Shown in pieces: positions 1 to 64,000 of a stretch of DNA of 64,000 nt. The notes under the pieces were generated by a model. The model saw nothing but the letters and a program-made list of their open reading frames with translations, was not told the origin of the DNA and searched no databases. Numbering within the stretch: the first letter of the stretch is position 1; each line of letters begins with the position of its first letter. The DNA lies in contig JBKBOT010000002.1 of the NCBI GenBank assembly GCA_046293555.1, forward strand, positions 15,765 to 79,764, in the 5' to 3' direction. Origin of the DNA: Pyrobaculum sp. (GTDB lineage Archaea > Thermoproteota > Thermoprotei > Thermoproteales > Thermoproteaceae). The position numbers and the translations under genes are program-made.

Positions 1-1181
1 TCAGTAAAGCCGCCTTGCGGCACGGGGTTCCATGCAGTAGATGCAGTCCAGATCCAGAGGTGGCCTACAGTCACAACATCCTTACCTGGTATATACCAGT
101 TACGCATATTTACTGGCGAAGCCCGCAACCCGGCACCAAGGTCGACAGTTACTCCCTGCAGTTTTGGAGATGCCACAAAGGCGTTTAGGTTGGTATTTAC
201 ATACACCCTAATAGACTCCTGTGTACACATCATGGTAGCTTTTCTATACAGCTCGACATATTCGTCAAACGACTTGAACTGGCCTTTGTATAACTTTTCT
301 GTAATTTCGTCTATCGTGGCGTTTTGGTAATTATACCAGCCTTCAGTGCCCCACCCCGGCATGTAGCCAAACCACGAGCTACAAAATTGAGCTACAGAGC
401 CGGTGTCCCATCTGTCTAGCGCCCCCTTACCCCAGCCTTCTGTGTAGAAATGCCACTGGAATTGTGCTGGGTCTGTGCCGTATACTGTCTGTATCGCCAC
501 GTCGAAGGTGACATATCTTCTATCTACCGTAAAGCCTAGCTGTTCTAGCGCCGAGGCAAAGGCGTCGCCGATATCTTTACGTTCGTCCTCAATACGGATT
601 AGGCCTATTATTGTCACCGGCTTGCCCTGACAGTACCACCTGCCGTCTGCCCCCTTCGTGGCGCCTAGTTTAGGCATCTCGGCGTCAACAATAGACTTGG
701 CGTAGTCGAGGTCGTAGCGGAAGCCAAATTGAGAAATTAGGTCAGCCACAACGCTGTAGGTGGGGTCGTAATTAGTGAGCCAGATGTACATCGGCACCGC
801 AAACCCTTTAAAGATCTCATTAGCCACATACTCCCTGTTAATTACATACTGCATAGCCTGCCTAATGGCGCGGCTGGAAAACGGGTTGGCACAAGCCGGC
901 GAGGCGGGGGCAGGGTTGAGAATCATGTCGTTAAAGCCTGCGGCCGCCGTATATAACGCCACAGAGGGGTCACCCTTCAAAGCTACGGCCAAAGCAGCCC
1001 TCATGCCAAATATATATACATCTATATCCCCTGCCTTCACTGCAGCGCCGGCTTGGGCAATAGGTATAGACTTACCTACTATCCTATCTACGGCGGGACC
1101 TGGGCTTGTATGTGGAGGGACGTATTGTGCCATCATGAATACAGCTAATACCAACACCGTCAATATAATTTTCGAGTTCAT
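1..1181 (-). CDS. ABC transporter substrate-binding protein (peptide/oligosaccharide family 5), runs off the window edge
   Basis: Not in the ORF track. Manual translation from ATG at 1181 gives MNSKIILTVLVLAVFMMAQYVPPHTSPGPAVDRIVGK..., with a signal peptide and NPFSSRAIRQAMQYVINREY, typical of family-5 SBPs. ATGA overlap with the upstream gene. Confidence 0.8.
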   Translation of the reverse strand, partial: MNSKIILTVLVLAVFMMAQYVPPHTSPGPAVDRIVGKSIPIAQAGAAVKAGDIDVYIFGMRAALAVALKGDPSVALYTAAAGFNDMILNPAPASPACANPFSSRAIRQAMQYVINREYVANEIFKGFAVPMYIWLTNYDPTYSVVADLISQFGFRYDLDYAKSIVDAEMPKLGATKGADGRWYCQGKPVTIIGLIRIEDERKDIGDAFASALEQLGFTVDRRYVTFDVAIQTVYGTDPAQFQWHFYTEGWGKGALDRWDTGSVAQFCSSWFGYMPGWGTEGWYNYQNATIDEITEKLYKGQFKSFDEYVELYRKATMMCTQESIRVYVNTNLNAFVASPKLQGVTVDLGAGLRASPVNMRNWYIPGKDVVTVGHLWIWTASTAWNPVPQGGFT

Positions 1182-1459
1182 GTGTCAGTGGTGTTACCTC
1201 TTTTTAAATTTTGTTCTACTTTTATATTTATAAAGAGTATTAGACCTACAAATAAGGCCAAAGCGCCTATAATAAGCAAAAAGAGGGAAGACAGCACTAA
1301 GACAGGATCTAGACATCTTACATATCCACACTGCGCTTGAGAGTAGGCTTGTTGAAGAGAGAGGGCGAGAGATATGGCTAAAAGGAAAAAACCGGCTATT
1401 AACAACGCCTTTGCCTTATTTACGTCTCGCCGCGACAACTGCACCAACAAGACCCGCAA
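1178..1459 (-). CDS. small membrane protein with two hydrophobic helices; true start possibly TTG near 1405
   Basis: Two TM-like segments flanking a CGYVRC loop; lies between co-oriented genes. Confidence 0.55.
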   Translation of the reverse strand: MRVLLVQLSRRDVNKAKALLIAGFFLLAISLALSLQQAYSQAQCGYVRCLDPVLVLSSLFLLIIGALALFVGLILFINIKVEQNLKRGNTTDT

Positions 1460-2570
1460 TTACGCCAATAGCCAACACCACGTAGCTTACCGGATCTACC
1501 ACAGGCTGAATTACCTTCTGTGTAAATGTATTTGTCGTAGTGACTGTTAGAGTCTCTATTTTCGTCTCGGTGACAGACACTGTTAAGGTATCTGTTTTCG
1601 TCACCGTGACGGGTATTATTTTCCCCACAGTTGTTGTGGTGATAGCCAGCGGGAAGTTGCCCCAGCTGGGAGATACTGGAGACAATACGGCAGGCGACTG
1701 TGGGCTAAATGCAGCCAGTTGGCCACTAGGGCCAAGCACATCTAGCACTCTCGGTATAGTTCCAGCCAATATGGAGGAGGCGTTGGCAGTACCTACGCCC
1801 ACTCTAAGCCCTCCTGCAGTTTCCGCAAAGTCGGCAATTTTCCCTGGACCTTTGCTGTCATATGGAGTAACTAAGACGTAGTATTTCCATGTCGGCTGTG
1901 GGAAGTCACTCATAAGCCGCGTGGTTGGCGGCATGGCTTTTCTTGGCACTACAGCCACAACAGTGTTTTTATCGACATACACGCGCGTTAGTGGCGTTAC
2001 GGTAATTGTGCCATCGGCCACATTTGCCACTGCAATGTAGTTAACCGTCTCGTTGCCCCGCTTGGGCCCCAGGAATATTGCCACGTCCCAAGGGGCGTCG
2101 CTAGATAGTTTAACAGCCGGCGTATATTTAAGTTGTGTAAGATTTGCGGGGTCTGGACAGAAAAAGCCCGAGGCCTCGTCTATAAACGCGTTTCCAGTTG
2201 CCACACCACGCTCGCCCGGCCCCAATATCGTACAGGTGACAGTACCCCAGGGGTTGCCTGGAAAACCTCTGTGTATATAGACCTGGATATACTGCATAGA
2301 GAACCCGGTCTCAGATCCTCCGGGGTTGCCGCCAATATCCGCAAAAGAGATCTTGACTAGAAACACGTCCGCAGATGCGTTGTAGGCTATCTCAAAACCT
2401 GTGATGTCAAAAACCGTGCCGTTTTTAAACATTGGGTCTCTCGGCGGTATGTACCAGCCAGGCCCCTTGAAGTCGCCCGTGGGGTCTGTTGCCTTTTGGA
2501 CTGTAAATACACCCTGTGCATAAATTAAGACACTTAACATAATTGCCAAGAGTATATATTTGGACTTCAT
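1416..2570 (-). CDS. membrane-anchored glucodextranase/pullulanase C-terminal DOMON-like carbohydrate-binding protein
   Basis: Signal peptide; DPTGDFKGPGWYIPP and NPGG..GFSMQYIQVYI motifs; Thr-rich linker; C-terminal TM followed by ARRK. Confidence 0.7.
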   Translation of the reverse strand: MKSKYILLAIMLSVLIYAQGVFTVQKATDPTGDFKGPGWYIPPRDPMFKNGTVFDITGFEIAYNASADVFLVKISFADIGGNPGGSETGFSMQYIQVYIHRGFPGNPWGTVTCTILGPGERGVATGNAFIDEASGFFCPDPANLTQLKYTPAVKLSSDAPWDVAIFLGPKRGNETVNYIAVANVADGTITVTPLTRVYVDKNTVVAVVPRKAMPPTTRLMSDFPQPTWKYYVLVTPYDSKGPGKIADFAETAGGLRVGVGTANASSILAGTIPRVLDVLGPSGQLAAFSPQSPAVLSPVSPSWGNFPLAITTTTVGKIIPVTVTKTDTLTVSVTETKIETLTVTTTNTFTQKVIQPVVDPVSYVVLAIGVIAGLVGAVVAARRK

Positions 2571-2627
2571 AGTAAAAAGAAATAAGGCTATATTTATACA
2601 TTACTCTTTTAGTTAAGACAAGTTTGC

Positions 2628-2702
2628 TGGTGGACCGGCCGGGATTCGAACCCGGGATCACCCGCACGCCAAGCGGGCATCCTTCCGCTAGACTACCGGC
2701 CC
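2628..2702 (-). tRNA. tRNA-Ala(GGC), CCA encoded, no intron
   Basis: GGGCCGGTAGTCTAGCGGAAGGATGCCCGCTTGGCGTGCGGGTGATCCCGGGTTCGAATCCCGGCCGGTCCACCA; G3:U70 Ala identity pair; anticodon loop TTGGCGT. Confidence 0.97.
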
Positions 2703-2732
2703 TACGCATCTATGTCTGTGGGTTTTTAAGCT

Positions 2733-3035
2733 TTATACTGCGCCTAAAAGCTCGGCAAAGATGTAAAGAAGCGCCGCCCCAATGAGCATCCCCCTGCCGT
2801 TGTACTTACTTATGCCGGAAAAATACAGGACTGCTCCTATCATCGCCAAGATTATTGACAAAGTTTTGGCGATTGAGCTAATGTGGAGTTTTACAATATC
2901 TCTCACATGTGTCAAAAAGCGGTCTAGCGAGGAAAACACGTCGGCTATCATTTGTTCTATTTTCTGAAGGGGGTTTGTGGAGTTTGTAGCCGCCAGGGCT
3001 ATTGCCGCCAGCATTAGTAAGACCGCTATCTTCAC
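2733..3035 (-). CDS. small secreted/membrane protein with VirB2/TrbC pilin-like architecture
   Basis: Signal peptide, amphipathic helix, two TM helices separated by SKYNGRG. Confidence 0.5.
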   Translation of the reverse strand: MKIAVLLMLAAIALAATNSTNPLQKIEQMIADVFSSLDRFLTHVRDIVKLHISSIAKTLSIILAMIGAVLYFSGISKYNGRGMLIGAALLYIFAELLGAV

Positions 3036-3052
3036 ATATCTATAAAGAAAAT

Positions 3053-3955
3053 TTAAGCAACTTCTACCTCTCTATCCCCCAGAGGTAACTTAAGTCTTAT
3101 CTTCTTCCCGTGGGGGCTCTTGGGGTGTTTCCCCTCCTCCTCATAGGCCACCGTCCCATCGTCGTTAACATATTCGTTAAACCTAGCTGTAACCATGGCG
3201 TGTCTAAACAGCCTACTCCCAATCTGCACCAAGTCCTTTGTCTTTCCTCTACATATATGCACAGGAACGTCTTTAACCATCTCCGCAATTTTTCTGGCGG
3301 TGTTTAAACTCCCGGGGACATTTAGGCCCTCTGTCTTATAGCCCACGGCCCTTAGCCTCTCTATGTTAGACTCAGAGATGTCTAGCTCGTTGATGTTGAT
3401 AAAAGTTATGTATGGCTTCAAGGCGTTTATGGCTTCTACAATCTGTCTCTCAAATCCCGGCAAGGCGGGCACCTCCACGCCTATAGACTTCCCGCTGGCC
3501 GCAAGAGCCTTTAGGTATTTCTCTCTCCCCACTATCTGTCCTTTAGAAATTACGTGGATTCTCACCTCGTCCACTCTGCCAACTGCCAGAACTCCCACCC
3601 GCCTGTTGTTTAAGTTAAGTATGTGTGTATACATGTGGATGTGGAAACTCTCGCCGAACTCTTTTTTCAAAATTTCCGCCACGGCGTTTACTCTCTCTGG
3701 GACCACAGCTGGGTCTCCTCCAGTAATTGCCGCGCCGTCTGTGGCAAACTGGGCCACTACTTTAGGTATGTCCTCTATCCTGTCTATAGACACGTCGTTT
3801 ACATATATGACATCTTTTCCAAATCTGTCACTACCCACAGGGCAGTAGAAACAATTTAGCGGACAGAAGCCGGTGATGAAAATCACAGACTTTGCCCCCA
3901 TTAGACACATATCACAGCCAGCGGCTATGGGGCCTTTCGTCTCGTTGTAATACAC
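3053..3955 (-). CDS. radical SAM protein (COG2108-like)
   Basis: CPLNCFYC (CxxxCxxC), N-terminal GCDMC, ITGGDP. Confidence 0.85.
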   Translation of the reverse strand: MYYNETKGPIAAGCDMCLMGAKSVIFITGFCPLNCFYCPVGSDRFGKDVIYVNDVSIDRIEDIPKVVAQFATDGAAITGGDPAVVPERVNAVAEILKKEFGESFHIHMYTHILNLNNRRVGVLAVGRVDEVRIHVISKGQIVGREKYLKALAASGKSIGVEVPALPGFERQIVEAINALKPYITFININELDISESNIERLRAVGYKTEGLNVPGSLNTARKIAEMVKDVPVHICRGKTKDLVQIGSRLFRHAMVTARFNEYVNDDGTVAYEEEGKHPKSPHGKKIRLKLPLGDREVEVA

Positions 3956-3999
3956 GTAGAAAGGGCAGAACTTTATTTATATTTCTTCATATTACTATC

Positions 4000-4566
4000 A
4001 TGGCAGAAGAGGAGAAGACGGTAGAGAGAGCCCACCTGGAGGAGCGAGGGGGGAGGCGCATCCTTGTGATTAGGTGGAATACAGGCAAGACTTCTGCAGG
4101 GAGGCTATTCGGTAGATATGGCGCTAAGGGGAGGCCGGACTTCTTTAGGCTCCTATTTGGCGCCGTGGCCGGCTCTTTGAGAGAAGAGCTAGGGCCCCAG
4201 GGGGAGGAGATATTTATTAGGATAAGAGACTCGGAAGGGTTTAGACGGAGTACAAGTGAGATATTTGAAAAAATTAAAGAGTGGTTTTTTAGCCAGATTG
4301 TGCCCAAATATGGACTTGACAAGGGAGATATCTTCATGTTAATTACAGAAATAGAGCTAGATACAGCCACGGGGGAGGTCAAGTGGAGAAACGATAAGAC
4401 TGAGTTTTACTACTGGATAAGAAGCGATAGATGTCAGCCGGCGGCTGTGGTAGAAGATTGCAAAGAGCTGGCAGAAGAAAACGCCAGATTAAGACAGGAG
4501 GTAGAACACCTACGTAGAGAGTTGGCACAGATAAAAGAGAAGCTAGCCAGCCTACTTAAGGCCTAA
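4000..4566 (+). CDS. ThermoDBP, Thermoproteales-specific single-stranded DNA-binding protein
   Basis: IRWNTGKTSAGRLFGRYG..GRPDFF.LLFGAVAGSLRE motif, recognised from Thermoproteus Ttx1576; C-terminal leucine zipper; ATG at 4000 after TTTATTTATA. Confidence 0.9.
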   Translation: MAEEEKTVERAHLEERGGRRILVIRWNTGKTSAGRLFGRYGAKGRPDFFRLLFGAVAGSLREELGPQGEEIFIRIRDSEGFRRSTSEIFEKIKEWFFSQIVPKYGLDKGDIFMLITEIELDTATGEVKWRNDKTEFYYWIRSDRCQPAAVVEDCKELAEENARLRQEVEHLRRELAQIKEKLASLLKA

Positions 4567-5744
4567 CTTGCGCCCAGCGCCTGCCCCATCCTACGTATGC
4601 CCTCCTCTATCCTCGCGGCAGTTTCTGTGACAAAAGAAATCCTCACCGCCGCCCTGTACCTCTCGCTGAAATAGCTGCCTGGCACTACCGCCACTCCGTG
4701 TTTCTCTATAAGCTCTCTGGCAAAACTTTCACCATCTTGGATATATCTAGACAGGTCTACAAATATAAACATAGAGCCAGACGGGGGGATGAAGCGGGCT
4801 TCTGGTATGTATCTTCTCAACGCAGCTATGGCCACCTCTCTTTTCTGTCTATATATTTCCACCACCTCTCTGATGTATTGCAACCTGCCTTCAGACTGTA
4901 GATATATGACAGCCATCCGCTGTGCAAAAGAGGGGGGGCAATACACCATCTCCTCGTTTACAAGTTTTATCTTGGGGATAGCCTCGGGAGGTCCGTAGAC
5001 ATATCCAAGCCTCCACCCGGGGATGGCTGGGTCTTTAGAAAAGGTGTTTATCGAGATGGTGTGGCTGGGGGCCAACTTGTAGAGGTAGACATGCCTCCCC
5101 TCGTATATCAACGTCCTATATGCCTCGTCTGTAAGTATCCAGAAGTTGTAGTCTTGGGCTAGTTCTGCCACGGCTTTTGCCACCTCTTCTTCTAGGGTTC
5201 TGCCGGTGGGGTTGTCTGGAGTTACTAAAATCACCGCCTTGGTTTTTCTACTTATAGCCATCTTGAGTGCCTCTAGATCTGGCTGATAGCTGTCTTCAAG
5301 TCTCGTATAAAGCGGTTTTATCACAGCGCCGAAGTATTCAAGAAGGGGCCTATACCCAAAGTATGTGGGGTCCGTGACAATCACCTCGTCTCCAGGCTCT
5401 AATATCGTGGCCAGTGTGGAAAACATCGCCGCCTGCCCCCCGGCGGTTAGGACTATTTGTTCTGGAGGCACCTCAATCCCCCCCAGCCTCTTTAAGTCTT
5501 CTGAAACTGCGGCTCTGGCCTCATATATGCCTTGTGATGGCGTATAGCCATAAAGCTCCATGGAGTCTATTTTTAACAACTCGCCAAGCGCCTCTCTCAC
5601 CTCTCTGGGAGGTGGGATACTGGGCTGACCTGTAGACAGCAGTATCACGTCTTTATTCTCTCTTCTCAGCCTCTCTCGTAACTCATCTATCTTACGTGTG
5701 GGAGATTCCCTAAAGGCCAGAGTTCTTGAAGAAAGTTGCGGCAT
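4563..5744 (-). CDS. PLP-dependent aminotransferase class I/II (aspartate aminotransferase-like)
   Basis: PDNPTG, TDEAY and TFSKDPAIPGWRLGY motifs. Confidence 0.9.
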   Translation of the reverse strand: MPQLSSRTLAFRESPTRKIDELRERLRRENKDVILLSTGQPSIPPPREVREALGELLKIDSMELYGYTPSQGIYEARAAVSEDLKRLGGIEVPPEQIVLTAGGQAAMFSTLATILEPGDEVIVTDPTYFGYRPLLEYFGAVIKPLYTRLEDSYQPDLEALKMAISRKTKAVILVTPDNPTGRTLEEEVAKAVAELAQDYNFWILTDEAYRTLIYEGRHVYLYKLAPSHTISINTFSKDPAIPGWRLGYVYGPPEAIPKIKLVNEEMVYCPPSFAQRMAVIYLQSEGRLQYIREVVEIYRQKREVAIAALRRYIPEARFIPPSGSMFIFVDLSRYIQDGESFARELIEKHGVAVVPGSYFSERYRAAVRISFVTETAARIEEGIRRMGQALGAS

Positions 5745-5831
5745 TAACCTATTTCAAAACCAGCTCTATATATATGTTTACGTGTACTTTTTTTGTTAAG
5801 AGGCTATATAACTATGGGGGTGCGTAAAGCC

Positions 5832-5972
5832 ATGGAAGAGATAATCATCCCAATTTCTAGAGAAGAGCTAGAAAAATTGTCTCAAATCTGTGAAAAATAC
5901 GGTCTTGACAACATTAATGACTGTATTAATATGGCACTGGCACAGATTATATACATCTATAAGGGGTCATAA
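5832..5972 (+). CDS. 46-aa small protein, ribbon-helix-helix (CopG)-like
   Basis: MEEIIIPISREELEKLSQICEKYGLDNINDCINMALAQIIYIYKGS; upstream CTATATAA box and GGGGTG SD-like site; fills the intergenic gap. Confidence 0.6.
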   Translation: MEEIIIPISREELEKLSQICEKYGLDNINDCINMALAQIIYIYKGS

Positions 5973-6713
5973 AATCTCTCTTAGATGTAAGTAGTGGACC
6001 TTTCCAATATTTGAAAACAAAAGCTTTATACTATCTAGATATTGCCTATTTATTTTTGACAGATGGTGTGCAATACGGAGCTTAATTGGATATCTTCTAA
6101 ACAAGCCACATATCTCGGAGGCATCTAGGCCTTTTGGAAACTCTACATACAGCACCCAGTCAGATTTAAAAAAAGTCCCATAAAAACCCCCAACTTCCAC
6201 AGGCCTTAAGTAAGACCCTCGAGGGGCCTCAGCCAAGAGCTCTCCGGCTACTTTTATCTCTCCTAACGCCTTCGAGAGGTTTATAAAAAGCTCTCGTAGC
6301 TCTTTCTCAGGTATTCTAGGGCCATATCTCACGGCTTTAGGCTCTTTAGAAACTCCCACCACATCTCCCCCGTTTACATACGGCGTGAGGGGGCCATCCA
6401 CCACCACAAGTCCCCTGAAGCTCTCTGCGAAATGTATCTCATTTATCCGCGCATCATGGTGGGGATCTTCAAGAACTTTCTGTATTATAAACCGCCTCTT
6501 TACCTCGTCGCCAATAGCTACAATAGATTGAATCAAGATATCCACCTCTCCCACTCTCTGTACCACATAGCCCGAATCTACCGCCGTATATTTAGGAGTT
6601 ATGTCGTTATTACAGCTAGCCACAAGTTTTTTCAGCTCGTCGGAAATCTCCCTCTTTGGGGCAGAAAGCTCAAGTTCTACAAACTTCAAAATTTCGGAAA
6701 GCAGTTGACGCAT
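5967..6713 (-). CDS. NurA-family nuclease (compact paralog)
   Basis: AVDSG, RINE, VVDGP, GVSK and YPIKLRIAHHLSKI match the order of NurA motifs. Confidence 0.75.
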   Translation of the reverse strand: MRQLLSEILKFVELELSAPKREISDELKKLVASCNNDITPKYTAVDSGYVVQRVGEVDILIQSIVAIGDEVKRRFIIQKVLEDPHHDARINEIHFAESFRGLVVVDGPLTPYVNGGDVVGVSKEPKAVRYGPRIPEKELRELFINLSKALGEIKVAGELLAEAPRGSYLRPVEVGGFYGTFFKSDWVLYVEFPKGLDASEICGLFRRYPIKLRIAHHLSKINRQYLDSIKLLFSNIGKVHYLHLREIL

Positions 6714-7207
6714 TAATAGACCTCCTCTATAATTTTGTCAAATAGTTTACGTAGAGACTCTTTAGACATATCTTTTACCACATCTGCAAGATATGGAGGT
6801 AGGGCAGAAACCTCCCCAGATAGGTATCTATATAGTAACGATAGAGTTTGTGAATGTCCATATTTACGTCTCTCTGTAATAATTATCTCTTTTAGTTTTT
6901 TAAAAGTGTTATCATCTTTTTTAAAGATCTCCAAAAACTCTTTTTCTAGGTGTTTTTCATATAGCGTAAGTGGTATGGCTCTAATTACCACCTTGTCTCC
7001 CACAACTGCGGCCACAGGCCTTTTGGTGTACTTCCCAATGCCTATGGGAATGCCGCTATCTATAGGCGCGATGGCCACTAGAGATCTTAACTCCCTGCCG
7101 CTTAGTATAATCACGTCATAAAACTGTGGCGGGCCTCTGGCGTCTATTATCACGTCGCCAACAGGCATCTCGCCGTCTTTTCGCACAATGGCTATCTTAG
7201 GCGACAT
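6713..7207 (-). CDS. hypothetical protein resembling the HerA HAS-barrel/ATPase linker, without a P-loop
   Basis: PPQFYDVIILSGRELRSL...SGIPIGIGKYTKRPV; overlaps both neighbouring genes. Confidence 0.6.
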   Translation of the reverse strand: MSPKIAIVRKDGEMPVGDVIIDARGPPQFYDVIILSGRELRSLVAIAPIDSGIPIGIGKYTKRPVAAVVGDKVVIRAIPLTLYEKHLEKEFLEIFKKDDNTFKKLKEIIITERRKYGHSQTLSLLYRYLSGEVSALPPYLADVVKDMSKESLRKLFDKIIEEVY

Positions 7208-10058
7208 ATCTCTTTTCCACAAGCCCGGCCTTGTGTAGTTTTTCCAGCTGTTCTTCTACGCTAGACTTCTCGAGCCCCGTCTCTCTAGATAACTCCTCTA
7301 GGTCTAACAAGACGCCTCGCCCTCGGCGCGCCACCGCCTTTATTAATTCGCCATCTACACCCAGCTTTGTGGAAACTAACGCCACGGCTTTTTCCACGTC
7401 TCCATCTACAACTCCCAGCCTTGTGGCAAGCCAGTCCAACATCGCCTTTCTATATTTTTGACTTTCTAGAAATTTCTCATATCTTTTTGTCAAGTCGATG
7501 GCGTAAAGTTTTAAATCTGCCACATATTCGTCTAGCCAGGGCTGTGGAAGTTCTAGCAAGACTGCTAGGTCTTTCTCTACGTCTACTGTATCTCCCAGCT
7601 CTCTTGCCATATGTCTGACCTCGTTCCATATACGTAACGCCTCTTCTGCCTTTTGTGATATATATTCTTCTCTCTTGACATCTTTCTCAGATAGATTACT
7701 TACGTCAATAAACTTCTGTCTTTGTGAAAACTTTTCTATTACCGCAGCCACTTTTCTCAACAGTCTTATCTTTTCTTCTAGCTCCCGCTCGGCCTCTTTT
7801 TTAAGCCTTTCATAAATCTCTTTAAGTTCCAACAGTTTTAACAAGACTTCTCTTAAGGCCTTGGCGTATGTCTCTCTGCTGTTGAATACAGGCCTTATCT
7901 CTGCGACCTCTAGCTGTTTTTGCACCCTGAGGGTACCCCACGGCGTCTGTTTCTCTATACTTACCCTGTTTAATGCGTGGAGCTGGCTTAAAAGTTCTGA
8001 CAGATATCTCCTCGCCAAGTCTTCTCTATATCTATACAAGACGTCGCCATGGGGCACCAGTACCCCCCGTAGCTTCATGAGTTCTATCATGTCGTCTTCT
8101 CTCAACTCCCTCCAGAGGTTTACTGGAAACAGGGTATGTATGAGCGACCTGACTTCTCTCTCATGTGCTGAGTCTCCTATGGCGTTTAACAATATTTCCT
8201 CTATCTCGAGATATGACTTCATCCCCTCTACCTCCCCGCCCTCTTCTAGTGCCTCACACATCTTGACTAGCGCCACCTGTTTTTTCTCTCTGCCTTTCTT
8301 CAAGGCTAGTGTGTATTTCAGGATGTTTTCTCTCGCCTTTTCTCTCCCCAGACGTAAATTGTTGATAAATTCTGGTGTCTCTACCTCATGTCTTAACAGC
8401 TTTCCAACTGTATATTTTATAAGAGATTGTTTAAGTTTTTCTATTTTGTCGGCGCCATATATCTGAAGTGTGACAAAGCCAGAAGTTGGCACCCTATAGT
8501 ATTTTTTCCAGTATGTAGATAAAAGTGGCGTCAATACGTTTTGGATGGTCTCTGTCAGCAATATCTTGCTTGTCACAAATATGGCCATGTGGTCCACCGC
8601 ATAATCTCCCAGCGACCCGTGGGCAATTACTTCAGCCAGCTGGCTGGCCGCCTTTTTTAACTCCTCATCTCTATCTACATGAAAGAAGAGGTATGCCTCC
8701 CGTATCCCCATGTTGTTCACCCAGACTGCGTGGCCGCAACAAGTCCTCAGCCTAATCCCAGAGACATCAAGCGTCTGTTCTATTTCTTCAAGCAGAGCTG
8801 GGGGACTTTCTAGCTTTTGGCCATATTCTCTAGCTACAGCCGCCACGTTTTGTAAATCCTCGCCAACCACACGTCTGGCGACGTCGTCAGAGATGGCGAA
8901 ATACCTACCCACCAGATGGCGAGAGCCAAGGTTCTCTTCTGACATCAGATAGACATAAAGCACCCCATCTTCTAGCAGCGTGTAGTAGAGATAGGGCTCA
9001 TAAGAGACGTTTTTTGGGTCCCTCAAGTCGACATCTTTACCCCTCAATATGAGGTATCCCCTAGCTGCACTCATGGCATCTTTGTCGTAATAGGGGATCC
9101 TGTATAGATAGATCCCACGGGACGACTTGGCAAAGACCTCGTCTTTATGCGGCATACCTGCAAAGGCTAGCTCAAGCAACTCGTCGTCTACATCTGGGTT
9201 TACCCCCTCTTCTCTTAATAAGTCAGCCAGCCTACGTCCCTCCTTTTTGTAGTGAAAAAGCCTAGCCACAAGTTTCAGCAAAAGCCTTGGGGTCACATCG
9301 CCTTTCCTCTTGGCCAGGTGGTATAACGCAGCTAGTTCATGTAACGTAAAGGGGCTAAGGGGGTCTAACTCCCCCCTTCTTATCTTAGCTAGCCTCTCTT
9401 CGGCAGAATACGCCTCAAGTCTCTGTTTTACAACTTCTATAAAGTGCCAGAAGGCGAACCTTGTGTCCACCACTATTTCTTTATAGACTCTGCCAGAAGT
9501 TATGTCAAAAACGTCTGGAACAGTGTTTTTCAAGATTGTGTAATATAGCTGTGGGGTAAGAGCCACGATGATACCCACTTTGTTAAACCGCTCTGGATCT
9601 CCCAACACATGGCGATATGACCTAGGCTCTAGGAGGGCTCTTATATAGGTGGCCACTCTTTGTAACATCTTCATAAACCTCTCGTCTGTCAGGACGCCCA
9701 ACTTGTGGGCAATAGCCATGCGGGAGATCTCATCTGCCTCATCTATTAACGCCAACATGGGCTTGTCACGTTTCTTTGACGCCACCTCTATGACAAACTC
9801 ATGTTCTAGCGACAACGCCGTGCGTATTACGTCAAAACCCTCCCGTTGGGCAATCACCTCTATCTCGTCTAGCAGCTCGCTTTTGCCCCAGCCATACGGG
9901 GCGATAACTACCGCCAAGACGTTGTTATTCCCCTCTCTTACGGTCCTCAAGACCTCTACCGCCTCTGTTACTTCTTTCTCCAGCCCTACGGCTTTATGTA
10001 GCCTAGAGAGGTGTGTAACCCCGCTGGGGCTAAAAGGCAGATCCACGAAGGCATACAC
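7197..10058 (-). CDS. large AAA+ P-loop ATPase with coiled-coil and C-terminal winged helix
   Basis: Walker A APYGWGKS, Walker B LIDEADE, LSPFT...GDVTPR lid motif, coiled-coil region, terminal DLEELSRETGLEKSSVEEQLEKLHKAGLVEK. Confidence 0.8.
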   Translation of the reverse strand: MYAFVDLPFSPSGVTHLSRLHKAVGLEKEVTEAVEVLRTVREGNNNVLAVVIAPYGWGKSELLDEIEVIAQREGFDVIRTALSLEHEFVIEVASKKRDKPMLALIDEADEISRMAIAHKLGVLTDERFMKMLQRVATYIRALLEPRSYRHVLGDPERFNKVGIIVALTPQLYYTILKNTVPDVFDITSGRVYKEIVVDTRFAFWHFIEVVKQRLEAYSAEERLAKIRRGELDPLSPFTLHELAALYHLAKRKGDVTPRLLLKLVARLFHYKKEGRRLADLLREEGVNPDVDDELLELAFAGMPHKDEVFAKSSRGIYLYRIPYYDKDAMSAARGYLILRGKDVDLRDPKNVSYEPYLYYTLLEDGVLYVYLMSEENLGSRHLVGRYFAISDDVARRVVGEDLQNVAAVAREYGQKLESPPALLEEIEQTLDVSGIRLRTCCGHAVWVNNMGIREAYLFFHVDRDEELKKAASQLAEVIAHGSLGDYAVDHMAIFVTSKILLTETIQNVLTPLLSTYWKKYYRVPTSGFVTLQIYGADKIEKLKQSLIKYTVGKLLRHEVETPEFINNLRLGREKARENILKYTLALKKGREKKQVALVKMCEALEEGGEVEGMKSYLEIEEILLNAIGDSAHEREVRSLIHTLFPVNLWRELREDDMIELMKLRGVLVPHGDVLYRYREDLARRYLSELLSQLHALNRVSIEKQTPWGTLRVQKQLEVAEIRPVFNSRETYAKALREVLLKLLELKEIYERLKKEAERELEEKIRLLRKVAAVIEKFSQRQKFIDVSNLSEKDVKREEYISQKAEEALRIWNEVRHMARELGDTVDVEKDLAVLLELPQPWLDEYVADLKLYAIDLTKRYEKFLESQKYRKAMLDWLATRLGVVDGDVEKAVALVSTKLGVDGELIKAVARRGRGVLLDLEELSRETGLEKSSVEEQLEKLHKAGLVEKRYVA

Positions 10059-10135
10059 GTTAACAACATGCCGCCAGCTATATATTTACATTAGACAAAA
10101 CACTAAGGCCACCACAAAAAATATAATAAGCCTAC

Positions 10136-10678
10136 ATGCCACCTTTAGTGTTGAGAAGATGTGAGGCGGCAGATATCTCCCACATATATGAAATTGAGGC
10201 GGCGTCTTTCAAGCCAGACGATATCTACGGCATAGAGCTTCTAAAGTTCTTATGTTCCTACTGTTTTGACCACTCTTATGTATATGTGATGGACGGCCGG
10301 CCTGTGGGCTATATCATAACCTGTATCGAAGACAGATCCGCGCATGTGATCTCAATCGCCGTGGCGCCAGAGTACAGACGCAGGGGCGTCGGCCGCATGT
10401 TGTTATGTGTCACATTAGAGCTGTTAATATCGAAAAAGGTGGCTGAGGTATTTCTAGAGGTCAGGATTTCCAACACCCCCGCGATTTCTTTATACAAGTC
10501 GGCGGGATTTGAGGTGTCTGAACTACTTAAAAACTACTATAGCGACGGCGAAGATGGCTACAGGCTCATATTAAGAGACCTGCAAAAAGCTAAGGAGTTT
10601 TGTAAGAAGGGCCGCAATACGGGCCCTCCTACTGGCAATAAACTTGGCGTATTCAACAAGAGAGATCTCGCCCTGTAG
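10136..10678 (+). CDS. rimI: N-terminal acetyltransferase (Ard1/RimI family GNAT)
   Basis: HVISIAVAPEYRRRGVG, LEVRISNTPAISLY, NYYSDGEDG. Confidence 0.9.
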   Translation: MPPLVLRRCEAADISHIYEIEAASFKPDDIYGIELLKFLCSYCFDHSYVYVMDGRPVGYIITCIEDRSAHVISIAVAPEYRRRGVGRMLLCVTLELLISKKVAEVFLEVRISNTPAISLYKSAGFEVSELLKNYYSDGEDGYRLILRDLQKAKEFCKKGRNTGPPTGNKLGVFNKRDLAL

Positions 10679-10751
10679 ATACGCCTCTTCTAGCACGTTG
10701 TTTCTAGCAGTTAAGAACTACTGTAGTAGCCTTAATAGCTGTGGATAAGAT

Positions 10752-11267
10752 GTGGACTTGTGTATAACAAGCGGCTGGAGGGGGGGCACCGGCAAGTCTA
10801 CATACACCTCGGTCTTAGGCCACATCTGGAGAGACGCCTTTGGGCTGGCTATACGTCTATCTACACCTCTAGATAGAACTCGCGGAGGTGGCATCAACGT
10901 GGTGGACTTCCCCACGTTTCAGACTACAGACGAAATCTATCTCGAAAGGTTGGCGAGATGTGCTGCAGTGATCTACGTGGTAGATGAGGACATAGAGAGC
11001 TTAAGAGCTGTGGAGGTCTTACACCCAATTACAAAGAGGGAGGTGTGGGGAGTTGTGGTGAATAAAGTCGTGGGCAAGCCCAACAGGATATTCCTGGGGG
11101 CATACAGGAGGTTTGGCCAAGTCTATGTGGTGCATTTCGACATAAAGCTGGCGTTACACAAAAGCGTGGGGGTGCCCCCATATAAGGCGAGATCGCCCGC
11201 GGTCTTGGAGATGGCTAGGTCGGCTGTAGACATCTTGAAAAGACATAAATCTATATCTGCCCTATAG
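10752..11267 (+). CDS. short MinD/ParA-like P-loop protein
   Basis: Deviant Walker A SGWRGGTGKST, VVDFP, GVVVNKV. Confidence 0.65.
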   Translation: MDLCITSGWRGGTGKSTYTSVLGHIWRDAFGLAIRLSTPLDRTRGGGINVVDFPTFQTTDEIYLERLARCAAVIYVVDEDIESLRAVEVLHPITKREVWGVVVNKVVGKPNRIFLGAYRRFGQVYVVHFDIKLALHKSVGVPPYKARSPAVLEMARSAVDILKRHKSISAL

Positions 11268-11270
11268 CTA

Positions 11271-12038
11271 GTGCGCGGGCTTGTGTTAAACCGCCGCCGT
11301 GAGAAGATCTTGTTGCTAGCAGATACCCACGTGGGATATGAGGTAGAGCTCAGGAGGGAGAGAGGCGTAAATGTGGTTAGCCAAACCCAGAAGTTGGTAA
11401 ACTCCATAATAGAGCTAGCTGACATCTATAACGTCACCTCCATCGCCATACTGGGAGATATAAAACACGAGCTGCCCGTACCTAGAGAAAGCGTGGAGGA
11501 AGTCAAGACCTTTCTCAAAGAGGTCGCCAAGAGGGTGCCGCTTTTGTTAATCCCGGGAAACCACGACTCCATGTTGCAAGAAGTCGCAATTGGGGTAGAT
11601 GGTGCTGAGGTGGGGCCCTCCCGCGGCGTACTTCTAGGAAAGACGTTATTAACTCACGGCCACGTGAAGCCCGTCAAGACGGACCTGGAGGCTGCCGACG
11701 TGATTGTCATGGGGCATACCCACCCGGCGGTGGTTATACAAGACGAGATAGGCTACGTCACGAAAGAGCCTGCAGTAGTTAAGATATATACGCCGCGGGC
11801 AAAATTATGTAGAGCTCTATACGAGGAGCCCTGTAGACGTCGTGGGGAGATAAAAGTCGTGGTGTTGCCGGCATCTCACCCACTCATAACCGGCGTAGAC
11901 ATAAGAGAGGTCCCACGTATGGCCGCCGAGGGGAGAACACTTCTGAAATACGTCGAGTGGAGGCCAGAGAGAGTGGAAGTATACCTCACAGATTTGACCT
12001 ATCTGGGGTCTCTTGTAGATTTAACAACTTCGCCTTGA
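11271..12038 (+). CDS. metallophosphoesterase (calcineurin-like, COG1407-type)
   Basis: ADTHVG, LGDIKH, PGNHD, THGH, MGHTHP. Confidence 0.88.
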   Translation: MRGLVLNRRREKILLLADTHVGYEVELRRERGVNVVSQTQKLVNSIIELADIYNVTSIAILGDIKHELPVPRESVEEVKTFLKEVAKRVPLLLIPGNHDSMLQEVAIGVDGAEVGPSRGVLLGKTLLTHGHVKPVKTDLEAADVIVMGHTHPAVVIQDEIGYVTKEPAVVKIYTPRAKLCRALYEEPCRRRGEIKVVVLPASHPLITGVDIREVPRMAAEGRTLLKYVEWRPERVEVYLTDLTYLGSLVDLTTSP

Positions 12039-12081
12039 GATGAGGTCATCATGTCTCAGGTGCTGCCCGCTTCGCACACAC
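12028..12081 (-). ncRNA. candidate box C/D 2'-O-methylation guide sRNA
   Basis: Degenerate C box (GTGTGCGA), 12-nt guide, D' CTGA, GAC, C' ATGATGA, 12-nt guide, D GCGA; TATA-like GATATAAA at 12100-12107 upstream. Confidence 0.65.
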
Positions 12082-12108
12082 TAGAGGCTTTCCACAATGT
12101 TTATATCT

Positions 12109-12867
12109 TTAGCCCCTCCGTGCCGATATAATCCACCCTGTATGCATAACGTCAAAAATCTCGGGCCTTAACTCCCCCAGAGATGTCTTCCACTTACGTA
12201 AGATAACCTCCTCGATAGATATGCCAAAAAACTTAGCCCGCCTTAGTGCCGACACGCTTTTCTGCATATGTTCTACCGTGGTGGAAAATATCACGAGCCT
12301 CCCACCGGGCTTTAGGGAGCTAGCTGCGTGTTCTACCACATTCCAGGGGTCGCCCATATCTAGAACCACGGCGTCCACGTCTCTAAGGCCGAAGCCGCAT
12401 GTAGCCACGTCTCTTAGCTGTAGTTCTACATATTGTTCCATACCTGCAATCTTCAGGTTCCGTATGGCCACCTTTAGGTGGTCTAGTCTTTTCTCAAAAC
12501 TATATACGACCCCCCACGGCCTTATGTACCACGCCAAAATAGCCGTGAGAAACCCCGACCCCGTGCCCGCCTCGGCCACTTTAGACCCCGGCCCTACGCC
12601 CGACGTCTTTACGATATACATGGCGTCTTTCGGGTAGATGGCTTGCGCCTTGATTTTAAACTTCTCAAGTATGTCAAAAATTGTGGCGGGCAACGCCGTA
12701 AGTCTCACGCCGACAGAAGACAGGATAGTGACGCCGTATGGCGCCCCCACGAGCTGTTCTGTGTCCACATAGCCTCTCACCGTCTGTATCTCCCCACTGC
12801 CAACTCTGGCCACAGTCTTGTATCCACTCTCGTCTAGTAACAATGCCCACTCACCCCTCTTAAACAC
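12109..12867 (-). CDS. trmI: tRNA (adenine-N1, A57/58) methyltransferase
   Basis: QAIYPKD, EAGTGSG, LDMGDPW, HTGW. Confidence 0.92.
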   Translation of the reverse strand: MFKRGEWALLLDESGYKTVARVGSGEIQTVRGYVDTEQLVGAPYGVTILSSVGVRLTALPATIFDILEKFKIKAQAIYPKDAMYIVKTSGVGPGSKVAEAGTGSGFLTAILAWYIRPWGVVYSFEKRLDHLKVAIRNLKIAGMEQYVELQLRDVATCGFGLRDVDAVVLDMGDPWNVVEHAASSLKPGGRLVIFSTTVEHMQKSVSALRRAKFFGISIEEVILRKWKTSLGELRPEIFDVMHTGWIISARRG

Positions 12868-12886
12868 AGAAACAAGATGTCGACAT

Positions 12887-13384
12887 TTAAAAACTGACTA
12901 TATGCCACCTAGAGAAAGTACGCGCCACCACCTCCATGTCTTTATCTCTCCCAAAGGCAGCCGCCCTGTAGCTAGCCAGCAGGAGGTCACCTTCTCTAAA
13001 TCCCGCCACAGAGGCCGCCACGGCGAGAGGTACCGCCACGTCTACCACCTTATAGATAGGCTCCTGACCTCTCGTCCTTATGGTTACACATAGTTGATAA
13101 AGTTCTGGCAGTATCTCGCCTACCAGCTCACATTTGGGCATGCCGCCTAGCCTTAACCCAAGCAGAGAGTTTAGTCTAACTGTCTCTTCTTCAGAAATCC
13201 TCATGGCTAAAAACGATAGGAGCTCCGGCGTGATTACCCTAGCCACACGGCGCCTCAAGAGGCTATGTGGATGTAGAATTCTACTGCCCACAATAGCCAT
13301 GTAGGCAAACTCCGCGGCGAGACTCCACAATACCGCCCGGGCCTCCCGTTCTATGGTTAACACGGCTAGACTATGGCGTTGCAA
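12887..13384 (-). CDS. hypothetical protein
   Basis: 165-aa ORF filling the gap between trmI and the tRNA. Confidence 0.6.
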   Translation of the reverse strand: MQRHSLAVLTIEREARAVLWSLAAEFAYMAIVGSRILHPHSLLRRRVARVITPELLSFLAMRISEEETVRLNSLLGLRLGGMPKCELVGEILPELYQLCVTIRTRGQEPIYKVVDVAVPLAVAASVAGFREGDLLLASYRAAAFGRDKDMEVVARTFSRWHIVSF

Positions 13385-13425
13385 TATATAGCCGTCATCT
13401 AACTCTGGCGGCTGTAGACGTCAAG

Positions 13426-13433
13426 TATAAAAA
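13426..13433 (+). promoter_or_regulatory. TATA box of tRNA-Arg
   Basis: GTATAAAA(AA) about 20-28 nt upstream of the tRNA 5' end. Confidence 0.55.
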
Positions 13434-13453
13434 ATATGGCTTTCGTAGAGACA

Positions 13454-13544
13454 GGGCCCGTAGCTCAGCCCGGATAGCCGAGTGTCGGTCCACAGCGGCG
13501 GCCTCCTAAGCCGTAGGTCGTGGGTTCGAATCCCACCGGGCCCG
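13454..13544 (+). tRNA. tRNA-Arg(CCT) with a 16-nt non-canonical intron at position 22/23 (13478-13493); CCA not encoded
   Basis: Removing CCGAGTGTCGGTCCAC restores the D-stem GCTC/GAGC; anticodon arm GCGGC-CTCCTAA-GCCGT; T loop GTTCGAA; BHB-like motif at the junctions. Confidence 0.93.
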
Positions 13545-14177
13545 CTACCTACGCTCTACATAACGCCCGGCGGCTCTTATCTTGGCCACCTCGCGTTCTA
13601 CGGCTTGAGCTCTTAGCCCCATCTCTTCTCTATATCCAGCCCAAAATAGCTCTTTTAGCTCTTCTGACTTGGCCCCATATATGTCAAGAGTTCTTAACAA
13701 CACGTTGACGTCACGTGCCAACAAGACTGCAGTCTTGCGGGACCAGCCCCTTTTCACGTCCCCCAGCCCGAAGTCTATAAAATACAGCTTGTCTCCACTT
13801 AGGATTATATTTGTGGGCGCCAAGTCGCCGTGGATCAGCCCAGCTTTGTGCATCCTGCCTACAGACATACCCACCTTTTTAAGATAGGAATGTTGCCCCC
13901 TGTTTATTAACTCACGTAGGTTTTCCCCCCCTATGTACTCCATATATATAACTGTCTCTTCTGGGTCGAAAAAGTAGATAGTGGGCACATCTACGCCCAG
14001 AGTGTGGGAGATATACATATTACGTACCTCGTTTATAGTTCTCCTCCTTCTTATCTGGAAGTCTAGAGGGGGGTCCCTGTAGCTTTTAGGTTTTCGCCAC
14101 TTGGCGACCACCTTAAGGCCAAACCAGTCTATTAGGTAAAGCTCCGCCTCCGCCCCCTTGGCTATAAGTATGGCCAC
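13545..14177 (-). CDS. bud32: KEOPS kinase/ATPase Bud32
   Basis: KGAEA, PKSYR.P.LD, HGDLAPTN, IDFGL. Confidence 0.93.
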   Translation of the reverse strand: MAILIAKGAEAELYLIDWFGLKVVAKWRKPKSYRDPPLDFQIRRRRTINEVRNMYISHTLGVDVPTIYFFDPEETVIYMEYIGGENLRELINRGQHSYLKKVGMSVGRMHKAGLIHGDLAPTNIILSGDKLYFIDFGLGDVKRGWSRKTAVLLARDVNVLLRTLDIYGAKSEELKELFWAGYREEMGLRAQAVEREVAKIRAAGRYVERR

Positions 14178-14207
14178 AGTATTTTTTTATGAGAGTAAAT
14201 ATACAAC

Positions 14208-15326
14208 ATGTGGCAAATCTATAGACCTGACGCGATAGCTGTCTGGAAAGAGCCTGTAGTTAGAGAGAGGCTTAGGTGGTACCACGCCGTGATGCGAGAC
14301 ATTGCCCCTGCCAAATACCATATAGCCGCAAGGATAGAGGCGCCGCCAGATTACGCCACCCTAGATACACAAGACCTATGGAAGCTCCACCAGGAGCTGT
14401 CAAAGGCTTTTGATGGAGAGTGGCTTAAACAGAAAGAGCGGCCGGACATCTCTCTTACAAAAAGAGAGCTGCCAGAGGCGTCATTTCTAGACGTAAAGAT
14501 AGAGCTAGGAGAAAGAGAGCTGAGGAGATGTACGTTATGTGAGAGGAGGTGCGGCGTGGATAGAACAAAAGGCAGAGGCGCCTGTCTTCTTGACGACAAG
14601 GCGTATGTGGCCAGCTTTTTCCACCACCTAGGCGAGGAGGCGCCCCTGGTGCCCTCCGGCACCGTGTTTTTCGCAGGGTGTAACTTCAGGTGTGTATTTT
14701 GCCAAAATTGGGACATCTCTCAACATCCAGAGGCCGGGGTGGAGGCCACGCCGGAGGCTCTCGCCTCCATACAGATAAGGCTTAGGGAAGAAGGCGCCCG
14801 CAATATAAACTGGGTTGGGGGAGAGCCCACGCCAAATATCCCACATATCTTAAAGTCTCTAAAGGTGTTAGCCAGGAGGGGGGTAAACGCCCCGCAGCTC
14901 TGGAATAGCAACATGTACCTCACCCCAGAGGGGCTCTCGCTTATACTCCACGTTATTGACATCTGGCTGCCTGACCTTAAATATGGCGACGACAGATGTG
15001 CCTTGCGGTACTCAGTAGCACCTAGGTATTGGGAGGTAGTTACCCGTAACTTCTCGGCTATATGTAGGAGGGGGGAGAATATCATAATCCGCCACCTAGT
15101 CCTGCCAGGTCATGTGGGCTGTTGTACAAAACCTGTACTTAAATGGATTACAGAAAACTGTAGCCACGCGTTAGTAAACATAATGGATCAATACAGGCCG
15201 GAACACCTCGTAGTGAAGCTAGACAGATACAGGGAAATCAGGAGGGGAGTAAACAAGAGAGAGATGGAAGAGGCCTATAGCTATGCCGACTCGCTGGGGC
15301 TTGCGTGGAGAGAAGTCACCAGATAG
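14208..15326 (+). CDS. radical SAM protein, PflX (PFL-activating enzyme-like) family
   Basis: CTLCERRC, HLGEEAPL, GCNFRCVFCQNWDIS, RHLVLPGH. Confidence 0.88.
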   Translation: MWQIYRPDAIAVWKEPVVRERLRWYHAVMRDIAPAKYHIAARIEAPPDYATLDTQDLWKLHQELSKAFDGEWLKQKERPDISLTKRELPEASFLDVKIELGERELRRCTLCERRCGVDRTKGRGACLLDDKAYVASFFHHLGEEAPLVPSGTVFFAGCNFRCVFCQNWDISQHPEAGVEATPEALASIQIRLREEGARNINWVGGEPTPNIPHILKSLKVLARRGVNAPQLWNSNMYLTPEGLSLILHVIDIWLPDLKYGDDRCALRYSVAPRYWEVVTRNFSAICRRGENIIIRHLVLPGHVGCCTKPVLKWITENCSHALVNIMDQYRPEHLVVKLDRYREIRRGVNKREMEEAYSYADSLGLAWREVTR

Positions 15327-16207
15327 TACACCCTCATGTGTGACACAGCGTCGTGTTTTACCTCTATCTTCCCTGTTAATAACAATATCGCGGGGATGTA
15401 AGGACTTTCCTCAATTTTCCTTCTTGTCTGCGGCTCTCTTAACGCCTGGCGCCACGCGTCATGTATCTTAGACTGAGGCGCAAGTCTAAGCGCCCTCTCT
15501 AGGAGTTTAGCTGTCGTCTTTATACACCTGCCCGAGGGGCAGTCTTGCCCCGCGGCAATAACCTTTGTGGAGTAGTAAACCATTGGGATTGTTATCCCCA
15601 GCCCTGAGGTGGGGTCTTTGAAAACTACGGCAGAGCGGTTTTTCCACCTACTTGCTATTCTCCACATGAGCTTAGAGACTAGATCTAAATCATCTACGTC
15701 AAAAATGCCGCCACGTATCACTCTGTCTGCAATCTCCTCCTCGTCGTCGCCCTTTATCTGTAGGGACCTCAGCCTAGCCATTATGTCAAAATCACGTCCA
15801 TCCCTCCCCCCTCCAATAGTTCTCGAACTGACAGCCTCAATAGGCTTACCGCTTTCAAAAAGCCTCTCGACACCCTCAGCTTTGTTACATGTGTAGACAG
15901 AGAGAGATGTAGAGTAGCCGAGAGCCACGGCTCTCACTAGCGGGGGTCCAGCCACCCAACACACTCTCTCGCCCACAAACCTATATACAGAGGTGTAAAC
16001 CCGTGGTACATATTTCACCACCACGTCGAAGTTATCCACAGCCTCTAACAACGCGATTTTGTTAAACACAGGTCCGGAGGTTAGTATAGACAGTTTGGCT
16101 TGTACTGCAAGCGTCAATACGCCGAGGCCGCCTAACGGCGATGACATTACGAATATCTCTCTGGGCCTGAAATTTTCTATACACTCCACTAGGGACGTAC
16201 AAAGCAT
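15281..16207 (-). CDS. hypothetical protein, possible degenerate PLD-like N-terminal domain
   Basis: 308-aa ORF; VKYVPRVYTSVY occupies the position expected for an HKD motif. Confidence 0.6.
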   Translation of the reverse strand: MLCTSLVECIENFRPREIFVMSSPLGGLGVLTLAVQAKLSILTSGPVFNKIALLEAVDNFDVVVKYVPRVYTSVYRFVGERVCWVAGPPLVRAVALGYSTSLSVYTCNKAEGVERLFESGKPIEAVSSRTIGGGRDGRDFDIMARLRSLQIKGDDEEEIADRVIRGGIFDVDDLDLVSKLMWRIASRWKNRSAVVFKDPTSGLGITIPMVYYSTKVIAAGQDCPSGRCIKTTAKLLERALRLAPQSKIHDAWRQALREPQTRRKIEESPYIPAILLLTGKIEVKHDAVSHMRVYYLVTSLHASPSESA

Positions 16208-16229
16208 TCCACAGTCTTTTTACAGCTAT

Positions 16230-16394
16230 TTAAGCTATGTCTCTTTTTGTCAGGTAATAGACATATGCAGGACACCCACTGCCGTTGTTATGACAATATT
16301 TCTCAAGCTGACTTTTCCTAATTTTCCACTCCTCTGGCGGGATTAACACACACCGCACGCCGTCTGCCGTCTGGCGGTACATAAGACAACGCAT
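16230..16394 (-). CDS. 54-aa four-cysteine putative metal-binding protein
   Basis: MRCLMYRQTADGVRCVLIPPEEWKIRKSQLEKYCHNNGSGCPAYVYYLTKRDIA; TTTAAG box about 20-26 nt upstream; fills the gap. Confidence 0.7.
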   Translation of the reverse strand: MRCLMYRQTADGVRCVLIPPEEWKIRKSQLEKYCHNNGSGCPAYVYYLTKRDIA

Positions 16395-16446
16395 GGGGAT
16401 ATCTATATGTGGCTTAAATTCTTATTTTCTGCACTTACTCTACCCC

Positions 16447-16989
16447 GTGGAGTGCGACGTAGTGAGTGAATACGCCAAGGAGAGGGGTCTACCCGCTTTA
16501 AGAAAGAAGAGAGATCTTGTAGAGTGTGTAGTTGGGTCTCTCAAAATTGGGGTGTGGTGTCCAAGAGAGGAGTTTCCAGACTTCAGCGACGTGGAGTATT
16601 TACGCCAGGCGTTACATCTAGACTCGCTAGACGTGTTGATAATAGTGGCCTATAGGCCATATGTCTTGGTGGACTACATAAGCACCCTCCTAGAGAGAGC
16701 CTACAGGTGGTACGGCCTGAGATTTGAGGTCAAACTACTTGGCGTCAGCTCGATTGAGCTAGAGACGGGGCTAGAGGAGGCGTTTGGACGCGCCTTTGTG
16801 GAAAAACCACATAAACTAGACCAAGGCGTAGAGACTGAAGTCCACTGTCCCCAATGCACAAAAGGCCTCCTGAAGTTATACAGACGGGAGAAGTTCTTTT
16901 CGAAAAAATACCGCGGGAGAGTTGTGGAGAGTATCTACGGCTGTAGTCTCTGCGGCTTTAAGACAAGAAGCTTGCAGCTACTCGATTAG
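16447..16989 (+). CDS. hypothetical protein with C-terminal zinc ribbon
   Basis: CPQC...CSLC; GTG at 16447 chosen to avoid overlap with the divergent small gene. Confidence 0.7.
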   Translation: MECDVVSEYAKERGLPALRKKRDLVECVVGSLKIGVWCPREEFPDFSDVEYLRQALHLDSLDVLIIVAYRPYVLVDYISTLLERAYRWYGLRFEVKLLGVSSIELETGLEEAFGRAFVEKPHKLDQGVETEVHCPQCTKGLLKLYRREKFFSKKYRGRVVESIYGCSLCGFKTRSLQLLD

Positions 16990-17859
16990 CTCTGCTTGGG
17001 GGTCTATAGACCTTACGATCTTCCTCAAGAGGTCAGGCAGTTGGCTTTTTGTAAGTCTTTCTGGAATTACCGCAACTGCAGCTTCCCTATGTCCACCACC
17101 AGCGCCGAGGTTTTTGGCTAGAGTCGCCACGTCGAAATCACTAGATCTCATCACCACATGTACCCCATCTCTCTTTCTAGAGGCGACGATGGCAACCCTA
17201 CAGCCTAGAGACACCAGGAGAGAGGCTAAGTCGGACTCGTGGGCCCCCACGTGAGATGTGCATATTATGCCTAGAGAGGACTTATACGCCTCTACTCTCC
17301 TCAACCCCTTTAAAATAGCCACAACGTCTCTCCTCTCCTCACTCTCTTTTACCAAATCGCCAAAAACGCCGCCAGATTTTTTTAACAACTGAGAGAGAGC
17401 TAGGAGAGTTCTATAGTCCGCCCTCTTTAGCCTACCTGTGTCTGTATAGATGCCTAACGCAGCTAGTTTAATTACGTCTAGGGGGAGGTCTACCCCCGCC
17501 TCGCCGGCTAGCTCTAAAGCCACCTCGGTACAACTAGGGCGGTTTTCACAAATCCCCACGACCTCATCCCCAGCGTAATGGTGGTCAACTTTAAAAAACC
17601 TTTTTGGCAGCGGCGGCACTTGGCTAAGAGAGGCCACGTCGGCCAGTATGTATAAGTCGACGTCTGTAGGGAGAATTTCCACACAGCCGCCTAGAGGCGA
17701 CCCCTCGGGACATACCACAGCCACCACCTCTACCCCCATTTTTTTGAGAACTAGCTCTAGTATTTTTGCACATGCAAGCGCGTCGGCGTCTGCCCTGCGG
17801 TGTGTGACAACCGCCACCCTCCTGGCGTCTCCAAGAAGCTCTCTTAATCTTCCCAACAC
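16978..17859 (-). CDS. DHH-family phosphoesterase with DHHA1 domain
   Basis: THRRADADA, VDHH, TDTG, GGGHREAA. Confidence 0.9.
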   Translation of the reverse strand: MLGRLRELLGDARRVAVVTHRRADADALACAKILELVLKKMGVEVVAVVCPEGSPLGGCVEILPTDVDLYILADVASLSQVPPLPKRFFKVDHHYAGDEVVGICENRPSCTEVALELAGEAGVDLPLDVIKLAALGIYTDTGRLKRADYRTLLALSQLLKKSGGVFGDLVKESEERRDVVAILKGLRRVEAYKSSLGIICTSHVGAHESDLASLLVSLGCRVAIVASRKRDGVHVVMRSSDFDVATLAKNLGAGGGHREAAVAVIPERLTKSQLPDLLRKIVRSIDPQAELIE

Positions 17860-18110
17860 TTCTTAACCTCTGCCGCCTCTAGGGGCCACCCCCTTTCTTT
17901 AACCAGGTCGGCAATACATATGCCAAATTCCGCGGCCTTATCAGCAGTCTCCTGTAGATACCTGTCGTCTACCAAAACACTCGCCTCTATCTCCACCTCT
18001 ACCTCTACGCCCCCTTCTAGAAAAGCCACATGGATAATGGCGTTTTTAAGAGCGTCTCCCAGTCTCTTCTCTATAAATTTGGCGACTTGTGTCGATATAA
18101 AAACCTCCAT
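17844..18110 (-). CDS. conserved small protein (DUF3194-like)
   Basis: VEVEIEASVLVD motif; usual position downstream of prefoldin beta. Confidence 0.6.
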   Translation of the reverse strand: MEVFISTQVAKFIEKRLGDALKNAIIHVAFLEGGVEVEVEIEASVLVDDRYLQETADKAAEFGICIADLVKERGWPLEAAEVKKCWED

Positions 18111-18117
18111 CTAGTTT

Positions 18118-18492
18118 TTATCCACCACCCTTGGCGGCCTCTTGGCCTCTAAGCCTCGAAATCTCCTTATTTATCTCCTCTCTTAGCCTTTCCAGCTGTT
18201 CTCGCAACATAGACTCTTGCTTTGTTAAAGTCTTTACATGTAGTTCTAAAAGCTCTTTTCTGTCTTTTAGCTCCTGTAGTGCTGCATCTCTATCTACCTG
18301 TAGCAAGAAGTTTCCCACGCTTTTATACACCTTGGCGTCTTGAGACAACTTCTCTATCTCCATAATGGCTTTCTCCACCTCTTTTAACTCTGCCTCATAC
18401 TGCTGCTTTTTTAGCAAGACGTTTTGTAGCTGCGTCTGGGCTTGGTTAAACCGGTTGGCGAGATCTTGAAGAGATGGTGGCACCTGCGCCAT
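18118..18492 (-). CDS. pfdB: prefoldin beta subunit
   Basis: Coiled coils flanking VYKSVGNFLL. Confidence 0.93.
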   Translation of the reverse strand: MAQVPPSLQDLANRFNQAQTQLQNVLLKKQQYEAELKEVEKAIMEIEKLSQDAKVYKSVGNFLLQVDRDAALQELKDRKELLELHVKTLTKQESMLREQLERLREEINKEISRLRGQEAAKGGG

Positions 18493-18521
18493 TGGGAGCT
18501 ACCTGCATCAGCTATATAAAT

Positions 18522-18743
18522 TTACTCTTGTAGCGATTCTACAAATTTTACAAGGTATATAGACCTAAAGACCGTGTGTAAAAGCGATCTGAGGCTAGAG
18601 ACGTCAGATGCAGTCGCGATAATTTCACCACGGCGAACATAGAGACGTCCTCTCCTAAACTGTACCTCACGTTCTAACGTTTTAAACACCCTATAGACCA
18701 GCTCTCCCTCTATTTTTACCACCAGCCTATATACCTCCGTCAT
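18522..18743 (-). CDS. pcc1: KEOPS subunit Pcc1
   Basis: IIATASDVSSLRSLLHT motif; syntenic position. Confidence 0.75.
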   Translation of the reverse strand: MTEVYRLVVKIEGELVYRVFKTLEREVQFRRGRLYVRRGEIIATASDVSSLRSLLHTVFRSIYLVKFVESLQE

Positions 18744-18752
18744 AGTTTCTAG

Positions 18753-19310
18753 CTATAGCTGTGGCATGTCGTAACGATAGGCCACCTCTCTGATCTTCAA
18801 GGTGGAGGCCCTGGGGCCTAGATCTTTTCCAAGTATCTCCACCACATATCTCTCCCCCTTTTTAATCAAGATGATAGTGTCAAACCTCCCCCTGACCTTC
18901 TCTAGGCTATATACCTTCGGATATTGAAAAATCTCTACAAAAATATCGCCCAGCTCTCCCCCCGCCTCGTCTATAATGACCGCACTTTTTGCAGGTGGCC
19001 TCCTGGAGATATAGATGGGGAAATCTCTACGGGTCACAACCCCCCCGATTTTCAGGAAGTATGGCTCCCACCTCTTTAACGTAACGCTATAAAACAGGAG
19101 GAGGGAGGGCATCCCCCTGCGGTCCCACATAAAAGCTAGGTGACGGGCCCCACATATCGTCGCCTCCTCTAGAAGTGCGGCAAACGACTTCTTTCCTCTG
19201 GCGATTTTTTTACACCCCGGCAGGGAGTTAACCAGATCGTTAATTAACTCGAGAGTTTTTTTAGAGGGAAGACGTGAGGTAGTTATGGCTACCTGGCAGC
19301 CTCTTTCCAT
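18753..19310 (-). CDS. Brix/IMP4-like ribosome biogenesis protein
   Basis: ITTSRLPS, RGKKS, RRGMPS. Confidence 0.85.
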   Translation of the reverse strand: MERGCQVAITTSRLPSKKTLELINDLVNSLPGCKKIARGKKSFAALLEEATICGARHLAFMWDRRGMPSLLLFYSVTLKRWEPYFLKIGGVVTRRDFPIYISRRPPAKSAVIIDEAGGELGDIFVEIFQYPKVYSLEKVRGRFDTIILIKKGERYVVEILGKDLGPRASTLKIREVAYRYDMPQL

Positions 19311-19594
19311 CTAGCCTTTTGGGTTTCTACCTCCTTTAGTTCCTCTGGCGTTAAGGCCTTGCCCAGTATAGTCTGAGGGGCCCACGCGCCGCCGGCAAAA
19401 GTGAAGCCACACTTGGGGCATTGCCATATGCCAAAGGCAAGCCGCCTGAGTCTCACTAGAGATCTACAAGAGGGGCATCTATGTTTGCCTCTCTGCTTTA
19501 CCTCTATGGTGGTGATCTTACGGCGGATTCCCATCCCGTATCTGGCGCCATACCTCCCGGCAGGTCCCACAATTTTTGTGTGGCTAAATGGCAT
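19289..19594 (-). CDS. rpl37ae: 50S ribosomal protein L37Ae
   Basis: GRYGARYG, CPSC...GIWQCPKC..FAGGAW. Confidence 0.96.
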   Translation of the reverse strand: MPFSHTKIVGPAGRYGARYGMGIRRKITTIEVKQRGKHRCPSCRSLVRLRRLAFGIWQCPKCGFTFAGGAWAPQTILGKALTPEELKEVETQKARWKEAAR

Positions 19595-19609
19595 GGAGCT
19601 CTGTAATTC

Positions 19610-20431
19610 TTATCTTAAAAACTTTTTTAAAAACTCGACAAGCTTCTCTCTCCCCCTTGCGGCGAGCTCCAAGGCGGCCTCTAGTTCTGTCCGCGTGAAG
19701 CCGCCTAGAGTCTTCTGGATCGCCACAATCCTGTCTTGCGAAAAGGTAAACGTGATGCGGCCCTCTAGGCTAAGCTCTTCTTCAAATGTGGGGTCTAGGA
19801 ACAACACGTCGCCAATCTTCCCCACAGAGATTGCCACAGGGACTTTTTCGACGTCTATTGGCAACTTTACTCTGTTTTCTCTATCTAGCTTAACCCCAGT
19901 CTCTTCCCTTGTGACTACGGGCAATGTGGCGTTTTTTAACGCCGCCACGGCGGCGATGTTGGCTGCGTCTATTAAGTTCCCGTCGTCATTTATCACATAT
20001 AGGTCTACCCACAGTACGTAGGCCTTCCCGCCTTCTACCACTAGTTTCTTGAAGTCCACATATCCGCAATGTCTAATGCCGCGGTCTACCACTCTGGCTA
20101 GCTCGATGGCAGACTCGTCGGGAGGCCCCACTTCTGTATACGGCGAGGCGTGAGGCAACATCTCTGCATTTACCACCAATACCCCTTCATCTGGCGCATC
20201 TGGGAAAGGCTGTCCAAGCCCCACTTTTACGCCAGCAACTACATGAGTCTTCCCAAGTCTAACCTCTGCAGAGCCGTCTGCAGTTTTTGTCACGCCTATT
20301 TTCACCTCGCCATCTCGTAGTCGGTCTAGCGGCCTGCCGTCAATTCTCGTCTTAGATATGAGTAGCCTCCTAATTTGTTCACGCCGTAGGTATGAGATAA
20401 AACGCTTGCCGTATGGAGAGATAGACGCCAT
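19610..20431 (-). CDS. rrp42: exosome complex component Rrp42
   Basis: RIDGR, PFPDAPDEG, ELARVVDRGIR, DDGNLIDA. Confidence 0.95.
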   Translation of the reverse strand: MASISPYGKRFISYLRREQIRRLLISKTRIDGRPLDRLRDGEVKIGVTKTADGSAEVRLGKTHVVAGVKVGLGQPFPDAPDEGVLVVNAEMLPHASPYTEVGPPDESAIELARVVDRGIRHCGYVDFKKLVVEGGKAYVLWVDLYVINDDGNLIDAANIAAVAALKNATLPVVTREETGVKLDRENRVKLPIDVEKVPVAISVGKIGDVLFLDPTFEEELSLEGRITFTFSQDRIVAIQKTLGGFTRTELEAALELAARGREKLVEFLKKFLR

Positions 20432-20432
20432 G

Positions 20433-21173
20433 TTACCTCCCGTATATCTCCTCTGCGATAGATATATAGCGGCTTTTTAACGCCTCGCGCGCCTTTTGGT
20501 AGACATAGTTAGCGCCCCTCACCGCAAGACTGAGCGCCTCTAAAAACTTCTCTCTAGTCCAAGCCCCATCTAGCTGGAGTAGCGTAAATCTCTGGAGGTT
20601 TGGCATATATCCCACCGGCAGGTCGCCCTCGCCATATTGGTCCTCAAGCCCGTTTAAATCTAACACAACGACGCCGTCTATAAGCCCCACAGAGACGCCA
20701 ACCACCAGATCCCTCATGTAGATACCCGCGTCGGCTAGCGCAAGCGCTGCTGCTGTAAGCGACGCCACGCGTGTAGATCCATCTGCCTGTAGTATCTCTA
20801 TAAATACGTCAATTCTAGATCGGGGATATTGTTCTAACATGACGGCAGGCTCTAACGCCTCTCTTAACACCTTACTTATCTCAATCTCGCGCCTAGAGGG
20901 CGCCGGGCTTTTACGCTCGTCTTTTGTGCTAAAAGGAGCCATGTGGTATCTCACCCTCATGACTCCTCTATCTGGAAGAGAGAGGTGGCGGGGGTGCATC
21001 TCCCTTGGGCCATATACGGCAGCCACGGCGGTGGTAAGCCCATAGGAGGCCATGGCGGAACCATCCGCGTTGCTCACAACCCCCACAGAGATCTGGATAT
21101 CTCTCATCTGGTCTACAGCCCTCCCGTCGCTTCTCACGCCGTTTTGTAATAAAGGTACTGGCGGCTTCTTCAT
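20433..21173 (-). CDS. rrp41: exosome complex exonuclease Rrp41
   Basis: VYGPRE, YHMAPFS, SRREIEISK, QADGSTR. Confidence 0.96.
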   Translation of the reverse strand: MKKPPVPLLQNGVRSDGRAVDQMRDIQISVGVVSNADGSAMASYGLTTAVAAVYGPREMHPRHLSLPDRGVMRVRYHMAPFSTKDERKSPAPSRREIEISKVLREALEPAVMLEQYPRSRIDVFIEILQADGSTRVASLTAAALALADAGIYMRDLVVGVSVGLIDGVVVLDLNGLEDQYGEGDLPVGYMPNLQRFTLLQLDGAWTREKFLEALSLAVRGANYVYQKAREALKSRYISIAEEIYGR

Positions 21174-21865
21174 GGTTTTGACTTGTATTTCTCTATTTCT
21201 GCCTTTATCCTGTCTGTTAGCCCCATGACGTGACTCTCGGCCTCTATCTTCTTGATGAGACTAGCTAAAAACACCTCATCTCTTGGATCTTTACATCTTA
21301 TCAAAACTCTGCCGTTTTGGCCAACCACAATGTCGCACCCTACCTCCATCAATGTGTTTAACATGGTGCCCTTCTTTCCAATCACCCTGGGTATTTTCAC
21401 TGGAGATATTTCGATCACAGAGCCGCTCTCCACTTTGCCCACTCTCTCTTCTTTCAGCGTGAGGATTATGGGATATTCGTCTGTCATATCTACATCTTTC
21501 ACCTTGGCGACAACCACATCGCCTATATTGAGAAAAGTGGCCAAAGGAGTGGACTCCAGCTCGACGTGTTTATGTAACGCCTCGTTAACAGGCAGGTAGG
21601 CAGGCAGGAAGGACTTAACATCTACCTCCCACCCCGTGGCCAACACGTCTGTAATATAGCCAATCACTAAGTCCCCCCTCTTTGCCCTATAGACACCCTC
21701 AAGGGCAACTACAACCACGGTGTCGTCTCTAAACTCTACTAGACCTACCACAGAGCTACGATACCTGCCATTATCTAAATATACCGGCCCCTCTATTTTG
21801 CTATCTGCGGTGGCCACCAAGTCGCCTGGAAATACCAGCTGGCGGGGAGTTACGTAGTACATCAA
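21170..21865 (-). CDS. rrp4: exosome RNA-binding subunit Rrp4
   Basis: S1 plus KH domains (PRVIGKKG, VGQNGRV). Confidence 0.95.
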   Translation of the reverse strand: MMYYVTPRQLVFPGDLVATADSKIEGPVYLDNGRYRSSVVGLVEFRDDTVVVVALEGVYRAKRGDLVIGYITDVLATGWEVDVKSFLPAYLPVNEALHKHVELESTPLATFLNIGDVVVAKVKDVDMTDEYPIILTLKEERVGKVESGSVIEISPVKIPRVIGKKGTMLNTLMEVGCDIVVGQNGRVLIRCKDPRDEVFLASLIKKIEAESHVMGLTDRIKAEIEKYKSKP

Positions 21866-22560
21866 TACACAACCTCAAGTATTCTTACGTCAGCCTCCCC
21901 GTGAGTGACGTCATTTACCTTAGAGATTAACACGTCTTGTAGACCTGCCGGAAGCTCAACAGCGGCCTCCCAAGAGCCGTCTGACCTATACCGCTCGTTA
22001 ACTATTTTCGCCATTTTTGCCACAAGGCCTTTAACCCTCTGTGCATATGTAGAGGGTACTGAAAGCGCCACGCGCGCAGTGGCGATTTTTATAGGTAACA
22101 CCTTTTGTAACTCCTTTAAGACCTCCTGCACTTGTTCCTCTACTGACTTAAAGGGGTCTATAGAGACTCTAGCCTGTTCAATGGCGTTTTCCACTCTTTG
22201 AGGCGGCACTGGAGTTTTGGTGCGGACATCTATACAGTTTCTAGAAATCCACTCCACAATCTGTCTCTTCTTGTCCTCTACCAGCTTTCTACGTTGCTCG
22301 GCGGTAAGCGGTATCTCTCCCTCCTTTATGATAATCTCTGCAATCTTTCTCACATCTGTCGTGCCGAAGACTTTTTTTAAAGTCTGTTCAGAAGCCCTAA
22401 GGCCCTTCCTGGCGTCCTTATAGACCTCCTCGTGGACAAGCACCTTGTCGATACCAAGAGGCTTGCCCATTCTCAAATCTAAAGCAGCATCGGGGTCAAT
22501 TAAGATCTCAAAATGTTCTCCAGACTTGTCAAGTTTAGCCACAGCCACTTTTTTCGTCAT
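21862..22560 (-). CDS. ribosome maturation factor SBDS
   Basis: FGTTD..KIA..II.EGE, PVPPQRVENA, IDPFK. Confidence 0.95.
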   Translation of the reverse strand: MTKKVAVAKLDKSGEHFEILIDPDAALDLRMGKPLGIDKVLVHEEVYKDARKGLRASEQTLKKVFGTTDVRKIAEIIIKEGEIPLTAEQRRKLVEDKKRQIVEWISRNCIDVRTKTPVPPQRVENAIEQARVSIDPFKSVEEQVQEVLKELQKVLPIKIATARVALSVPSTYAQRVKGLVAKMAKIVNERYRSDGSWEAAVELPAGLQDVLISKVNDVTHGEADVRILEVVY

Positions 22561-22581
22561 TGGACAAAAGTCTGACTTGGT

Positions 22582-24156
22582 TTATATCTTTAAAGACTGC
22601 GTCGTTTCGCCCTCTTGTGTAGTTAAGGTGTGTTTTACCAACTCATCTACCGTGACGCCAAGTTTTTTCTCTATTAGCCGGTGTAGGTTGGCAGATAGCT
22701 TTTCCTTGTCAACATTCACGATAATAGATAGGTTGGATGAGATCTCGTCTACATATCTAGCGAGCGATATGTATCTGTTTAATAGCTCCATTTCTCGCTC
22801 CTTTCTGGCAAGATACAGCCTTAGCTTCTTCGCGGCGTCTCTAATTGCAAGTCTGATTTCTTTCTCTATTTCGGGGACTTCCGCCACGGCCTCTTTTCCA
22901 GCAGAGGCGTAGGGGATTTTTGTAGAACATATGTGGATAATTACCGCAAGCGGCGCCGGCAGTTTTATCCTGTAGTTCTGCCAGTTAAACTCGTCTACTA
23001 CTTTTCTAGACACGTCTGCCCCCTCGTCGTATAGCAACGGGATCTTGTTGGCATATCTTAACAAAAGCGGCCTGTCTAGAGGCGGTATCTGGCCTCCCCA
23101 CGCCACCGCCGCCTCTACCACAAAGGGGTGCCCCCCATAAGACTCAGGCTTTCTGGTGACTGCAAAAACTGCCTCAGCCCCCAAAATCGCCCTGACGCCT
23201 ATCTCTAATAGCTCCGCCCCTACTGGAGATAGCCACTCAGAACGGGGTCTTTTCCACTCGTCATATTGCTTCATCTTTTCTACGAGCGTGACTAACTCCT
23301 CAGGCGTCAGAGCTGTTGTCTTCATGTTTGGATTAAAGCCGGCCTGTTGGAGAAAGGCAGCTGCCGTCTTCTCCCCCACACCGTCAAAGTTGGAGATTAG
23401 AAACTCGAATAGCGTCTTGCCCCTATTTTCTAAAAGCATGTACTTCATAGTGTCTACATCTACGCTCTTGGGGTGAGGCAAGCCCTCCCTGGGGGCTGGG
23501 GGGAGCTTTGTGGTACGTCTTTTTAGCCAAAGCTCCATGTCTGGCCCCCTAAATATAATCTCGGCATAGGGCGCAATTATGGCAGTTCTCTTTAGATATT
23601 CTTCAATTCTCTTCTTGGCCCCCTGCCAGTTTCCCTCTAGGTAAACTTTTACCGCGGTGCCATGCCACCTGTATTTATTTACATACTCTCTTCTATCGAG
23701 TATTATGGGGCTATTATTGTTGGTATCAATCATGATTTGGTACTCATAGATCTTCTCGGATTTGATGGTAGCAGACCTCACGAGGACGGGCTTGTTGGTA
23801 GTATTTTGCGCATATAACACAACCATCTTGAGGCCAAGGCCGAAGACGCCCCTATGTTGTTTGATTCTATATTTACTACTGTAGAACACCTTCCCAAATA
23901 CGTTGGGGACCTCGTTTCCGGGTATCCCAATGCCGTTATCCTCTGCATATACAGAAACCCAGCTCTTTTGTTCATCCTCGGCGGCGATTTTTAGATATAT
24001 AGTGGGAAGGATTCCATATGTCTCAGTGGCGTCTAGAGAGTTTTCGGTAAGCTCTCTAATGGTTTGGTATAACGCCCTTGTGGAGTTGTGAAAGCCTGCA
24101 AGCTCTCTATTACGTCTAAACCATTCGGCAACAGGTAAGGCCTCGTATGTGTACAT
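22582..24156 (-). CDS. top6B: DNA topoisomerase VI subunit B
   Basis: RELTENSLDA, EDNGIG, RGVFGLG, PHP, RYANKIPLLYD. Confidence 0.96.
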   Translation of the reverse strand: MYTYEALPVAEWFRRNRELAGFHNSTRALYQTIRELTENSLDATETYGILPTIYLKIAAEDEQKSWVSVYAEDNGIGIPGNEVPNVFGKVFYSSKYRIKQHRGVFGLGLKMVVLYAQNTTNKPVLVRSATIKSEKIYEYQIMIDTNNNSPIILDRREYVNKYRWHGTAVKVYLEGNWQGAKKRIEEYLKRTAIIAPYAEIIFRGPDMELWLKRRTTKLPPAPREGLPHPKSVDVDTMKYMLLENRGKTLFEFLISNFDGVGEKTAAAFLQQAGFNPNMKTTALTPEELVTLVEKMKQYDEWKRPRSEWLSPVGAELLEIGVRAILGAEAVFAVTRKPESYGGHPFVVEAAVAWGGQIPPLDRPLLLRYANKIPLLYDEGADVSRKVVDEFNWQNYRIKLPAPLAVIIHICSTKIPYASAGKEAVAEVPEIEKEIRLAIRDAAKKLRLYLARKEREMELLNRYISLARYVDEISSNLSIIVNVDKEKLSANLHRLIEKKLGVTVDELVKHTLTTQEGETTQSLKI

Positions 24157-24179
24157 GGAATACCCGTCGGTGGGCCGGG

Positions 24180-25061
24180 TTAAATGTTTTTAACGCAGTT
24201 AGCAATTTCCACAATTTTTGTGGCTACATCTATGGCGTCAAGACCGACGACGTATGCATTTGGCTCAATCCCCTTCCCGCCTCTGTCGTAAACTACGTCG
24301 TATATCTCTCTTTGAAACGCCTTGGCCACGTTGTTTATTATATCTTCCTCACTGTCGCTAGGCCCCACCTCTATGGCTGCCATCTTTTTCTCTACGCAAG
24401 AGAAGGCCACATAAGCCACGTTGGCCACAGCCTTGACGCTAGGCCACATCTTGTATATCTCGTCGAGAAGTCTTGCCAGAAACCGAGACGCGCCAACTCT
24501 TGGCTTGCCTCTAGCAACTAACTGCGTGCCTTCTGTATAGATCCTCCCGGGGAAGCCCACGTGGCCCTCTGGCCCAAGCTCAACTATGTTCATGAGCACT
24601 TTCGGCACGAGTTTGTGGCAGTTTTCACAATTCCTTAATATCTCGAAGGCGACTTCTAGCTTTCTGACGGTCTCTGTATAGATGTATATGTCTTTACAGA
24701 TCTCACAAGTTTGAAGGGCTGGATAAGACGACCTGTGGAGTTGACATAACTTAAGAGATGTGAGGAGAGTCATGGAGTAATTATTGATATAGCGTAGCGT
24801 CTCTACAATCGACATATCTACTAGCGCCAGTGCCGATCTGACAAGACTTTGGAGCTGCCGCCTGTCTATTATCCTGAGGAGTTTTTCCTCATAGTGGCTC
24901 TTTGGGTTTTTTAGATACATACTCACGGCGGGTTGTGAAATGCCTAATATCTGGCCGATCCGGCTTTGGGAGTACCCCCTTTCAGCCAGCTCGTGAGCAA
25001 TCACGCCTTTTAACGGGCTTACGAACACCTCTACGACGTATTCAATTGGCAACACAGACAT
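24180..25061 (-). CDS. HTH plus ThiN-domain protein (ThiR-like regulator)
   Basis: N-terminal HTH SQSRIGQILGISQPAVSMY; PKVLMNI, FPGRI, DRGGKGIEP; ATG at 25061. Confidence 0.8.
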   Translation of the reverse strand: MSVLPIEYVVEVFVSPLKGVIAHELAERGYSQSRIGQILGISQPAVSMYLKNPKSHYEEKLLRIIDRRQLQSLVRSALALVDMSIVETLRYINNYSMTLLTSLKLCQLHRSSYPALQTCEICKDIYIYTETVRKLEVAFEILRNCENCHKLVPKVLMNIVELGPEGHVGFPGRIYTEGTQLVARGKPRVGASRFLARLLDEIYKMWPSVKAVANVAYVAFSCVEKKMAAIEVGPSDSEEDIINNVAKAFQREIYDVVYDRGGKGIEPNAYVVGLDAIDVATKIVEIANCVKNI

Positions 25062-25095
25062 CACATTTTTTAAAATAAATAGAGTTTTAGGGGCG

Positions 25096-26010
25096 ATGGT
25101 AGAACGTGTAGAGGTGGGTATTGCCCACAAGCAGGCCTCTGTGTATTTAACAAACCTAACTTTCGTCACGGGGGTGGGCAAATCCACATTTCTCGAAATA
25201 CTCTACAGCGTGTTCTCTAGTGTCGGAAAAAAAATTCCAAATGTGGGAAAGATGTGGCGTATCTCCATAGAGGATAAAGACATCTCTTACGGCATCCAGG
25301 TGGACACACGGCGTGTTAGACAAAACGTGAAGGTTAAGGGAGAGGAGATCATATTTGAATATATACCACACAAGTCTTTACATAAATTGATAAAGCCAAT
25401 AGATTTAGGTATAGTCAATGCCGACGTCATAATACCTGAGGTCCGCACCAAAGAACATGTGTCTATAATCGCGGAGGAGGATTTAGAGCATCTAAATAAC
25501 CTCCTGAATGAGGCCAGACGGCGTTTAGACATACGTGTTAAAATACTTGGGCCATACCTGAGCCCACGTTCTCTAGTAGACTCCACGACAAGACATGTCC
25601 TAGATAGACATGGCCGTAATCTCACCGGCGTGTTGGCCTACCTCTCGCTCTATAAGCCCACCGCATATGACTCAATTAAAACACAGCTGAGAAAACTGGG
25701 CTTCAGCCTCTCTGTCGGCTTGGCGAGGCCAGGCAAGATAGGGGCCTTTCTTATAACCAAGTCAACAAAGCTACCTCTCTCAAAAGCCCCATGTTCCATA
25801 AAGTCGTTTTTGGCTATATCTACAGCTCTCGAGTTAAGGCCAGACCTCCTGATAGTTGACAACTTTGATTTCTGTCTCACGAGACAGGTAGCTGAAGTCT
25901 TGTCCTCAGCTATTAGACAAAAAGATGTTAAGATACTTGCCGAGCTACATAACCAAGATTTTGCAGATTGGATTGATGTAAGTAAAACAGTAGTAGAGGT
26001 AAAGCTTTAG
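25096..26010 (+). CDS. degenerate ABC-type (AAA_15/AAA_21-like) ATPase
   Basis: TGVGKST, LDRHGRNL, LLIVDN, ELHN. Confidence 0.65.
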   Translation: MVERVEVGIAHKQASVYLTNLTFVTGVGKSTFLEILYSVFSSVGKKIPNVGKMWRISIEDKDISYGIQVDTRRVRQNVKVKGEEIIFEYIPHKSLHKLIKPIDLGIVNADVIIPEVRTKEHVSIIAEEDLEHLNNLLNEARRRLDIRVKILGPYLSPRSLVDSTTRHVLDRHGRNLTGVLAYLSLYKPTAYDSIKTQLRKLGFSLSVGLARPGKIGAFLITKSTKLPLSKAPCSIKSFLAISTALELRPDLLIVDNFDFCLTRQVAEVLSSAIRQKDVKILAELHNQDFADWIDVSKTVVEVKL

Positions 26011-26021
26011 GTATATGTATA

Positions 26022-26249
26022 CTACACGTATACAACCTCTTTCAGCTCTTTAACAAGTTTTACAACCTCTTTCAGCTCCTCTATCTCGCGGTTAGCTAGA
26101 CGTTCAGCCTCTGTTAACACCTCGAGAGAGGGTCCGCCTACCTCAAATTCATAAATTATGTAGTTTACTATAGATCTGGCCCCCAAGCTCTCTAGCCCAG
26201 TGGCGAAATCTTTTAGCTTTTTTACCACATCTTCAGGAAGTCTCTCCAT
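26022..26249 (-). CDS. hypothetical helical protein
   Basis: 75-aa ORF coupled to the upstream gene. Confidence 0.65.
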   Translation of the reverse strand: MERLPEDVVKKLKDFATGLESLGARSIVNYIIYEFEVGGPSLEVLTEAERLANREIEELKEVVKLVKELKEVVYV

Positions 26250-26254
26250 ATGTC

Positions 26255-26665
26255 TCAGTGATATTTTTGTTTTAAAGAACTTAAGAGCTGCCTCATGTCG
26301 TCTACAACTAGAGACCTACTTCTCACCTCTAGAAAGATCACGTCGTCGCCACGTGAGACTCTCAGCAGGCCTCTATATGCATGTTGTTTGTCAAACTTCA
26401 CATATAGCCTATTTTTCTCGGCGCCAGATAGAAAAAGCGTGAACTCCACATCGTCTAGCCTGGAGATAATAGACTTCAGGGCCTCAAAGGCGTCCCAATC
26501 CACAAGCTTTATCTCTACTATATGGATGAGGTTTTTGTAATGACCCACCGCCGTCTTGACGGCATAACGGCCCTCCACCACGTTTTTCAACGCACGGATT
26601 ACACGTACTGGATCTTCTGTGGAGTGTATGTAGGCCCTGGCGTAGAGGAGAGATATTGGAGACAT
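26255..26665 (-). CDS. DUF54-type RNA-binding protein (exosome-operon associated)
   Basis: HSTED, GHYKN, LYVKFDKQ.AY.G, GDDVI. Confidence 0.85.
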   Translation of the reverse strand: MSPISLLYARAYIHSTEDPVRVIRALKNVVEGRYAVKTAVGHYKNLIHIVEIKLVDWDAFEALKSIISRLDDVEFTLFLSGAEKNRLYVKFDKQHAYRGLLRVSRGDDVIFLEVRSRSLVVDDMRQLLSSLKQKYH

Positions 26666-26690
26666 ATGTTTTATATGTTGACTTTACTTA

Positions 26691-26945
26691 ATGAGTCTCT
26701 ATGTCGTACAGACTGGCAACATATCTCTTAGATGCGACATGGACTACAGTGCAAGCAAAGAGGTCGCATGTGTGGTGGAAGGTGTAGACAACACATGTGT
26801 TGCAGAAGTGGTAAAAAAACTGGAGCTGGGAGACCTCATAAAAAATGTAAATAATCACATCTACATATCTACATCTATATTCACAATAGGTAAGACCCCC
26901 GGCGAGGTTATAAAGGAGATAGTTACCTTACTCCGGTTTTGTTAG
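26691..26945 (+). CDS. hypothetical protein
   Basis: 84-aa ORF filling the gap. Confidence 0.6.
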   Translation: MSLYVVQTGNISLRCDMDYSASKEVACVVEGVDNTCVAEVVKKLELGDLIKNVNNHIYISTSIFTIGKTPGEVIKEIVTLLRFC

Positions 26946-27682
26946 CCCCTTTTTGACGCCCCAAATTTTGCCAAAAGCTGATCCACCTCTTCTGGCGATA
27001 GTTTTTTCATTTTCTTCTCGTCTATAGAGGCATAGGCAATTTCGATATTTGTGCTATCTACATCTACCGCAGAGGCTAGGGCTTTTACAGTTAGCTCGAT
27101 ACATCCATCCATCTCTAGGTCATGTCTATAGCTTTTCTCTAGAAACTCCATTATTGTGCCAGACTCCGCGCCTATTGCCGTGGCGTAATAGCCTATGTAG
27201 ACACCAGAAGGGTCTGTCTGGAAGAGCCGCATGCCGTGTCTATCAATTCCGGCTATAAGTAGCGCCACCCCAAAGGGTCTGGCTCCGCCGAATTGTGTAT
27301 ATTGCTGCTTTAAATTACAGACAGCCTTTGTTAAGAACTCTACGTCTATCGGCTCGTCGTAGATAAACCTGTGGCTTAACGCCACATCTCTGGCGTAGTC
27401 AATTAGAATTCTTGCGTCTGCCAGAAGGCCCGAGGGAGATACCGCAGCGTGTTCATCCACTAGATATATCTTTTCTAGAGAGGTTGGGTCAAATAGCGCC
27501 GATATTTTTCTTTTCTCAGCCGCAAGCACCACGCCGCTTTTACATTTAACCCCCACCGTGGGCCAACCCCTTTTGACGGCCTCCCCGGCGTATTCCACCT
27601 GATAGATCTTACCCTCTGGCGAGAATATAGTTATGGCTCTGTCATAGCCTGCCATAGCGGGGGGAAACATAGCTACTGCCAA
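26942..27682 (-). CDS. psmA: proteasome subunit alpha
   Basis: GYDRAITIFSPEGKIYQVEYA, RPFGVALL, TDPSG; annotated start uncertain. Confidence 0.97.
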   Translation of the reverse strand: MAVAMFPPAMAGYDRAITIFSPEGKIYQVEYAGEAVKRGWPTVGVKCKSGVVLAAEKRKISALFDPTSLEKIYLVDEHAAVSPSGLLADARILIDYARDVALSHRFIYDEPIDVEFLTKAVCNLKQQYTQFGGARPFGVALLIAGIDRHGMRLFQTDPSGVYIGYYATAIGAESGTIMEFLEKSYRHDLEMDGCIELTVKALASAVDVDSTNIEIAYASIDEKKMKKLSPEEVDQLLAKFGASKRG

Positions 27683-27743
27683 GTCACGTCTTTAAATATA
27701 TTCTCACCCAAAAAAGGTTATATCTCAACTTGTCTCCAACGAC

Positions 27744-28847
27744 GTGAGTAACCGTACGCAATATCTCAAAAGGCTAGAGAGGTGGGGCGGAGAGGTGGCC
27801 AAATCTATACTAGAACTTAAAGAGCCTGTGATGGAGATACCTGCACGTACTGCAAATAACATCATTTGGGACGAGAAGGCAAAAATACTTAGGTTAGGCA
27901 AAGAGAAGATGTACAGGAGGTTTCTCGACGTCAAGGAGGCCCGTAAGTTCATGCAGACAGTCTTAATGCTCCGCCTCATAGTAGAGGCAGTTAGGGAAGA
28001 TGTATATCCAACTATACGTGACCTGTATTATAACGGGAAACACACCACGTTTTTTAAAGACCCCCTCGGGAAAGTACATAAGGAAAACACTTGGGATGAA
28101 CAGACGGAATCTAACGCAGTTATTGAGGACATCGAGGTGGCAACTTCCGTCTTGAGAGAAGAAATAGGCATTTCTGCAGACGTAAAGGGCAAAGTCGTTG
28201 GGCCGATTGTGGTGAGGTCTCAGGGATATGAGCTAGATGCCAGCAGGTTTGGAGAAACCGCCCTAAGCCTACCTGTAAATGTGGACACACTAGAGATAGT
28301 CAAGGTGGAGGCAGCTTACGTGCTTGTAGTTGAGAAAGACGCAATTTTTCAACGCCTTGTAAGAGAGAAGTTCTGGAGTCAGGAAAACGCCATCTTAGTT
28401 ACAGCTAAGGGCATGCCCGACAGGGCGACGAGACGGTTTGTGAGAAGACTTAGCGACGAATATAAACTGCCAGTCTATGTGCTAACTGATGGAGACCCCT
28501 ACGGGTGGTATATCTACTCTGTATATAAGTCGGGTTCTATAAAGTTGAGTTATGAAAGCGAGAGGCTCGCCACGCCAGAAGCCAAATTCCTTGGGCTCAC
28601 CGCGACAGATATAGATACATACAAGATCTCGGACAACTACGTAATTGCGGCCAATGAGCGCGACGTAAAAAGGGCACAGGAACTTCTGAGGTATCAGTGG
28701 TTTCAAAAATCTGAGTGGCTACATGAGATAAACCTATTTCTAAAAAAGAAGAAGAAAGTAGAGATTGAGGCTCTCTCCACACATGGGTTTAAGTTCCTAC
28801 ATGACTACATTAAAGACAAGATCCGGAAGGGGAAGTTTATAGACTAA
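27744..28847 (+). CDS. top6A: DNA topoisomerase VI subunit A
   Basis: TIRDLYY, VVEKDA, KGMPDRATR, TDGDPYG. Confidence 0.96.
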   Translation: MSNRTQYLKRLERWGGEVAKSILELKEPVMEIPARTANNIIWDEKAKILRLGKEKMYRRFLDVKEARKFMQTVLMLRLIVEAVREDVYPTIRDLYYNGKHTTFFKDPLGKVHKENTWDEQTESNAVIEDIEVATSVLREEIGISADVKGKVVGPIVVRSQGYELDASRFGETALSLPVNVDTLEIVKVEAAYVLVVEKDAIFQRLVREKFWSQENAILVTAKGMPDRATRRFVRRLSDEYKLPVYVLTDGDPYGWYIYSVYKSGSIKLSYESERLATPEAKFLGLTATDIDTYKISDNYVIAANERDVKRAQELLRYQWFQKSEWLHEINLFLKKKKKVEIEALSTHGFKFLHDYIKDKIRKGKFID

Positions 28848-28912
28848 ATATAGCGCCGCCTCACTTTTAGCTCTCAAAAATATATTTATATATGTTATCT
28901 ATTTAGATATAT

Positions 28913-29908
28913 ATGAGAGGCGAGGTTAGAAGAGTTCAGCTAACTGGCGGCGCCACTCTTATCGTAAGTCTCCCCAAGGAGTGGGCTAAGAGAATCTCGC
29001 TTTCGCCAGGCGACGAGGTTATTGTGACAACTCAGCCAGACGACACACTTGTATTAATTCCTAAAAGACTCGGGCGTGGGACAGGGGTAATTGCAGAACT
29101 CGCCATAACCAAGCCTGTAGATGTGAGAGAAGTGGAGAGGCTCTTCATGACGTTATACATAGGCGGCGCCGAGACCATCATAGTGAGGTTTTCCCCCACG
29201 GCGATAGGGCTCCGACGGCAGATAAAAGACTTCATTAGGAGGAGAGTAGTAGACATGGAGATTGTAGAAGAGGCGAGCGACAAGCTAATTGTACAGTCTA
29301 TGATTTCTGCAACAGAGCTAACTGTGGTAGATATAGCGAGCAAGATGTTACGACTTGTGGAAAACATGCTGGCAGACCTAATGGTGGGGCTGGAGAAAGA
29401 CGACGTAGTTATGTTAAAAGACGTGATAGAAAGAGATGACGAGGTAGACAGACTTTATTGGCTGATAGAACGCCAACTTAAACGCGCCGCGATGTCTAGA
29501 TATATCATGCTAGAGCTAAAAATAGACGACCCCCGAGACCTGGTGGAATACATAATCATAGCTAAGTCCATCGAGAGGATGGCTGACCACATCTGTAGAA
29601 TTGCGTATATAAGCCAAGAGGAGAAAATAGACATAAGGATCGTTATACCAGTTCTGAGAAAAGTTTCAGATTTTTTAAAACAGACAGAAACCATACTGAC
29701 CGGCGAGGCGGCCCCAAAGAAAGTCGCAGAACTACAAAACGAGATCACCTCGTGGAGTCAAAAAACGCGGCGTGAAGAAACCCTGCCAGACCCGGCGACC
29801 TCAATAGCAAAAGAAAGCGCCGTGAGAATAGGGGAGTACATTGGGGATATAGTAGAGGCGCTGGGTAGAATCAAGCTTAAAGACAAGGCGTTAGTCGTCA
29901 GCGATTAA
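28913..29908 (+). CDS. phosphate uptake regulator (AbrB plus PhoU domains)
   Basis: RRVQLTGG..IVSLPKEW; DDEVDRLY; ERMADH. Confidence 0.9.
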   Translation: MRGEVRRVQLTGGATLIVSLPKEWAKRISLSPGDEVIVTTQPDDTLVLIPKRLGRGTGVIAELAITKPVDVREVERLFMTLYIGGAETIIVRFSPTAIGLRRQIKDFIRRRVVDMEIVEEASDKLIVQSMISATELTVVDIASKMLRLVENMLADLMVGLEKDDVVMLKDVIERDDEVDRLYWLIERQLKRAAMSRYIMLELKIDDPRDLVEYIIIAKSIERMADHICRIAYISQEEKIDIRIVIPVLRKVSDFLKQTETILTGEAAPKKVAELQNEITSWSQKTRREETLPDPATSIAKESAVRIGEYIGDIVEALGRIKLKDKALVVSD

Positions 29909-30408
29909 CACAAGGCGACAACGACGTAGATATCTTCAAAAAAGAGATGTAGCTTTACCACTCTTGCCACCCTACAGATGGCTCTAGTCGCCTCTAGGAT
30001 GAGGTCTATACGCCCCAGGGAGCTAGAGGTAAGTACAAACACGCGGGGTCTGAAGGCAGAAATCCACCTCAACACCTTTTGTGTCAAACCTACGTCGTAA
30101 AGATCTACGTAATGTGGCTCCTCTGGCGGCAGATACGGCAGGTTTGATACCAACACATCGCCACGTCTAAATGCCGCAGCCCCGTCGCCACACACCACAT
30201 CGACGTCATGTAGACAGGACTTACACGCCTCTATGTCTACATCTACGGCAATTACATGTCTACATCTTTCTGCCAGCCTTCTAGCCAGTACGCAAGACCC
30301 CGCGCCGACGTCTATACACACGTCCCCACTTAACTCCTTTAAAGCCTCCAGCATTAGATAGGTGTCTTCAGACGGCGGGTAGATGCCCCCATCGTGTTGA
30401 CACCTCAC
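29905..30408 (-). CDS. HemK2/PrmC-like SAM methyltransferase
   Basis: IYPPSEDTYL, DVGAGS, SNLPYLP, LFFE. Confidence 0.85.
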   Translation of the reverse strand: MRCQHDGGIYPPSEDTYLMLEALKELSGDVCIDVGAGSCVLARRLAERCRHVIAVDVDIEACKSCLHDVDVVCGDGAAAFRRGDVLVSNLPYLPPEEPHYVDLYDVGLTQKVLRWISAFRPRVFVLTSSSLGRIDLILEATRAICRVARVVKLHLFFEDIYVVVALC

Positions 30409-30416
30409 GCCGAGCG

Positions 30417-31220
30417 TTATCGTGAGACTGTTGATGTGGGCAAAAGGTAGAGCAGGGCGGGGATTACAAAGAAGACCAACAGAGCTCGCACTAACGAGTT
30501 CTCGTAGGCAATTCCCACTTCAAACGAATAGACCGTGGCAAATACCGCAGCGGTAAGTAACAACAAGATAAATAAGAGGATTTGGGAGACTGTGACTAGC
30601 TCTACCATGTTTGCAACTTGTGTAATTTGTACTAACGTTAGATGTATAGTGGGGTATATCACAAGCGGTGTTACCCCTATTGCCGCCTTATGTGGAGCTA
30701 TTTTAGCTAGGACATACGCCATGGCCAGGATTAAGGCGATAGAGGTTGTGGATATTATAAATGAGTGAAGTGGACCTATCTTAATGGAGTAGGGGAGATA
30801 ATACCCCACATAGGCAACTCCTAAGAGAGTTAGGGGCGGGTCGTGTAGTGACCCTAGTAGCAACGTGACTACCCACGTTGCGATTAATACCGAGGCGACA
30901 AAATGTATATATGGAGACACGAGAAGCCATACCACAAACGGCCGCCCGCCCATTAGTGAGAGAAAATTTAGACTCCTAAAAGGCTCTATGGCGGAAATCA
31001 CCGAGGCCACTCTCTCCCCAAGTTCGGTGAGATATACCATACTGTCTTCTCTCTTGACCACGCCGAGGCTTTCTAAAGCTGAGAGCTCGAAGAGTAACGT
31101 AGATGGAGAAAGTCTCAACTTGTCACGTATTTTTGTCAAAGTCAGTGGCCCCTCTTTGTGGAGTAGGAGCACTAGATCTCTCCTCCTGCCTATAGACGCT
31201 CCGTATATAGCGCGCTCCAC
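30417..31220 (-). CDS. wHTH domain fused to a multi-pass membrane domain
   Basis: N-terminal ArsR-like wHTH (YLTELG) followed by several TM segments. Confidence 0.7.
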   Translation of the reverse strand: MERAIYGASIGRRRDLVLLLHKEGPLTLTKIRDKLRLSPSTLLFELSALESLGVVKREDSMVYLTELGERVASVISAIEPFRSLNFLSLMGGRPFVVWLLVSPYIHFVASVLIATWVVTLLLGSLHDPPLTLLGVAYVGYYLPYSIKIGPLHSFIISTTSIALILAMAYVLAKIAPHKAAIGVTPLVIYPTIHLTLVQITQVANMVELVTVSQILLFILLLLTAAVFATVYSFEVGIAYENSLVRALLVFFVIPALLYLLPTSTVSR

Positions 31221-31318
31221 GCATAAGACAAAACACTGCCTTATTAACTCTATGGCATCTCTAAGCCGCGTTTTACTGGGGCGAAATTGTTAAAAATCCT
31301 TCAAACCATGCGTCTTTC

Positions 31319-31597
31319 ATGGCTACAGAACAGACAATACTGATAGGCAAAAAACCAACTACAAACTACGTAATTGCCACAGTAATGGCGTTCAACGCTG
31401 GGGTAAAAAAAGTGGTGCTTAAGGCAAGAGGCGCCGCGGTGTCTAAGGCCGTATCTACGGCGGTGATGGTTAGAGATAGGTTCCTGCCGGGCAAGGTCCA
31501 AATTAGAGACGTCAAGTTGTTAAGCGACAGGGTACAGGGGCAGGGAGGAAGAGAGAGAACAGTAGCAGCCGTCGAGGTGGTACTAGAAATGGCATAA
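31319..31597 (+). CDS. albA: chromatin protein Alba
   Basis: IGKKP..NYV, LKARG.AVSKAV. Confidence 0.96.
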   Translation: MATEQTILIGKKPTTNYVIATVMAFNAGVKKVVLKARGAAVSKAVSTAVMVRDRFLPGKVQIRDVKLLSDRVQGQGGRERTVAAVEVVLEMA

Positions 31598-31618
31598 TTT
31601 TTCCATGTCTCTTTTTAG

Positions 31619-32890
31619 ATGTCTCTTAGAGATGTCGTAAAGACACTCCCCACATTCCAACAGTTTCATCCCCCCTACGGCGAATTTTCTATCGCAAAAA
31701 TCCTAAAGGAGACTGAGGGAAAAACAACTCCCATATTTATAGATGTAAAAAGTGGGTTTACTGGCGTTGGAAATCTGGTAGATATACGGAAAAAGCTGTA
31801 TTGGTACCTAGATGCAAGTAACGACGTAGAGGCATACACACGGCTTTTAAGGGCGTTAGAAAGCCCCCTCGCCGTAGAGACTGTCTCCACCTGGAGAGAC
31901 CTCTATAGAGAGGTGGACTCTCTCTACGAGCTGCCTCTTGTCCGCTATTATGAGAAAGAGGCGCGGCCATATATAACCTCAGGTGTTTTAATAGGCGTAG
32001 GTATAGACGGCGTGGCGAACGCCTCTATACATAGGTTTTCGCCTATTAGCCACAAGAAGGCCGTGGTGAGACTAGTGCCGAGACATATGTATCAAATATA
32101 TAGAAGGGGTGTAGAGAGCGGGAAAGAGATACCAGTGGCGTTGGCGTGGGGTGTACACCCCCTAGTTCTACTCGCAGCCGCATCTTCGCCGCCCTACGGC
32201 GTATTTGAACTTGAGGTCGCCTCGCGGCTTTTAGGAGGGCTTAAGGCCGTAATTTTAGACAACGGCGTGACGGCGCCGTTTTTAGCTTCTGTCATAATAG
32301 AGGGCTTTTTGACAAAAGAACAGGCTGAGGAAGGGCCTTTTGTAGACATTGTCGGCGTCTATGACAGAGTTAGAATGCAGCCAGTAGTTAGAGTGGAGAA
32401 GATATATATAGTGAGAGAAGAGGCATATGTACACTACTTACTTCCAGCCGGTTTAGAACATATGGCCTTGATGGGGTTTGAAAAAGAGGTGAAGATATGG
32501 AATGCCGTGAGGTCTACGACGCCGGGGGTAAAAAAGGTGAGGCTCACCAAAGGCGGCTTCGGCTGGCTGGTCGCCGTGATATCGCTAGAGAAATCCGTAG
32601 AGGGCGACGCAAAAAACGCAATTCTGGCAGCTTTTGCCGCACATCCAAGCCTAAAGATAGCTATTACGGTAGATAGCGACATAGATCCAGAAGACCCCGT
32701 GATGGTAGAGTGGGCTATCGCAACTAGGCTTAGGGCGGATAGGGGGCTCTTCACAATTCCATATGTGAGAGGGTCCACGTTGGACCCCGTAGCGCTAAAC
32801 GCCGAGGGTCTTACATACAAGATTGGGATAGATGCCACAAGGCCTCTAGACGCAGATCCCACATTGTTTGAAAGGGCGAGGATACCATAG
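31619..32890 (+). CDS. UbiD-family decarboxylase, probable anhydromevalonate phosphate decarboxylase
   Basis: EGPFVD, VDSDIDP, EWAIATR, GSTLDP, KIGIDAT; adjacent to AcnX genes. Confidence 0.85.
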   Translation: MSLRDVVKTLPTFQQFHPPYGEFSIAKILKETEGKTTPIFIDVKSGFTGVGNLVDIRKKLYWYLDASNDVEAYTRLLRALESPLAVETVSTWRDLYREVDSLYELPLVRYYEKEARPYITSGVLIGVGIDGVANASIHRFSPISHKKAVVRLVPRHMYQIYRRGVESGKEIPVALAWGVHPLVLLAAASSPPYGVFELEVASRLLGGLKAVILDNGVTAPFLASVIIEGFLTKEQAEEGPFVDIVGVYDRVRMQPVVRVEKIYIVREEAYVHYLLPAGLEHMALMGFEKEVKIWNAVRSTTPGVKKVRLTKGGFGWLVAVISLEKSVEGDAKNAILAAFAAHPSLKIAITVDSDIDPEDPVMVEWAIATRLRADRGLFTIPYVRGSTLDPVALNAEGLTYKIGIDATRPLDADPTLFERARIP

Positions 32891-32914
32891 TTATTTATAC
32901 CGCCTAAATATTTC

Positions 32915-34027
32915 GTGGACATACGTGAGGTGATATTTAAGATTGCCGACGCCGTGTCTGAAGGAGAGGTTGTGCCCATAGAGACAGCCCACGTGTCTGG
33001 AGTCTCTTTCCTCACTATTGGCAGACATGGCGTGGAATTTTTAGAACACCTGGCGTCACTTGGCCTGAGGGTGTCTGTATTCACCACCTCGAACCCCTCC
33101 GCCGTGGATATAGGCAAGCTACTAGATGTCGACAAGACGGCGTTAGAAGGCCAGGGGAGGATAGACAGAGCGCTCAGGACGTTAGGCGTAAACACTTTCT
33201 ACCTATGTACTCCCTACGAGTTTGTACTAACCAGAGCTCGGACTTTTCACGCCTGGGCTGAGTCCAGCGCCGTGACTTATATAAACACCTTTAGAGACGC
33301 CTGGTCAGACAAAAACCCAGGCCCCTTGGCGCTTTTAGGAGCGATAGCGGGTTTTGTGCCCCGCACAGCTTTATATACGCTAGAGGGGAGACGCCCCACA
33401 GCTCTGGTAAAGGTAGAAACAGGCCCAGTGGACTCGCTTGAGGCGGGCGTTGTGGGGACCTTAATTGGCGAGAGGCTAGGCACAGGGGTGCCATATGTCA
33501 AAGAACTCTCGTTTATAGATGAGGGAAGTAGGAGGGAATTTGTTGCGGCATTGTCGACATACTCATCTATAGCCTTCGCCGTGGTGGAAAACATTACTCC
33601 AAACTGGAAGGAATATGGGAGGCTGCTAGAAGTAGGCGACAAGATTAGTATCTCCAGGGGGGATATCGAGGCGTTTTTAAAAGACTCTGGAGAACCGGAG
33701 GTGGTATATCTAGGCTGTCCTCTCGCAGATCTAGACACAGTACTGTGGATAATTAACGAGGTGAGGAAAAGAGGCCCCGCCAGGAGGCCTATATATGTAT
33801 CCACGTCGCCCAACGTATATAAGGCAGTCGGAAAGCTTGCAGACAAGCTGGCTGAGTTAAATGTGAAAATTTTTGCGGGGTCCTGCCTCGTGGTGTCTCC
33901 ACACACAAGAAGGTTTAAAGTTTTAGCCACGGACTCCCTCAAGGCGCTATACTACATACCTAGGCTACATGGGGTCAAGACCATTCCCTGTAGGAGAGAG
34001 AGATGTATAGAGCTTGCGTATGCTTAG
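32915..34027 (+). CDS. aconitase X large subunit (phosphomevalonate dehydratase large subunit)
   Basis: AHVSGVS, CTPY, AWAESSA, LGCP, SCLVVSP, TDSLKA. Confidence 0.88.
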   Translation: MDIREVIFKIADAVSEGEVVPIETAHVSGVSFLTIGRHGVEFLEHLASLGLRVSVFTTSNPSAVDIGKLLDVDKTALEGQGRIDRALRTLGVNTFYLCTPYEFVLTRARTFHAWAESSAVTYINTFRDAWSDKNPGPLALLGAIAGFVPRTALYTLEGRRPTALVKVETGPVDSLEAGVVGTLIGERLGTGVPYVKELSFIDEGSRREFVAALSTYSSIAFAVVENITPNWKEYGRLLEVGDKISISRGDIEAFLKDSGEPEVVYLGCPLADLDTVLWIINEVRKRGPARRPIYVSTSPNVYKAVGKLADKLAELNVKIFAGSCLVVSPHTRRFKVLATDSLKALYYIPRLHGVKTIPCRRERCIELAYA

Positions 34028-34370
34028 ACCGGTGGTTAGGGGGGCGGGGCGTCTGTCTGCAGAAGTGGTGAGAATAGCCACGCCTGTATCCTTTCTGGGA
34101 GACCTAGATCCAGAAAGCGGCAAGCTCCTTGGGGTGGAGATTGCCGGAAAGATACTGTCTCTGCCTTATGTAAAGGGCTCCACGGTGGGGCCTTACGTGT
34201 TGTGGAGTATTTCAAAGAGGAAAAAGGCCCCCGTGGCTATTGTGGCCAAGAAGATAGACCTAATGTTAGTAACTGCCTGTGTGCTTGCCGAAATTCCGTT
34301 GTTTGAAGGGGAGATACACGGCAGTTGTGTAGACATAGATCTATCTACGGGGAAATATGTCGAATGTTGA
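34020..34370 (+). CDS. aconitase X small (swiveling) subunit (phosphomevalonate dehydratase small subunit)
   Basis: SFLGDLDP.SG, KGSTVG.YV. Confidence 0.9.
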   Translation: MLRPVVRGAGRLSAEVVRIATPVSFLGDLDPESGKLLGVEIAGKILSLPYVKGSTVGPYVLWSISKRKKAPVAIVAKKIDLMLVTACVLAEIPLFEGEIHGSCVDIDLSTGKYVEC

Positions 34371-34641
34371 TAAAAAGATACTAGCCACATTAGCTCTGTA
34401 CATGTTGGAAGAACTGGCGTGGCGTGAAAAAGTCAAGTTAAAATATTGGAAAACCTTTAGGCTAGTCCAGTTCTGGCTCGGAGAAGAGACCGCCAGAAAG
34501 ATAGTAGAGAAGTTAGCCGAGGGTAGGTACATAAAGCTAGAGGGGGGGTACGTAATTCTGCTTAAAAAATTTAAGCCAAGCAAGTCTCTCAACGCGATCT
34601 TGAGAGATACTTACACTCTTCTCGTTTTGCAAAGACTTTAA
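34357..34641 (+). CDS. small wHTH-like hypothetical protein
   Basis: Helix followed by a wing (EKLAEGRYIKLEGGYV); overlaps the AcnX small-subunit gene. Confidence 0.6.
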   Translation: MSNVDKKILATLALYMLEELAWREKVKLKYWKTFRLVQFWLGEETARKIVEKLAEGRYIKLEGGYVILLKKFKPSKSLNAILRDTYTLLVLQRL

Positions 34642-35350
34642 GCAGGCCCTCTGGTATTTGGTGTATATTTTCGCCATATATCACAGCCCTCCCTGCAAGC
34701 CACAAGAGTGTGTCTACATGGAGGGGGGGTATGCCCGCGGCGTGAGCTATGTAGCTCCAGGTTGTCTGGATCTCTTTCTGTCTCCTCATGGCCTCTTCCG
34801 GCGGGATGTCTACAAGCTTTGCACACCATGTGAGATACGCCACCCTGTAGTCTACAGGTAGTGGTATCTCAAAAGGCAGCGGCCTATCCACACCTCTTGT
34901 ACACATATAGACATAGTTTAAGATCTTTATGGCAAATACCACAGTTTTTTGTGTCGGCGGCGATTTTAACGCCGTGGAGATATCCCCCCAGGTCTTCTTG
35001 AGGTTTTCTAGGTCTGGCACATAGCCACAGAGCTTTAAAACACGTCTCTTTCTACTCTCTAGCCCCAGCCTTAGGTATGGGCTGGCTTTTAGATAGGCAA
35101 CAAAGTCGCCGCATATATTGCCCACATGGCGGGTTGAAAAGTAGTCGCCAAAAAACCCCCAGTGTTCTTCCCCCTTTCCTACAAGCTTGTAGCTAACCAA
35201 GGCGTTTAACATGGCGAGTCTGGCCCCCGCCTCTTCGCCATGTCTCTTTGCCGCCTTACACACAGCCACGAATTGGGGGTCACGTCTCTCTAGGCTAAAC
35301 ACCGCATCCATGCCGAAGTGCCTAATGGCCTCAATGACCTCTCTTGACAT
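34589..35350 (-). CDS. archaeal 8-oxoguanine DNA glycosylase/AP lyase (AGOG)
   Basis: DPQF, NALVSY.L.GKGEEHW, QKTVVFAIK, IPLPVDYRV, IPPLHVDTLLW. Confidence 0.93.
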   Translation of the reverse strand: MSREVIEAIRHFGMDAVFSLERRDPQFVAVCKAAKRHGEEAGARLAMLNALVSYKLVGKGEEHWGFFGDYFSTRHVGNICGDFVAYLKASPYLRLGLESRKRRVLKLCGYVPDLENLKKTWGDISTALKSPPTQKTVVFAIKILNYVYMCTRGVDRPLPFEIPLPVDYRVAYLTWCAKLVDIPPEEAMRRQKEIQTTWSYIAHAAGIPPLHVDTLLWLAGRAVIYGENIHQIPEGLLKVFAKREECKYLSRSR

Positions 35351-36335
35351 AATGCATGGGGTTTTTCACTCCGCAGTTAGCCACGCAGAGCCCCCAGCTT
35401 TTTAAAGTTTCGCAACTAGGCACTGAGTACTCCTTACGGCCCCCAGCCTGTCCCGCTATGTGTTGTACCTGATATCTGGTAATCTTCTCGTTGAAGTCGG
35501 GGACTGTTCTAAATAGGTCTACAATCTGCTCGACGTCCCACCCCCTTCTCAACAAGTACGTGACAATGGCAAACCTGGCGGCATGTGGGAGATTTTCCCC
35601 AGCTTTAAGCGTATTTAATATTGCGGTCATACAGGGGGGGTCTGGCCCCGCCGTGGGGGTTTTTACTTGTAGGGGCTTGTGTTTTATAAGGTCCCGGAGG
35701 GGGCTTAAATCTATCGACATGGCCACCTTGCCTACAGCAAGTTCGTTCTCTCTAGGTAGCTGTAATATACGTTGTTCATATGCCTCTTCCAGAAGTCTCT
35801 CAAAGTCGTCAACCGGCATTGCCACCCACCCTCTTATCACGGGGCGGTTGATCATAGCCCAGTAGGGATCTTGTGGGGCATATTTTAGATACGCCGTCCA
35901 CCTCACCGCAATTCGGTAAAAAGCGCTTATGACTCCCGGCGTTATCTCATGTGTGAGTTTTGTATCTACCCCAAGGTCTTTTGCAATTTCGATTTTACAT
36001 CTATCATCTTGAATACTTGGTATTTTTCTAAGTAGATCTACAAAATTTTTACTTTCGTAATCTGCAAATCTACGTAATATGTATATATTTCCAGTGGCAG
36101 CTGCTATATATAGCGCAAGTCTTGCCGCCGCGGCCTCCTCTTCAGCCCTGTCTAGACACAGCCTTACATTAAACGGCTCTCTGGCAATAGCCATACGTAA
36201 TTTCGCCATGGCCCTCTCTATAAGTGTCTTGTCTTCAAGCGTGGCCTCTAGCACAAAACCCCTCTTTGTGAGGTAGGCTACGGACTTTTCTAGAAATGGG
36301 AAATAACAAGAGAGCTCCCTCTGTGATTCACACAC
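35331..36335 (-). CDS. priL: DNA primase large subunit
   Basis: PPCM, NLPHAARF, PDFNEKITRYQVQHI, YSVPSC...C...C..KNP. Confidence 0.95.
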   Translation of the reverse strand: MCESQRELSCYFPFLEKSVAYLTKRGFVLEATLEDKTLIERAMAKLRMAIAREPFNVRLCLDRAEEEAAAARLALYIAAATGNIYILRRFADYESKNFVDLLRKIPSIQDDRCKIEIAKDLGVDTKLTHEITPGVISAFYRIAVRWTAYLKYAPQDPYWAMINRPVIRGWVAMPVDDFERLLEEAYEQRILQLPRENELAVGKVAMSIDLSPLRDLIKHKPLQVKTPTAGPDPPCMTAILNTLKAGENLPHAARFAIVTYLLRRGWDVEQIVDLFRTVPDFNEKITRYQVQHIAGQAGGRKEYSVPSCETLKSWGLCVANCGVKNPMHYVKRGH

Positions 36336-36357
36336 AGTATAACCTCAACTCGGGGTT

Positions 36358-37434
36358 TTAAATGAGACTAGATATGTCTATTGTAGAACTTAACTCTCCA
36401 TATCTCCCCCCCGTTAGTTTAGCCATATGTCTTAAAAACTGGCTTCTCTCGGTGGCGATGAAGTGGAGTCTCCTAAATTTTTTCGCCAGGTCTAGCGTCT
36501 TCTCCACGTCGCCCGTCCTGCCGTCTGTAATCACCACCACATCTCTTGTGGCTTTATAACTGTGGAGAAGCTCTAACGCAGAGGAGAGCTCCGTGCCGCC
36601 AGAGGCGTAGACATATCTCAAGATCTCAACCATCTCCCTCCAGAAACGTTGTGTGTTATGTGGAGTCCACATAAAGTCTGCCTCTGTGTTAAACAAGACT
36701 AGAGAGATATAGCCCCCCATATGTGCCACTTGGTATAGATATCTCGCAATGGCGTTTTTCGCCACTTTAAGTTTTGTAACTCTGCCTATGTACTCCTTCA
36801 TGCTGCCAGATACGTCTAGAGCTATATAGACAGGATGATTAGATATATGTCTATATTCTCGTATATATATATCTTGAGGAGAGATAGGCCTATTTAACAT
36901 ATTTTTTCTTCTTATCGAGACGGCTGTTCTTATGAAGTCTACGTCTGAGAAAGGCGCGTTTAGATAGTAATTACGTATAGTTCTGACAGCTGACTTTGTG
37001 GAGAAAAGTCCCCCACCTTTTGCAACTATCCGGCCTCTCTGCGGCTCAGCCTCGTCTCTAGGTAGGTTTAACCCATGTATCACCTCAAGCTTCGCTCTAG
37101 GCGTGGCGTCTATCGGGACGTGTCTGTTTACTATATGCGCTAAGGTAGGCGACTTCTCGTCACCCACAGAAGAGCTTAAAACTAGCTGTGTCGACATCTG
37201 TCTGTCTGCTGGCATACAGAGAAGCGCATCTTTAATAATCTTCTTGGCCGTGGAGGGATCTGTCCTAAGGGTGCCCGCAAGGTTTTGTGCCAATATTTCT
37301 ATAGTCTTTTCCTTATCTACAGCGCCGAGAGTGGCGCGCATGTATATATCGGCTAGGGCATATGTAAGGCCTCGTATTGAGACTGAGTCTAGACACCTAT
37401 ATATTGCCTCTATTAGATCCAGTGGGTTATCCAT
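36358..37434 (-). CDS. von Willebrand factor A domain protein
   Basis: MIDAS motifs DVSGSM, GGT, ITDG. Confidence 0.88.
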   Translation of the reverse strand: MDNPLDLIEAIYRCLDSVSIRGLTYALADIYMRATLGAVDKEKTIEILAQNLAGTLRTDPSTAKKIIKDALLCMPADRQMSTQLVLSSSVGDEKSPTLAHIVNRHVPIDATPRAKLEVIHGLNLPRDEAEPQRGRIVAKGGGLFSTKSAVRTIRNYYLNAPFSDVDFIRTAVSIRRKNMLNRPISPQDIYIREYRHISNHPVYIALDVSGSMKEYIGRVTKLKVAKNAIARYLYQVAHMGGYISLVLFNTEADFMWTPHNTQRFWREMVEILRYVYASGGTELSSALELLHSYKATRDVVVITDGRTGDVEKTLDLAKKFRRLHFIATERSQFLRHMAKLTGGRYGELSSTIDISSLI

Positions 37435-38341
37435 TTAAAGCCCTGTCGAAGATTCTAGACAGCACATCTCTAGTCTCGGGGTCAAAAGCCATGTTTACAA
37501 TAACGCTTTTCTTAAGCTCTCTGATCCCCACCTCTCTACGTTGTGTCCATGCCTGAGCCACGGCGTCTGCAAGGGCATAGCTAAGCGACCGTATAGACGT
37601 GGAGTGCCCAGCCTTTTTTGCCTCTGAGGCAAATCTGGCCAATATGTCGGCGAGTTTATGTGGGATCTCTACCTCAAGACCTCCCAAGATCTCTCTGGCC
37701 TTCCAGATAAGTATCGACTTTAGTAGTTCTCTATCTGGCATCTTTATCTCGACGAATTTAAACCTGTCGGCTAGCGCCTCAGAGAGCTCGTACACCCCCT
37801 CATATTCGCTGGGGTTTGCGGTGCCAACTAGCAGAAAGTCGCTTCTAATCCTATACCCCCTGATGTATACATAGTGCTCTTGGATTACTTGTAGCAAGGC
37901 GGCTTGGGCGTAGGGATTTAGCCTGTTTATTTCATCCATGACTAAAACAGTGCCGTGTGCCATAACCAGGGGCCCTGGTATATAAGACAGCGGGTGGTCA
38001 AAACCGGCTTGTAGCACCACGGCGATGTCTATATCGCCGGTGAGATCTACTGCAGTCATATGTGAGTGACACGCCACCTCTATATACGGCGGGTCCCCCA
38101 AGGCGAGAATCTCCGCGATAGTTTCTGCAAGAGTGGTCTTACCCAGCCCCACGGTCCCCACAAGCACCACGGGCCTTCCGATCATAAGTCCGCTTAGCAA
38201 GTCAAGCACCACGTCGTCAAGACCCCTTAACGTTCTGCCCACCTGGTTTAAAACGCCCTCGGGGCCTAGCTCTCTAACTTTACTTCTGACAAGTCTAGGC
38301 ATATCTATAGGCCGTCTCTGTAATAGCTCAGAAAGACGCAC
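37427..38341 (-). CDS. MoxR-family AAA+ ATPase
   Basis: GTVGLGKT, DLTG, MDEINR, TANP.EYEG.YEL.EALADRF. Confidence 0.92.
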   Translation of the reverse strand: MRLSELLQRRPIDMPRLVRSKVRELGPEGVLNQVGRTLRGLDDVVLDLLSGLMIGRPVVLVGTVGLGKTTLAETIAEILALGDPPYIEVACHSHMTAVDLTGDIDIAVVLQAGFDHPLSYIPGPLVMAHGTVLVMDEINRLNPYAQAALLQVIQEHYVYIRGYRIRSDFLLVGTANPSEYEGVYELSEALADRFKFVEIKMPDRELLKSILIWKAREILGGLEVEIPHKLADILARFASEAKKAGHSTSIRSLSYALADAVAQAWTQRREVGIRELKKSVIVNMAFDPETRDVLSRIFDRALNG

Positions 38342-38421
38342 AGCTGTTATAGCAAACAGCCTTAAAAACTTCTACGGGGGGCGTTCTCTATGCTTAAAAA
38401 CATGACATTAAGTTAGCATCT

Positions 38422-39696
38422 ATGATTCTACGTGTTATCCGCACAGGTGAAATCTATCGAGTTGAAGGCCCCGCCAAGGTGGCGGTGAAGAGGGGACAGA
38501 TATATGCCACAGGCGTGGTCTATGTCGAGGGGCAGAGTTTTACCGTGTTGAGAGCCAGAAGGCTTGCGATAAAGGCGGTGACAGACTCTGAAGTAGAGTT
38601 CGTGTTGGGTCCAGGCGCCTTGCTTGAAAAGGCTGCCCCCAGCGAGGAGATAATTGACCACTGGGAGAGAGAAATATCGCGTATAGACCTCAGGGGGGTT
38701 ATACTGATTATAGGCGTTATGGACGTGGGGAAGTCCACTATGGCCGCCCTGATAGGAAACAAGGCGCTATCTCGCGGCTATAAGGTGGCCATTATAGATG
38801 CCGACGTGGGTCAAAACGACTTGGGGCCGCCGACCACAGTGTCCCTAGCGAGACTCAAATGGTATGTCACACATTTAAGACAGCTAGTTGCCGAGAAGAG
38901 CATATTTCTCCAGTCCACATCTCTCTCCCACATCTGGCCTAAGGCTGTGGCAAAAATTGTAAAAGCGGTAGAATATGCCAAAAATAGGTGGCAGACAGAT
39001 ACTATTGTTGTAAATACAGACGGCTGGGTTTTAGACGACGAGGCTGTAGCCTATAAACGACAGCTAATAGAAGAGACAAAGCCGACGTTAGTAGTCGCCA
39101 TACAGATAGAAAACGAGTTAATGAAAATCGTAGAGGGGTATAGTAACGTGTTAGTACTTCCACCGCCGCCACATGTGAGAACTAGATCTAGGGAAGATAG
39201 GAAAATACATAGGGAAATGGGCTATGGCAGGTATATATTCCCCCCAGCCGAGCTGGCTATCTCTCTAGACAAGATGCCGTTTTGCAATCTGCCGCTTTTT
39301 AAAGGCGTAGAGATATCTAACTCGATTAAAAAAATGTTGGCACGAACTCTGGGGGTGTCGATACTAAAGGCCTATCAGATAGGCAATAAGGTATATGCAA
39401 TTGTGGAAAACAACATGTTAGCCACAAAAAAGGTGGGCGGGGCACAGGTGGCATGCATACCTGTGGACTTTGAGAAAGGCCTTTTGGTGGGGCTAGAAGA
39501 CCGAGAGGGGTTTTTAGTGGGTCTTGGCGTATTAAAAAAGATCTATTACGACAAGAAGAAAGCCATTATATACACATCAAGCGACGTGGAGAAAAGACTT
39601 GGAGAGGTAAAATGTGTAAGACTGGGCCTTGTGAGACTTGACGAGAACTTTATGGAGGTAGAAAAGGTAAACCTCTTGAAAATAGAGATAGAGTAA
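38422..39696 (+). CDS. Clp1/Grc3-family polynucleotide 5'-kinase
   Basis: [29 protein letters not shown]. Confidence 0.88.
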
Positions 39697-39721
39697 ATTT
39701 TTATTACCTAAATTAAGAACC

Positions 39722-41188
39722 GTGGAGCTCCTGAGAGAGGCGAGACCCCACGGCCGTGAGAAATTACGTAAAGACCTAATAGAGTGGTTCCACTGGCTTT
39801 TAAGAGAGGCGGAGATATATGACGTCAGATATCCAGTAAAGGGGGCTTACGTATGGCGTCCCTACGGCATGAAGTTAAGACGTAACGTAGAGAACCTGAT
39901 TAGACGTCTTCACGACGAGACGGAACACGAGGAGGTGTTATTCCCCGTATTTATCCCCTACGAGTTTTTTGTAAAAGAGTCCCAACATATAAGAGGCTTC
40001 GAGAAAGAGGTCTTCTGGGCCTCTAAGGGCGGCGAGGGCGGAGAGAGGCTGGTGTTAAGACCTACCTCAGAGACGGCTATTATGCCTATGGTAAAGCTGT
40101 GGATACAAGACCATAAAGACCTTCCCTTAAGGCTTTACCAGGTGGTTAGTGTATTTAGGGCGGAAACCAAGATGACACACCCCATGATTAGACTAAGAGA
40201 AATCAGCATGTTTAAAGAGGCACATACAGTACATATAGATAGAGAAGACGCCGAGAGGCAAGTTAGGGAGGCTGTTGAGATATATAAAAGGATTTTTGAT
40301 GAGATGTGTATACCATATATGATAAACAAGAGGCCTGATTGGGATAAATTCGCCGGGGCTGAATACACCATCGCCTTCGACACCATACTCCCAGACGGGA
40401 GGACTTTACAAATAGGGACTGCCCACTATCTCGGCACTAATTTTACAAAGGTATTTGAGGTGACATATCTAGATGTAGACGGCACGAGGAAGTTGGCCCA
40501 CACCACCTCTTACGGGATTTCTGAACGAAGTATCGCAGCTATGTTGATAGTACATGGCGACGACGCGGGCACCACTCTACCTCCCAAACTGGCCCCCATC
40601 CAGGCGGTTATTGTGCCTATATTCTATGGAGGGGGGGAGAAACCTATGGTGATATCTCTAGCTAGACAAGTTGCAGAAGTCTTAAGGGAGAATGACATCC
40701 GTGTCCATATAGACGATAGAGACGACAAGACGCCAGGTTGGAAGTTTTACTACTGGGAGCTCAAAGGGGTGCCCATCCGTATAGAGATTGGGAAAAAAGA
40801 CGTAGATCGGGGACAAGTTGTGGCGACTAGAAGAGACACCCTAGAGAAATATCTAGTTGACGTAAAAAACGTCGTCGATGCTGTAAATACCTTAATGAAG
40901 ACAATAGAAGAGGACTTAAGAAAGAGGGGGTGGGACGAGTTAAACAACAAGATCGTAAGGACGGAGGATGTCGAGGCTGTGAAAAAATCCACTAGAGAGG
41001 GGAAGGTGGTAGAGGTGCCGTGGAGTGGCGATGTGGAGTGCGGCGTTAAGATACAGGAGCTGGCCGGCGCAGATGCCCTCGGCGTACCTCTAGACAAGGA
41101 GGCGTCTGTAGGAGGTTTCGATCTACGTGACCTAGCTTGTAGAGACAGGCGGGCAGAGGTTTGGCTTAGACTCGCCGAGAGGTATTAG
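39722..41188 (+). CDS. proS: proline--tRNA ligase
   Basis: [34 protein letters not shown]. Confidence 0.96.
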
Positions 41189-41192
41189 AAAG

Positions 41193-41200
41193 TTTAAATA
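41193..41200 (+). promoter_or_regulatory. BRE/TATA promoter for a leaderless rps26e transcript
   Basis: GAAAG-TTTAAATA about 21-28 nt upstream of ATG 41221. Confidence 0.6.
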
Positions 41201-41220
41201 GGGACATTTTAAGATGGGCG

Positions 41221-41517
41221 ATGCCCAAAAAACGAAAGAATCGAGGCCGCAAAAAGGGAGATAAGGGGAGGGAGCCATACGTCTATTGTGATAACTGCGG
41301 AAAGGTGACCCCCAGGTCCAAGTCTGTAAGGCTTACAGTGCCCCACTCGCCAGTGCCCCCAGACTTGGCTAGAGAGTTAGAAAAACAAGGCGCCATAATA
41401 TTCCGCTACCTAGTCACTAAGACCTACTGTATCAACTGTGCCATCTTCTTTGGGATTATTAAGGTAAGGCCGAGAGAAGAGAGAAAGAAGAAAATCCCGC
41501 TTCAGCAGGTTATTTGA
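41221..41517 (+). CDS. rps26e: 30S ribosomal protein S26e
   Basis: MPKKRKNRGR, CDNC, YCINCA. Confidence 0.96.
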   Translation: MPKKRKNRGRKKGDKGREPYVYCDNCGKVTPRSKSVRLTVPHSPVPPDLARELEKQGAIIFRYLVTKTYCINCAIFFGIIKVRPREERKKKIPLQQVI

Positions 41518-41987
41518 GTTTCTTCATAAAGAGCGATACCCTCTGCCCCTGGTCGATAGACCTAAAGACGTTAGTGAGGAACAGGTTTGACGTGTTAATT
41601 GACTTCACGATAGAGTCTATCAAGGGCGGCGTTAGAGAAGTATATGTGATGTTATGCGACGGCACTACATACCATGTGACTTCTATCCCTTCAGACAAGA
41701 CGCGAGAAGTCGCCACCTGGCTAAAACCTAGCTTCAAGTCAACTCTTGAAGACCTTGTGAGGAGATTTGGGCGTGTGTACTACCTACACGAGAGGGGGAG
41801 AGACATCTTTGACGTAAGGCTAGAAGACGGGCTGTACGTCTTTGGAGATCACGACGGACTTTCTCCACACGACGAAGAGATATTATCTCGGAGAGCTATC
41901 TGGATCTCTCTAGGCCCTACCCCCTATATGTCTTGGCAGGCCGCAGTATATGTGGCCTATCTCCTAAAAAAACTAAATATAACTTAA
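41514..41987 (+). CDS. trmY: tRNA (pseudouridine54-N1) methyltransferase (SPOUT), short form
   Basis: RFDV, YYLHERG, FGDHDG, ISLGP. Confidence 0.75.
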   Translation: MSFFIKSDTLCPWSIDLKTLVRNRFDVLIDFTIESIKGGVREVYVMLCDGTTYHVTSIPSDKTREVATWLKPSFKSTLEDLVRRFGRVYYLHERGRDIFDVRLEDGLYVFGDHDGLSPHDEEILSRRAIWISLGPTPYMSWQAAVYVAYLLKKLNIT

Positions 41988-42001
41988 GTTGCCATGTCGT
42001 G

Positions 42002-42544
42002 GTGATTGAACGTATTAGAAAAGTTATAAAAATTGAAATTAGCTTCATTCCAGTTAGCCCAAATGTATTAACTCTTTCTTCGCTTCTCGTGGCCTTGATA
42101 GGCGTGCCGCTGGTCTGGCAGGCAGGTCTCCCCCCGTGGCTTTTCATATTGACATCTGGCTTGCTAGACGTAATTGACGGAGCTGTGGCCAGGGGGAGGA
42201 GGCTCACCTCTAAGGCGGGCGCCTTTCTGGATTCCACTCTTGACAGATATTCAGACGCGGTGTACTTGCTATACTTCTGGCCCCGTGTAGACCCCCTAGC
42301 GATCTACGTGGCGTTAATAGGCACGTTTATGATAAGCTATGCCAGATGTAGAGGCGAGGCTCTAGGCGTGGAGGTAAAAGGCAGAGGGTTTATGGAACGT
42401 GGTGAGAGAGTGCTATACCTCTTTGTGGCCAGCTTTTTTGAAAACTTGATCTACATCCTAATAAACATCTATACGGTTCTTGTCGTTATGGGGGCTACAT
42501 ATCGCGTTATTTTTGTTTTCAATAAGGCTAAAAACGCCACATAG
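42002..42544 (+). CDS. CDP-alcohol phosphatidyltransferase (archaetidylinositol phosphate synthase-like)
   Basis: SPN.LT, DVIDGAVAR...GAFLDSTLDRYSD, SYAR.RGE, G.MERGER. Confidence 0.9.
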   Translation: MIERIRKVIKIEISFIPVSPNVLTLSSLLVALIGVPLVWQAGLPPWLFILTSGLLDVIDGAVARGRRLTSKAGAFLDSTLDRYSDAVYLLYFWPRVDPLAIYVALIGTFMISYARCRGEALGVEVKGRGFMERGERVLYLFVASFFENLIYILINIYTVLVVMGATYRVIFVFNKAKNAT

Positions 42545-42591
42545 AACTGGGAGATATTGAAAATTTAAAAATACAAAAGCCATATTGGATA

Positions 42592-42996
42592 ATGAGCGTA
42601 ATTGCCGTAATTTCAAAAAATGAGGTAATAAAGAAAGAGGTTGTAGAGAAAGAAGTTGTAGAGGTGGTAAAGAAGATGGCTATAGAACTTATAAAAAGTT
42701 GGAACCCCCTCTCCTCAGATTTTATAGTTCTAAGGGATTTCTATTCTCTCTCATACCCGGCGCCCCTCTCCAGAGAGTTGTTAGAAAAGATAAGGAAATT
42801 CTCGCCGAGACGTGTTGAAAACAAGGTTGAGGTGTCTCTACCAATCTACGAGATTGTATATGACGCCCAGTGGGCTGGAGGGGGCCTGCAGATAGGCGAC
42901 GCCACAGTGATATTCCCGTATATAGACGAAAAGACTACAGAAGAAATTTTGAGGGGGGTAATAGAAAACCTCGCGGTGGTGGAGAAGTCAGAGTAG
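42592..42996 (+). CDS. conserved crenarchaeal protein (DUF2286-like)
   Basis: WNP..SDFIVLRD, LPIYEI. Confidence 0.6.
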   Translation: MSVIAVISKNEVIKKEVVEKEVVEVVKKMAIELIKSWNPLSSDFIVLRDFYSLSYPAPLSRELLEKIRKFSPRRVENKVEVSLPIYEIVYDAQWAGGGLQIGDATVIFPYIDEKTTEEILRGVIENLAVVEKSE

Positions 42997-45546
42997 TTTT
43001 GTGGCCCCCCTTAGCTCCTCTATGGAGACCCCCATGGCCTCTAGAATTTGTTCTAGCGATGTGTTTATGTATTCAAGATACTTCTTCTCGTCAATCTCGT
43101 CTATTCTAGCTAGTTGAATCGGCTTTACCCCAATTGGGTCTTTAGTCTTTACTAAGATAATGGCGTCTCCCCTCCCGATGTGAATTCCATATCTCGACAA
43201 CTGTTCGGCTGCTTTTACGTGTTGCGGCTTGTTTTTAGTGTACTCATTTAAGTTCTTGCTTAATACAGTCTTTATGCCAAGTTTGTCTAAAGTGATCTTC
43301 TTCTCTTTGATAAGCCCCTCAGTCTCTTTCACCATAGCCACTATGATATCTCTAACTTTAGTGATATCCTCTACAGAGTTTATATGTTTAATATTGTTAA
43401 TTATATTTTCTACTAACTCTTTCACGAAGGGCGGAGCATTACGTTTTTTAGCTACAATACCCTTTACAATTACACTACCATCTTTAGTAATGCCGAGATA
43501 GTTCTTCTTCCTGCCGCTAAACATGACGAATTTATATATTTTATCAAGCTCTATATCTATACCAACATTCTCTGCATATGTTGTCAAGTTGTGTAACTTT
43601 TCTTCATTTACATTCCATAAGAATAGAGAATCTGTGTCTCCATATAGTGGGATTAGGCCTAGCTCTATGGCTTTTAACACAGTGCTAGTCATTATATATC
43701 TGGCAAGAGCTGTGGTAAGCTCGGCGACAGGGGGGCAATAAAGTGGGAAAGTCTCTGCGCCAAAAACGCCATAAGACGCATTGATAAATACCTTCATCGC
43801 GCTTTGGACCACGTCGTAAAGCTGTCTCTCTGCCGGCGTTGGCGCTTTTTTTGCCAGCTTCTTGTAGACATGAACTCTTAGATCTCTCAACACGCCCACT
43901 AGCGTGCTAGTCATGCCAGGCCTGTCGCGACATATAACATGTGGTAGCTCTGGAATAGGCCTCTCGGCGTCTTTGCCGCAATTGACAGTTTCATAAGATA
44001 AATTCCACTTGCTGATAATAGAGGGATACAGCGAGGCGAAATCTAGCACATATACGTCAAAAAATATGCCCAATGGCGGATCTAACACCACGGCGCCTGC
44101 GTATTTCTTACCCTTAATTATCGCCCTTGTGTACAACTCCCCCCTTTCCCTGATTATATCTTCCCTGTTGGGAATAAGCCACCCCCTCTTCCGATGTTCG
44201 TAATATAGCATGTTTCTAATCCATGCCGACACTTGAGACCTCGTGATGTCCTCTATGGGCATTTTTGCAATTCTCGAAAGTAGGAAGATTAGCCGCATAA
44301 CCAACTCGTTGTTGTATAGGGTGAAATACAGCGTGATAAACGCGTCTCTATAGTTATACTCAGCTAACTCCCAGTATCCCATCTTAGAGACGTTTTTCTG
44401 GGCGTCTAACTTTCCAACTCCCAGTATTGTATACGCAATGCCGTCTAGCCCCCTCTCCCCCCTATACACCCCGCCAAAGGCATATGCCTCAATTGCCTTA
44501 ATGGCAAAAAACTTAAACAGGTCTATGTGCACACCAGGCGCGACGCTTACATAATCTCTCTTTGGCGTAATAGGTATCTCCTCTCTAGGTATCCCCAAGG
44601 CGAGGGCTCTGTGGTATAGATAAGGCAAGTCGAAATTATCTCCATTAAACGTTATGACAACTGGGTACTGTACAATAGTTTTAAAGACTTCTTTAATTAA
44701 GTCGTATTCGCTATCAAAAAACAAGATTTCATAATCCGGCTTATATCTAAGCTCTGCCTCCACTCCAGGCCTACGTAATATTAACACCCGTCTAACTCCA
44801 TCGCTGCTGACAAGAGCTACGGAGATAATCTCGAATTCGGCCTCTTTGGGGTCAGGTATCTTGTTTTCCTGTGGGGTGTAGACCTCTACGTCAATAGCCA
44901 CCCTCTTGATGTGCGGTATGGGGGCTTGGAAAAGCGGCAGCCACTCTTCAGCCACCTTTATGTGTTCAGACTTAAAGACGTTTATCAACGACGTCTTTAC
45001 TTCGGCTGGTATGGAGATCTCGACTGGGGCTAAACTGTTGCCGTTAGACTTATACCACATGCCGGGTATTATATCTCTATCGAAAAGATAGCTGTGGTGA
45101 TACTTTATGCGGGATTCCCAAGTCTCCTTTAGCAAGTCTCTTAGAGACCTTTTGCCTCCCCCCACAGAGAGGGGGTCTTTGGCGTATATCTTGGTGACAA
45201 GAATTTTTCTGTCATGTAGCGCATCGTATTTCTCCTCCACGTCCAGGTGACTAAAGCCGGGGTGTTTTAACACCTCGGGGTATTTCTCTACTATCTCTTC
45301 TGGAGTCACGTCTGTGATTAGATAAGGCTTGTGACCCGTGTTGTCATACCAGTAGTAAATCACGTCGCCTACGGGGTCGTAGAGTTTAACTAAAGCCCTG
45401 CCCTCCCCCCCGTCGTAGACTATAGAGAGCACAATTGAGGGGGGTATAGAGTTGGAGATAACCCCCTTTATCTTACTCTCCTCTATAGCCTCCCCCTCGT
45501 ATTCCCTGACTTCCTCAATTTCTTCAATCTCTTCATCAAACTCCAC
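42988..45546 (-). CDS. family B DNA polymerase B1, no intein
   Basis: DVE exonuclease motif, FNGDNFD, DFASLYPSII, KVFINASYG, YGDTDS, KKNY; GTG start at 45546 preferred. Confidence 0.96.
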   Translation of the reverse strand: MEFDEEIEEIEEVREYEGEAIEESKIKGVISNSIPPSIVLSIVYDGGEGRALVKLYDPVGDVIYYWYDNTGHKPYLITDVTPEEIVEKYPEVLKHPGFSHLDVEEKYDALHDRKILVTKIYAKDPLSVGGGKRSLRDLLKETWESRIKYHHSYLFDRDIIPGMWYKSNGNSLAPVEISIPAEVKTSLINVFKSEHIKVAEEWLPLFQAPIPHIKRVAIDVEVYTPQENKIPDPKEAEFEIISVALVSSDGVRRVLILRRPGVEAELRYKPDYEILFFDSEYDLIKEVFKTIVQYPVVITFNGDNFDLPYLYHRALALGIPREEIPITPKRDYVSVAPGVHIDLFKFFAIKAIEAYAFGGVYRGERGLDGIAYTILGVGKLDAQKNVSKMGYWELAEYNYRDAFITLYFTLYNNELVMRLIFLLSRIAKMPIEDITRSQVSAWIRNMLYYEHRKRGWLIPNREDIIRERGELYTRAIIKGKKYAGAVVLDPPLGIFFDVYVLDFASLYPSIISKWNLSYETVNCGKDAERPIPELPHVICRDRPGMTSTLVGVLRDLRVHVYKKLAKKAPTPAERQLYDVVQSAMKVFINASYGVFGAETFPLYCPPVAELTTALARYIMTSTVLKAIELGLIPLYGDTDSLFLWNVNEEKLHNLTTYAENVGIDIELDKIYKFVMFSGRKKNYLGITKDGSVIVKGIVAKKRNAPPFVKELVENIINNIKHINSVEDITKVRDIIVAMVKETEGLIKEKKITLDKLGIKTVLSKNLNEYTKNKPQHVKAAEQLSRYGIHIGRGDAIILVKTKDPIGVKPIQLARIDEIDEKKYLEYINTSLEQILEAMGVSIEELRGATKLL

Positions 45547-45657
45547 ACCTACAACACCATATTTATTAAAAAACATTGGAGATATTACCGTCAGCTATCT
45601 GCGGCTGTCAGAGGTCTGCCTTTAGTTAAACTTATAAAGTGTCTTACATTTTCAGTT

Positions 45658-46068
45658 GTGGTAATTTACGTCTCGCCACATAAGTCAGATAACAGAACGT
45701 CTGTAGCTACAGACTTAAAGCGAATTATAGTTACAGAGATAATTAACGAGGCTATCCACGGAGTTACAATTTTAGACGAGAGGGGAGTGCCGCTTATACA
45801 TCATTTGCCAAACACTCTAACTGCAAAAACCTTGCGGCAAGTTACAAACCTAATTGAAATCATAAATATCATAAGGCAGAACCAAGATGAGAGCTTGGGG
45901 GAATTTAACTACGTGGTGGTCAAATATGCGAACTACAAAGTGGGGATTTTTGACCTTCCCAACAAGAAGGGATGGCTTATAGTTTTTGTAAACCCGCTTT
46001 GGCACGTAGAAAATCTGCTATCAAAAATAAGACAGTTTGCACATAAAATTGCACAAAGCGTTACTTAG
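45658..46068 (+). CDS. roadblock/LC7 (profilin-like fold) protein
   Basis: IHGVTILDERGVPL followed by a helix and three beta strands. Confidence 0.6.
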   Translation: MVIYVSPHKSDNRTSVATDLKRIIVTEIINEAIHGVTILDERGVPLIHHLPNTLTAKTLRQVTNLIEIINIIRQNQDESLGEFNYVVVKYANYKVGIFDLPNKKGWLIVFVNPLWHVENLLSKIRQFAHKIAQSVT

Positions 46069-47254
46069 CCCTACCAAATCTCCTGTGGGCTGAGGCCAGC
46101 TCGTTTCTTGCCAGAGCTATTAACAGGTTTAGCTCGCCAGCCAGCACCGCCGCAGCTATAATTTCGGCAAGTTTTGCCGCGTTAGCTCCAGGCGGGTTTC
46201 CAGATCCCGCCGCTCCAAGTAATTCAAGCGCCTCTCTTTGTGTGGGGAGTCCAGTGCCGCCCCCCACGGTGCCGACTTCAAGACTTGGGAGATATACCGA
46301 GATGTAGAGCCCGTCTTCCCTCCTTTCTGTAGATGTTATCCCCATGCTAGACTCCACCACTTGCGCCGCGTCTTGACCAGTGGCGATAAATATCGCGGCG
46401 ATGATATTGGCGAAATGGGCGTTAAAGCCGTATGAGTGAGCTAACGCTGAGCCAAGCAGGTTCTTCCTAATGTTGACGTTATCTACGTCTTCAGGAGTTA
46501 TGCCTAGACGTTCTAACACCTCTTTTTTTACAACTGCCTCAGCCACTACGGACTTCCCCCGCCCCAAGAGGTAGTTTACAGAATTTGCCTTCTTGTCTAC
46601 ACACATGTTGCCACTTAGTGCAACCAGTTTGGCTTTTGGAAACCTCTCCTGTATGTATCTAGCCACGGCGTCAGAGGCTATGGTCACCATGTTCATCCCC
46701 ATGGCGTCGCCGGTGGAGAACACAAGTCTAAGCCAGACGTAGTTGCCTACTATAAAAGGCTGTATCTCTTTAAGCTTGCCAAATCTGGTGGTGGATTCTG
46801 CCACTTTTTTCAACTCGTCGAGACGTTGTGTTGCCCACTCCGCCAGCTCTACGGCCTCTACGACAGAAGAGACTCTAAACAGTGGTGCCCTAGCCATCCC
46901 ATCTTTTAACACCTTTGTCCTAACTCCTCCAGACTCCGTGAGGATCTTCGCCCCCCTGTTTACAGAAGCCACCAGCGCGCCCTCTGTGGTGGCTAGGGGG
47001 ACGTAGTAATAGCCGTCTGCATGATCTCCTCTTATAAGCAGGGGGCCCGCTATCCCTACTGGTATCTGTACTGCCCCTATGACGTTTTCTATATTTCTCC
47101 CCACTACAGTATTTAGGTCAATTATGGTCTTGCCTATATTCTCCAGCTTGACGCCCGTGGCCTTTTCTAGATGTTGCCTCCTGGCCTCTGCGGCCTTGTT
47201 GGCATCTTTATAAACCCTGTCGAATTCATGAAGCTTAATCTCCATAAGAAACAT
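46061..47254 (-). CDS. hmgA: HMG-CoA reductase (NADPH, class I)
   Basis: ENVIG, ATTEGAL, TGDAMGMNM, SGNMC.DKK, GTVGGGT. Confidence 0.96.
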   Translation of the reverse strand: MFLMEIKLHEFDRVYKDANKAAEARRQHLEKATGVKLENIGKTIIDLNTVVGRNIENVIGAVQIPVGIAGPLLIRGDHADGYYYVPLATTEGALVASVNRGAKILTESGGVRTKVLKDGMARAPLFRVSSVVEAVELAEWATQRLDELKKVAESTTRFGKLKEIQPFIVGNYVWLRLVFSTGDAMGMNMVTIASDAVARYIQERFPKAKLVALSGNMCVDKKANSVNYLLGRGKSVVAEAVVKKEVLERLGITPEDVDNVNIRKNLLGSALAHSYGFNAHFANIIAAIFIATGQDAAQVVESSMGITSTERREDGLYISVYLPSLEVGTVGGGTGLPTQREALELLGAAGSGNPPGANAAKLAEIIAAAVLAGELNLLIALARNELASAHRRFGRAK

Positions 47255-47282
47255 TTTAATAACTTGGCATTAAAAACTTTCG

Positions 47283-48386
47283 ATGGGAGACGTATATATC
47301 GTCGGCGGCGCCTTTCATCCAGTGGGCCGGCATTATGGAAAAAATATTGACGACATGGCAGCTCAGGTCTTAGACAAGGCGTTGACAGACGCGAGGGCGG
47401 ATATAGATGCGTTATATGTGGCCTCTTCTACTACCGAGCTGGCAAATAGGCAGCAGCTACTAGGCGTCTACATACTAGAGTCCTTGGGGCTAGACAAGAT
47501 TCCCGTATTTAGGATAGAAAACGGAGATGGCTCGGGCGGCGCCGCGGTGGCTGCAGCCTACGACGCCCTGAGGGCAGAGGAGTACAACTGTGTGGCCGTT
47601 GTAGGCGTGGATAAGCCTAACGACGTATTAAGTAACCAACAACAAGATATCTACGCGACTACACTTGACACATACTTTGAGAGATATTTCGGAATTACCT
47701 CCCTGTCATATGCGGCGATAATGACAAAAATGTATTTAAAGAAGTATGAATATAAATATGAGGACTTGGCCTTATGGCCTGTCCTCATGCATAAACACGG
47801 CGTCTCGAACCCATATGCCTACTTCAGAAGACAGATCAAGCTAGAAGATGTGTTAAACAGCGAGTTGGTCAGCGAACCGCTTCGACTATATGACATAGGC
47901 CCTCTTGGAGACGGCGCGGCGGCTGTAGTTATGTGTAACAAGAAAGACGGCCCACGTATCTTGTCTATTGCCACCTCTACAAACGCCACGCCCTTCGGCT
48001 TAAGGCAGGAATATGACCATCTCGTAAGTTTACTAACCGCGGCAGAGCTGGCATACAGAAAGGCGAAAATTACGCCGCGGGATGTGGCCACCGCAGAGGT
48101 TCACGACTCTTTCTCTATCTTTGGCGTGTTGGCTGTAGAGGGGTTGGGAATTGTGAAGAGAGGAAGCGCCCTGTTGGCACTAAAAGATGGAGACCTTTTG
48201 GCGAATTACAGTGGAGGTTTTAAGGCGAGGGGCAACACTCTCGGAGCTTCTGGCATCTACCAGTTACTAGAGGTGACGTGGCAGCTACAGGGGAAGGAGT
48301 TTAAACGTGTAGATGGGAACTACGGCGTAGTTCACAACATGGGCGGCGTGGATAGAATTTCGACTGTTGTCGTAATTGGAATATGA
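47283..48386 (+). CDS. thiolase-family protein (acetoacetyl-CoA thiolase-like)
   Basis: NPYA, DGAAAV, EVHD, HNMGG; in an operon with DUF35 and HMG-CoA synthase. Confidence 0.85.
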   Translation: MGDVYIVGGAFHPVGRHYGKNIDDMAAQVLDKALTDARADIDALYVASSTTELANRQQLLGVYILESLGLDKIPVFRIENGDGSGGAAVAAAYDALRAEEYNCVAVVGVDKPNDVLSNQQQDIYATTLDTYFERYFGITSLSYAAIMTKMYLKKYEYKYEDLALWPVLMHKHGVSNPYAYFRRQIKLEDVLNSELVSEPLRLYDIGPLGDGAAAVVMCNKKDGPRILSIATSTNATPFGLRQEYDHLVSLLTAAELAYRKAKITPRDVATAEVHDSFSIFGVLAVEGLGIVKRGSALLALKDGDLLANYSGGFKARGNTLGASGIYQLLEVTWQLQGKEFKRVDGNYGVVHNMGGVDRISTVVVIGI

Positions 48387-48418
48387 CAAAACATAAAAAA
48401 ATAAAACAATAAAGTCCT

Positions 48419-48817
48419 ATGAGACACGAGTCTGTCCCAATATATTGGAGAAATATCCCCCAGTATTACCGGCTGGTAGCTAAGAGATGTAAGAAATGTG
48501 GCTCTACTTACTACCCACCTGTGGCTAGGTGTAAATGTGGCTCTCCAGACTTAGCGGATGTGGAACTCCCACATGAGGGCAAGTTGGTAGAATACACCGT
48601 GTTGTACCAAGTGGGCACAGACTTTTTAAAACAAAAGCCTCTAATCATAGGCCTTGTGGAGATCTCTGACGGCATAAAGATACCCGCACAGATAGTAGAC
48701 ATACAGCCAGACAAGTTGACAGCCGGCATGAAGGTAGAGGCGGTCTTCAGGAGAGTTACCGCAGACGGAAGACACGGCTTGGTTATGTACGGCTATAAGT
48801 TTAGACCTGTGGAGTAG
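48419..48817 (+). CDS. DUF35 Zn-ribbon/OB-fold scaffold protein
   Basis: CKKCG..YYPP..C.C, YGYKFRP. Confidence 0.9.
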
Positions 48818-48819
48818 CC

Positions 48820-49872
48820 ATGGGGAAAGTTGGCGTAGTGAGCTGGGGCGCCTATATCCCCAAATACCGTATTAAAACAGAGGAAGTTGCCAGAATTTGG
48901 GGCGACGACCCCCTACGTATTGTAGACGTCTATCTAGTTGATGAAAAAAGCGTGGAGGGTATAGACGAAGACGCGGTAACTATTGCGGTAGAGGCTGCAC
49001 GTAGAGCGGTAAAGAGGGGCGGCATAGACCCCAGACGGATAGGCGCGATATATGTAGGCACAGAGTCAAAGCCATATGCAGTAAAGCCAGTTTCTTCAAT
49101 CCTGATAGACGCGTTAGGCCTAGATAACAACGTGTTTGCAGTAGATATGGAGTTTGCATGTAAGGCAGGTAGCGAGGGGCTCGTGGCCGCGATGGGCCTT
49201 GTGGAGTCTGGACGTATAGAATACGGCATGTCTGTAGGGACAGACACGTCGCAGGGAGAGCCTGGAGAACACCTAGAGTACTCCGCAAGTAGCGGGGGGG
49301 CGGCCTTTATAGTGGGGAAAGTCGGCGTGGTGGCAGAAGTGGAGGCCATGTACTCATATGTTTCAGATACGCCAGATTTCTGGAGGCGTGAAGGCTCGCC
49401 ATACCCCATGCATGGCGAAGGGTTCACGGGGGAGCCTGCCTACTTTAGACATATCGTAAATGCGGCAAGGGGGCTTATGGAAAAACATGGCTACAAGCCC
49501 ACAGATTTCACATACGCGGTTTTCCACCAGCCTAACGGCCGGTTTCCTGTACGTGCGGCATCTATGTTAAACATACCCATAGAGAAGGTCAAGCCCGGCA
49601 TCGTGGTGACTCACATTGGAAATACCTACAACGCCTCTGCGTTAATGGGGTTTGCAAAAATTCTAGACATCGCAAAGCCGGGAGACAGGGTATTACTAGT
49701 GACATTTGGCAGCGGCGCGGGCTCTAACGCCATTGTTTTCACTATCACAGATTTAATACAGGAAAGACAGAAGGCATATGTGTCCACTGTGGAGAAAATG
49801 CTTCAGAACAAAATCTATATAGACTATTCGCAATACCTAAAGATGCGTAAAATGATAAAGCTATTTGAATAA
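48820..49872 (+). CDS. HMG-CoA synthase
   Basis: [35 protein letters not shown]. Confidence 0.95.
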
Positions 49873-49919
49873 TACGTGATTTAAACACCAGAGAAAAAAA
49901 GATAGCTAATTTTTTCTAC

Positions 49920-50138
49920 ATGCCGAAAAGACAGACAGACAAGGTATACGAGAGAAAAGAACAGGTAGTAGAATTCTTAAAAACACATGGCGAGCTTACT
50001 ACAAGCAGGTTAATACAACTCACGGGGCTAAGCCACTCACAGATTTTCTACATCTTAAAGCTGTTAGAAAGAGAAAACATAATTAAAGAAATTAAACGGG
50101 GTAAGATCGCCTACTGGAGGCTGATAAACAGTTTTTAA
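49920..50138 (+). CDS. small winged-helix DNA-binding protein
   Basis: GELTTSRL..TGLSHSQIFYILKLLER...RGKIAYW. Confidence 0.75.
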   Translation: MPKRQTDKVYERKEQVVEFLKTHGELTTSRLIQLTGLSHSQIFYILKLLERENIIKEIKRGKIAYWRLINSF

Positions 50139-50157
50139 GCTGTAAAAAGGAGATATA

Positions 50158-50733
50158 GTGTTAACAGAGCTATATAAAGGCGGCAAGATAAGACAGGAGA
50201 CGCTAGGAGTCCTCGCAAAGACTGTCATATGCGCAAAGCTAGGCTGTCTCGTCACAGGCCCCGAGGTAGTTCTTGAAAACACGGTGTTACAGCTGGCAGA
50301 AGCGCTCACGGCGCCGCCAAAGCCGCCGAAGGCCACGAGACAGCCTCCCCCACCTCCCAAACCCCCTCCACACTCTCCACAAGAGCCTCCAAAAAGCGTG
50401 GAGAAGAAAGTAACAACTCTACGCCAAGAGACGCTACTAGAGGTAAGACGCGACACACAGTGGGACTTCTTGGTATCACTACTTGTAGAAGAGGTGAAAA
50501 TAGATCCGCCTAAGGCAGACTCCTTGCTTACGGCATTTTTTAACTACATGTCTATATACCCAAGCGTGGGCGTATTTAGGCTTATAGAAGACCTCTCTAG
50601 AATCACCAAGATGGAGCCCAATGTGGTTAAGACGGCCGTAGAGATCTTGAGATCTACAGACCTAATAGAGGTGCGAGAAGACGGAGTGGTAAACATAAAG
50701 AAGGTAATTAAAAAAGGCGAGATACCTCTTTAG
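50158..50733 (+). CDS. hypothetical protein with a proline-rich linker and C-terminal wHTH-like domain
   Basis: APPKPPKATRQPPPPPKPPP; C-terminal HTH followed by a wing. Confidence 0.65.
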   Translation: MLTELYKGGKIRQETLGVLAKTVICAKLGCLVTGPEVVLENTVLQLAEALTAPPKPPKATRQPPPPPKPPPHSPQEPPKSVEKKVTTLRQETLLEVRRDTQWDFLVSLLVEEVKIDPPKADSLLTAFFNYMSIYPSVGVFRLIEDLSRITKMEPNVVKTAVEILRSTDLIEVREDGVVNIKKVIKKGEIPL

Positions 50734-51065
50734 CCCCTCTTTGCTGGTATATAAACTTCCGTCCGGTGTCCCTTAGCCACTAGTATCAAGTCGCCCCTAT
50801 CTCGCAAATTACGTAATACTCTATACGCCACAGACATCTTTATGCCATATTTCGACGCGACTTCGTAGGGAGTTACCACCTTCATAGATTGGACCTCTCT
50901 AGCGATTGTCTGGAAGACCTTTTCTTCCAACATCTGTATAGTCCTCTTGGCGGCCCCCTCTTCCTTCTTTACTTCTTTCTTCCCCTTTTGAGGCTGTTGT
51001 TGTGCCTTCTCCTTTTCAGCCTTCTTGGAAAGCTGGCTTAACGTGGGCTTTTTCTTCCCACCCAT
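50730..51065 (-). CDS. rps25e: 30S ribosomal protein S25e
   Basis: MGGKKK, VVTPYEVASKYGIKMSVA...LR. Confidence 0.93.
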   Translation of the reverse strand: MGGKKKPTLSQLSKKAEKEKAQQQPQKGKKEVKKEEGAAKRTIQMLEEKVFQTIAREVQSMKVVTPYEVASKYGIKMSVAYRVLRNLRDRGDLILVAKGHRTEVYIPAKRG

Positions 51066-51119
51066 CGAGTTGGGGGGTGTGGATATTTAAAATATTTTCT
51101 CTATATCCAGCCATGTATA

Positions 51120-51127
51120 TTTAAATA
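51120..51127 (+). promoter_or_regulatory. TATA box for tbp (divergent TATA for rps25e at about 51083-51092)
   Basis: TTTAAATA about 20-27 nt upstream of ATG 51147. Confidence 0.55.
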
Positions 51128-51146
51128 GGGTTATATAAACTCTCAT

Positions 51147-51740
51147 ATGTCTTCAAGAGGGCCCTCTTACCGCATTGAGAATATTGTTGCTACAGTAAAT
51201 CTCGGGGCAGAGCTCGACTTAGAGAGGCTGGCAGAACGACTCACAATGGCTGAATACAACCCAGACCAATTCCCCGGCCTAATCTTAAGACTTACAAAAC
51301 CTAGAATCTCCGCCTTAATTTTCCGTACTGGCAAAATGGTGTGTACTGGCGCAAAAAACGAAGAAGACCTGAAAAATGCCGTAAGAGCTTTAGTCAAACT
51401 GCTTAATGACCACGGGGCGGAAGTGCCCTTCGACCCGGAGGTCCAAGTTCAAAATATTGTGGCTAGTGGCAACCTGCCCGCAGAGGTGGACTTAGAGCAA
51501 GCCGTGTTGATGCTAGAAAACGCCATGTATGAACCAGAGCAGTTCCCCGGCCTTATCTACAGGATGACTTCTCCCAGAGTAGTGATATTGATCTTCGGCT
51601 CTGGCAAGATTGTATGTACTGGCGCCAAGTCTGAAAGAGACGTGGCCACGGCGGTAGAGAGGCTATATAGCCAGCTAAAAGGATTGGGGGTGTTATACAT
51701 TGAGGAGGAGAAAGAGGAAGAGTTTGAAGAGGAGTTGTGA
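51147..51740 (+). CDS. tbp: TATA-box-binding protein
   Basis: Two repeats NIVA...YNPDQFPGL / YEPEQFPGL...GK.VCTGAK; acidic tail. Confidence 0.98.
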   Translation: MSSRGPSYRIENIVATVNLGAELDLERLAERLTMAEYNPDQFPGLILRLTKPRISALIFRTGKMVCTGAKNEEDLKNAVRALVKLLNDHGAEVPFDPEVQVQNIVASGNLPAEVDLEQAVLMLENAMYEPEQFPGLIYRMTSPRVVILIFGSGKIVCTGAKSERDVATAVERLYSQLKGLGVLYIEEEKEEEFEEEL

Positions 51741-52219
51741 TTTTTTTGTATACAGAAGACATATTGGATGTAGACCTAAACCAGGTGGTACCCACATGTG
51801 AGATATACGACAGGAGGGTTGTTCCCCTGGTTGGCGAAGATATGCAATGTATACGTAACGTGATATATAAGACGAGCCAGGGCCTGGCGGTCAAGACTAG
51901 AAACAAGCTGTTGGCGGCCTTTCTAAGAGAGCTAAGGCCCGACTTGACGATATATATCTGGGGGGCCCCCATGAGAGCTAAAAACATCGTGCCGATATAT
52001 TCTGGCAACTATAGGGGGCCGGGCATTTACTACGTAAAGACTACTCAAGAGCTCAAATCGCTGTGGGGGAAGCCCGTAGATGGCGTCATGTTAGACGTCA
52101 GAGGGTTTAACCCATATCTTCTAGAGCTAGTTGTTAAAAACAAGGTACACTGTTGTAAAGACTGCCACATAGTAGAGAAGCTGGCATGTAACGCCTATAG
52201 AGAGGTAGAAATTTTATGA
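51737..52219 (+). CDS. hypothetical protein
   Basis: ORF coupled to tbp and hjc; Cys-rich C-terminus. Confidence 0.65.
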   Translation: MIFLYTEDILDVDLNQVVPTCEIYDRRVVPLVGEDMQCIRNVIYKTSQGLAVKTRNKLLAAFLRELRPDLTIYIWGAPMRAKNIVPIYSGNYRGPGIYYVKTTQELKSLWGKPVDGVMLDVRGFNPYLLELVVKNKVHCCKDCHIVEKLACNAYREVEIL

Positions 52220-52617
52220 ACGTAAAACGGAAGGGCTCCACAAAAGAGAGAGAGCTTGCCAACCACTTTTGGGAACGTGGGTGTGCGGTATTACGCGGCT
52301 GCTCTTCTGGAGGGGGCATTAGGAAGAGATATGTGCCAGATCTGGTGGCAATATGTAGAGAAAAGGTGTTAATTTTCGAGGTGAAGTATAGGTCAAAATA
52401 CGGCACGATAGCTGTCGAGAGTAAAAAAATTGAGAAACTCCTAGATTTTGCCAAACGTGCAGGTGGCGAGGCCTTTCTCCTTGTTAAATATGGCAAAAAT
52501 CCCTGGAAGGTGTTAAAAGCCGCCGAGAGGGTAGGCAAGGAGGACTACAAAAAGGCCATGGAGCTGCGGGCATTTCTCGAGACTATTTTCTCGCAGAGGG
52601 TAGACCAGTATTTTTAA
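52216..52617 (+). CDS. hjc: Holliday junction resolvase
   Basis: KGS.KERE, SGGG, PDLVA, FEVK. Confidence 0.92.
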   Translation: MNVKRKGSTKERELANHFWERGCAVLRGCSSGGGIRKRYVPDLVAICREKVLIFEVKYRSKYGTIAVESKKIEKLLDFAKRAGGEAFLLVKYGKNPWKVLKAAERVGKEDYKKAMELRAFLETIFSQRVDQYF

Positions 52618-52637
52618 GTTAGGTAGTTTGACGTTCT

Positions 52638-52871
52638 GTGAGAGAATTTGAGAAAACTATAGAGCTCATAAAGAGGTCTGGCGCCGGCGTTGTGAAATAT
52701 GTAAAATATGGCCAAACAGAAGTTGGCACATATTATATAAAGATATTTTTGCTAAAACCAATTGACATAAAAATTGTTTTTGATGTAATAAAGGAGTTTG
52801 AAAAAGGCTATAGTATTAAGATTTATGCGCCACACGCCCGGGCGATAAGACTCGACTTAAAGAAGAAATAA
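52638..52871 (+). CDS. hypothetical protein
   Basis: 77-aa ORF filling the gap. Confidence 0.6.
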   Translation: MREFEKTIELIKRSGAGVVKYVKYGQTEVGTYYIKIFLLKPIDIKIVFDVIKEFEKGYSIKIYAPHARAIRLDLKKK

Positions 52872-52893
52872 AAATCTCTATATTCTGGACATT

Positions 52894-53571
52894 ATGCAGG
52901 TGCGGTGGCTGGGACATGCCGCATTTATGGTAGAGATATCTAACGCAAGGCTGTTAATTGACCCCTGGATCTCCAACCCGCTATCTCCCGTATCTCTACA
53001 GGACATAATAAACGCCAAGCCTACCCACATATTGTTGACTCACGACCATTTTGACCACTTGGGGGAATCTGTAGACATAGCGAAAGCCACGGGGGCCCCC
53101 ATTATGGGGACCTACGAGCTGACGCTTGAGATGGCTGAAAAGGGGATAGCAGAGGCGCAGACCATCCCAATGAACATAGGGGGCACAGTGAAACTTGGCG
53201 ATGGGGTAGAGGTCTACATGACGCCAGCCCTCCATACGGCCAATAGGGGGGCCCCGTCGGGGTTTGTGATATCGACGCCCGAAGGCGTTATATACCACGC
53301 TGGCGACACAGCTCTGTTTAGAGACATGGAGCTTATAGGCCAGCTTTACGACATAGATGTGGCCTTGTTGCCTATTGGGAGTGTCTTCACCATGGGCCCC
53401 CGCGAGGCCGCCTTGGCGACACAGATGTTGACACCCAGGAGGGTGGTGCCCATGCATTACAACACATTTCCGCTAATTAGACAAGACCCAGAGGACTTCA
53501 AGTCGAGAGTTGAGGCCATCTCTCGCGTAAAGGTCTACGTGATGAAGCCAGGCGACGTGTTGAAAATCTAA
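52894..53571 (+). CDS. UPF0173 metallo-beta-lactamase-fold hydrolase
   Basis: WLGHA, THDHFDH, MNIGG, YHAGDT, PMHYNTFP. Confidence 0.92.
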   Translation: MQVRWLGHAAFMVEISNARLLIDPWISNPLSPVSLQDIINAKPTHILLTHDHFDHLGESVDIAKATGAPIMGTYELTLEMAEKGIAEAQTIPMNIGGTVKLGDGVEVYMTPALHTANRGAPSGFVISTPEGVIYHAGDTALFRDMELIGQLYDIDVALLPIGSVFTMGPREAALATQMLTPRRVVPMHYNTFPLIRQDPEDFKSRVEAISRVKVYVMKPGDVLKI

Positions 53572-53600
53572 TTTTTAAATACCACCTTCCAACCTCCCCC

Positions 53601-54959
53601 ATGTTTCACGTATTTGACGTGGTGGTAGCCGGCGGCGGTACGGCCGGAGCATATATTTCTTACCTCCTGTCGAAAGCCGGCTTTAAGGTGGCTCTACTGG
53701 AGTCAAAAAGTGGCGACCAGCTTGGGGTAAAGACTTGTGGCGACGGGCTGGGATTGCACCATGTGGAGCGCATGTCTCGTCACCTCCAGCCAAACCCCAA
53801 GGTGTTTCAAAACAAGATAGAGGGGGTCGAGTTGATAAGTCCAGACGAGAAGACGCGACTTACCATAAGGGGCGAGGGGTATGTGTTAGACCGGTTTAGA
53901 TGGGGTAAGTGGCTTATCGAAGAGGCCGTGAGGGCTGGCGCCACTCTATTTGAAGGCCATACGGCCACAACGCCGTTGGTAGAAAACGGCAAGGTGGTTG
54001 GCGTAAAGGCTGTGGAGAGGAAAGGCGGCGTGACCATGGAGTTTAGGGCGAGGGTGGTGGTGGACTCCACAGGCTCTGCGGCAATTTTGAGGACAAAGTT
54101 AGACGGATGGCTGATATCAGAGCGGCTACATCCAGAAGACGTCTCACATGCATATAGAGAGATTATATACATAGAAAAGCCCATCGAAAGGCCGGAATAC
54201 ATAAAGATCTATCTAGACATGACTGTAGCGCCTGGGGGGTATTGGTGGATCTTTCCACGGAGCGCCACAATGCTTAACGTAGGGCTGGGGATTTGGGGGG
54301 TCTTGAAACAAAACCCGAGAGCTAACTACGACAAGTTCATTTTGCCCAGATTTAAAGTGACGGAGAAATATCACATCGGTGGGGGCTTTATACCGACGAG
54401 AAGGCCGCTTAGATCTCTTGTGGGCAGCGGCATGGTGGCATTAGGAGATGCGGCTGCTGCGGTAAATCCCATTCACGGCGGCGGTATCGGGCAGGCCTTA
54501 TTGACGGCAGAGCTGGCCTCTAAGGTGGTCGCAAGGGCCTTTGAGACTGGCGACTTCTCTGAAGAGGGGCTTTGGGAATATAACGTGTTATACATGCGGG
54601 AGTGGGGCTATAGACAGGCGCAACTAGACGTGCTTAGGCTAATGCTACAGACTTTAGATAATGACGATCTGAATTTTGGCTTGTCGCGTAAGATCTTAAA
54701 CGAGGAAGAGATCTACCACCTGGCTGCAAAAGGGACAAACCTCTCGCTTTTAGACAAGTTTAGGATCATGATGCAGTTTATGGGGAGGCCCGCCTTGATT
54801 AAAAAACTCAGTCTCTCTATCCAATACGCCAAAGAGATTGGCGACTTGTACTACTCATATCCTCAACACAGATCTGACCTAGAAAGGTGGCATTGGCAGG
54901 TGGTACAGAGTTATAACGAGTTTAGAGACAGGGTTGGCCTGGGCCCTCTGCCTACCTAA
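53601..54959 (+). CDS. geranylgeranyl reductase family (digeranylgeranylglycerophospholipid reductase)
   Basis: GGGTAG, KTCGDG, PGGYWWIFP, GDAA..VNPIHGGG. Confidence 0.9.
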   Translation: MFHVFDVVVAGGGTAGAYISYLLSKAGFKVALLESKSGDQLGVKTCGDGLGLHHVERMSRHLQPNPKVFQNKIEGVELISPDEKTRLTIRGEGYVLDRFRWGKWLIEEAVRAGATLFEGHTATTPLVENGKVVGVKAVERKGGVTMEFRARVVVDSTGSAAILRTKLDGWLISERLHPEDVSHAYREIIYIEKPIERPEYIKIYLDMTVAPGGYWWIFPRSATMLNVGLGIWGVLKQNPRANYDKFILPRFKVTEKYHIGGGFIPTRRPLRSLVGSGMVALGDAAAAVNPIHGGGIGQALLTAELASKVVARAFETGDFSEEGLWEYNVLYMREWGYRQAQLDVLRLMLQTLDNDDLNFGLSRKILNEEEIYHLAAKGTNLSLLDKFRIMMQFMGRPALIKKLSLSIQYAKEIGDLYYSYPQHRSDLERWHWQVVQSYNEFRDRVGLGPLPT

Positions 54960-55516
54960 TGGCCACAGAGTTTTTGGAATATGTAAAACTTCTCTACCAA
55001 AGAGGCCACCTCACACTCCTCTCGGGCAATGTGTCTATACGTGACGGCGATTTGATACTCATTACGCCTACCAGCCGTCCAAAACCCTTTTTGACTGTAG
55101 ACGAGCTTGTGTGGATTGACGAATATGGAAATGTGGCGCGGGGCCGCCTGAAGCCGTCTAGCGAGTGGCGGCTACATGTGGAGATATACAAAAGGCGGTA
55201 TGACGTAAGCGCCGTAGTACACACGCACGATGTCTTGCCCACAGTTTTGGCAGAACGTATAGACACCTCGCTGTTGTCTGAGGCAGAGGCCTATCTGGGG
55301 TCTGACATAGCTATTGTGCCATACATAAGGCCAGGCACTTTCGAGCTGGCTGAAGCCACGGCGGCGGCGTTGAGAGAAAAAAATGTGGCTATCCTCCAGA
55401 AACACGGCGTCGTGGCCGTGGGGAGAGACCTAGCAGAGGCGGTAAATAGAATTGAGGTGGTGGTGGATCTAGCCAACGCCGTTTTGTACAGAGAATTAAT
55501 TAAAAACAGGTCTTAA
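54959..55516 (+). CDS. class II aldolase/adducin family protein
   Basis: SGNVS, ITPT, PSSEWRLH, HTH, KHG. Confidence 0.9.
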   Translation: MATEFLEYVKLLYQRGHLTLLSGNVSIRDGDLILITPTSRPKPFLTVDELVWIDEYGNVARGRLKPSSEWRLHVEIYKRRYDVSAVVHTHDVLPTVLAERIDTSLLSEAEAYLGSDIAIVPYIRPGTFELAEATAAALREKNVAILQKHGVVAVGRDLAEAVNRIEVVVDLANAVLYRELIKNRS

Positions 55517-55521
55517 CCCTT

Positions 55522-56154
55522 GTGGAGTGTACCAGCCGTAAGTTATATGCAGACCTACTGGCACTGGCATCTGTAGAGGGGATGTCTATAGCAGAGGCGG
55601 CAAAAGCCCTATGTATGACGCGACAGGGTCTATACAAGTTGGTAAAGTCGCTGAGAGAAAGGGGATATCTTGAAGAAGGCCCCACAGTTGCGCTTTCTCA
55701 AAAAGGTAGAGATTTTTTAAGCTTGTTGCTTAAAGATCTGTTGAAATACTTCAAGATTACGTCAATTAGGCTCTCTGGTTTTGTCACCAGCGGCTTGGGG
55801 GAGGGCGCTTTCTATATGTCGCTAGAGGGCTACAGAAAGTCGCTAGAGAGGGCGCTGGGCTTTTCTCCTTATCCGGGGACGTTAAACATAAGGCTAGACG
55901 CCGAGTCGATACCGCGGAGGAGATATCTAGACGGGCTGCCGGGGGTGTATATACCCGGTTTTTCTAACGGCCTTAGAACCTACGGGGCGGTGAAGGCCTT
56001 TAGAGCCAAGATCGGGGAGGTGGAAGGGGCCGTGGTGATGCCGGAGAGAACACACCACGCCATAGATATAATTGAGGTAATTGCCCCCATGAGGCTTAGA
56101 GATGTCTTAAACCTTAAAGACGGCGACCACGTCGAGATGGAGGTCTATTTATAA
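55522..56154 (+). CDS. ribK: HTH-fused CTP-dependent riboflavin kinase (RbkR-type)
   Basis: SGLGEGAFY, PYPGTLN, PERTHH; N-terminal HTH. Confidence 0.93.
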   Translation: MECTSRKLYADLLALASVEGMSIAEAAKALCMTRQGLYKLVKSLRERGYLEEGPTVALSQKGRDFLSLLLKDLLKYFKITSIRLSGFVTSGLGEGAFYMSLEGYRKSLERALGFSPYPGTLNIRLDAESIPRRRYLDGLPGVYIPGFSNGLRTYGAVKAFRAKIGEVEGAVVMPERTHHAIDIIEVIAPMRLRDVLNLKDGDHVEMEVYL

Positions 56155-56184
56155 GATTTATATAGCCGACGTCTGCGGCTTAGT

Positions 56185-57540
56185 GTGAGAGAGATAGGCA
56201 TTGTGGTCAGTGGTGTTACCATAGGGTCTATACCAGTCCAGATATACCGCGTTGCAGAACGTCACGCGTTAGAAGAACAGCTAGTGGGGGTGGTAGATAG
56301 GGAGAGAGGAGATGAGATAATCGTGGGGTTTCTACGCAGGATAACAAAACTCGAGCCCGTGATTAAAGACAAGGTGAGGACCCCATATGTGGACAAGCCA
56401 GAAATGATGGACCAAGGGGTGCTCCTCCCATATACATCTGCAATTGTAAAGCCCTATGTAAGCATCAAGGGGGGGAAGGTTTGTGAGGTGTCACATGTGG
56501 CCACGCCGGGGTCGAGAGTTTACCTACTCGACTCCTCTACCCTACAGGACGTATTTCTGGGAGACTACAGCCACGTGGGGTTTCATAAGTACTCCCTATG
56601 GCCTCTGCCTTTAGATATAAGCTATGTGACACACCACGTGGGGGTCTTCGGCGCCACGGGTATGGGCAAGTCCCGTCTCGTGAGGGCCTTAATTAACGAG
56701 CTAGCTTCGAGGGGGTATAAAGTGGTGGTTTTTGACCACACGGGGGTTGACTACGCCTCCCACTACCCCACAGTGGTGAGATCTTCTGAGGTAAAGATCC
56801 CCCCAAACGTGTTGGCCTCCGTGTTGGCAAAGGTGACCCAACTCTCGTGGCAGACATACGGCGACTACCTAGAAATTGCCACCATGACGTATGAGTCCAG
56901 TTGGTCAAAAAAGAGCTTTATCGACCACGTGAGGGGGACAATGAGGAGACTTGGCGCAAGAGACGCCACCGTGCAGAAAATGGAGTTATACCTAAGGCTT
57001 ATAGACGACGCCTTTTTTGAGGAGTTAAACAACAGGACCAAGACGCCAAGAGACATCTTGTCTATAGAAAACACGCCGGTGGTGGTAGACCTAAGTTACG
57101 ACACAGACCTCTCTGTAAAACAGGCAATAGTGGCTACAGTCATCGAGGCGGCTTGGGAGGAGGTAAAACGCCAGAAAACACAAAAAAAGACGGTATTTGT
57201 AATAGACGAGGCGCAGAACTACGCCCCGCAGAGCTGGACTATCTCTAAAGACGCCATAGAGACCACAGTGCGGGAGGGGAGGAAGTGGGGCCTCTCTATA
57301 ATATTAGCCAGCCAGAGGATTGTAGGAGATATAGACCCCTCCATAAGGGCAAATCTAGGCACCATATTTTTCTCACGGCTGTCGGCCCCCACAGACCTCA
57401 GAGAGATCTCCACGTACCTAGATCTAGCCGACGTAAACGAGAGCGTTTTGGCGCAACTACAGCCAAGAGAGTTTTTTGTGTCGGGCCTAATGAACCCCCT
57501 ACGCAAGCCGATCTTAATTAAAGTCCGCGACGTAGAGTAA
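56185..57540 (+). CDS. HerA/FtsK-family (DUF87) ATPase with HAS barrel
   Basis: HVGVFGATGMGKS, FDHTG.DY, IDEAQNYAP, REGRKWG, ASQR. Confidence 0.9.
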   Translation: MREIGIVVSGVTIGSIPVQIYRVAERHALEEQLVGVVDRERGDEIIVGFLRRITKLEPVIKDKVRTPYVDKPEMMDQGVLLPYTSAIVKPYVSIKGGKVCEVSHVATPGSRVYLLDSSTLQDVFLGDYSHVGFHKYSLWPLPLDISYVTHHVGVFGATGMGKSRLVRALINELASRGYKVVVFDHTGVDYASHYPTVVRSSEVKIPPNVLASVLAKVTQLSWQTYGDYLEIATMTYESSWSKKSFIDHVRGTMRRLGARDATVQKMELYLRLIDDAFFEELNNRTKTPRDILSIENTPVVVDLSYDTDLSVKQAIVATVIEAAWEEVKRQKTQKKTVFVIDEAQNYAPQSWTISKDAIETTVREGRKWGLSIILASQRIVGDIDPSIRANLGTIFFSRLSAPTDLREISTYLDLADVNESVLAQLQPREFFVSGLMNPLRKPILIKVRDVE

Positions 57541-57568
57541 GTATTTATTTCATAGCCCAGACATCTTC

Positions 57569-58726
57569 GTGGCCAGCGACCTTGATGCCGACTACTGGAT
57601 AGAACCTGAGCTGATGGTAGCCCTCAGACGTGACATAGAGAGACAGGTGGAAAAAATGGCAAAATTGGGAGAGGTGGTAAAAGAGGTTGCCTCTCTAAGG
57701 ACCGGGCTGGAGATTAAACAAATCGCGAAAACACGTGGCTTTGATGTATATGCGGTAGATTCCTCTTTTGCCCCACCGCTGGAGCTTGTAGGAGGATTAT
57801 TTACAGTCATCACATATGGCTATGTCGGCATTTCAAATGGCGTCCAGGATAAGTTTATTACAGGCACCCTGTATTTTAACGACGATGAAAATATCTCACG
57901 ATTCTCCTCGTTGCTAGAAAAGAGGCTGGCCACGAGGCTATTAGACGCAAAGGCGGGAGGCTATAAGCAGTTCGACTTGTTGATATTAGACGGGGAAATT
58001 GCCATACACCCGCTGCCGTATAACCTAGCCGCAGAGGGGGGACAACGCGAGGTTGTTAACCATGTGGTAGACAAGATGCTAAAAGCCGCATACATGGGCA
58101 AGACCACTGTAGTTGCTATCACAAAAAGGGTGAGGTCGAGATATCTCTCCGTGGCAGCGGGCCGATGTCTAGAGATAAACGACAAGGTGGCGACTTCATA
58201 CATCCTAAGGCCTGGAGAGTACTTCTCTTTGGGTAAACTACGGGAACTTCTGCCAAAGTGGATTAATATCCATTACCTAGAATGCAGCGGCGTAGATAGA
58301 GAGGAGGTGTTGAGATGTTATAAAGATGGAGTCTCGCCTAGAGACGCCAAGGCTGAGAAGTTGTGTAAAAGACTTAAAGAATTTAAGGAGAACTTCTCCG
58401 CCATCCTTAACTCGCCTAGATACCCCCACCTCCGCCATCTAGGCGACGTGGAGGTGATATACTATATGCCTCACGGCCACAAGACAGCCGTGCGTATAGA
58501 GGTACTCGACTTTGGCAACTACGGGGTAGAAGACATAGTGGCCTACCTGGCCTCCTCTACTTCCCCAACTACAGGCTATCCACAAGTCTTAGACGCGGTG
58601 GATCAATACGTGAGGATAAGCCCAGAGCTTGTCGAGGCCATTCTGACGGCAGTAACCACGAGAAGTCCAGAACTGGCCCTACTCATGTGGCCGACAAACA
58701 CGCAAAAAAGGCTAGTGAGGTTCTGA
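57569..58726 (+). CDS. NurA-family nuclease
   Basis: AVDSS, ILDGE, AITKR, GYPQVL..VD..VRI; directly downstream of the HerA-like ATPase. Confidence 0.85.
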   Translation: MASDLDADYWIEPELMVALRRDIERQVEKMAKLGEVVKEVASLRTGLEIKQIAKTRGFDVYAVDSSFAPPLELVGGLFTVITYGYVGISNGVQDKFITGTLYFNDDENISRFSSLLEKRLATRLLDAKAGGYKQFDLLILDGEIAIHPLPYNLAAEGGQREVVNHVVDKMLKAAYMGKTTVVAITKRVRSRYLSVAAGRCLEINDKVATSYILRPGEYFSLGKLRELLPKWINIHYLECSGVDREEVLRCYKDGVSPRDAKAEKLCKRLKEFKENFSAILNSPRYPHLRHLGDVEVIYYMPHGHKTAVRIEVLDFGNYGVEDIVAYLASSTSPTTGYPQVLDAVDQYVRISPELVEAILTAVTTRSPELALLMWPTNTQKRLVRF

Positions 58727-58729
58727 CCT

Positions 58730-59200
58730 AGCATACGCCAGGCCCCCGTGGGGGCCCCCGCCCTGAACAGCTGAAGTGGGCTATCACGGCTGTGCCCATA
58801 CCCCCCACATCCCGGGCCCGAGGGCTATCCACACGTAAACGAACCTTACGCCAAATGGTTTTCAGACCCCCTGTCTGTAGTCTGGCAGCTACCTTAAGAC
58901 CCTTCCCCTCCTCATATCTAGCCGCAACGCGGCCCCCTATGCTCTTGGCCACACGGCCCTCAGGAGTTTTTCCTTGCCATTTCTTAGCCTATTTAGCGCA
59001 AGGGCGGCTATCTCTACTGGCGAGAGGCCCCCGTAGAACCTCTGGCAGGTCTACTCTCTGTATATATAGTCACCACAGAGCTGTCCTTAAGCACTGGGTA
59101 CCTCTTTTTTAGAAATCTTACAAGCTCCACACGGCTAGAAAAGCCGTTTTGCACTCATCAACTTCCGCCACAGTTATGCCGCCCCCTCCACCTCGGCTAA
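58730..59200 (-). pseudogene. multiply frameshifted ORF remnant with a GC-rich structured end, possibly a decayed IS200/IS605 (TnpB-type) element
   Basis: Protein-like fragments in alternating frames (GITVAEVDECK / SRVELVRFLKKRYPVL / PVEIAALALNRLRNGKEKLLR / AKSIGGRVAARY); end contains GATGTGGGG and TTCAGGGCGGGG; hairpin at 58741-58756. Confidence 0.4.
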
Positions 59201-59313
59201 CGTCACAATACGTCCCCTGCCGTGTATATACACGCTATCGCCTACCTTTATAACGCCGGGCCTTATGGTAGTTTTCTTTAAGCAAAGTCTTTATGACATC
59301 ATTATGTGTCGTA

Positions 59314-60261
59314 TCATAACGCAGGCGTCTTGCCGAAACCCTCTACGTCATATTCGTCCACATCTACTGGAAATATCCTAACCCCTATAACCCGCCGCTT
59401 TGTGGCAGAAATGGCGGCGAGGTCGTACAAAAGCCTTTTTACCTCACCCCACTCCCGTATCTTTACTGGGGCCATGTCTAAGCCCGGCACGCAGACCGCC
59501 GTGTAGCTAACAAGCTTGTCTAGATTTAAAGCGCCTTCACGTACTAACCTCTTTATCTCCTCGTCTTCAGCCACAGGCAACATCACCTCGTTGAAGCCAG
59601 TCTTCTTGACTCCAGCCCTCTCTATGGCTTGGTTTATTTTATAAATCGCGTCGTGTGACCCAAAAGCCCCAAGCCTGATGTTAAACAGCCTCTCCACAGC
59701 CTTTGCCACACTCTCGTGCCCCCATGGCGACAGGGAGCCGTCAACCCCTATGAACTCTACGCCGAGAGATGACGCCACCTGCATGCCGACTTCCTCCCCC
59801 CTCTTTAACACAGTCTCCACATCCTCTAGGCTGTTTAAATCATTTGGGTAGAGAAGCGAGATGGACACCCCGCGTCTTGTCGTAACAGAAAGCGGGAAAT
59901 ACGGCGAGTTGTACACCGCCCCGCCTAGAGACAACGCCACATAGCGGGCGAGGTGGACCTCGCCTACATGTACTCTCTTCAAAAATCTCATATATTCCAC
60001 CACGTCGCTTAACGAGGCAAAGACGCCATATTGAGAGACATAGCTATACACCTCGTCTGCGTCATAACGTAGGTGAAGAGCCGAGATGTACTTCACACCA
60101 AGATCTCTAAGTCGGGGGATTAACCTCCCCACGTCGCCTCTTGGCGAGATGGAGACTCTAACTGTGGCGGGATCCACAGCCTTGGCCACATCTAGGAACT
60201 TCTCCACTATGGAGAGATCTTCATCTCCCGTCAGATGTAGTGTAACTGACCGAACTTTCAT
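59314..60261 (-). CDS. DUF711 (PFL-like) family protein
   Basis: NSPYFP, GVDGSLSPW, GFNEVMLPVAED, VCVPGLDM. Confidence 0.85.
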   Translation of the reverse strand: MKVRSVTLHLTGDEDLSIVEKFLDVAKAVDPATVRVSISPRGDVGRLIPRLRDLGVKYISALHLRYDADEVYSYVSQYGVFASLSDVVEYMRFLKRVHVGEVHLARYVALSLGGAVYNSPYFPLSVTTRRGVSISLLYPNDLNSLEDVETVLKRGEEVGMQVASSLGVEFIGVDGSLSPWGHESVAKAVERLFNIRLGAFGSHDAIYKINQAIERAGVKKTGFNEVMLPVAEDEEIKRLVREGALNLDKLVSYTAVCVPGLDMAPVKIREWGEVKRLLYDLAAISATKRRVIGVRIFPVDVDEYDVEGFGKTPAL

Positions 60262-61154
60262 CAGTAATACCAGGTGGCTAGATGTAAATGTTCCGGCGGA
60301 TATCTAGACAGGGAGTTCGCCTTACACACATCCTTAAAGGGACATACGCCGCATTGGGGTCCTTCCCGCCTACATATAGACCTCCCGAAACTCCAAAGAA
60401 AGTCGTCAAGAAGGAAGGGATGTATATCTACAAACCTGCTGACAACCCTCCACCCAGTCTTCACAACCTCTCTCAGCCTCACGTCCTCCTCCCGTGTGGC
60501 CTCCACCCCGCTTTCTAAAAAGCCGTAGTCTATATCCACCACGCCCAGCCTATAGGCCACTCTCGAGAGGTGGTTATCTACAGCCACGTCTGCCTCTTCC
60601 ACATCTCTAAACTCCGCCAGCTTTCTGCCCCACAGAAACTTTGCTAACAACATGGCCTTTTTCCCCACTGGGTCCTCATAGGCTCTGATGTTTGCCAGCT
60701 CTATCTTTAACTTCTTTAAAGTATCTACAGAAAGCAAGGCCTCAAAGCCGCCTCGAGCCGCCACCTTTTTCCCCAAGTCTCTCAAGAGGTATACCCTCGT
60801 GTAGAAATCCCACACCTTTTTCTCACCTATGGCGAGAAGCCCTGTCGCATCTACAGGCGTTAAATTTGCCAGCCTTTCGGCCTTAAAAAACCCCCTGTCG
60901 TAAAGAATTCTCCCCAGCCTATATAGAGCGTCGGCGCCGTGGTAAAACCTCCCCCCTATCTCCCCCTCAAAGGCGTCCCAGGGGGTGGAGGTCCTGTGGT
61001 CTATGGCCACCATGGCTGTGAAATACGCCAGCTGGCTTTCTCTAGGGTCGCCGGGTGGGGGGTAGAAAAGGGGATTTAGGTAGTCCTGCCTTATTTCCAC
61101 CCTTTTTAAGACCTCTGCCACCTCTTCCGCCTTATCTACATCTATGGCGACCAC
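60261..61154 (-). CDS. QNG1/DUF2419-like HhH glycosylase with C-terminal EndoIII-type [4Fe-4S] motif
   Basis: YEDPVGKKAMLL, VAVDNHLSR, EEDVRLR, LDDFLWSFG, C-x6-C-x2-C-x5-C (CRREGPQCGVCPFKDVC); GTG at 61154. Confidence 0.7.
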   Translation of the reverse strand: MVAIDVDKAEEVAEVLKRVEIRQDYLNPLFYPPPGDPRESQLAYFTAMVAIDHRTSTPWDAFEGEIGGRFYHGADALYRLGRILYDRGFFKAERLANLTPVDATGLLAIGEKKVWDFYTRVYLLRDLGKKVAARGGFEALLSVDTLKKLKIELANIRAYEDPVGKKAMLLAKFLWGRKLAEFRDVEEADVAVDNHLSRVAYRLGVVDIDYGFLESGVEATREEDVRLREVVKTGWRVVSRFVDIHPFLLDDFLWSFGRSICRREGPQCGVCPFKDVCKANSLSRYPPEHLHLATWYY

Positions 61155-61194
61155 GTGACTTCTCAGACATATAAATAAATAACATGCCGAAGCC

Positions 61195-61572
61195 GTGAGA
61201 ACCTGTGTGGAGCTCAGAGGAAGCATCTCGGTGGCGCATAACCCCTCTTTTTCGCCAGAGTGGAGTAGAGTACATGGACACGACTATATAATAACTGTGG
61301 GCATATGTAAGGAGGGTTATGTCGAACTAGTGGTAGACGCGGGAGAAGCTGGAAAAAAGCTGGAGGCAGTGCTTACACATATGGATGGCAGATATCTCGC
61401 CTCAAGTGTGGAAAAAGACGTGCCGCAAGGCGCCTATGTGGTGCCTTGCAGCCTGCCGGGAGTTAGCGGCGAGTGTATTGCCAGACATGTTGCAGAACTT
61501 ATAGACGCCACCTGGGTGAGGGTATGTGAGAGCGGGCTTGGGGGGCCATGCTTCTATTTTGAAAAAACTTAA
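61195..61572 (+). CDS. queD: 6-carboxytetrahydropterin synthase / PTPS family (QueD-like)
   Basis: VAH, VHGHDY, SGECIA, VRVCES T-fold motifs. Confidence 0.8.
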   Translation: MRTCVELRGSISVAHNPSFSPEWSRVHGHDYIITVGICKEGYVELVVDAGEAGKKLEAVLTHMDGRYLASSVEKDVPQGAYVVPCSLPGVSGECIARHVAELIDATWVRVCESGLGGPCFYFEKT

Positions 61573-61594
61573 AAAGCTACACCGAGATGGCTAT

Positions 61595-61885
61595 ATGAAA
61601 CTAGTGGTGAAGTTTTTAGCTACCCTCTACGACATTACGGGGGTGTTAAAGACAGAGGTTGAAGTGCCAGACGGCATGACGGTTAGACAACTTATTGACC
61701 TGCTAGACGGGCGGTTTAAGATTAAGAAAGAGCTGCTAGACGAGGGGGGCCAGCTCAAGCCTATGTACAACGTCTTGGTTAACGGGAGGGCCATAGAGTG
61801 GCTCGGGGGGCTGGAGACAAGGCTGAAAGACGGCGACGAGGTGGTCTTTATCCCCCCGGCGGCTGGCGGCACGGATCCCACGTAA
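61595..61885 (+). CDS. ubiquitin-like beta-grasp protein (MoaD/SAMP/Urm1 family) with C-terminal GG-TDPT
   Basis: VKFLATL, VLVNGR, LKDGDEVVFIPPAAGG then TDPT before the stop. Confidence 0.9.
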   Translation: MKLVVKFLATLYDITGVLKTEVEVPDGMTVRQLIDLLDGRFKIKKELLDEGGQLKPMYNVLVNGRAIEWLGGLETRLKDGDEVVFIPPAAGGTDPT

Positions 61886-62279
61886 TATATTCGCCACAGC
61901 CGTAAGACAGAACTACATCGCAGAACACTATCACATGTTCGCCTACCTCCACCTCGCCCCTATATGTGCACTCCACCACCCTGCTTGCATCACCCAGGGC
62001 GTTACATTTAAGAAGCCTACAGGGGGCCACGTTTCCCCATCTAGCCAGCTTGTCTTCCCCCGGCTTTCCAAACACCTCGAGAGCCCGCCAGTCCCCCACT
62101 AGGTTTAGGGTAAACATCCCCTCCTGTCGAATAAGCGACAGAGTTTTGCGGCTTTTATGTAGCGGCACCCCAACTCTCGGCACCTCTCCGGGAATCACGA
62201 TGGGCCATCCCACCACCGCGCCGTGATTCCCCACTACTAGAACCAGGACGGGGGTGGGCAGCGGCGATTTTTCACACAC
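61848..62279 (-). CDS. flavin reductase-like FMN-binding protein
   Basis: PTPVLVL, RKTL.LI, FTLN, ECTY...VGEHVIV; GTG at 62279. Confidence 0.8.
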   Translation of the reverse strand: MCEKSPLPTPVLVLVVGNHGAVVGWPIVIPGEVPRVGVPLHKSRKTLSLIRQEGMFTLNLVGDWRALEVFGKPGEDKLARWGNVAPCRLLKCNALGDASRVVECTYRGEVEVGEHVIVFCDVVLSYGCGEYITWDPCRQPPGG

Positions 62280-62280
62280 G

Positions 62281-63147
62281 TTATAACAACTCGTAGCGGC
62301 CGTCGGGATACACCCTGGCGCCCGCCCGCCTGGTTGCCCAACAGGAAAACACAATGCCTAGCGAAAATGCGGCCGGGTGTCTATATGCATATTCGATATG
62401 TACGTCAAGCGCGGTGAACCTGCCCCCCACCCCATGTGTCCCTATGCCCAAGGCGTTTATTGCTTTTAACAACTTTTCCTCTATTTCCGCAATTTCTGGC
62501 TCTGGGTGTCTAGAGCCCACAGGCCTTAAAACCGCCGCCTTTTTGGCAAGTCTGGCGGCTATATCTACAGAAGGCCCGACGCCAATCCCCACGACCACTG
62601 GAGGACAGGGCATGGGCCCCGCCTCCACCACAGCCTCTAGCACCAATCTGGGCATTTCCCTCATGGCGACGCCAGGCGGTAGAGTGAAGACACGGCTGGG
62701 GAGCTCGGTGCCGCCCCCCTTTGGGATATAGTAAAACTCTAGGTAATCCCCGTCAAATAGCTCTACGTCAAACCACGGGGCCCCGGCTCCGGTGTTATCG
62801 CCAGGGTTTTTCTCGTGGAATGGATGTACCGTGTTTGGCCTGAGGGGTAACTCTTGCGTCACCTCGCGGACGGCTCTAGTCAAAATGTCGTAAATTTTGC
62901 TTCTAACTGGAAACCCGTCGCCTATCTTTAGGTAAAAGTTGGGGAAGCCTGTGTCTTGACATACCGCGGCTTTCTCCCCGGCGGCTAGCTCTATGTTTTT
63001 TAGTATTGCCTCGAGCTGTATTTTCGCAGCCTCGCTGTCTTCAATCATGTGGGCCCTCTTTAGAGAGCTAGTTATGTCAAACGCCGGGGAGATGCTGGCG
63101 CGGATCACAGCCTCTTTGGCGGCCTTAAGTAAAATCTCTTCAAGCAT
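62281..63147 (-). CDS. class I fumarate hydratase (tartrate dehydratase family) alpha subunit
   Basis: CQDTG, LRPN, PKGGGTE, PCPP, SCWATRR; ATG at 63147. Confidence 0.92.
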   Translation of the reverse strand: MLEEILLKAAKEAVIRASISPAFDITSSLKRAHMIEDSEAAKIQLEAILKNIELAAGEKAAVCQDTGFPNFYLKIGDGFPVRSKIYDILTRAVREVTQELPLRPNTVHPFHEKNPGDNTGAGAPWFDVELFDGDYLEFYYIPKGGGTELPSRVFTLPPGVAMREMPRLVLEAVVEAGPMPCPPVVVGIGVGPSVDIAARLAKKAAVLRPVGSRHPEPEIAEIEEKLLKAINALGIGTHGVGGRFTALDVHIEYAYRHPAAFSLGIVFSCWATRRAGARVYPDGRYELL

Positions 63148-63190
63148 GTCCCATCCCCAAATGTAATTAATATATTTTCTAATTGATACT

Positions 63191-63760
63191 ATGCCCATAT
63201 ACCATCTAAAAACCCCCCTCTCGAAAGAAGACGTGGAGCCCCTCCGCGTGGGCGACACGCTTTATATATCCGGGATAGTAGTTGCGGCTAGAGACTCGGC
63301 GCATAGACGCATGCTCGAACTAGGGCCTCCTATAGATCTCAAAGGCGGCGTTATATATCACGCAGGGCCTGTGGCCAGAAGGGAGCCGGCTGGCTGGGAG
63401 ATTATAAGCATGGGGCCTACCACAAGCGCCAGGATGGAAGCCTTCCAGGCTGAAGTTATTGAGAGATTTGGCGTAAGGCTTGTGGTGGGGAAGGGCGGCA
63501 TGGGGAAAAAGACGGCAGAGGCGATGAAGAGACATGTGGCCGCCTACGCCATATTTACGGGGGGAGCTGGAGTTCTGGCGGCTAAGGCCATCAGGAGGGT
63601 AGTTGACGTATACTGGCTAGACTTAGGGATGGCGGAAGCCATGTGGGTTCTAGAAGTGGAGAACTTCGGCCCCCTTACGGTGATGATTGACCCCACTGGG
63701 AGAAATTACTACGAGGAGGCCAGGGAGGAGGCCAGGAGGAGGATTTCAGAAATCCTCTAA
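63191..63760 (+). CDS. class I fumarate hydratase beta subunit
   Basis: ARDSAH, YHAGP, GPTTSARM, GKGG, LGMAEA, FGPL. Confidence 0.93.
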   Translation: MPIYHLKTPLSKEDVEPLRVGDTLYISGIVVAARDSAHRRMLELGPPIDLKGGVIYHAGPVARREPAGWEIISMGPTTSARMEAFQAEVIERFGVRLVVGKGGMGKKTAEAMKRHVAAYAIFTGGAGVLAAKAIRRVVDVYWLDLGMAEAMWVLEVENFGPLTVMIDPTGRNYYEEAREEARRRISEIL

Positions 63761-64000
63761 TGGTTTTTTATCAGCTCCACCCCCAGCTCCAAGAGGCCCT
63801 AAAGAGGCTTGGCTACGAGAGGCCCACCCCGGCGCAGACATATGGAATTCCCAAAATACTTGAGGGACGACACGTCTTGTTAATCGCGCCGACGGGGTTC
63901 GGCAAGACGGAGGCAGCTTTTTTCCCAATAATTTCAAAGATCTTGGAGGGGGGTCGGGGCGGGGTTAAATGTCTATACATCACGCCACTTAGGTCGTTAA
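63760..64000 (+). CDS. Lhr-like DEAD/DEAH helicase, 5' part only
   Basis: Manual translation MVFYQLHPQLQEALKRLGYERPTPAQ...LIAPTGFGKTEAAF...LYITPLRSL; TAATG overlap with the preceding stop. Confidence 0.88.
   Translation, partial: MVFYQLHPQLQEALKRLGYERPTPAQTYGIPKILEGRHVLLIAPTGFGKTEAAFFPIISKILEGGRGGVKCLYITPLRSL

What the first reader, a model, noticed from the sequence alone, without database searches (positions are those of the whole stretch)
59314..61572. Candidate archaeal 7-deazaguanine salvage/repair locus: Fe-S QNG1-like glycosylase head-to-head with queD
Seen: a protein with motifs paralleling the queuosine-nucleotide glycosylase QNG1/DUF2419 (D..KKA.L, AVD.H, EE..LR, LD.FLW..G) plus an EndoIII C-x6-C-x2-C-x5-C cluster motif. 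It shares a 40-bp AT-rich divergent promoter region with queD and is coupled (TGATG) to a DUF711 gene. Established: archaea make archaeosine from preQ0 via QueD/E/C and do not use queuosine, and some viruses place 7-deazaguanines in DNA. Inference: the enzyme may release archaeosine/preQ0 base from tRNA breakdown products, or excise deazaguanines from DNA. I know of no described pathway of this kind in archaea.
Basis: partly seen in the sequence, partly recalled or inferred. Interest (0 to 1): 0.7.

Follow-up and report, generated by a model that had tools for sequence, protein, structure and literature searches.

The report
Iron-sulfur Qng1-like glycosylase in archaea
This archaeal gene encodes a close structural relative of Qng1, the enzyme that frees the base queuine from its nucleotide, but it carries an added iron-sulfur loop and a remodelled base pocket, so it probably cleaves a different guanine-like nucleotide and belongs to an unstudied enzyme family.

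Summary
Window 60261-61154 (-) encodes a 297-aa protein with an invariant C-x6-C-x2-C-x5-C motif. It lies 40 bp head-to-head with a PTPS/QueD-like gene and overlaps a short DUF711 gene (TGATG).

A confident AF2 model (pLDDT 94.8) matches Qng1/DUF2419 crystal structures end to end (Z 29.4, rmsd 2.4 A, 271 residues). This is far ahead of EndoIII (16.9), AGOG (16.3) and MutY (about 15.5).

Conserved from Qng1:
- the catalytic Asp and Lys
- the guanine-edge Asp, stacking Trp and aliphatic lid
- the C-terminal Tyr tail

Changed from Qng1:
- the hydrophobic queuine pocket is replaced by invariant Ala/Asp/Asp
- the general-acid Asn is replaced by Asp

My best reading (0.35) is a Qng1-type mononucleotide N-glycosylase for a cationic 7-deazaguanine nucleotide, namely archaeosine or preQ0. 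Rivals are another guanine-type nucleotide (0.25) and a DNA glycosylase (0.30).

Two weaknesses remain. The queD linkage holds only in Thermoproteaceae (18 of 19 loci, against 0 of 52 elsewhere). The "queD" also lacks two canonical catalytic residues. The family occurs in 98 of 401 Thermoproteota genomes and does not track QueC. I found no paper describing it. Verdict: a new variant of a known kind.

The parts
60261..61154 (-). Gene for a 297-aa Qng1-like N-glycosylase with a Cys4 (probable 4Fe-4S) loop. GTG start at 61152-61154; TGA stop at 60261-60263.
   Evidence: The start was chosen from homologue N-termini.
60576..60578 (-). Codon of D194, which aligns with the Qng1 nucleophile D231. It is part of the invariant VDNH motif.
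   Evidence: Alignment. Invariant. D in 244 of 248 superfamily members.
60660..60665 (-). Codons of K166 and K167, which align with Qng1 K199 and R200 (helix-hairpin-helix lysine).
   Evidence: K in 246 and 247 of 248 members.
60390..60407 (-). Codons of D251-D252-F-L-W255-S. D251 and W255 align with the Qng1 guanine-edge Asp D298 and stacking Trp W302. D252 replaces the queuine-pocket residue W299.
   Evidence: Residue roles come from PMC9881137, section 22.
60324..60374 (-). C262-x6-C269-x2-C272-x5-C278, an EndoIII/MutY-type iron-sulfur cluster loop inserted before the C-terminal tail.
   Evidence: Invariant in 30 of 30 members. The profile hits EndoIII/MutY over this stretch. PF10576 matches 12 of 30 members.
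60264..60293 (-). C-terminal tail E289-H290...T-W-Y-Y298. It corresponds to the Qng1 tail, whose terminal Tyr carboxylate sits in the active site.
   Evidence: All 30 loci end in TW[YW]Y-type tails. The model aligns to residue 323 of untagged Qng1. The terminal residue is Y in 227 of 248 members.
61155..61194 (.). 40-bp AT-rich divergent intergenic region, a probable bidirectional promoter.
   Evidence: Sequence. The promoter function is inferred.
61195..61572 (+). 125-aa PTPS/QueD-like gene and the only COG0720 homologue in the genome. It keeps the three Zn-ligand His and the Glu. It lacks the Cys of CxxxHGH and the His of the DH dyad.
59314..60261 (-). 315-aa short-type DUF711 (UPF0210-like) gene, translationally coupled to the glycosylase by TGATG.

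Best explanation
The gene encodes a member of the Qng1 (DUF2419) structural superfamily that has acquired, or kept, an EndoIII-type 4Fe-4S cluster loop.

Like Qng1, it most likely acts on a free 5'-mononucleotide or nucleoside produced by RNA turnover, not on duplex DNA. It would hydrolyse the N-glycosidic bond to give a free base plus ribose-5-phosphate.

Proposed roles of residues:
- D194 acts as the nucleophile or oxocarbenium stabiliser.
- K166 and the C-terminal carboxylate of Y298 hold the ribose.
- L170 and W255 sandwich the base.
- D251 reads the guanine N1/N2 edge.

The pocket that holds the cyclopentenediol of queuine in Qng1 is replaced by invariant A75, D76 and D252. The leading candidate substrate is therefore a guanine-type base with a small cationic 7-substituent:
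- archaeosine 5'-monophosphate (formamidinium group)
- or its precursors, the preQ0/preQ1 nucleotides

The released 7-deazaguanine would be recycled or removed from the nucleotide pool.

Shown: the fold, the residue correspondences, conservation, and gene context.

Inferred: nucleotide rather than polymer substrate, the identity of the base, cluster binding, and the physiological role.
For: Structure:
- AF2 model: pLDDT 94.8, pTM 0.92.
- The top 10 Foldseek PDB hits are all Qng1 (E 6.5e-11, TM 0.77-0.80, rmsd 2.5 A). EndoIII/MutY/AGOG follow at TM about 0.5.
- VIA-align: Z 29.4 for Qng1 7uk3, model 1..298 on chain 22..323. The next hit is EndoIII at 16.9.

Sequence:
- A profile without the Cys loop hits only Qng1 in the PDB (E 1.5e-5, positions 4-272 of 273). 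AGOG scores 0.1.
- PF10343 is matched by 16 of 30 family members, best E 3.7e-9.

Residue map, from the alignment and PMC9881137 sections 21-23:
- D231 to D194
- K199 to K166
- I203 to L170
- D298 to D251
- W302 to W255
- E267 to D225
- H316 to H290
- Y323 to Y298

All of these are invariant or nearly so.

Qng1-specific elements in the model:
- beta2-beta3 hairpin: strands 64-67 and 70-73
- beta1/beta6: residues 4-5 and 207-208
- helix 211-216
- the C-terminal tail

Pocket change: Y93/W94/W299 become A75/D76/D252, all invariant.

Context and relatives:
- The gene shares a 40-bp divergent region with the genome's only PTPS/QueD-like gene. This arrangement is kept in 18 of 19 Thermoproteaceae loci over two genera, while the outer flanks differ.
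- The genome has arcTGT, QueC and a QueE-like match.
- Structural neighbours in the ESM Atlas include clusters of PfkB nucleoside/sugar kinase fused to a Q_salvage domain, TM 0.86-0.87. This fits a nucleotide substrate.
- Thermoproteaceae members are near neutral (pI 6.1-7.1). The same genome's AGOG has pI 9.3.
Against: - queD linkage is absent outside Thermoproteaceae: 0 of 12 and 0 of 40 loci.
- One congener (G262) lacks it.
- Carriage does not track QueC: 53 of 98 against 156 of 303.
- QueC-less genomes with arcTGT exist both with the gene (5 of 5 tested) and without it (4 of 5 tested). It is therefore not required for a salvage lifestyle.
- Families that have QueC in all genomes sampled, f12 and f29, have no copy (0 of 56 and 0 of 15).
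- The Cys4 loop is used for DNA backbone contact in EndoIII/MutY (recalled, not tested here).
- One relative is fused to a GIY-YIG nuclease.
- In 5 of 7 Desulfurococcales-type loci the downstream gene is the PolB1-binding protein PBP2.
- The Qng1 hairpin inside the helix-hairpin-helix is shorter by 3 residues and is not a hairpin in the model. The cleft may therefore be less closed than in Qng1.
- N72 to Asp, and the loss of F75/Y232, show that the chemistry around the leaving group and the ribose differs from Qng1.
- P0001 itself does not reach any Pfam threshold.
- I had no model coordinates, so the pocket geometry is read from alignments only.
Confidence: 0.35

Rival explanations
1. It is a DNA (or polymer RNA) glycosylase for a damaged or modified guanine, such as 8-oxoG, Fapy-G, alkyl-G or a viral 7-deazaguanine. 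On this reading the Qng1-like scaffold flips a guanine-type base out of a polynucleotide, and the iron-sulfur loop grips the backbone as in EndoIII/MutY.
For: - The invariant C-x6-C-x2-C-x5-C aligns with the EndoIII/MutY cluster loop. The model aligns to EndoIII through residue 285.
- The D251...W255 pair is also the base-recognition pair region matched by the AGOG profile (PF09171 in 26 of 30 members).
- GIY-YIG nuclease fusion in a Chloroflexota relative.
- PBP2 lies downstream in 5 of 7 loci of f14/f23/f55. A xylose-isomerase/AP_endonuc_2-type TIM barrel lies downstream in 5 loci of f52/f34.
- Many family members outside Thermoproteaceae are basic; the family median pI is 8.2.
- Sources label some members 'N-glycosylase/DNA lyase'.
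Against: - The fold is much nearer to Qng1 than to any DNA glycosylase: Z 29.4 against at most 16.9.
- The Qng1 insertions that PMC9881137 says block the DNA cleft, and the active-site C-terminal tail, are retained.
- The hairpin before K166 is acidic (E161, D162 invariant). It is not the LPGVG-type phosphate-binding hairpin (the motif is recalled).
- The TIM-barrel neighbour is not EndoIV: nfo scores 25 bits against a cut-off of 129.65, and the best match is CbiR at 37.9 bits.
- The genome already has a canonical AGOG, 240 bits.
- No PADLOC hit and no viral relatives.
Confidence: 0.3
2. It uses the same Qng1-type mononucleotide chemistry, but the base is not a 7-deazaguanine. The enzyme would clear or recycle another guanine-type nucleotide, for example 8-oxo-GMP/dGMP, plain GMP, or another tRNA-derived modified GMP with a free N1/N2 edge. 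This would be nucleotide-pool sanitation or purine salvage.
For: - All the fold and active-site evidence given for the best explanation applies here.
- Asp at the Qng1 N72 position (D53) could protonate N7 of a normal purine. Qng1 lacks such a residue because its substrate is 7-deaza (PMC9881137, section 27 passages).
- There is no association with QueC.
- Phosphoribosyltransferase, PRPP synthase and HAD phosphatase genes lie near the gene in some lineages.
Against: - This reading does not explain the conserved pairing with the PTPS/QueD-like gene in Thermoproteaceae.
- It does not explain why two invariant Asp residues line the site of the 7-substituent.
Confidence: 0.25
3. It is not a hydrolase of nucleic-acid components at all. 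It would be a base- or nucleotide-binding or redox-sensing protein that keeps the scaffold, working together with the DUF711 partner.
For: - It co-occurs with DUF711: 84 of 98 carriers against 82 of 303 non-carriers. It is adjacent to DUF711 in Thermoproteaceae and in 5 of 5 genomes of genus g5.
- The function of DUF711 is unknown.
Against: - The catalytic Asp and Lys are almost universally conserved, which argues for catalysis.
- The co-occurrence counts are confounded by kinship.
Confidence: 0.1

Closest known systems
Qng1/QNG1 (DUF2419, Pfam PF10343 Q_salvage): queuosine-5'-monophosphate N-glycosylase; structures 7uk3, 7u07, 7u91 and 7ugk
   Same: - Whole-chain fold: Z 29.4, rmsd 2.4 A, 271 of 298 residues, 22-23% identity.
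- Catalytic Asp and Lys.
- Aliphatic/Trp sandwich and guanine-edge Asp.
- beta2-beta3 hairpin, beta1/beta6 and the extra helix.
- C-terminal tail ending in Tyr.

Sources: and passages of PMC9881137.
   Different: - A 17-residue Cys4 loop is inserted before the tail.
- The hydrophobic queuine pocket Y93/W94/W299 becomes A75/D76/D252.
- N72-F73-C74 becomes the invariant D53-H54-R55.
- The ribose-stacking residues F75 and Y232 become T/L56 and N195.
- The phosphate ligands K233 and Q306 become H196 and R259.
- The HhH hairpin is 3 residues shorter.
- It occurs in archaea. As far as I recall these are not known to use queuosine; I did not check this here.
- P0001 has no PF10343 hit.
Endonuclease III / MutY (HhH-GPD DNA glycosylases with a 4Fe-4S cluster loop)
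   Same: - C-x6-C-x2-C-x5-C at the same place in the fold.
- Catalytic Asp in a VD.H..R..RLG context.
   Different: - Z is only 15-17.
- PF00730 matches 3 of 30 members at E<=1.
- There is no LPGVG-type hairpin.
- The protein has Qng1-type insertions and a C-terminal tail.
Pa-AGOG (archaeal 8-oxoguanine DNA glycosylase, PF09171; 1xqo)
   Same: - Weak profile match over residues 190-261, which covers the catalytic Asp and the D...W region.
- Same host lineage.
   Different: - 15.5 bits against a cut-off of 26.1.
- Z 16.3.
- AGOG has no Cys4 loop (recalled).
- The genome has its own true AGOG at window 34664-35332 (-).
Bacterial PfkB-kinase or Nudix fusions to four-cysteine Qng1-like domains
   Same: - Qng1-like fold near this protein: TM 0.86-0.87 for PfkB + Q_salvage clusters.
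- The earlier notes report a Cys4 motif and an altered base pocket (these notes are unchecked).
   Different: - Those proteins are bacterial and fused to a kinase or pyrophosphatase. This one is archaeal and stand-alone.
- It has its own signature, DHR / ADD / DNH.

Membership tests
Qng1/QNG1 (DUF2419, PF10343) | Two-lobe HhH fold with the Qng1-specific insertions: beta2-beta3 hairpin, beta1/beta6 sheet, extra helix, and a hairpin inside the HhH | tested here: met
   Z 29.4 over 271 residues against at most 16.9 for DNA glycosylases. Model strands 64-67/70-73, 4-5/207-208, and helix 211-216. The HhH hairpin is 3 residues shorter and is not a hairpin by DSSP.
Qng1/QNG1 (DUF2419, PF10343) | Catalytic Asp (D231) and HhH Lys (K199) | tested here: met
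   They align with D194 and K166. Both are invariant in 30 of 30 members, and present in 244 and 246 of 248 superfamily members.
Qng1/QNG1 (DUF2419, PF10343) | Deazaguanine recognition: D298 on the N1/N2 edge, W302 and an aliphatic I203 as the sandwich | tested here: met
   They align with D251, W255 and L170, all invariant in the family.
Qng1/QNG1 (DUF2419, PF10343) | C-terminal tail whose last residue (Tyr) places the chain's carboxylate in the active site | tested here: met
   All 30 loci end in ...T-[WFY]-[YWF]-Y. The terminal residue is Y in 227 of 248 members. Model residue 298 aligns with chain residue 323 of untagged Qng1. The position of the carboxylate in the active site is inferred, because I had no coordinates.
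Qng1/QNG1 (DUF2419, PF10343) | Hydrophobic pocket for the cyclopentenediol of queuine (W48, Y93, W94, W299, P46, H53) | tested here: not met
   Y93, W94 and W299 align with the invariant A75, D76 and D252.
Qng1/QNG1 (DUF2419, PF10343) | N72 general acid; F75 and Y232 ribose stacking | tested here: not met
   They align with D53, T/L56 and N195.
Qng1/QNG1 (DUF2419, PF10343) | Pfam PF10343 score over the gathering cut-off | tested here: not met
   P0001 has no PF10343 hit at E<=10, and there is none in the genome. 16 of 30 family members match at E<=1, best 3.7e-9.
Qng1/QNG1 (DUF2419, PF10343) | Hydrolysis of queuosine-5'-monophosphate to queuine | not testable with these tools
   This needs an enzyme assay.
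EndoIII/MutY-type Fe-S HhH-GPD DNA glycosylases | C-x6-C-x2-C-x5-C cluster loop | tested here: met
   C262, C269, C272 and C278 are invariant. The profile matches EndoIII/MutY over positions 269-297. Cluster binding itself was not tested.
EndoIII/MutY-type Fe-S HhH-GPD DNA glycosylases | HhH-GPD domain (PF00730) match | tested here: not met
   P0001 has none. 3 of 30 members match at E<=1, best 0.012.
EndoIII/MutY-type Fe-S HhH-GPD DNA glycosylases | Open inter-lobe cleft that takes duplex DNA | tested here: inconclusive
   Qng1-type cleft-filling elements are present in the model, but I had no coordinates with which to measure the cleft.
AGOG (PF09171) | Pfam score over the gathering cut-off | tested here: not met
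   15.5 bits against 26.1. The genome's true AGOG scores 240.3 bits.
QueD (6-carboxytetrahydropterin synthase), for the neighbouring gene | PTPS fold family (PF01242) and the three Zn-ligand His | tested here: met
   27.2 bits against 22.4. The H of the AH motif and the HGH motif are kept.
QueD (6-carboxytetrahydropterin synthase), for the neighbouring gene | NCBIfam equivalog cut-off; Cys of C-x3-HGH; His of the D-H dyad | tested here: not met
   25.6 bits against 89.25. The Cys is replaced by W/V/K, and DH by DG/HG, in 6 of 6 Thermoproteaceae copies aligned with 5 canonical copies. The catalytic roles of these residues are recalled.

The most novel reading that the evidence does not exclude
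Hyperthermophilic Thermoproteota possess a dedicated iron-sulfur Qng1 homologue that cleaves archaeosine (or preQ0) nucleotides released by tRNA turnover. This would be the first 7-deazaguanine recycling or clearance enzyme in Archaea. The family would also be a living intermediate between the Fe-S DNA glycosylases (EndoIII/MutY) and the eukaryotic/bacterial queuine-salvage enzyme. In Thermoproteaceae it would be co-regulated, from one 40-bp bidirectional promoter, with a non-canonical QueD. This would tie de novo synthesis and recycling of the deazaguanine base together.
Probability: 0.3. Interest if true: 0.78.

Novelty: new variant of a known kind. Interest (0 to 1): 0.6.

Why it matters
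Qng1 is known only as the queuine-salvage enzyme of eukaryotes and some bacteria. This finding shows a well-conserved relative in 98 of 401 sampled Thermoproteota genomes. It keeps the guanine-type catalytic core, swaps the queuine pocket for an acidic one, and carries an iron-sulfur loop otherwise typical of DNA glycosylases.

If the substrate is archaeosine or preQ0 nucleotide, this opens 7-deazaguanine turnover in Archaea, for which no enzyme is described in the literature I could search.

If the substrate is DNA, it is a new glycosylase class built on a Qng1 scaffold.

Either way the result gives a precise, cheap biochemical test. It also re-labels a family that is now annotated only as 'iron-sulfur cluster loop' or 'N-glycosylase/DNA lyase'. 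The wider superfamily has at least 531 cluster representatives at E<=1e-10 and several pocket signatures, which suggests a set of base-specific nucleotide glycosylases still to be sorted out.

Tried and rejected
1. Ordinary Nth/MIG/AGOG membership. Rejected on Z-scores and Pfam cut-offs.

2. Phyletic link to de novo preQ0 synthesis. There is no association with QueC. PF01242 under-detects the divergent Thermoproteaceae copies: it missed G000, G027, G067 and G220. I therefore used it only by family tallies.

3. 'Salvage is needed where QueC is missing'. arcTGT is present in 5 of 5 QueC-less carriers, but also in 4 of 5 QueC-less non-carriers. This does not discriminate.

4. AP-endonuclease partner. 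The TIM-barrel gene downstream in f52/f34 is not EndoIV by NCBIfam.

5. Defence-system reading. There were no PADLOC hits for the three genes. There were no relatives in viral contigs: 12 pattern matches, none confirmed.

6. Fused forms.
- The 'longer' word-index search found only P0142.
- In the Pfam scan of 24 long or fused relatives, 13 showed Q_salvage. There was one GIY-YIG, one radical SAM and one sub-threshold integrase. The rest had N-terminal domains with no family.
- The roughly 700-aa forms have a membrane-anchored N-terminal domain that I did not resolve.

7. Net charge as a DNA-binding proxy. The result was mixed.

8. Literature searches (full-text library only):
- 'Qng1' + 'iron-sulfur': 0 papers.
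- 'iron-sulfur cluster loop' + 'Pyrobaculum': 0 papers.
- 'archaeosine' + 'salvage' + 'glycosylase': 5 papers, none on such an enzyme judged from titles and abstracts.
- 'Qng1' + 'archaeal' + 'homolog' from 2023: 3 papers, none describing it.
- 'DUF2419' + 'archaea': 15 papers, 13 listed.
- DUF711/UPF0210/COG2848: 7 papers, none giving a function.

9. Model coordinates are not delivered, so pocket geometry, cleft width and electrostatics could not be measured.

10. No complex prediction was run, because no binding claim is made.


Full report
**What is there**

The region holds three genes:
- a 297-aa glycosylase-like gene at 60261-61154 (-)
- a 315-aa DUF711 gene at 59314-60261 (-)
- a 125-aa PTPS/QueD-like gene at 61195-61572 (+)

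The long ORF listed to 61226 would overlap the PTPS-like gene. Homologues begin at M/V-x-x-IDVD, so I place the start at the GTG at 61152-61154. P0001 has one extra leading His, and all residue numbers here are P0001 numbers.

The gap to the PTPS-like GTG is 40 bp and AT-rich. The glycosylase stop and the DUF711 start overlap as TGATG.

The surrounding genes are:
- HerA and NurA
- a MoaD/SAMP-like gene
- a flavin reductase
- a split fumarase

**The protein against family libraries**

On its own, P0001 reaches no curated threshold. Its weak matches are:

| Library model | Result |
|---|---|
| AGOG (Pfam) | 15.5 bits, cut-off 26.1 |
| EndIII Fe-S motif (Pfam) | E 0.09 |
| mutY (NCBIfam) | 19 bits |
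| EndoIII (best single-sequence PDB hit) | E 0.02 |

The family itself is solid:
- 211 homologues at E<=1e-3 among 1677 candidates. Those that carry a name are from Pyrobaculum, Thermoproteus, Vulcanisaeta, Thermocladium, Desulfurococcus, Staphylothermus, Ignisphaera, Acidilobales and Korarchaeota.
- They are labelled 'iron-sulfur cluster loop' or 'N-glycosylase/DNA lyase'.

I scanned 30 diverse members one by one:

| Pfam family | Members matched | Best E |
|---|---|---|
| AGOG | 26 of 30 | 1.6e-8 |
| Q_salvage (Qng1) | 16 of 30 | 3.7e-9 |
| EndoIII Fe-S motif | 12 of 30 | not noted |
| HhH-GPD | 3 of 30 | 0.012 |

**Structure**

An AF2 model built from the 30-sequence alignment is very confident: pLDDT 94.8, pTM 0.92.

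Foldseek against the PDB puts ten Qng1/DUF2419 chains first (E 6.5e-11 to 6.5e-9, TM 0.76-0.80, rmsd 2.5-4.3 A). EndoIII, MutY and AGOG follow at TM about 0.5.

VIA-align results:

| Chain | Z | Notes |
|---|---|---|
| Qng1 7uk3 (untagged) | 29.4 | rmsd 2.4 A, 271 residues, model 1..298 on chain 22..323, to the last residue of both |
| EndoIII 1orp | 16.9 | |
| Pa-AGOG | 16.3 | |
| MutY | about 15.5 | |
| MIG 1kea | 14.6 | |

A sequence profile of the whole family hits ROS1/EndoIII/MutY mainly through the Cys loop, and hits Qng1 over positions 3-276. After I cut the Cys loop off (15 sequences, alignment A2), Qng1 is the only significant PDB match (E 1.5e-5, positions 4-272 of 273). AGOG comes next at E 0.1.

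The ESM Atlas gives the same picture from its own model:
- nearest named cluster: 'Queuosine 5'-phosphate N-glycosylase/hydrolase', TM 0.91
- PfkB-kinase + Q_salvage fusion clusters: TM 0.86-0.87
- AGOG 0.73
- EndoIII 0.61-0.63

That test is therefore not met. The protein groups with Qng1.

**Active-site map**

I combined the alignment with the residue roles given in PMC9881137. From that paper I read passages of sections 4, 12, 21, 23 and 27 and the whole of section 22.

Conserved positions (StQng1 to this protein):
- D231 (nucleophile) to D194
- K199 (ribose 2'/3'-OH) to K166
- I203 and W302 (sandwich on the 7-deazaguanine) to L170 and W255
- D298 (reads the guanine edge and excludes adenine) to D251
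- E267, H316 and Y323 (anchoring of the C-terminal tail and its carboxylate, which contacts the ribose 3'-OH) to D225, H290 and Y298

All of these are invariant or nearly so in the family. All 30 loci examined end in ...TW(Y/W)Y or a close variant.

Changed positions:
- The hydrophobic cyclopentenediol pocket Y93/W94/W299 becomes the invariant A75/D76/D252.
- N72-F73-C74 (N72 is the proposed general acid) becomes the invariant D53-H54-R55.
- The ribose-stacking residues F75 and Y232 become T/L56 and N195.
- The phosphate ligands K233 and Q306 become H196 and R259.

Qng1-specific secondary-structure elements that the paper says fill the DNA cleft are present in the model:
- beta2-beta3 hairpin (64-67, 70-73)
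- beta1/beta6 (4-5, 207-208)
- the extra helix (211-216)
- the tail

The hairpin inside the HhH is three residues shorter and is not a hairpin by DSSP. The Cys4 loop is an insertion between G258-R259 and the tail. In the EndoIII superposition it lies where the EndoIII cluster lies (the alignment runs to model residue 285).

**The wider superfamily**

A profile search of 1.84 billion representatives gave:
- 1267 proteins at E<=1e-3
- 531 at E<=1e-10
- 170 at E<=1e-30

248 of them cover the core.

Nearly universal residues: R121, D162, P163, K166, K167, D194, R229, W255 and R259.

The pocket positions fall into signatures:
- This family: D-H-R...A-D...D-N-H...D-D..W-G-R, plus four Cys.
- A second Cys4 group: C-H-Q-T-W...D-Y-H...H-Y..W-F-R.
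- A group of about 700-aa proteins with a membrane-anchored N-terminal domain of no known family and no Cys loop. This group shares D53, H54, D76, D251 and D252 with ours.

The last residue is Tyr in 227 of 248 and Phe in 15.

Fusions seen among 24 long relatives scanned:
- GIY-YIG nuclease (one, Chloroflexota)
- radical SAM (one)
- a sub-threshold integrase match (one)

Earlier notes of this scan describe bacterial PfkB-kinase and Nudix fusions to four-cysteine Qng1-like domains. I treat these as leads. independently shows that PfkB + Q_salvage clusters exist and are structurally close.

**Distribution and context**

The family is found as a single copy in 98 of 401 sampled Thermoproteota genomes.

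| Family | Genomes with the gene |
|---|---|
| f1, the window's family | 20 of 22 besides the window's genome |
| f2 | 12 of 12 |
| f14 | 15 of 16 |
| f23 | 12 of 12 |
| f28 | 5 of 5 |
| f25 | 4 of 4 |
| f3 | 0 of 13 |
| f12 | 0 of 56 |
| f29 | 0 of 15 |

Context within f1:
- The arrangement PTPS-like <-> glycosylase is present in 18 of 18 loci fetched: 12 of genus g1 and 6 of genus g2.
- DUF711 lies downstream in 17 of those 18.
- The MoaD and flavin reductase flanks are kept only in g1, so the core trio outlasts its flanks.
- A nineteenth f1 genome, G262, has the glycosylase without any of these neighbours. It is also the one with a canonical QueD elsewhere, at 111 bits.

Context outside f1:
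- No PTPS-like gene lies within 1.5 kb in 12 loci, or within 6 kb in 40 loci from about 20 families.
- Where PF01242 matches are listed, they lie on other contigs or far away.
- DUF711 is adjacent in 1 of those 40 loci. By coordinates it is adjacent in 5 of 5 genomes of genus g5 of f2.

Other neighbours are lineage-specific:
- PBP2 (PolB1-binding protein 2) directly downstream in 5 of 7 loci of f14/f23/f55
- a xylose-isomerase/AP_endonuc_2-type TIM barrel downstream in 5 loci of f52/f34. Its best NCBIfam match is CbiR at 37.9 bits; nfo scores 25 bits against a cut-off of 129.65.
- HAD phosphatases, phosphoribosyltransferases, PRPP synthase and a TRM5/TYW2 methyltransferase in smaller sets

Co-occurrence:

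| Gene | Carriers | Non-carriers |
|---|---|---|
| QueC | 53 of 98 | 156 of 303 |
| DUF711 | 84 of 98 | 82 of 303 |

These counts are not corrected for kinship.

arcTGT is present in 5 of 5 QueC-less carriers tested and in 4 of 5 QueC-less non-carriers tested.

**The 'queD'**

It is the only PF01242 match in a 96%-complete genome. The same genome also has:
- QueC, 128 bits
- arcTGT, 237 bits
- a QueE-like match, 56.9 bits with one in-frame TGA

I aligned it with five canonical crenarchaeal QueDs. The six Thermoproteaceae copies keep the AH and HGH histidines and the C-terminal Glu. They replace the Cys of C-x3-HGH with W, V or K, and replace the D-H dyad with D-G or H-G. The catalytic roles of these residues are recalled, not tested.

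It is the sole family member in the genome, and the one congener without it has a canonical QueD. It may therefore still be the working QueD, but this rests on one contrast.

**How it most likely works**

Shown here:
- a Qng1 fold with a conserved Asp/Lys catalytic pair
- a guanine-type base clamp
- a conserved terminal-Tyr tail
- an acidic replacement of the queuine pocket
- an invariant Cys4 loop

Inferred:
- The enzyme takes a mononucleotide or nucleoside with a free 3'-OH, as Qng1 does.
- It cleaves the glycosidic bond through D194.
- It prefers a guanine-type base whose 7-side group is small and positively charged.

Archaeosine has a formamidinium group (recalled). As far as I recall, it is also the most abundant modified guanine with a free N1/N2 edge in these organisms' tRNA. 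Together with the Thermoproteaceae pairing with the QueD-like gene, this makes archaeosine or preQ0 nucleotide my leading candidate (0.35).

The same chemistry on another guanine-type nucleotide (0.25) is not excluded. Neither is a DNA glycosylase that uses the Cys4 loop as EndoIII does (0.30). The GIY-YIG fusion, the PBP2 neighbour and the shortened HhH hairpin keep the DNA reading alive. The closed-cleft elements, the tail, the acidic E161-D162 hairpin and the kinase-fused relatives speak against it.

**Novelty**

I found no paper in the searchable library that describes an archaeal or iron-sulfur Qng1 homologue. PMC9881137 mentions archaea only for AGOG. PMC11130926 (passages read) notes that a transporter next to a bacterial qng1 moves preQ0/preQ1, which the authors did not expect. 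I could not see the supplementary alignments of PMC9881137.

I rate the finding as a new variant of a known kind. It is a member of the Qng1 structural superfamily that fails the features defining queuosine specificity and adds an Fe-S loop.

Noticed in passing
window 34664-35332 (-), which is G000:C2:50428-51096: A canonical AGOG (8-oxoguanine DNA glycosylase, PF09171, 240.3 bits) lies in the same window. The Qng1-like protein is therefore not the organism's AGOG.
   Followed up: partly
window 61195-61572 (+), and loci L013, L015, L021, L022, L034: The Thermoproteaceae PTPS/QueD-like proteins lack the Cys of CxxxHGH (W/V/K instead) and the His of the DH dyad (DG/HG). They carry several new conserved cysteines (TCV, VPC, GEC, VCES, PCFY). 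The one congener without this gene (G262) has a canonical QueD on another contig.
   Followed up: partly
G000:C59:753-1967 compared with window 59314-60261: There are two DUF711 types. One is a full-length form (about 486 bits, whole profile). The other is a short divergent form that matches only profile positions about 235-412 (about 110 bits). The short form is the glycosylase neighbour and is widespread in Thermoproteota. Its function is unknown, and ECOD places DUF711 with the RNR/PFL ten-stranded barrels (PMC4390871, one passage).
   Followed up: partly
proteins P0156, P0160, P0165, P0168, P0174, P0189, P0194, P0200, P0201, P0207, P0208 and P0238 (metagenomic): About 700-aa relatives join the same pocket signature (D53, H54, D76, D251, D252), without the Cys loop, to an N-terminal domain. 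That domain has predicted membrane helices and a RecA/KaiC-looking core that matches no Pfam family.
   Followed up: no
superfamily members P0186-P0265: A second Cys4 subgroup has the signature C-H-Q-T-W / D-Y-H / H-Y..W-F-R. The guanine-edge Asp is replaced by His, so this subgroup probably has a different base specificity.
   Followed up: no
loci L047-L050, L053, L071, L075: In families f14/f23/f55 the gene directly downstream of the glycosylase is PBP2, the PolB1-binding protein 2 (PF22511, E 5.3e-14 for the representative).
   Followed up: partly
G000:C5:17071-17286: The best QueE-like match of the genome (56.9 bits to TIGR03365) covers only profile positions 2-77 and has one in-frame TGA. 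This may be a frameshift, a split gene or an assembly error.
   Followed up: no
window 56185-58726 (+): A HerA (DUF87) and NurA gene pair lies just upstream of the DUF711 gene.
   Followed up: no
window 62281-63258 (-) and 63191-63760 (+): The class I fumarase alpha and beta genes are arranged divergently rather than in tandem. Their longest ORFs overlap by 68 bp at the 5' ends, so at least one start lies further in.
   Followed up: no
window 61526-61885 (+): The longest ORF of the MoaD/SAMP1-like gene overlaps the 3' end of the PTPS-like gene by 47 bp. Homologues are 93-101 aa, so the real start is probably the internal ATG (MKLVVKF).
   Followed up: no
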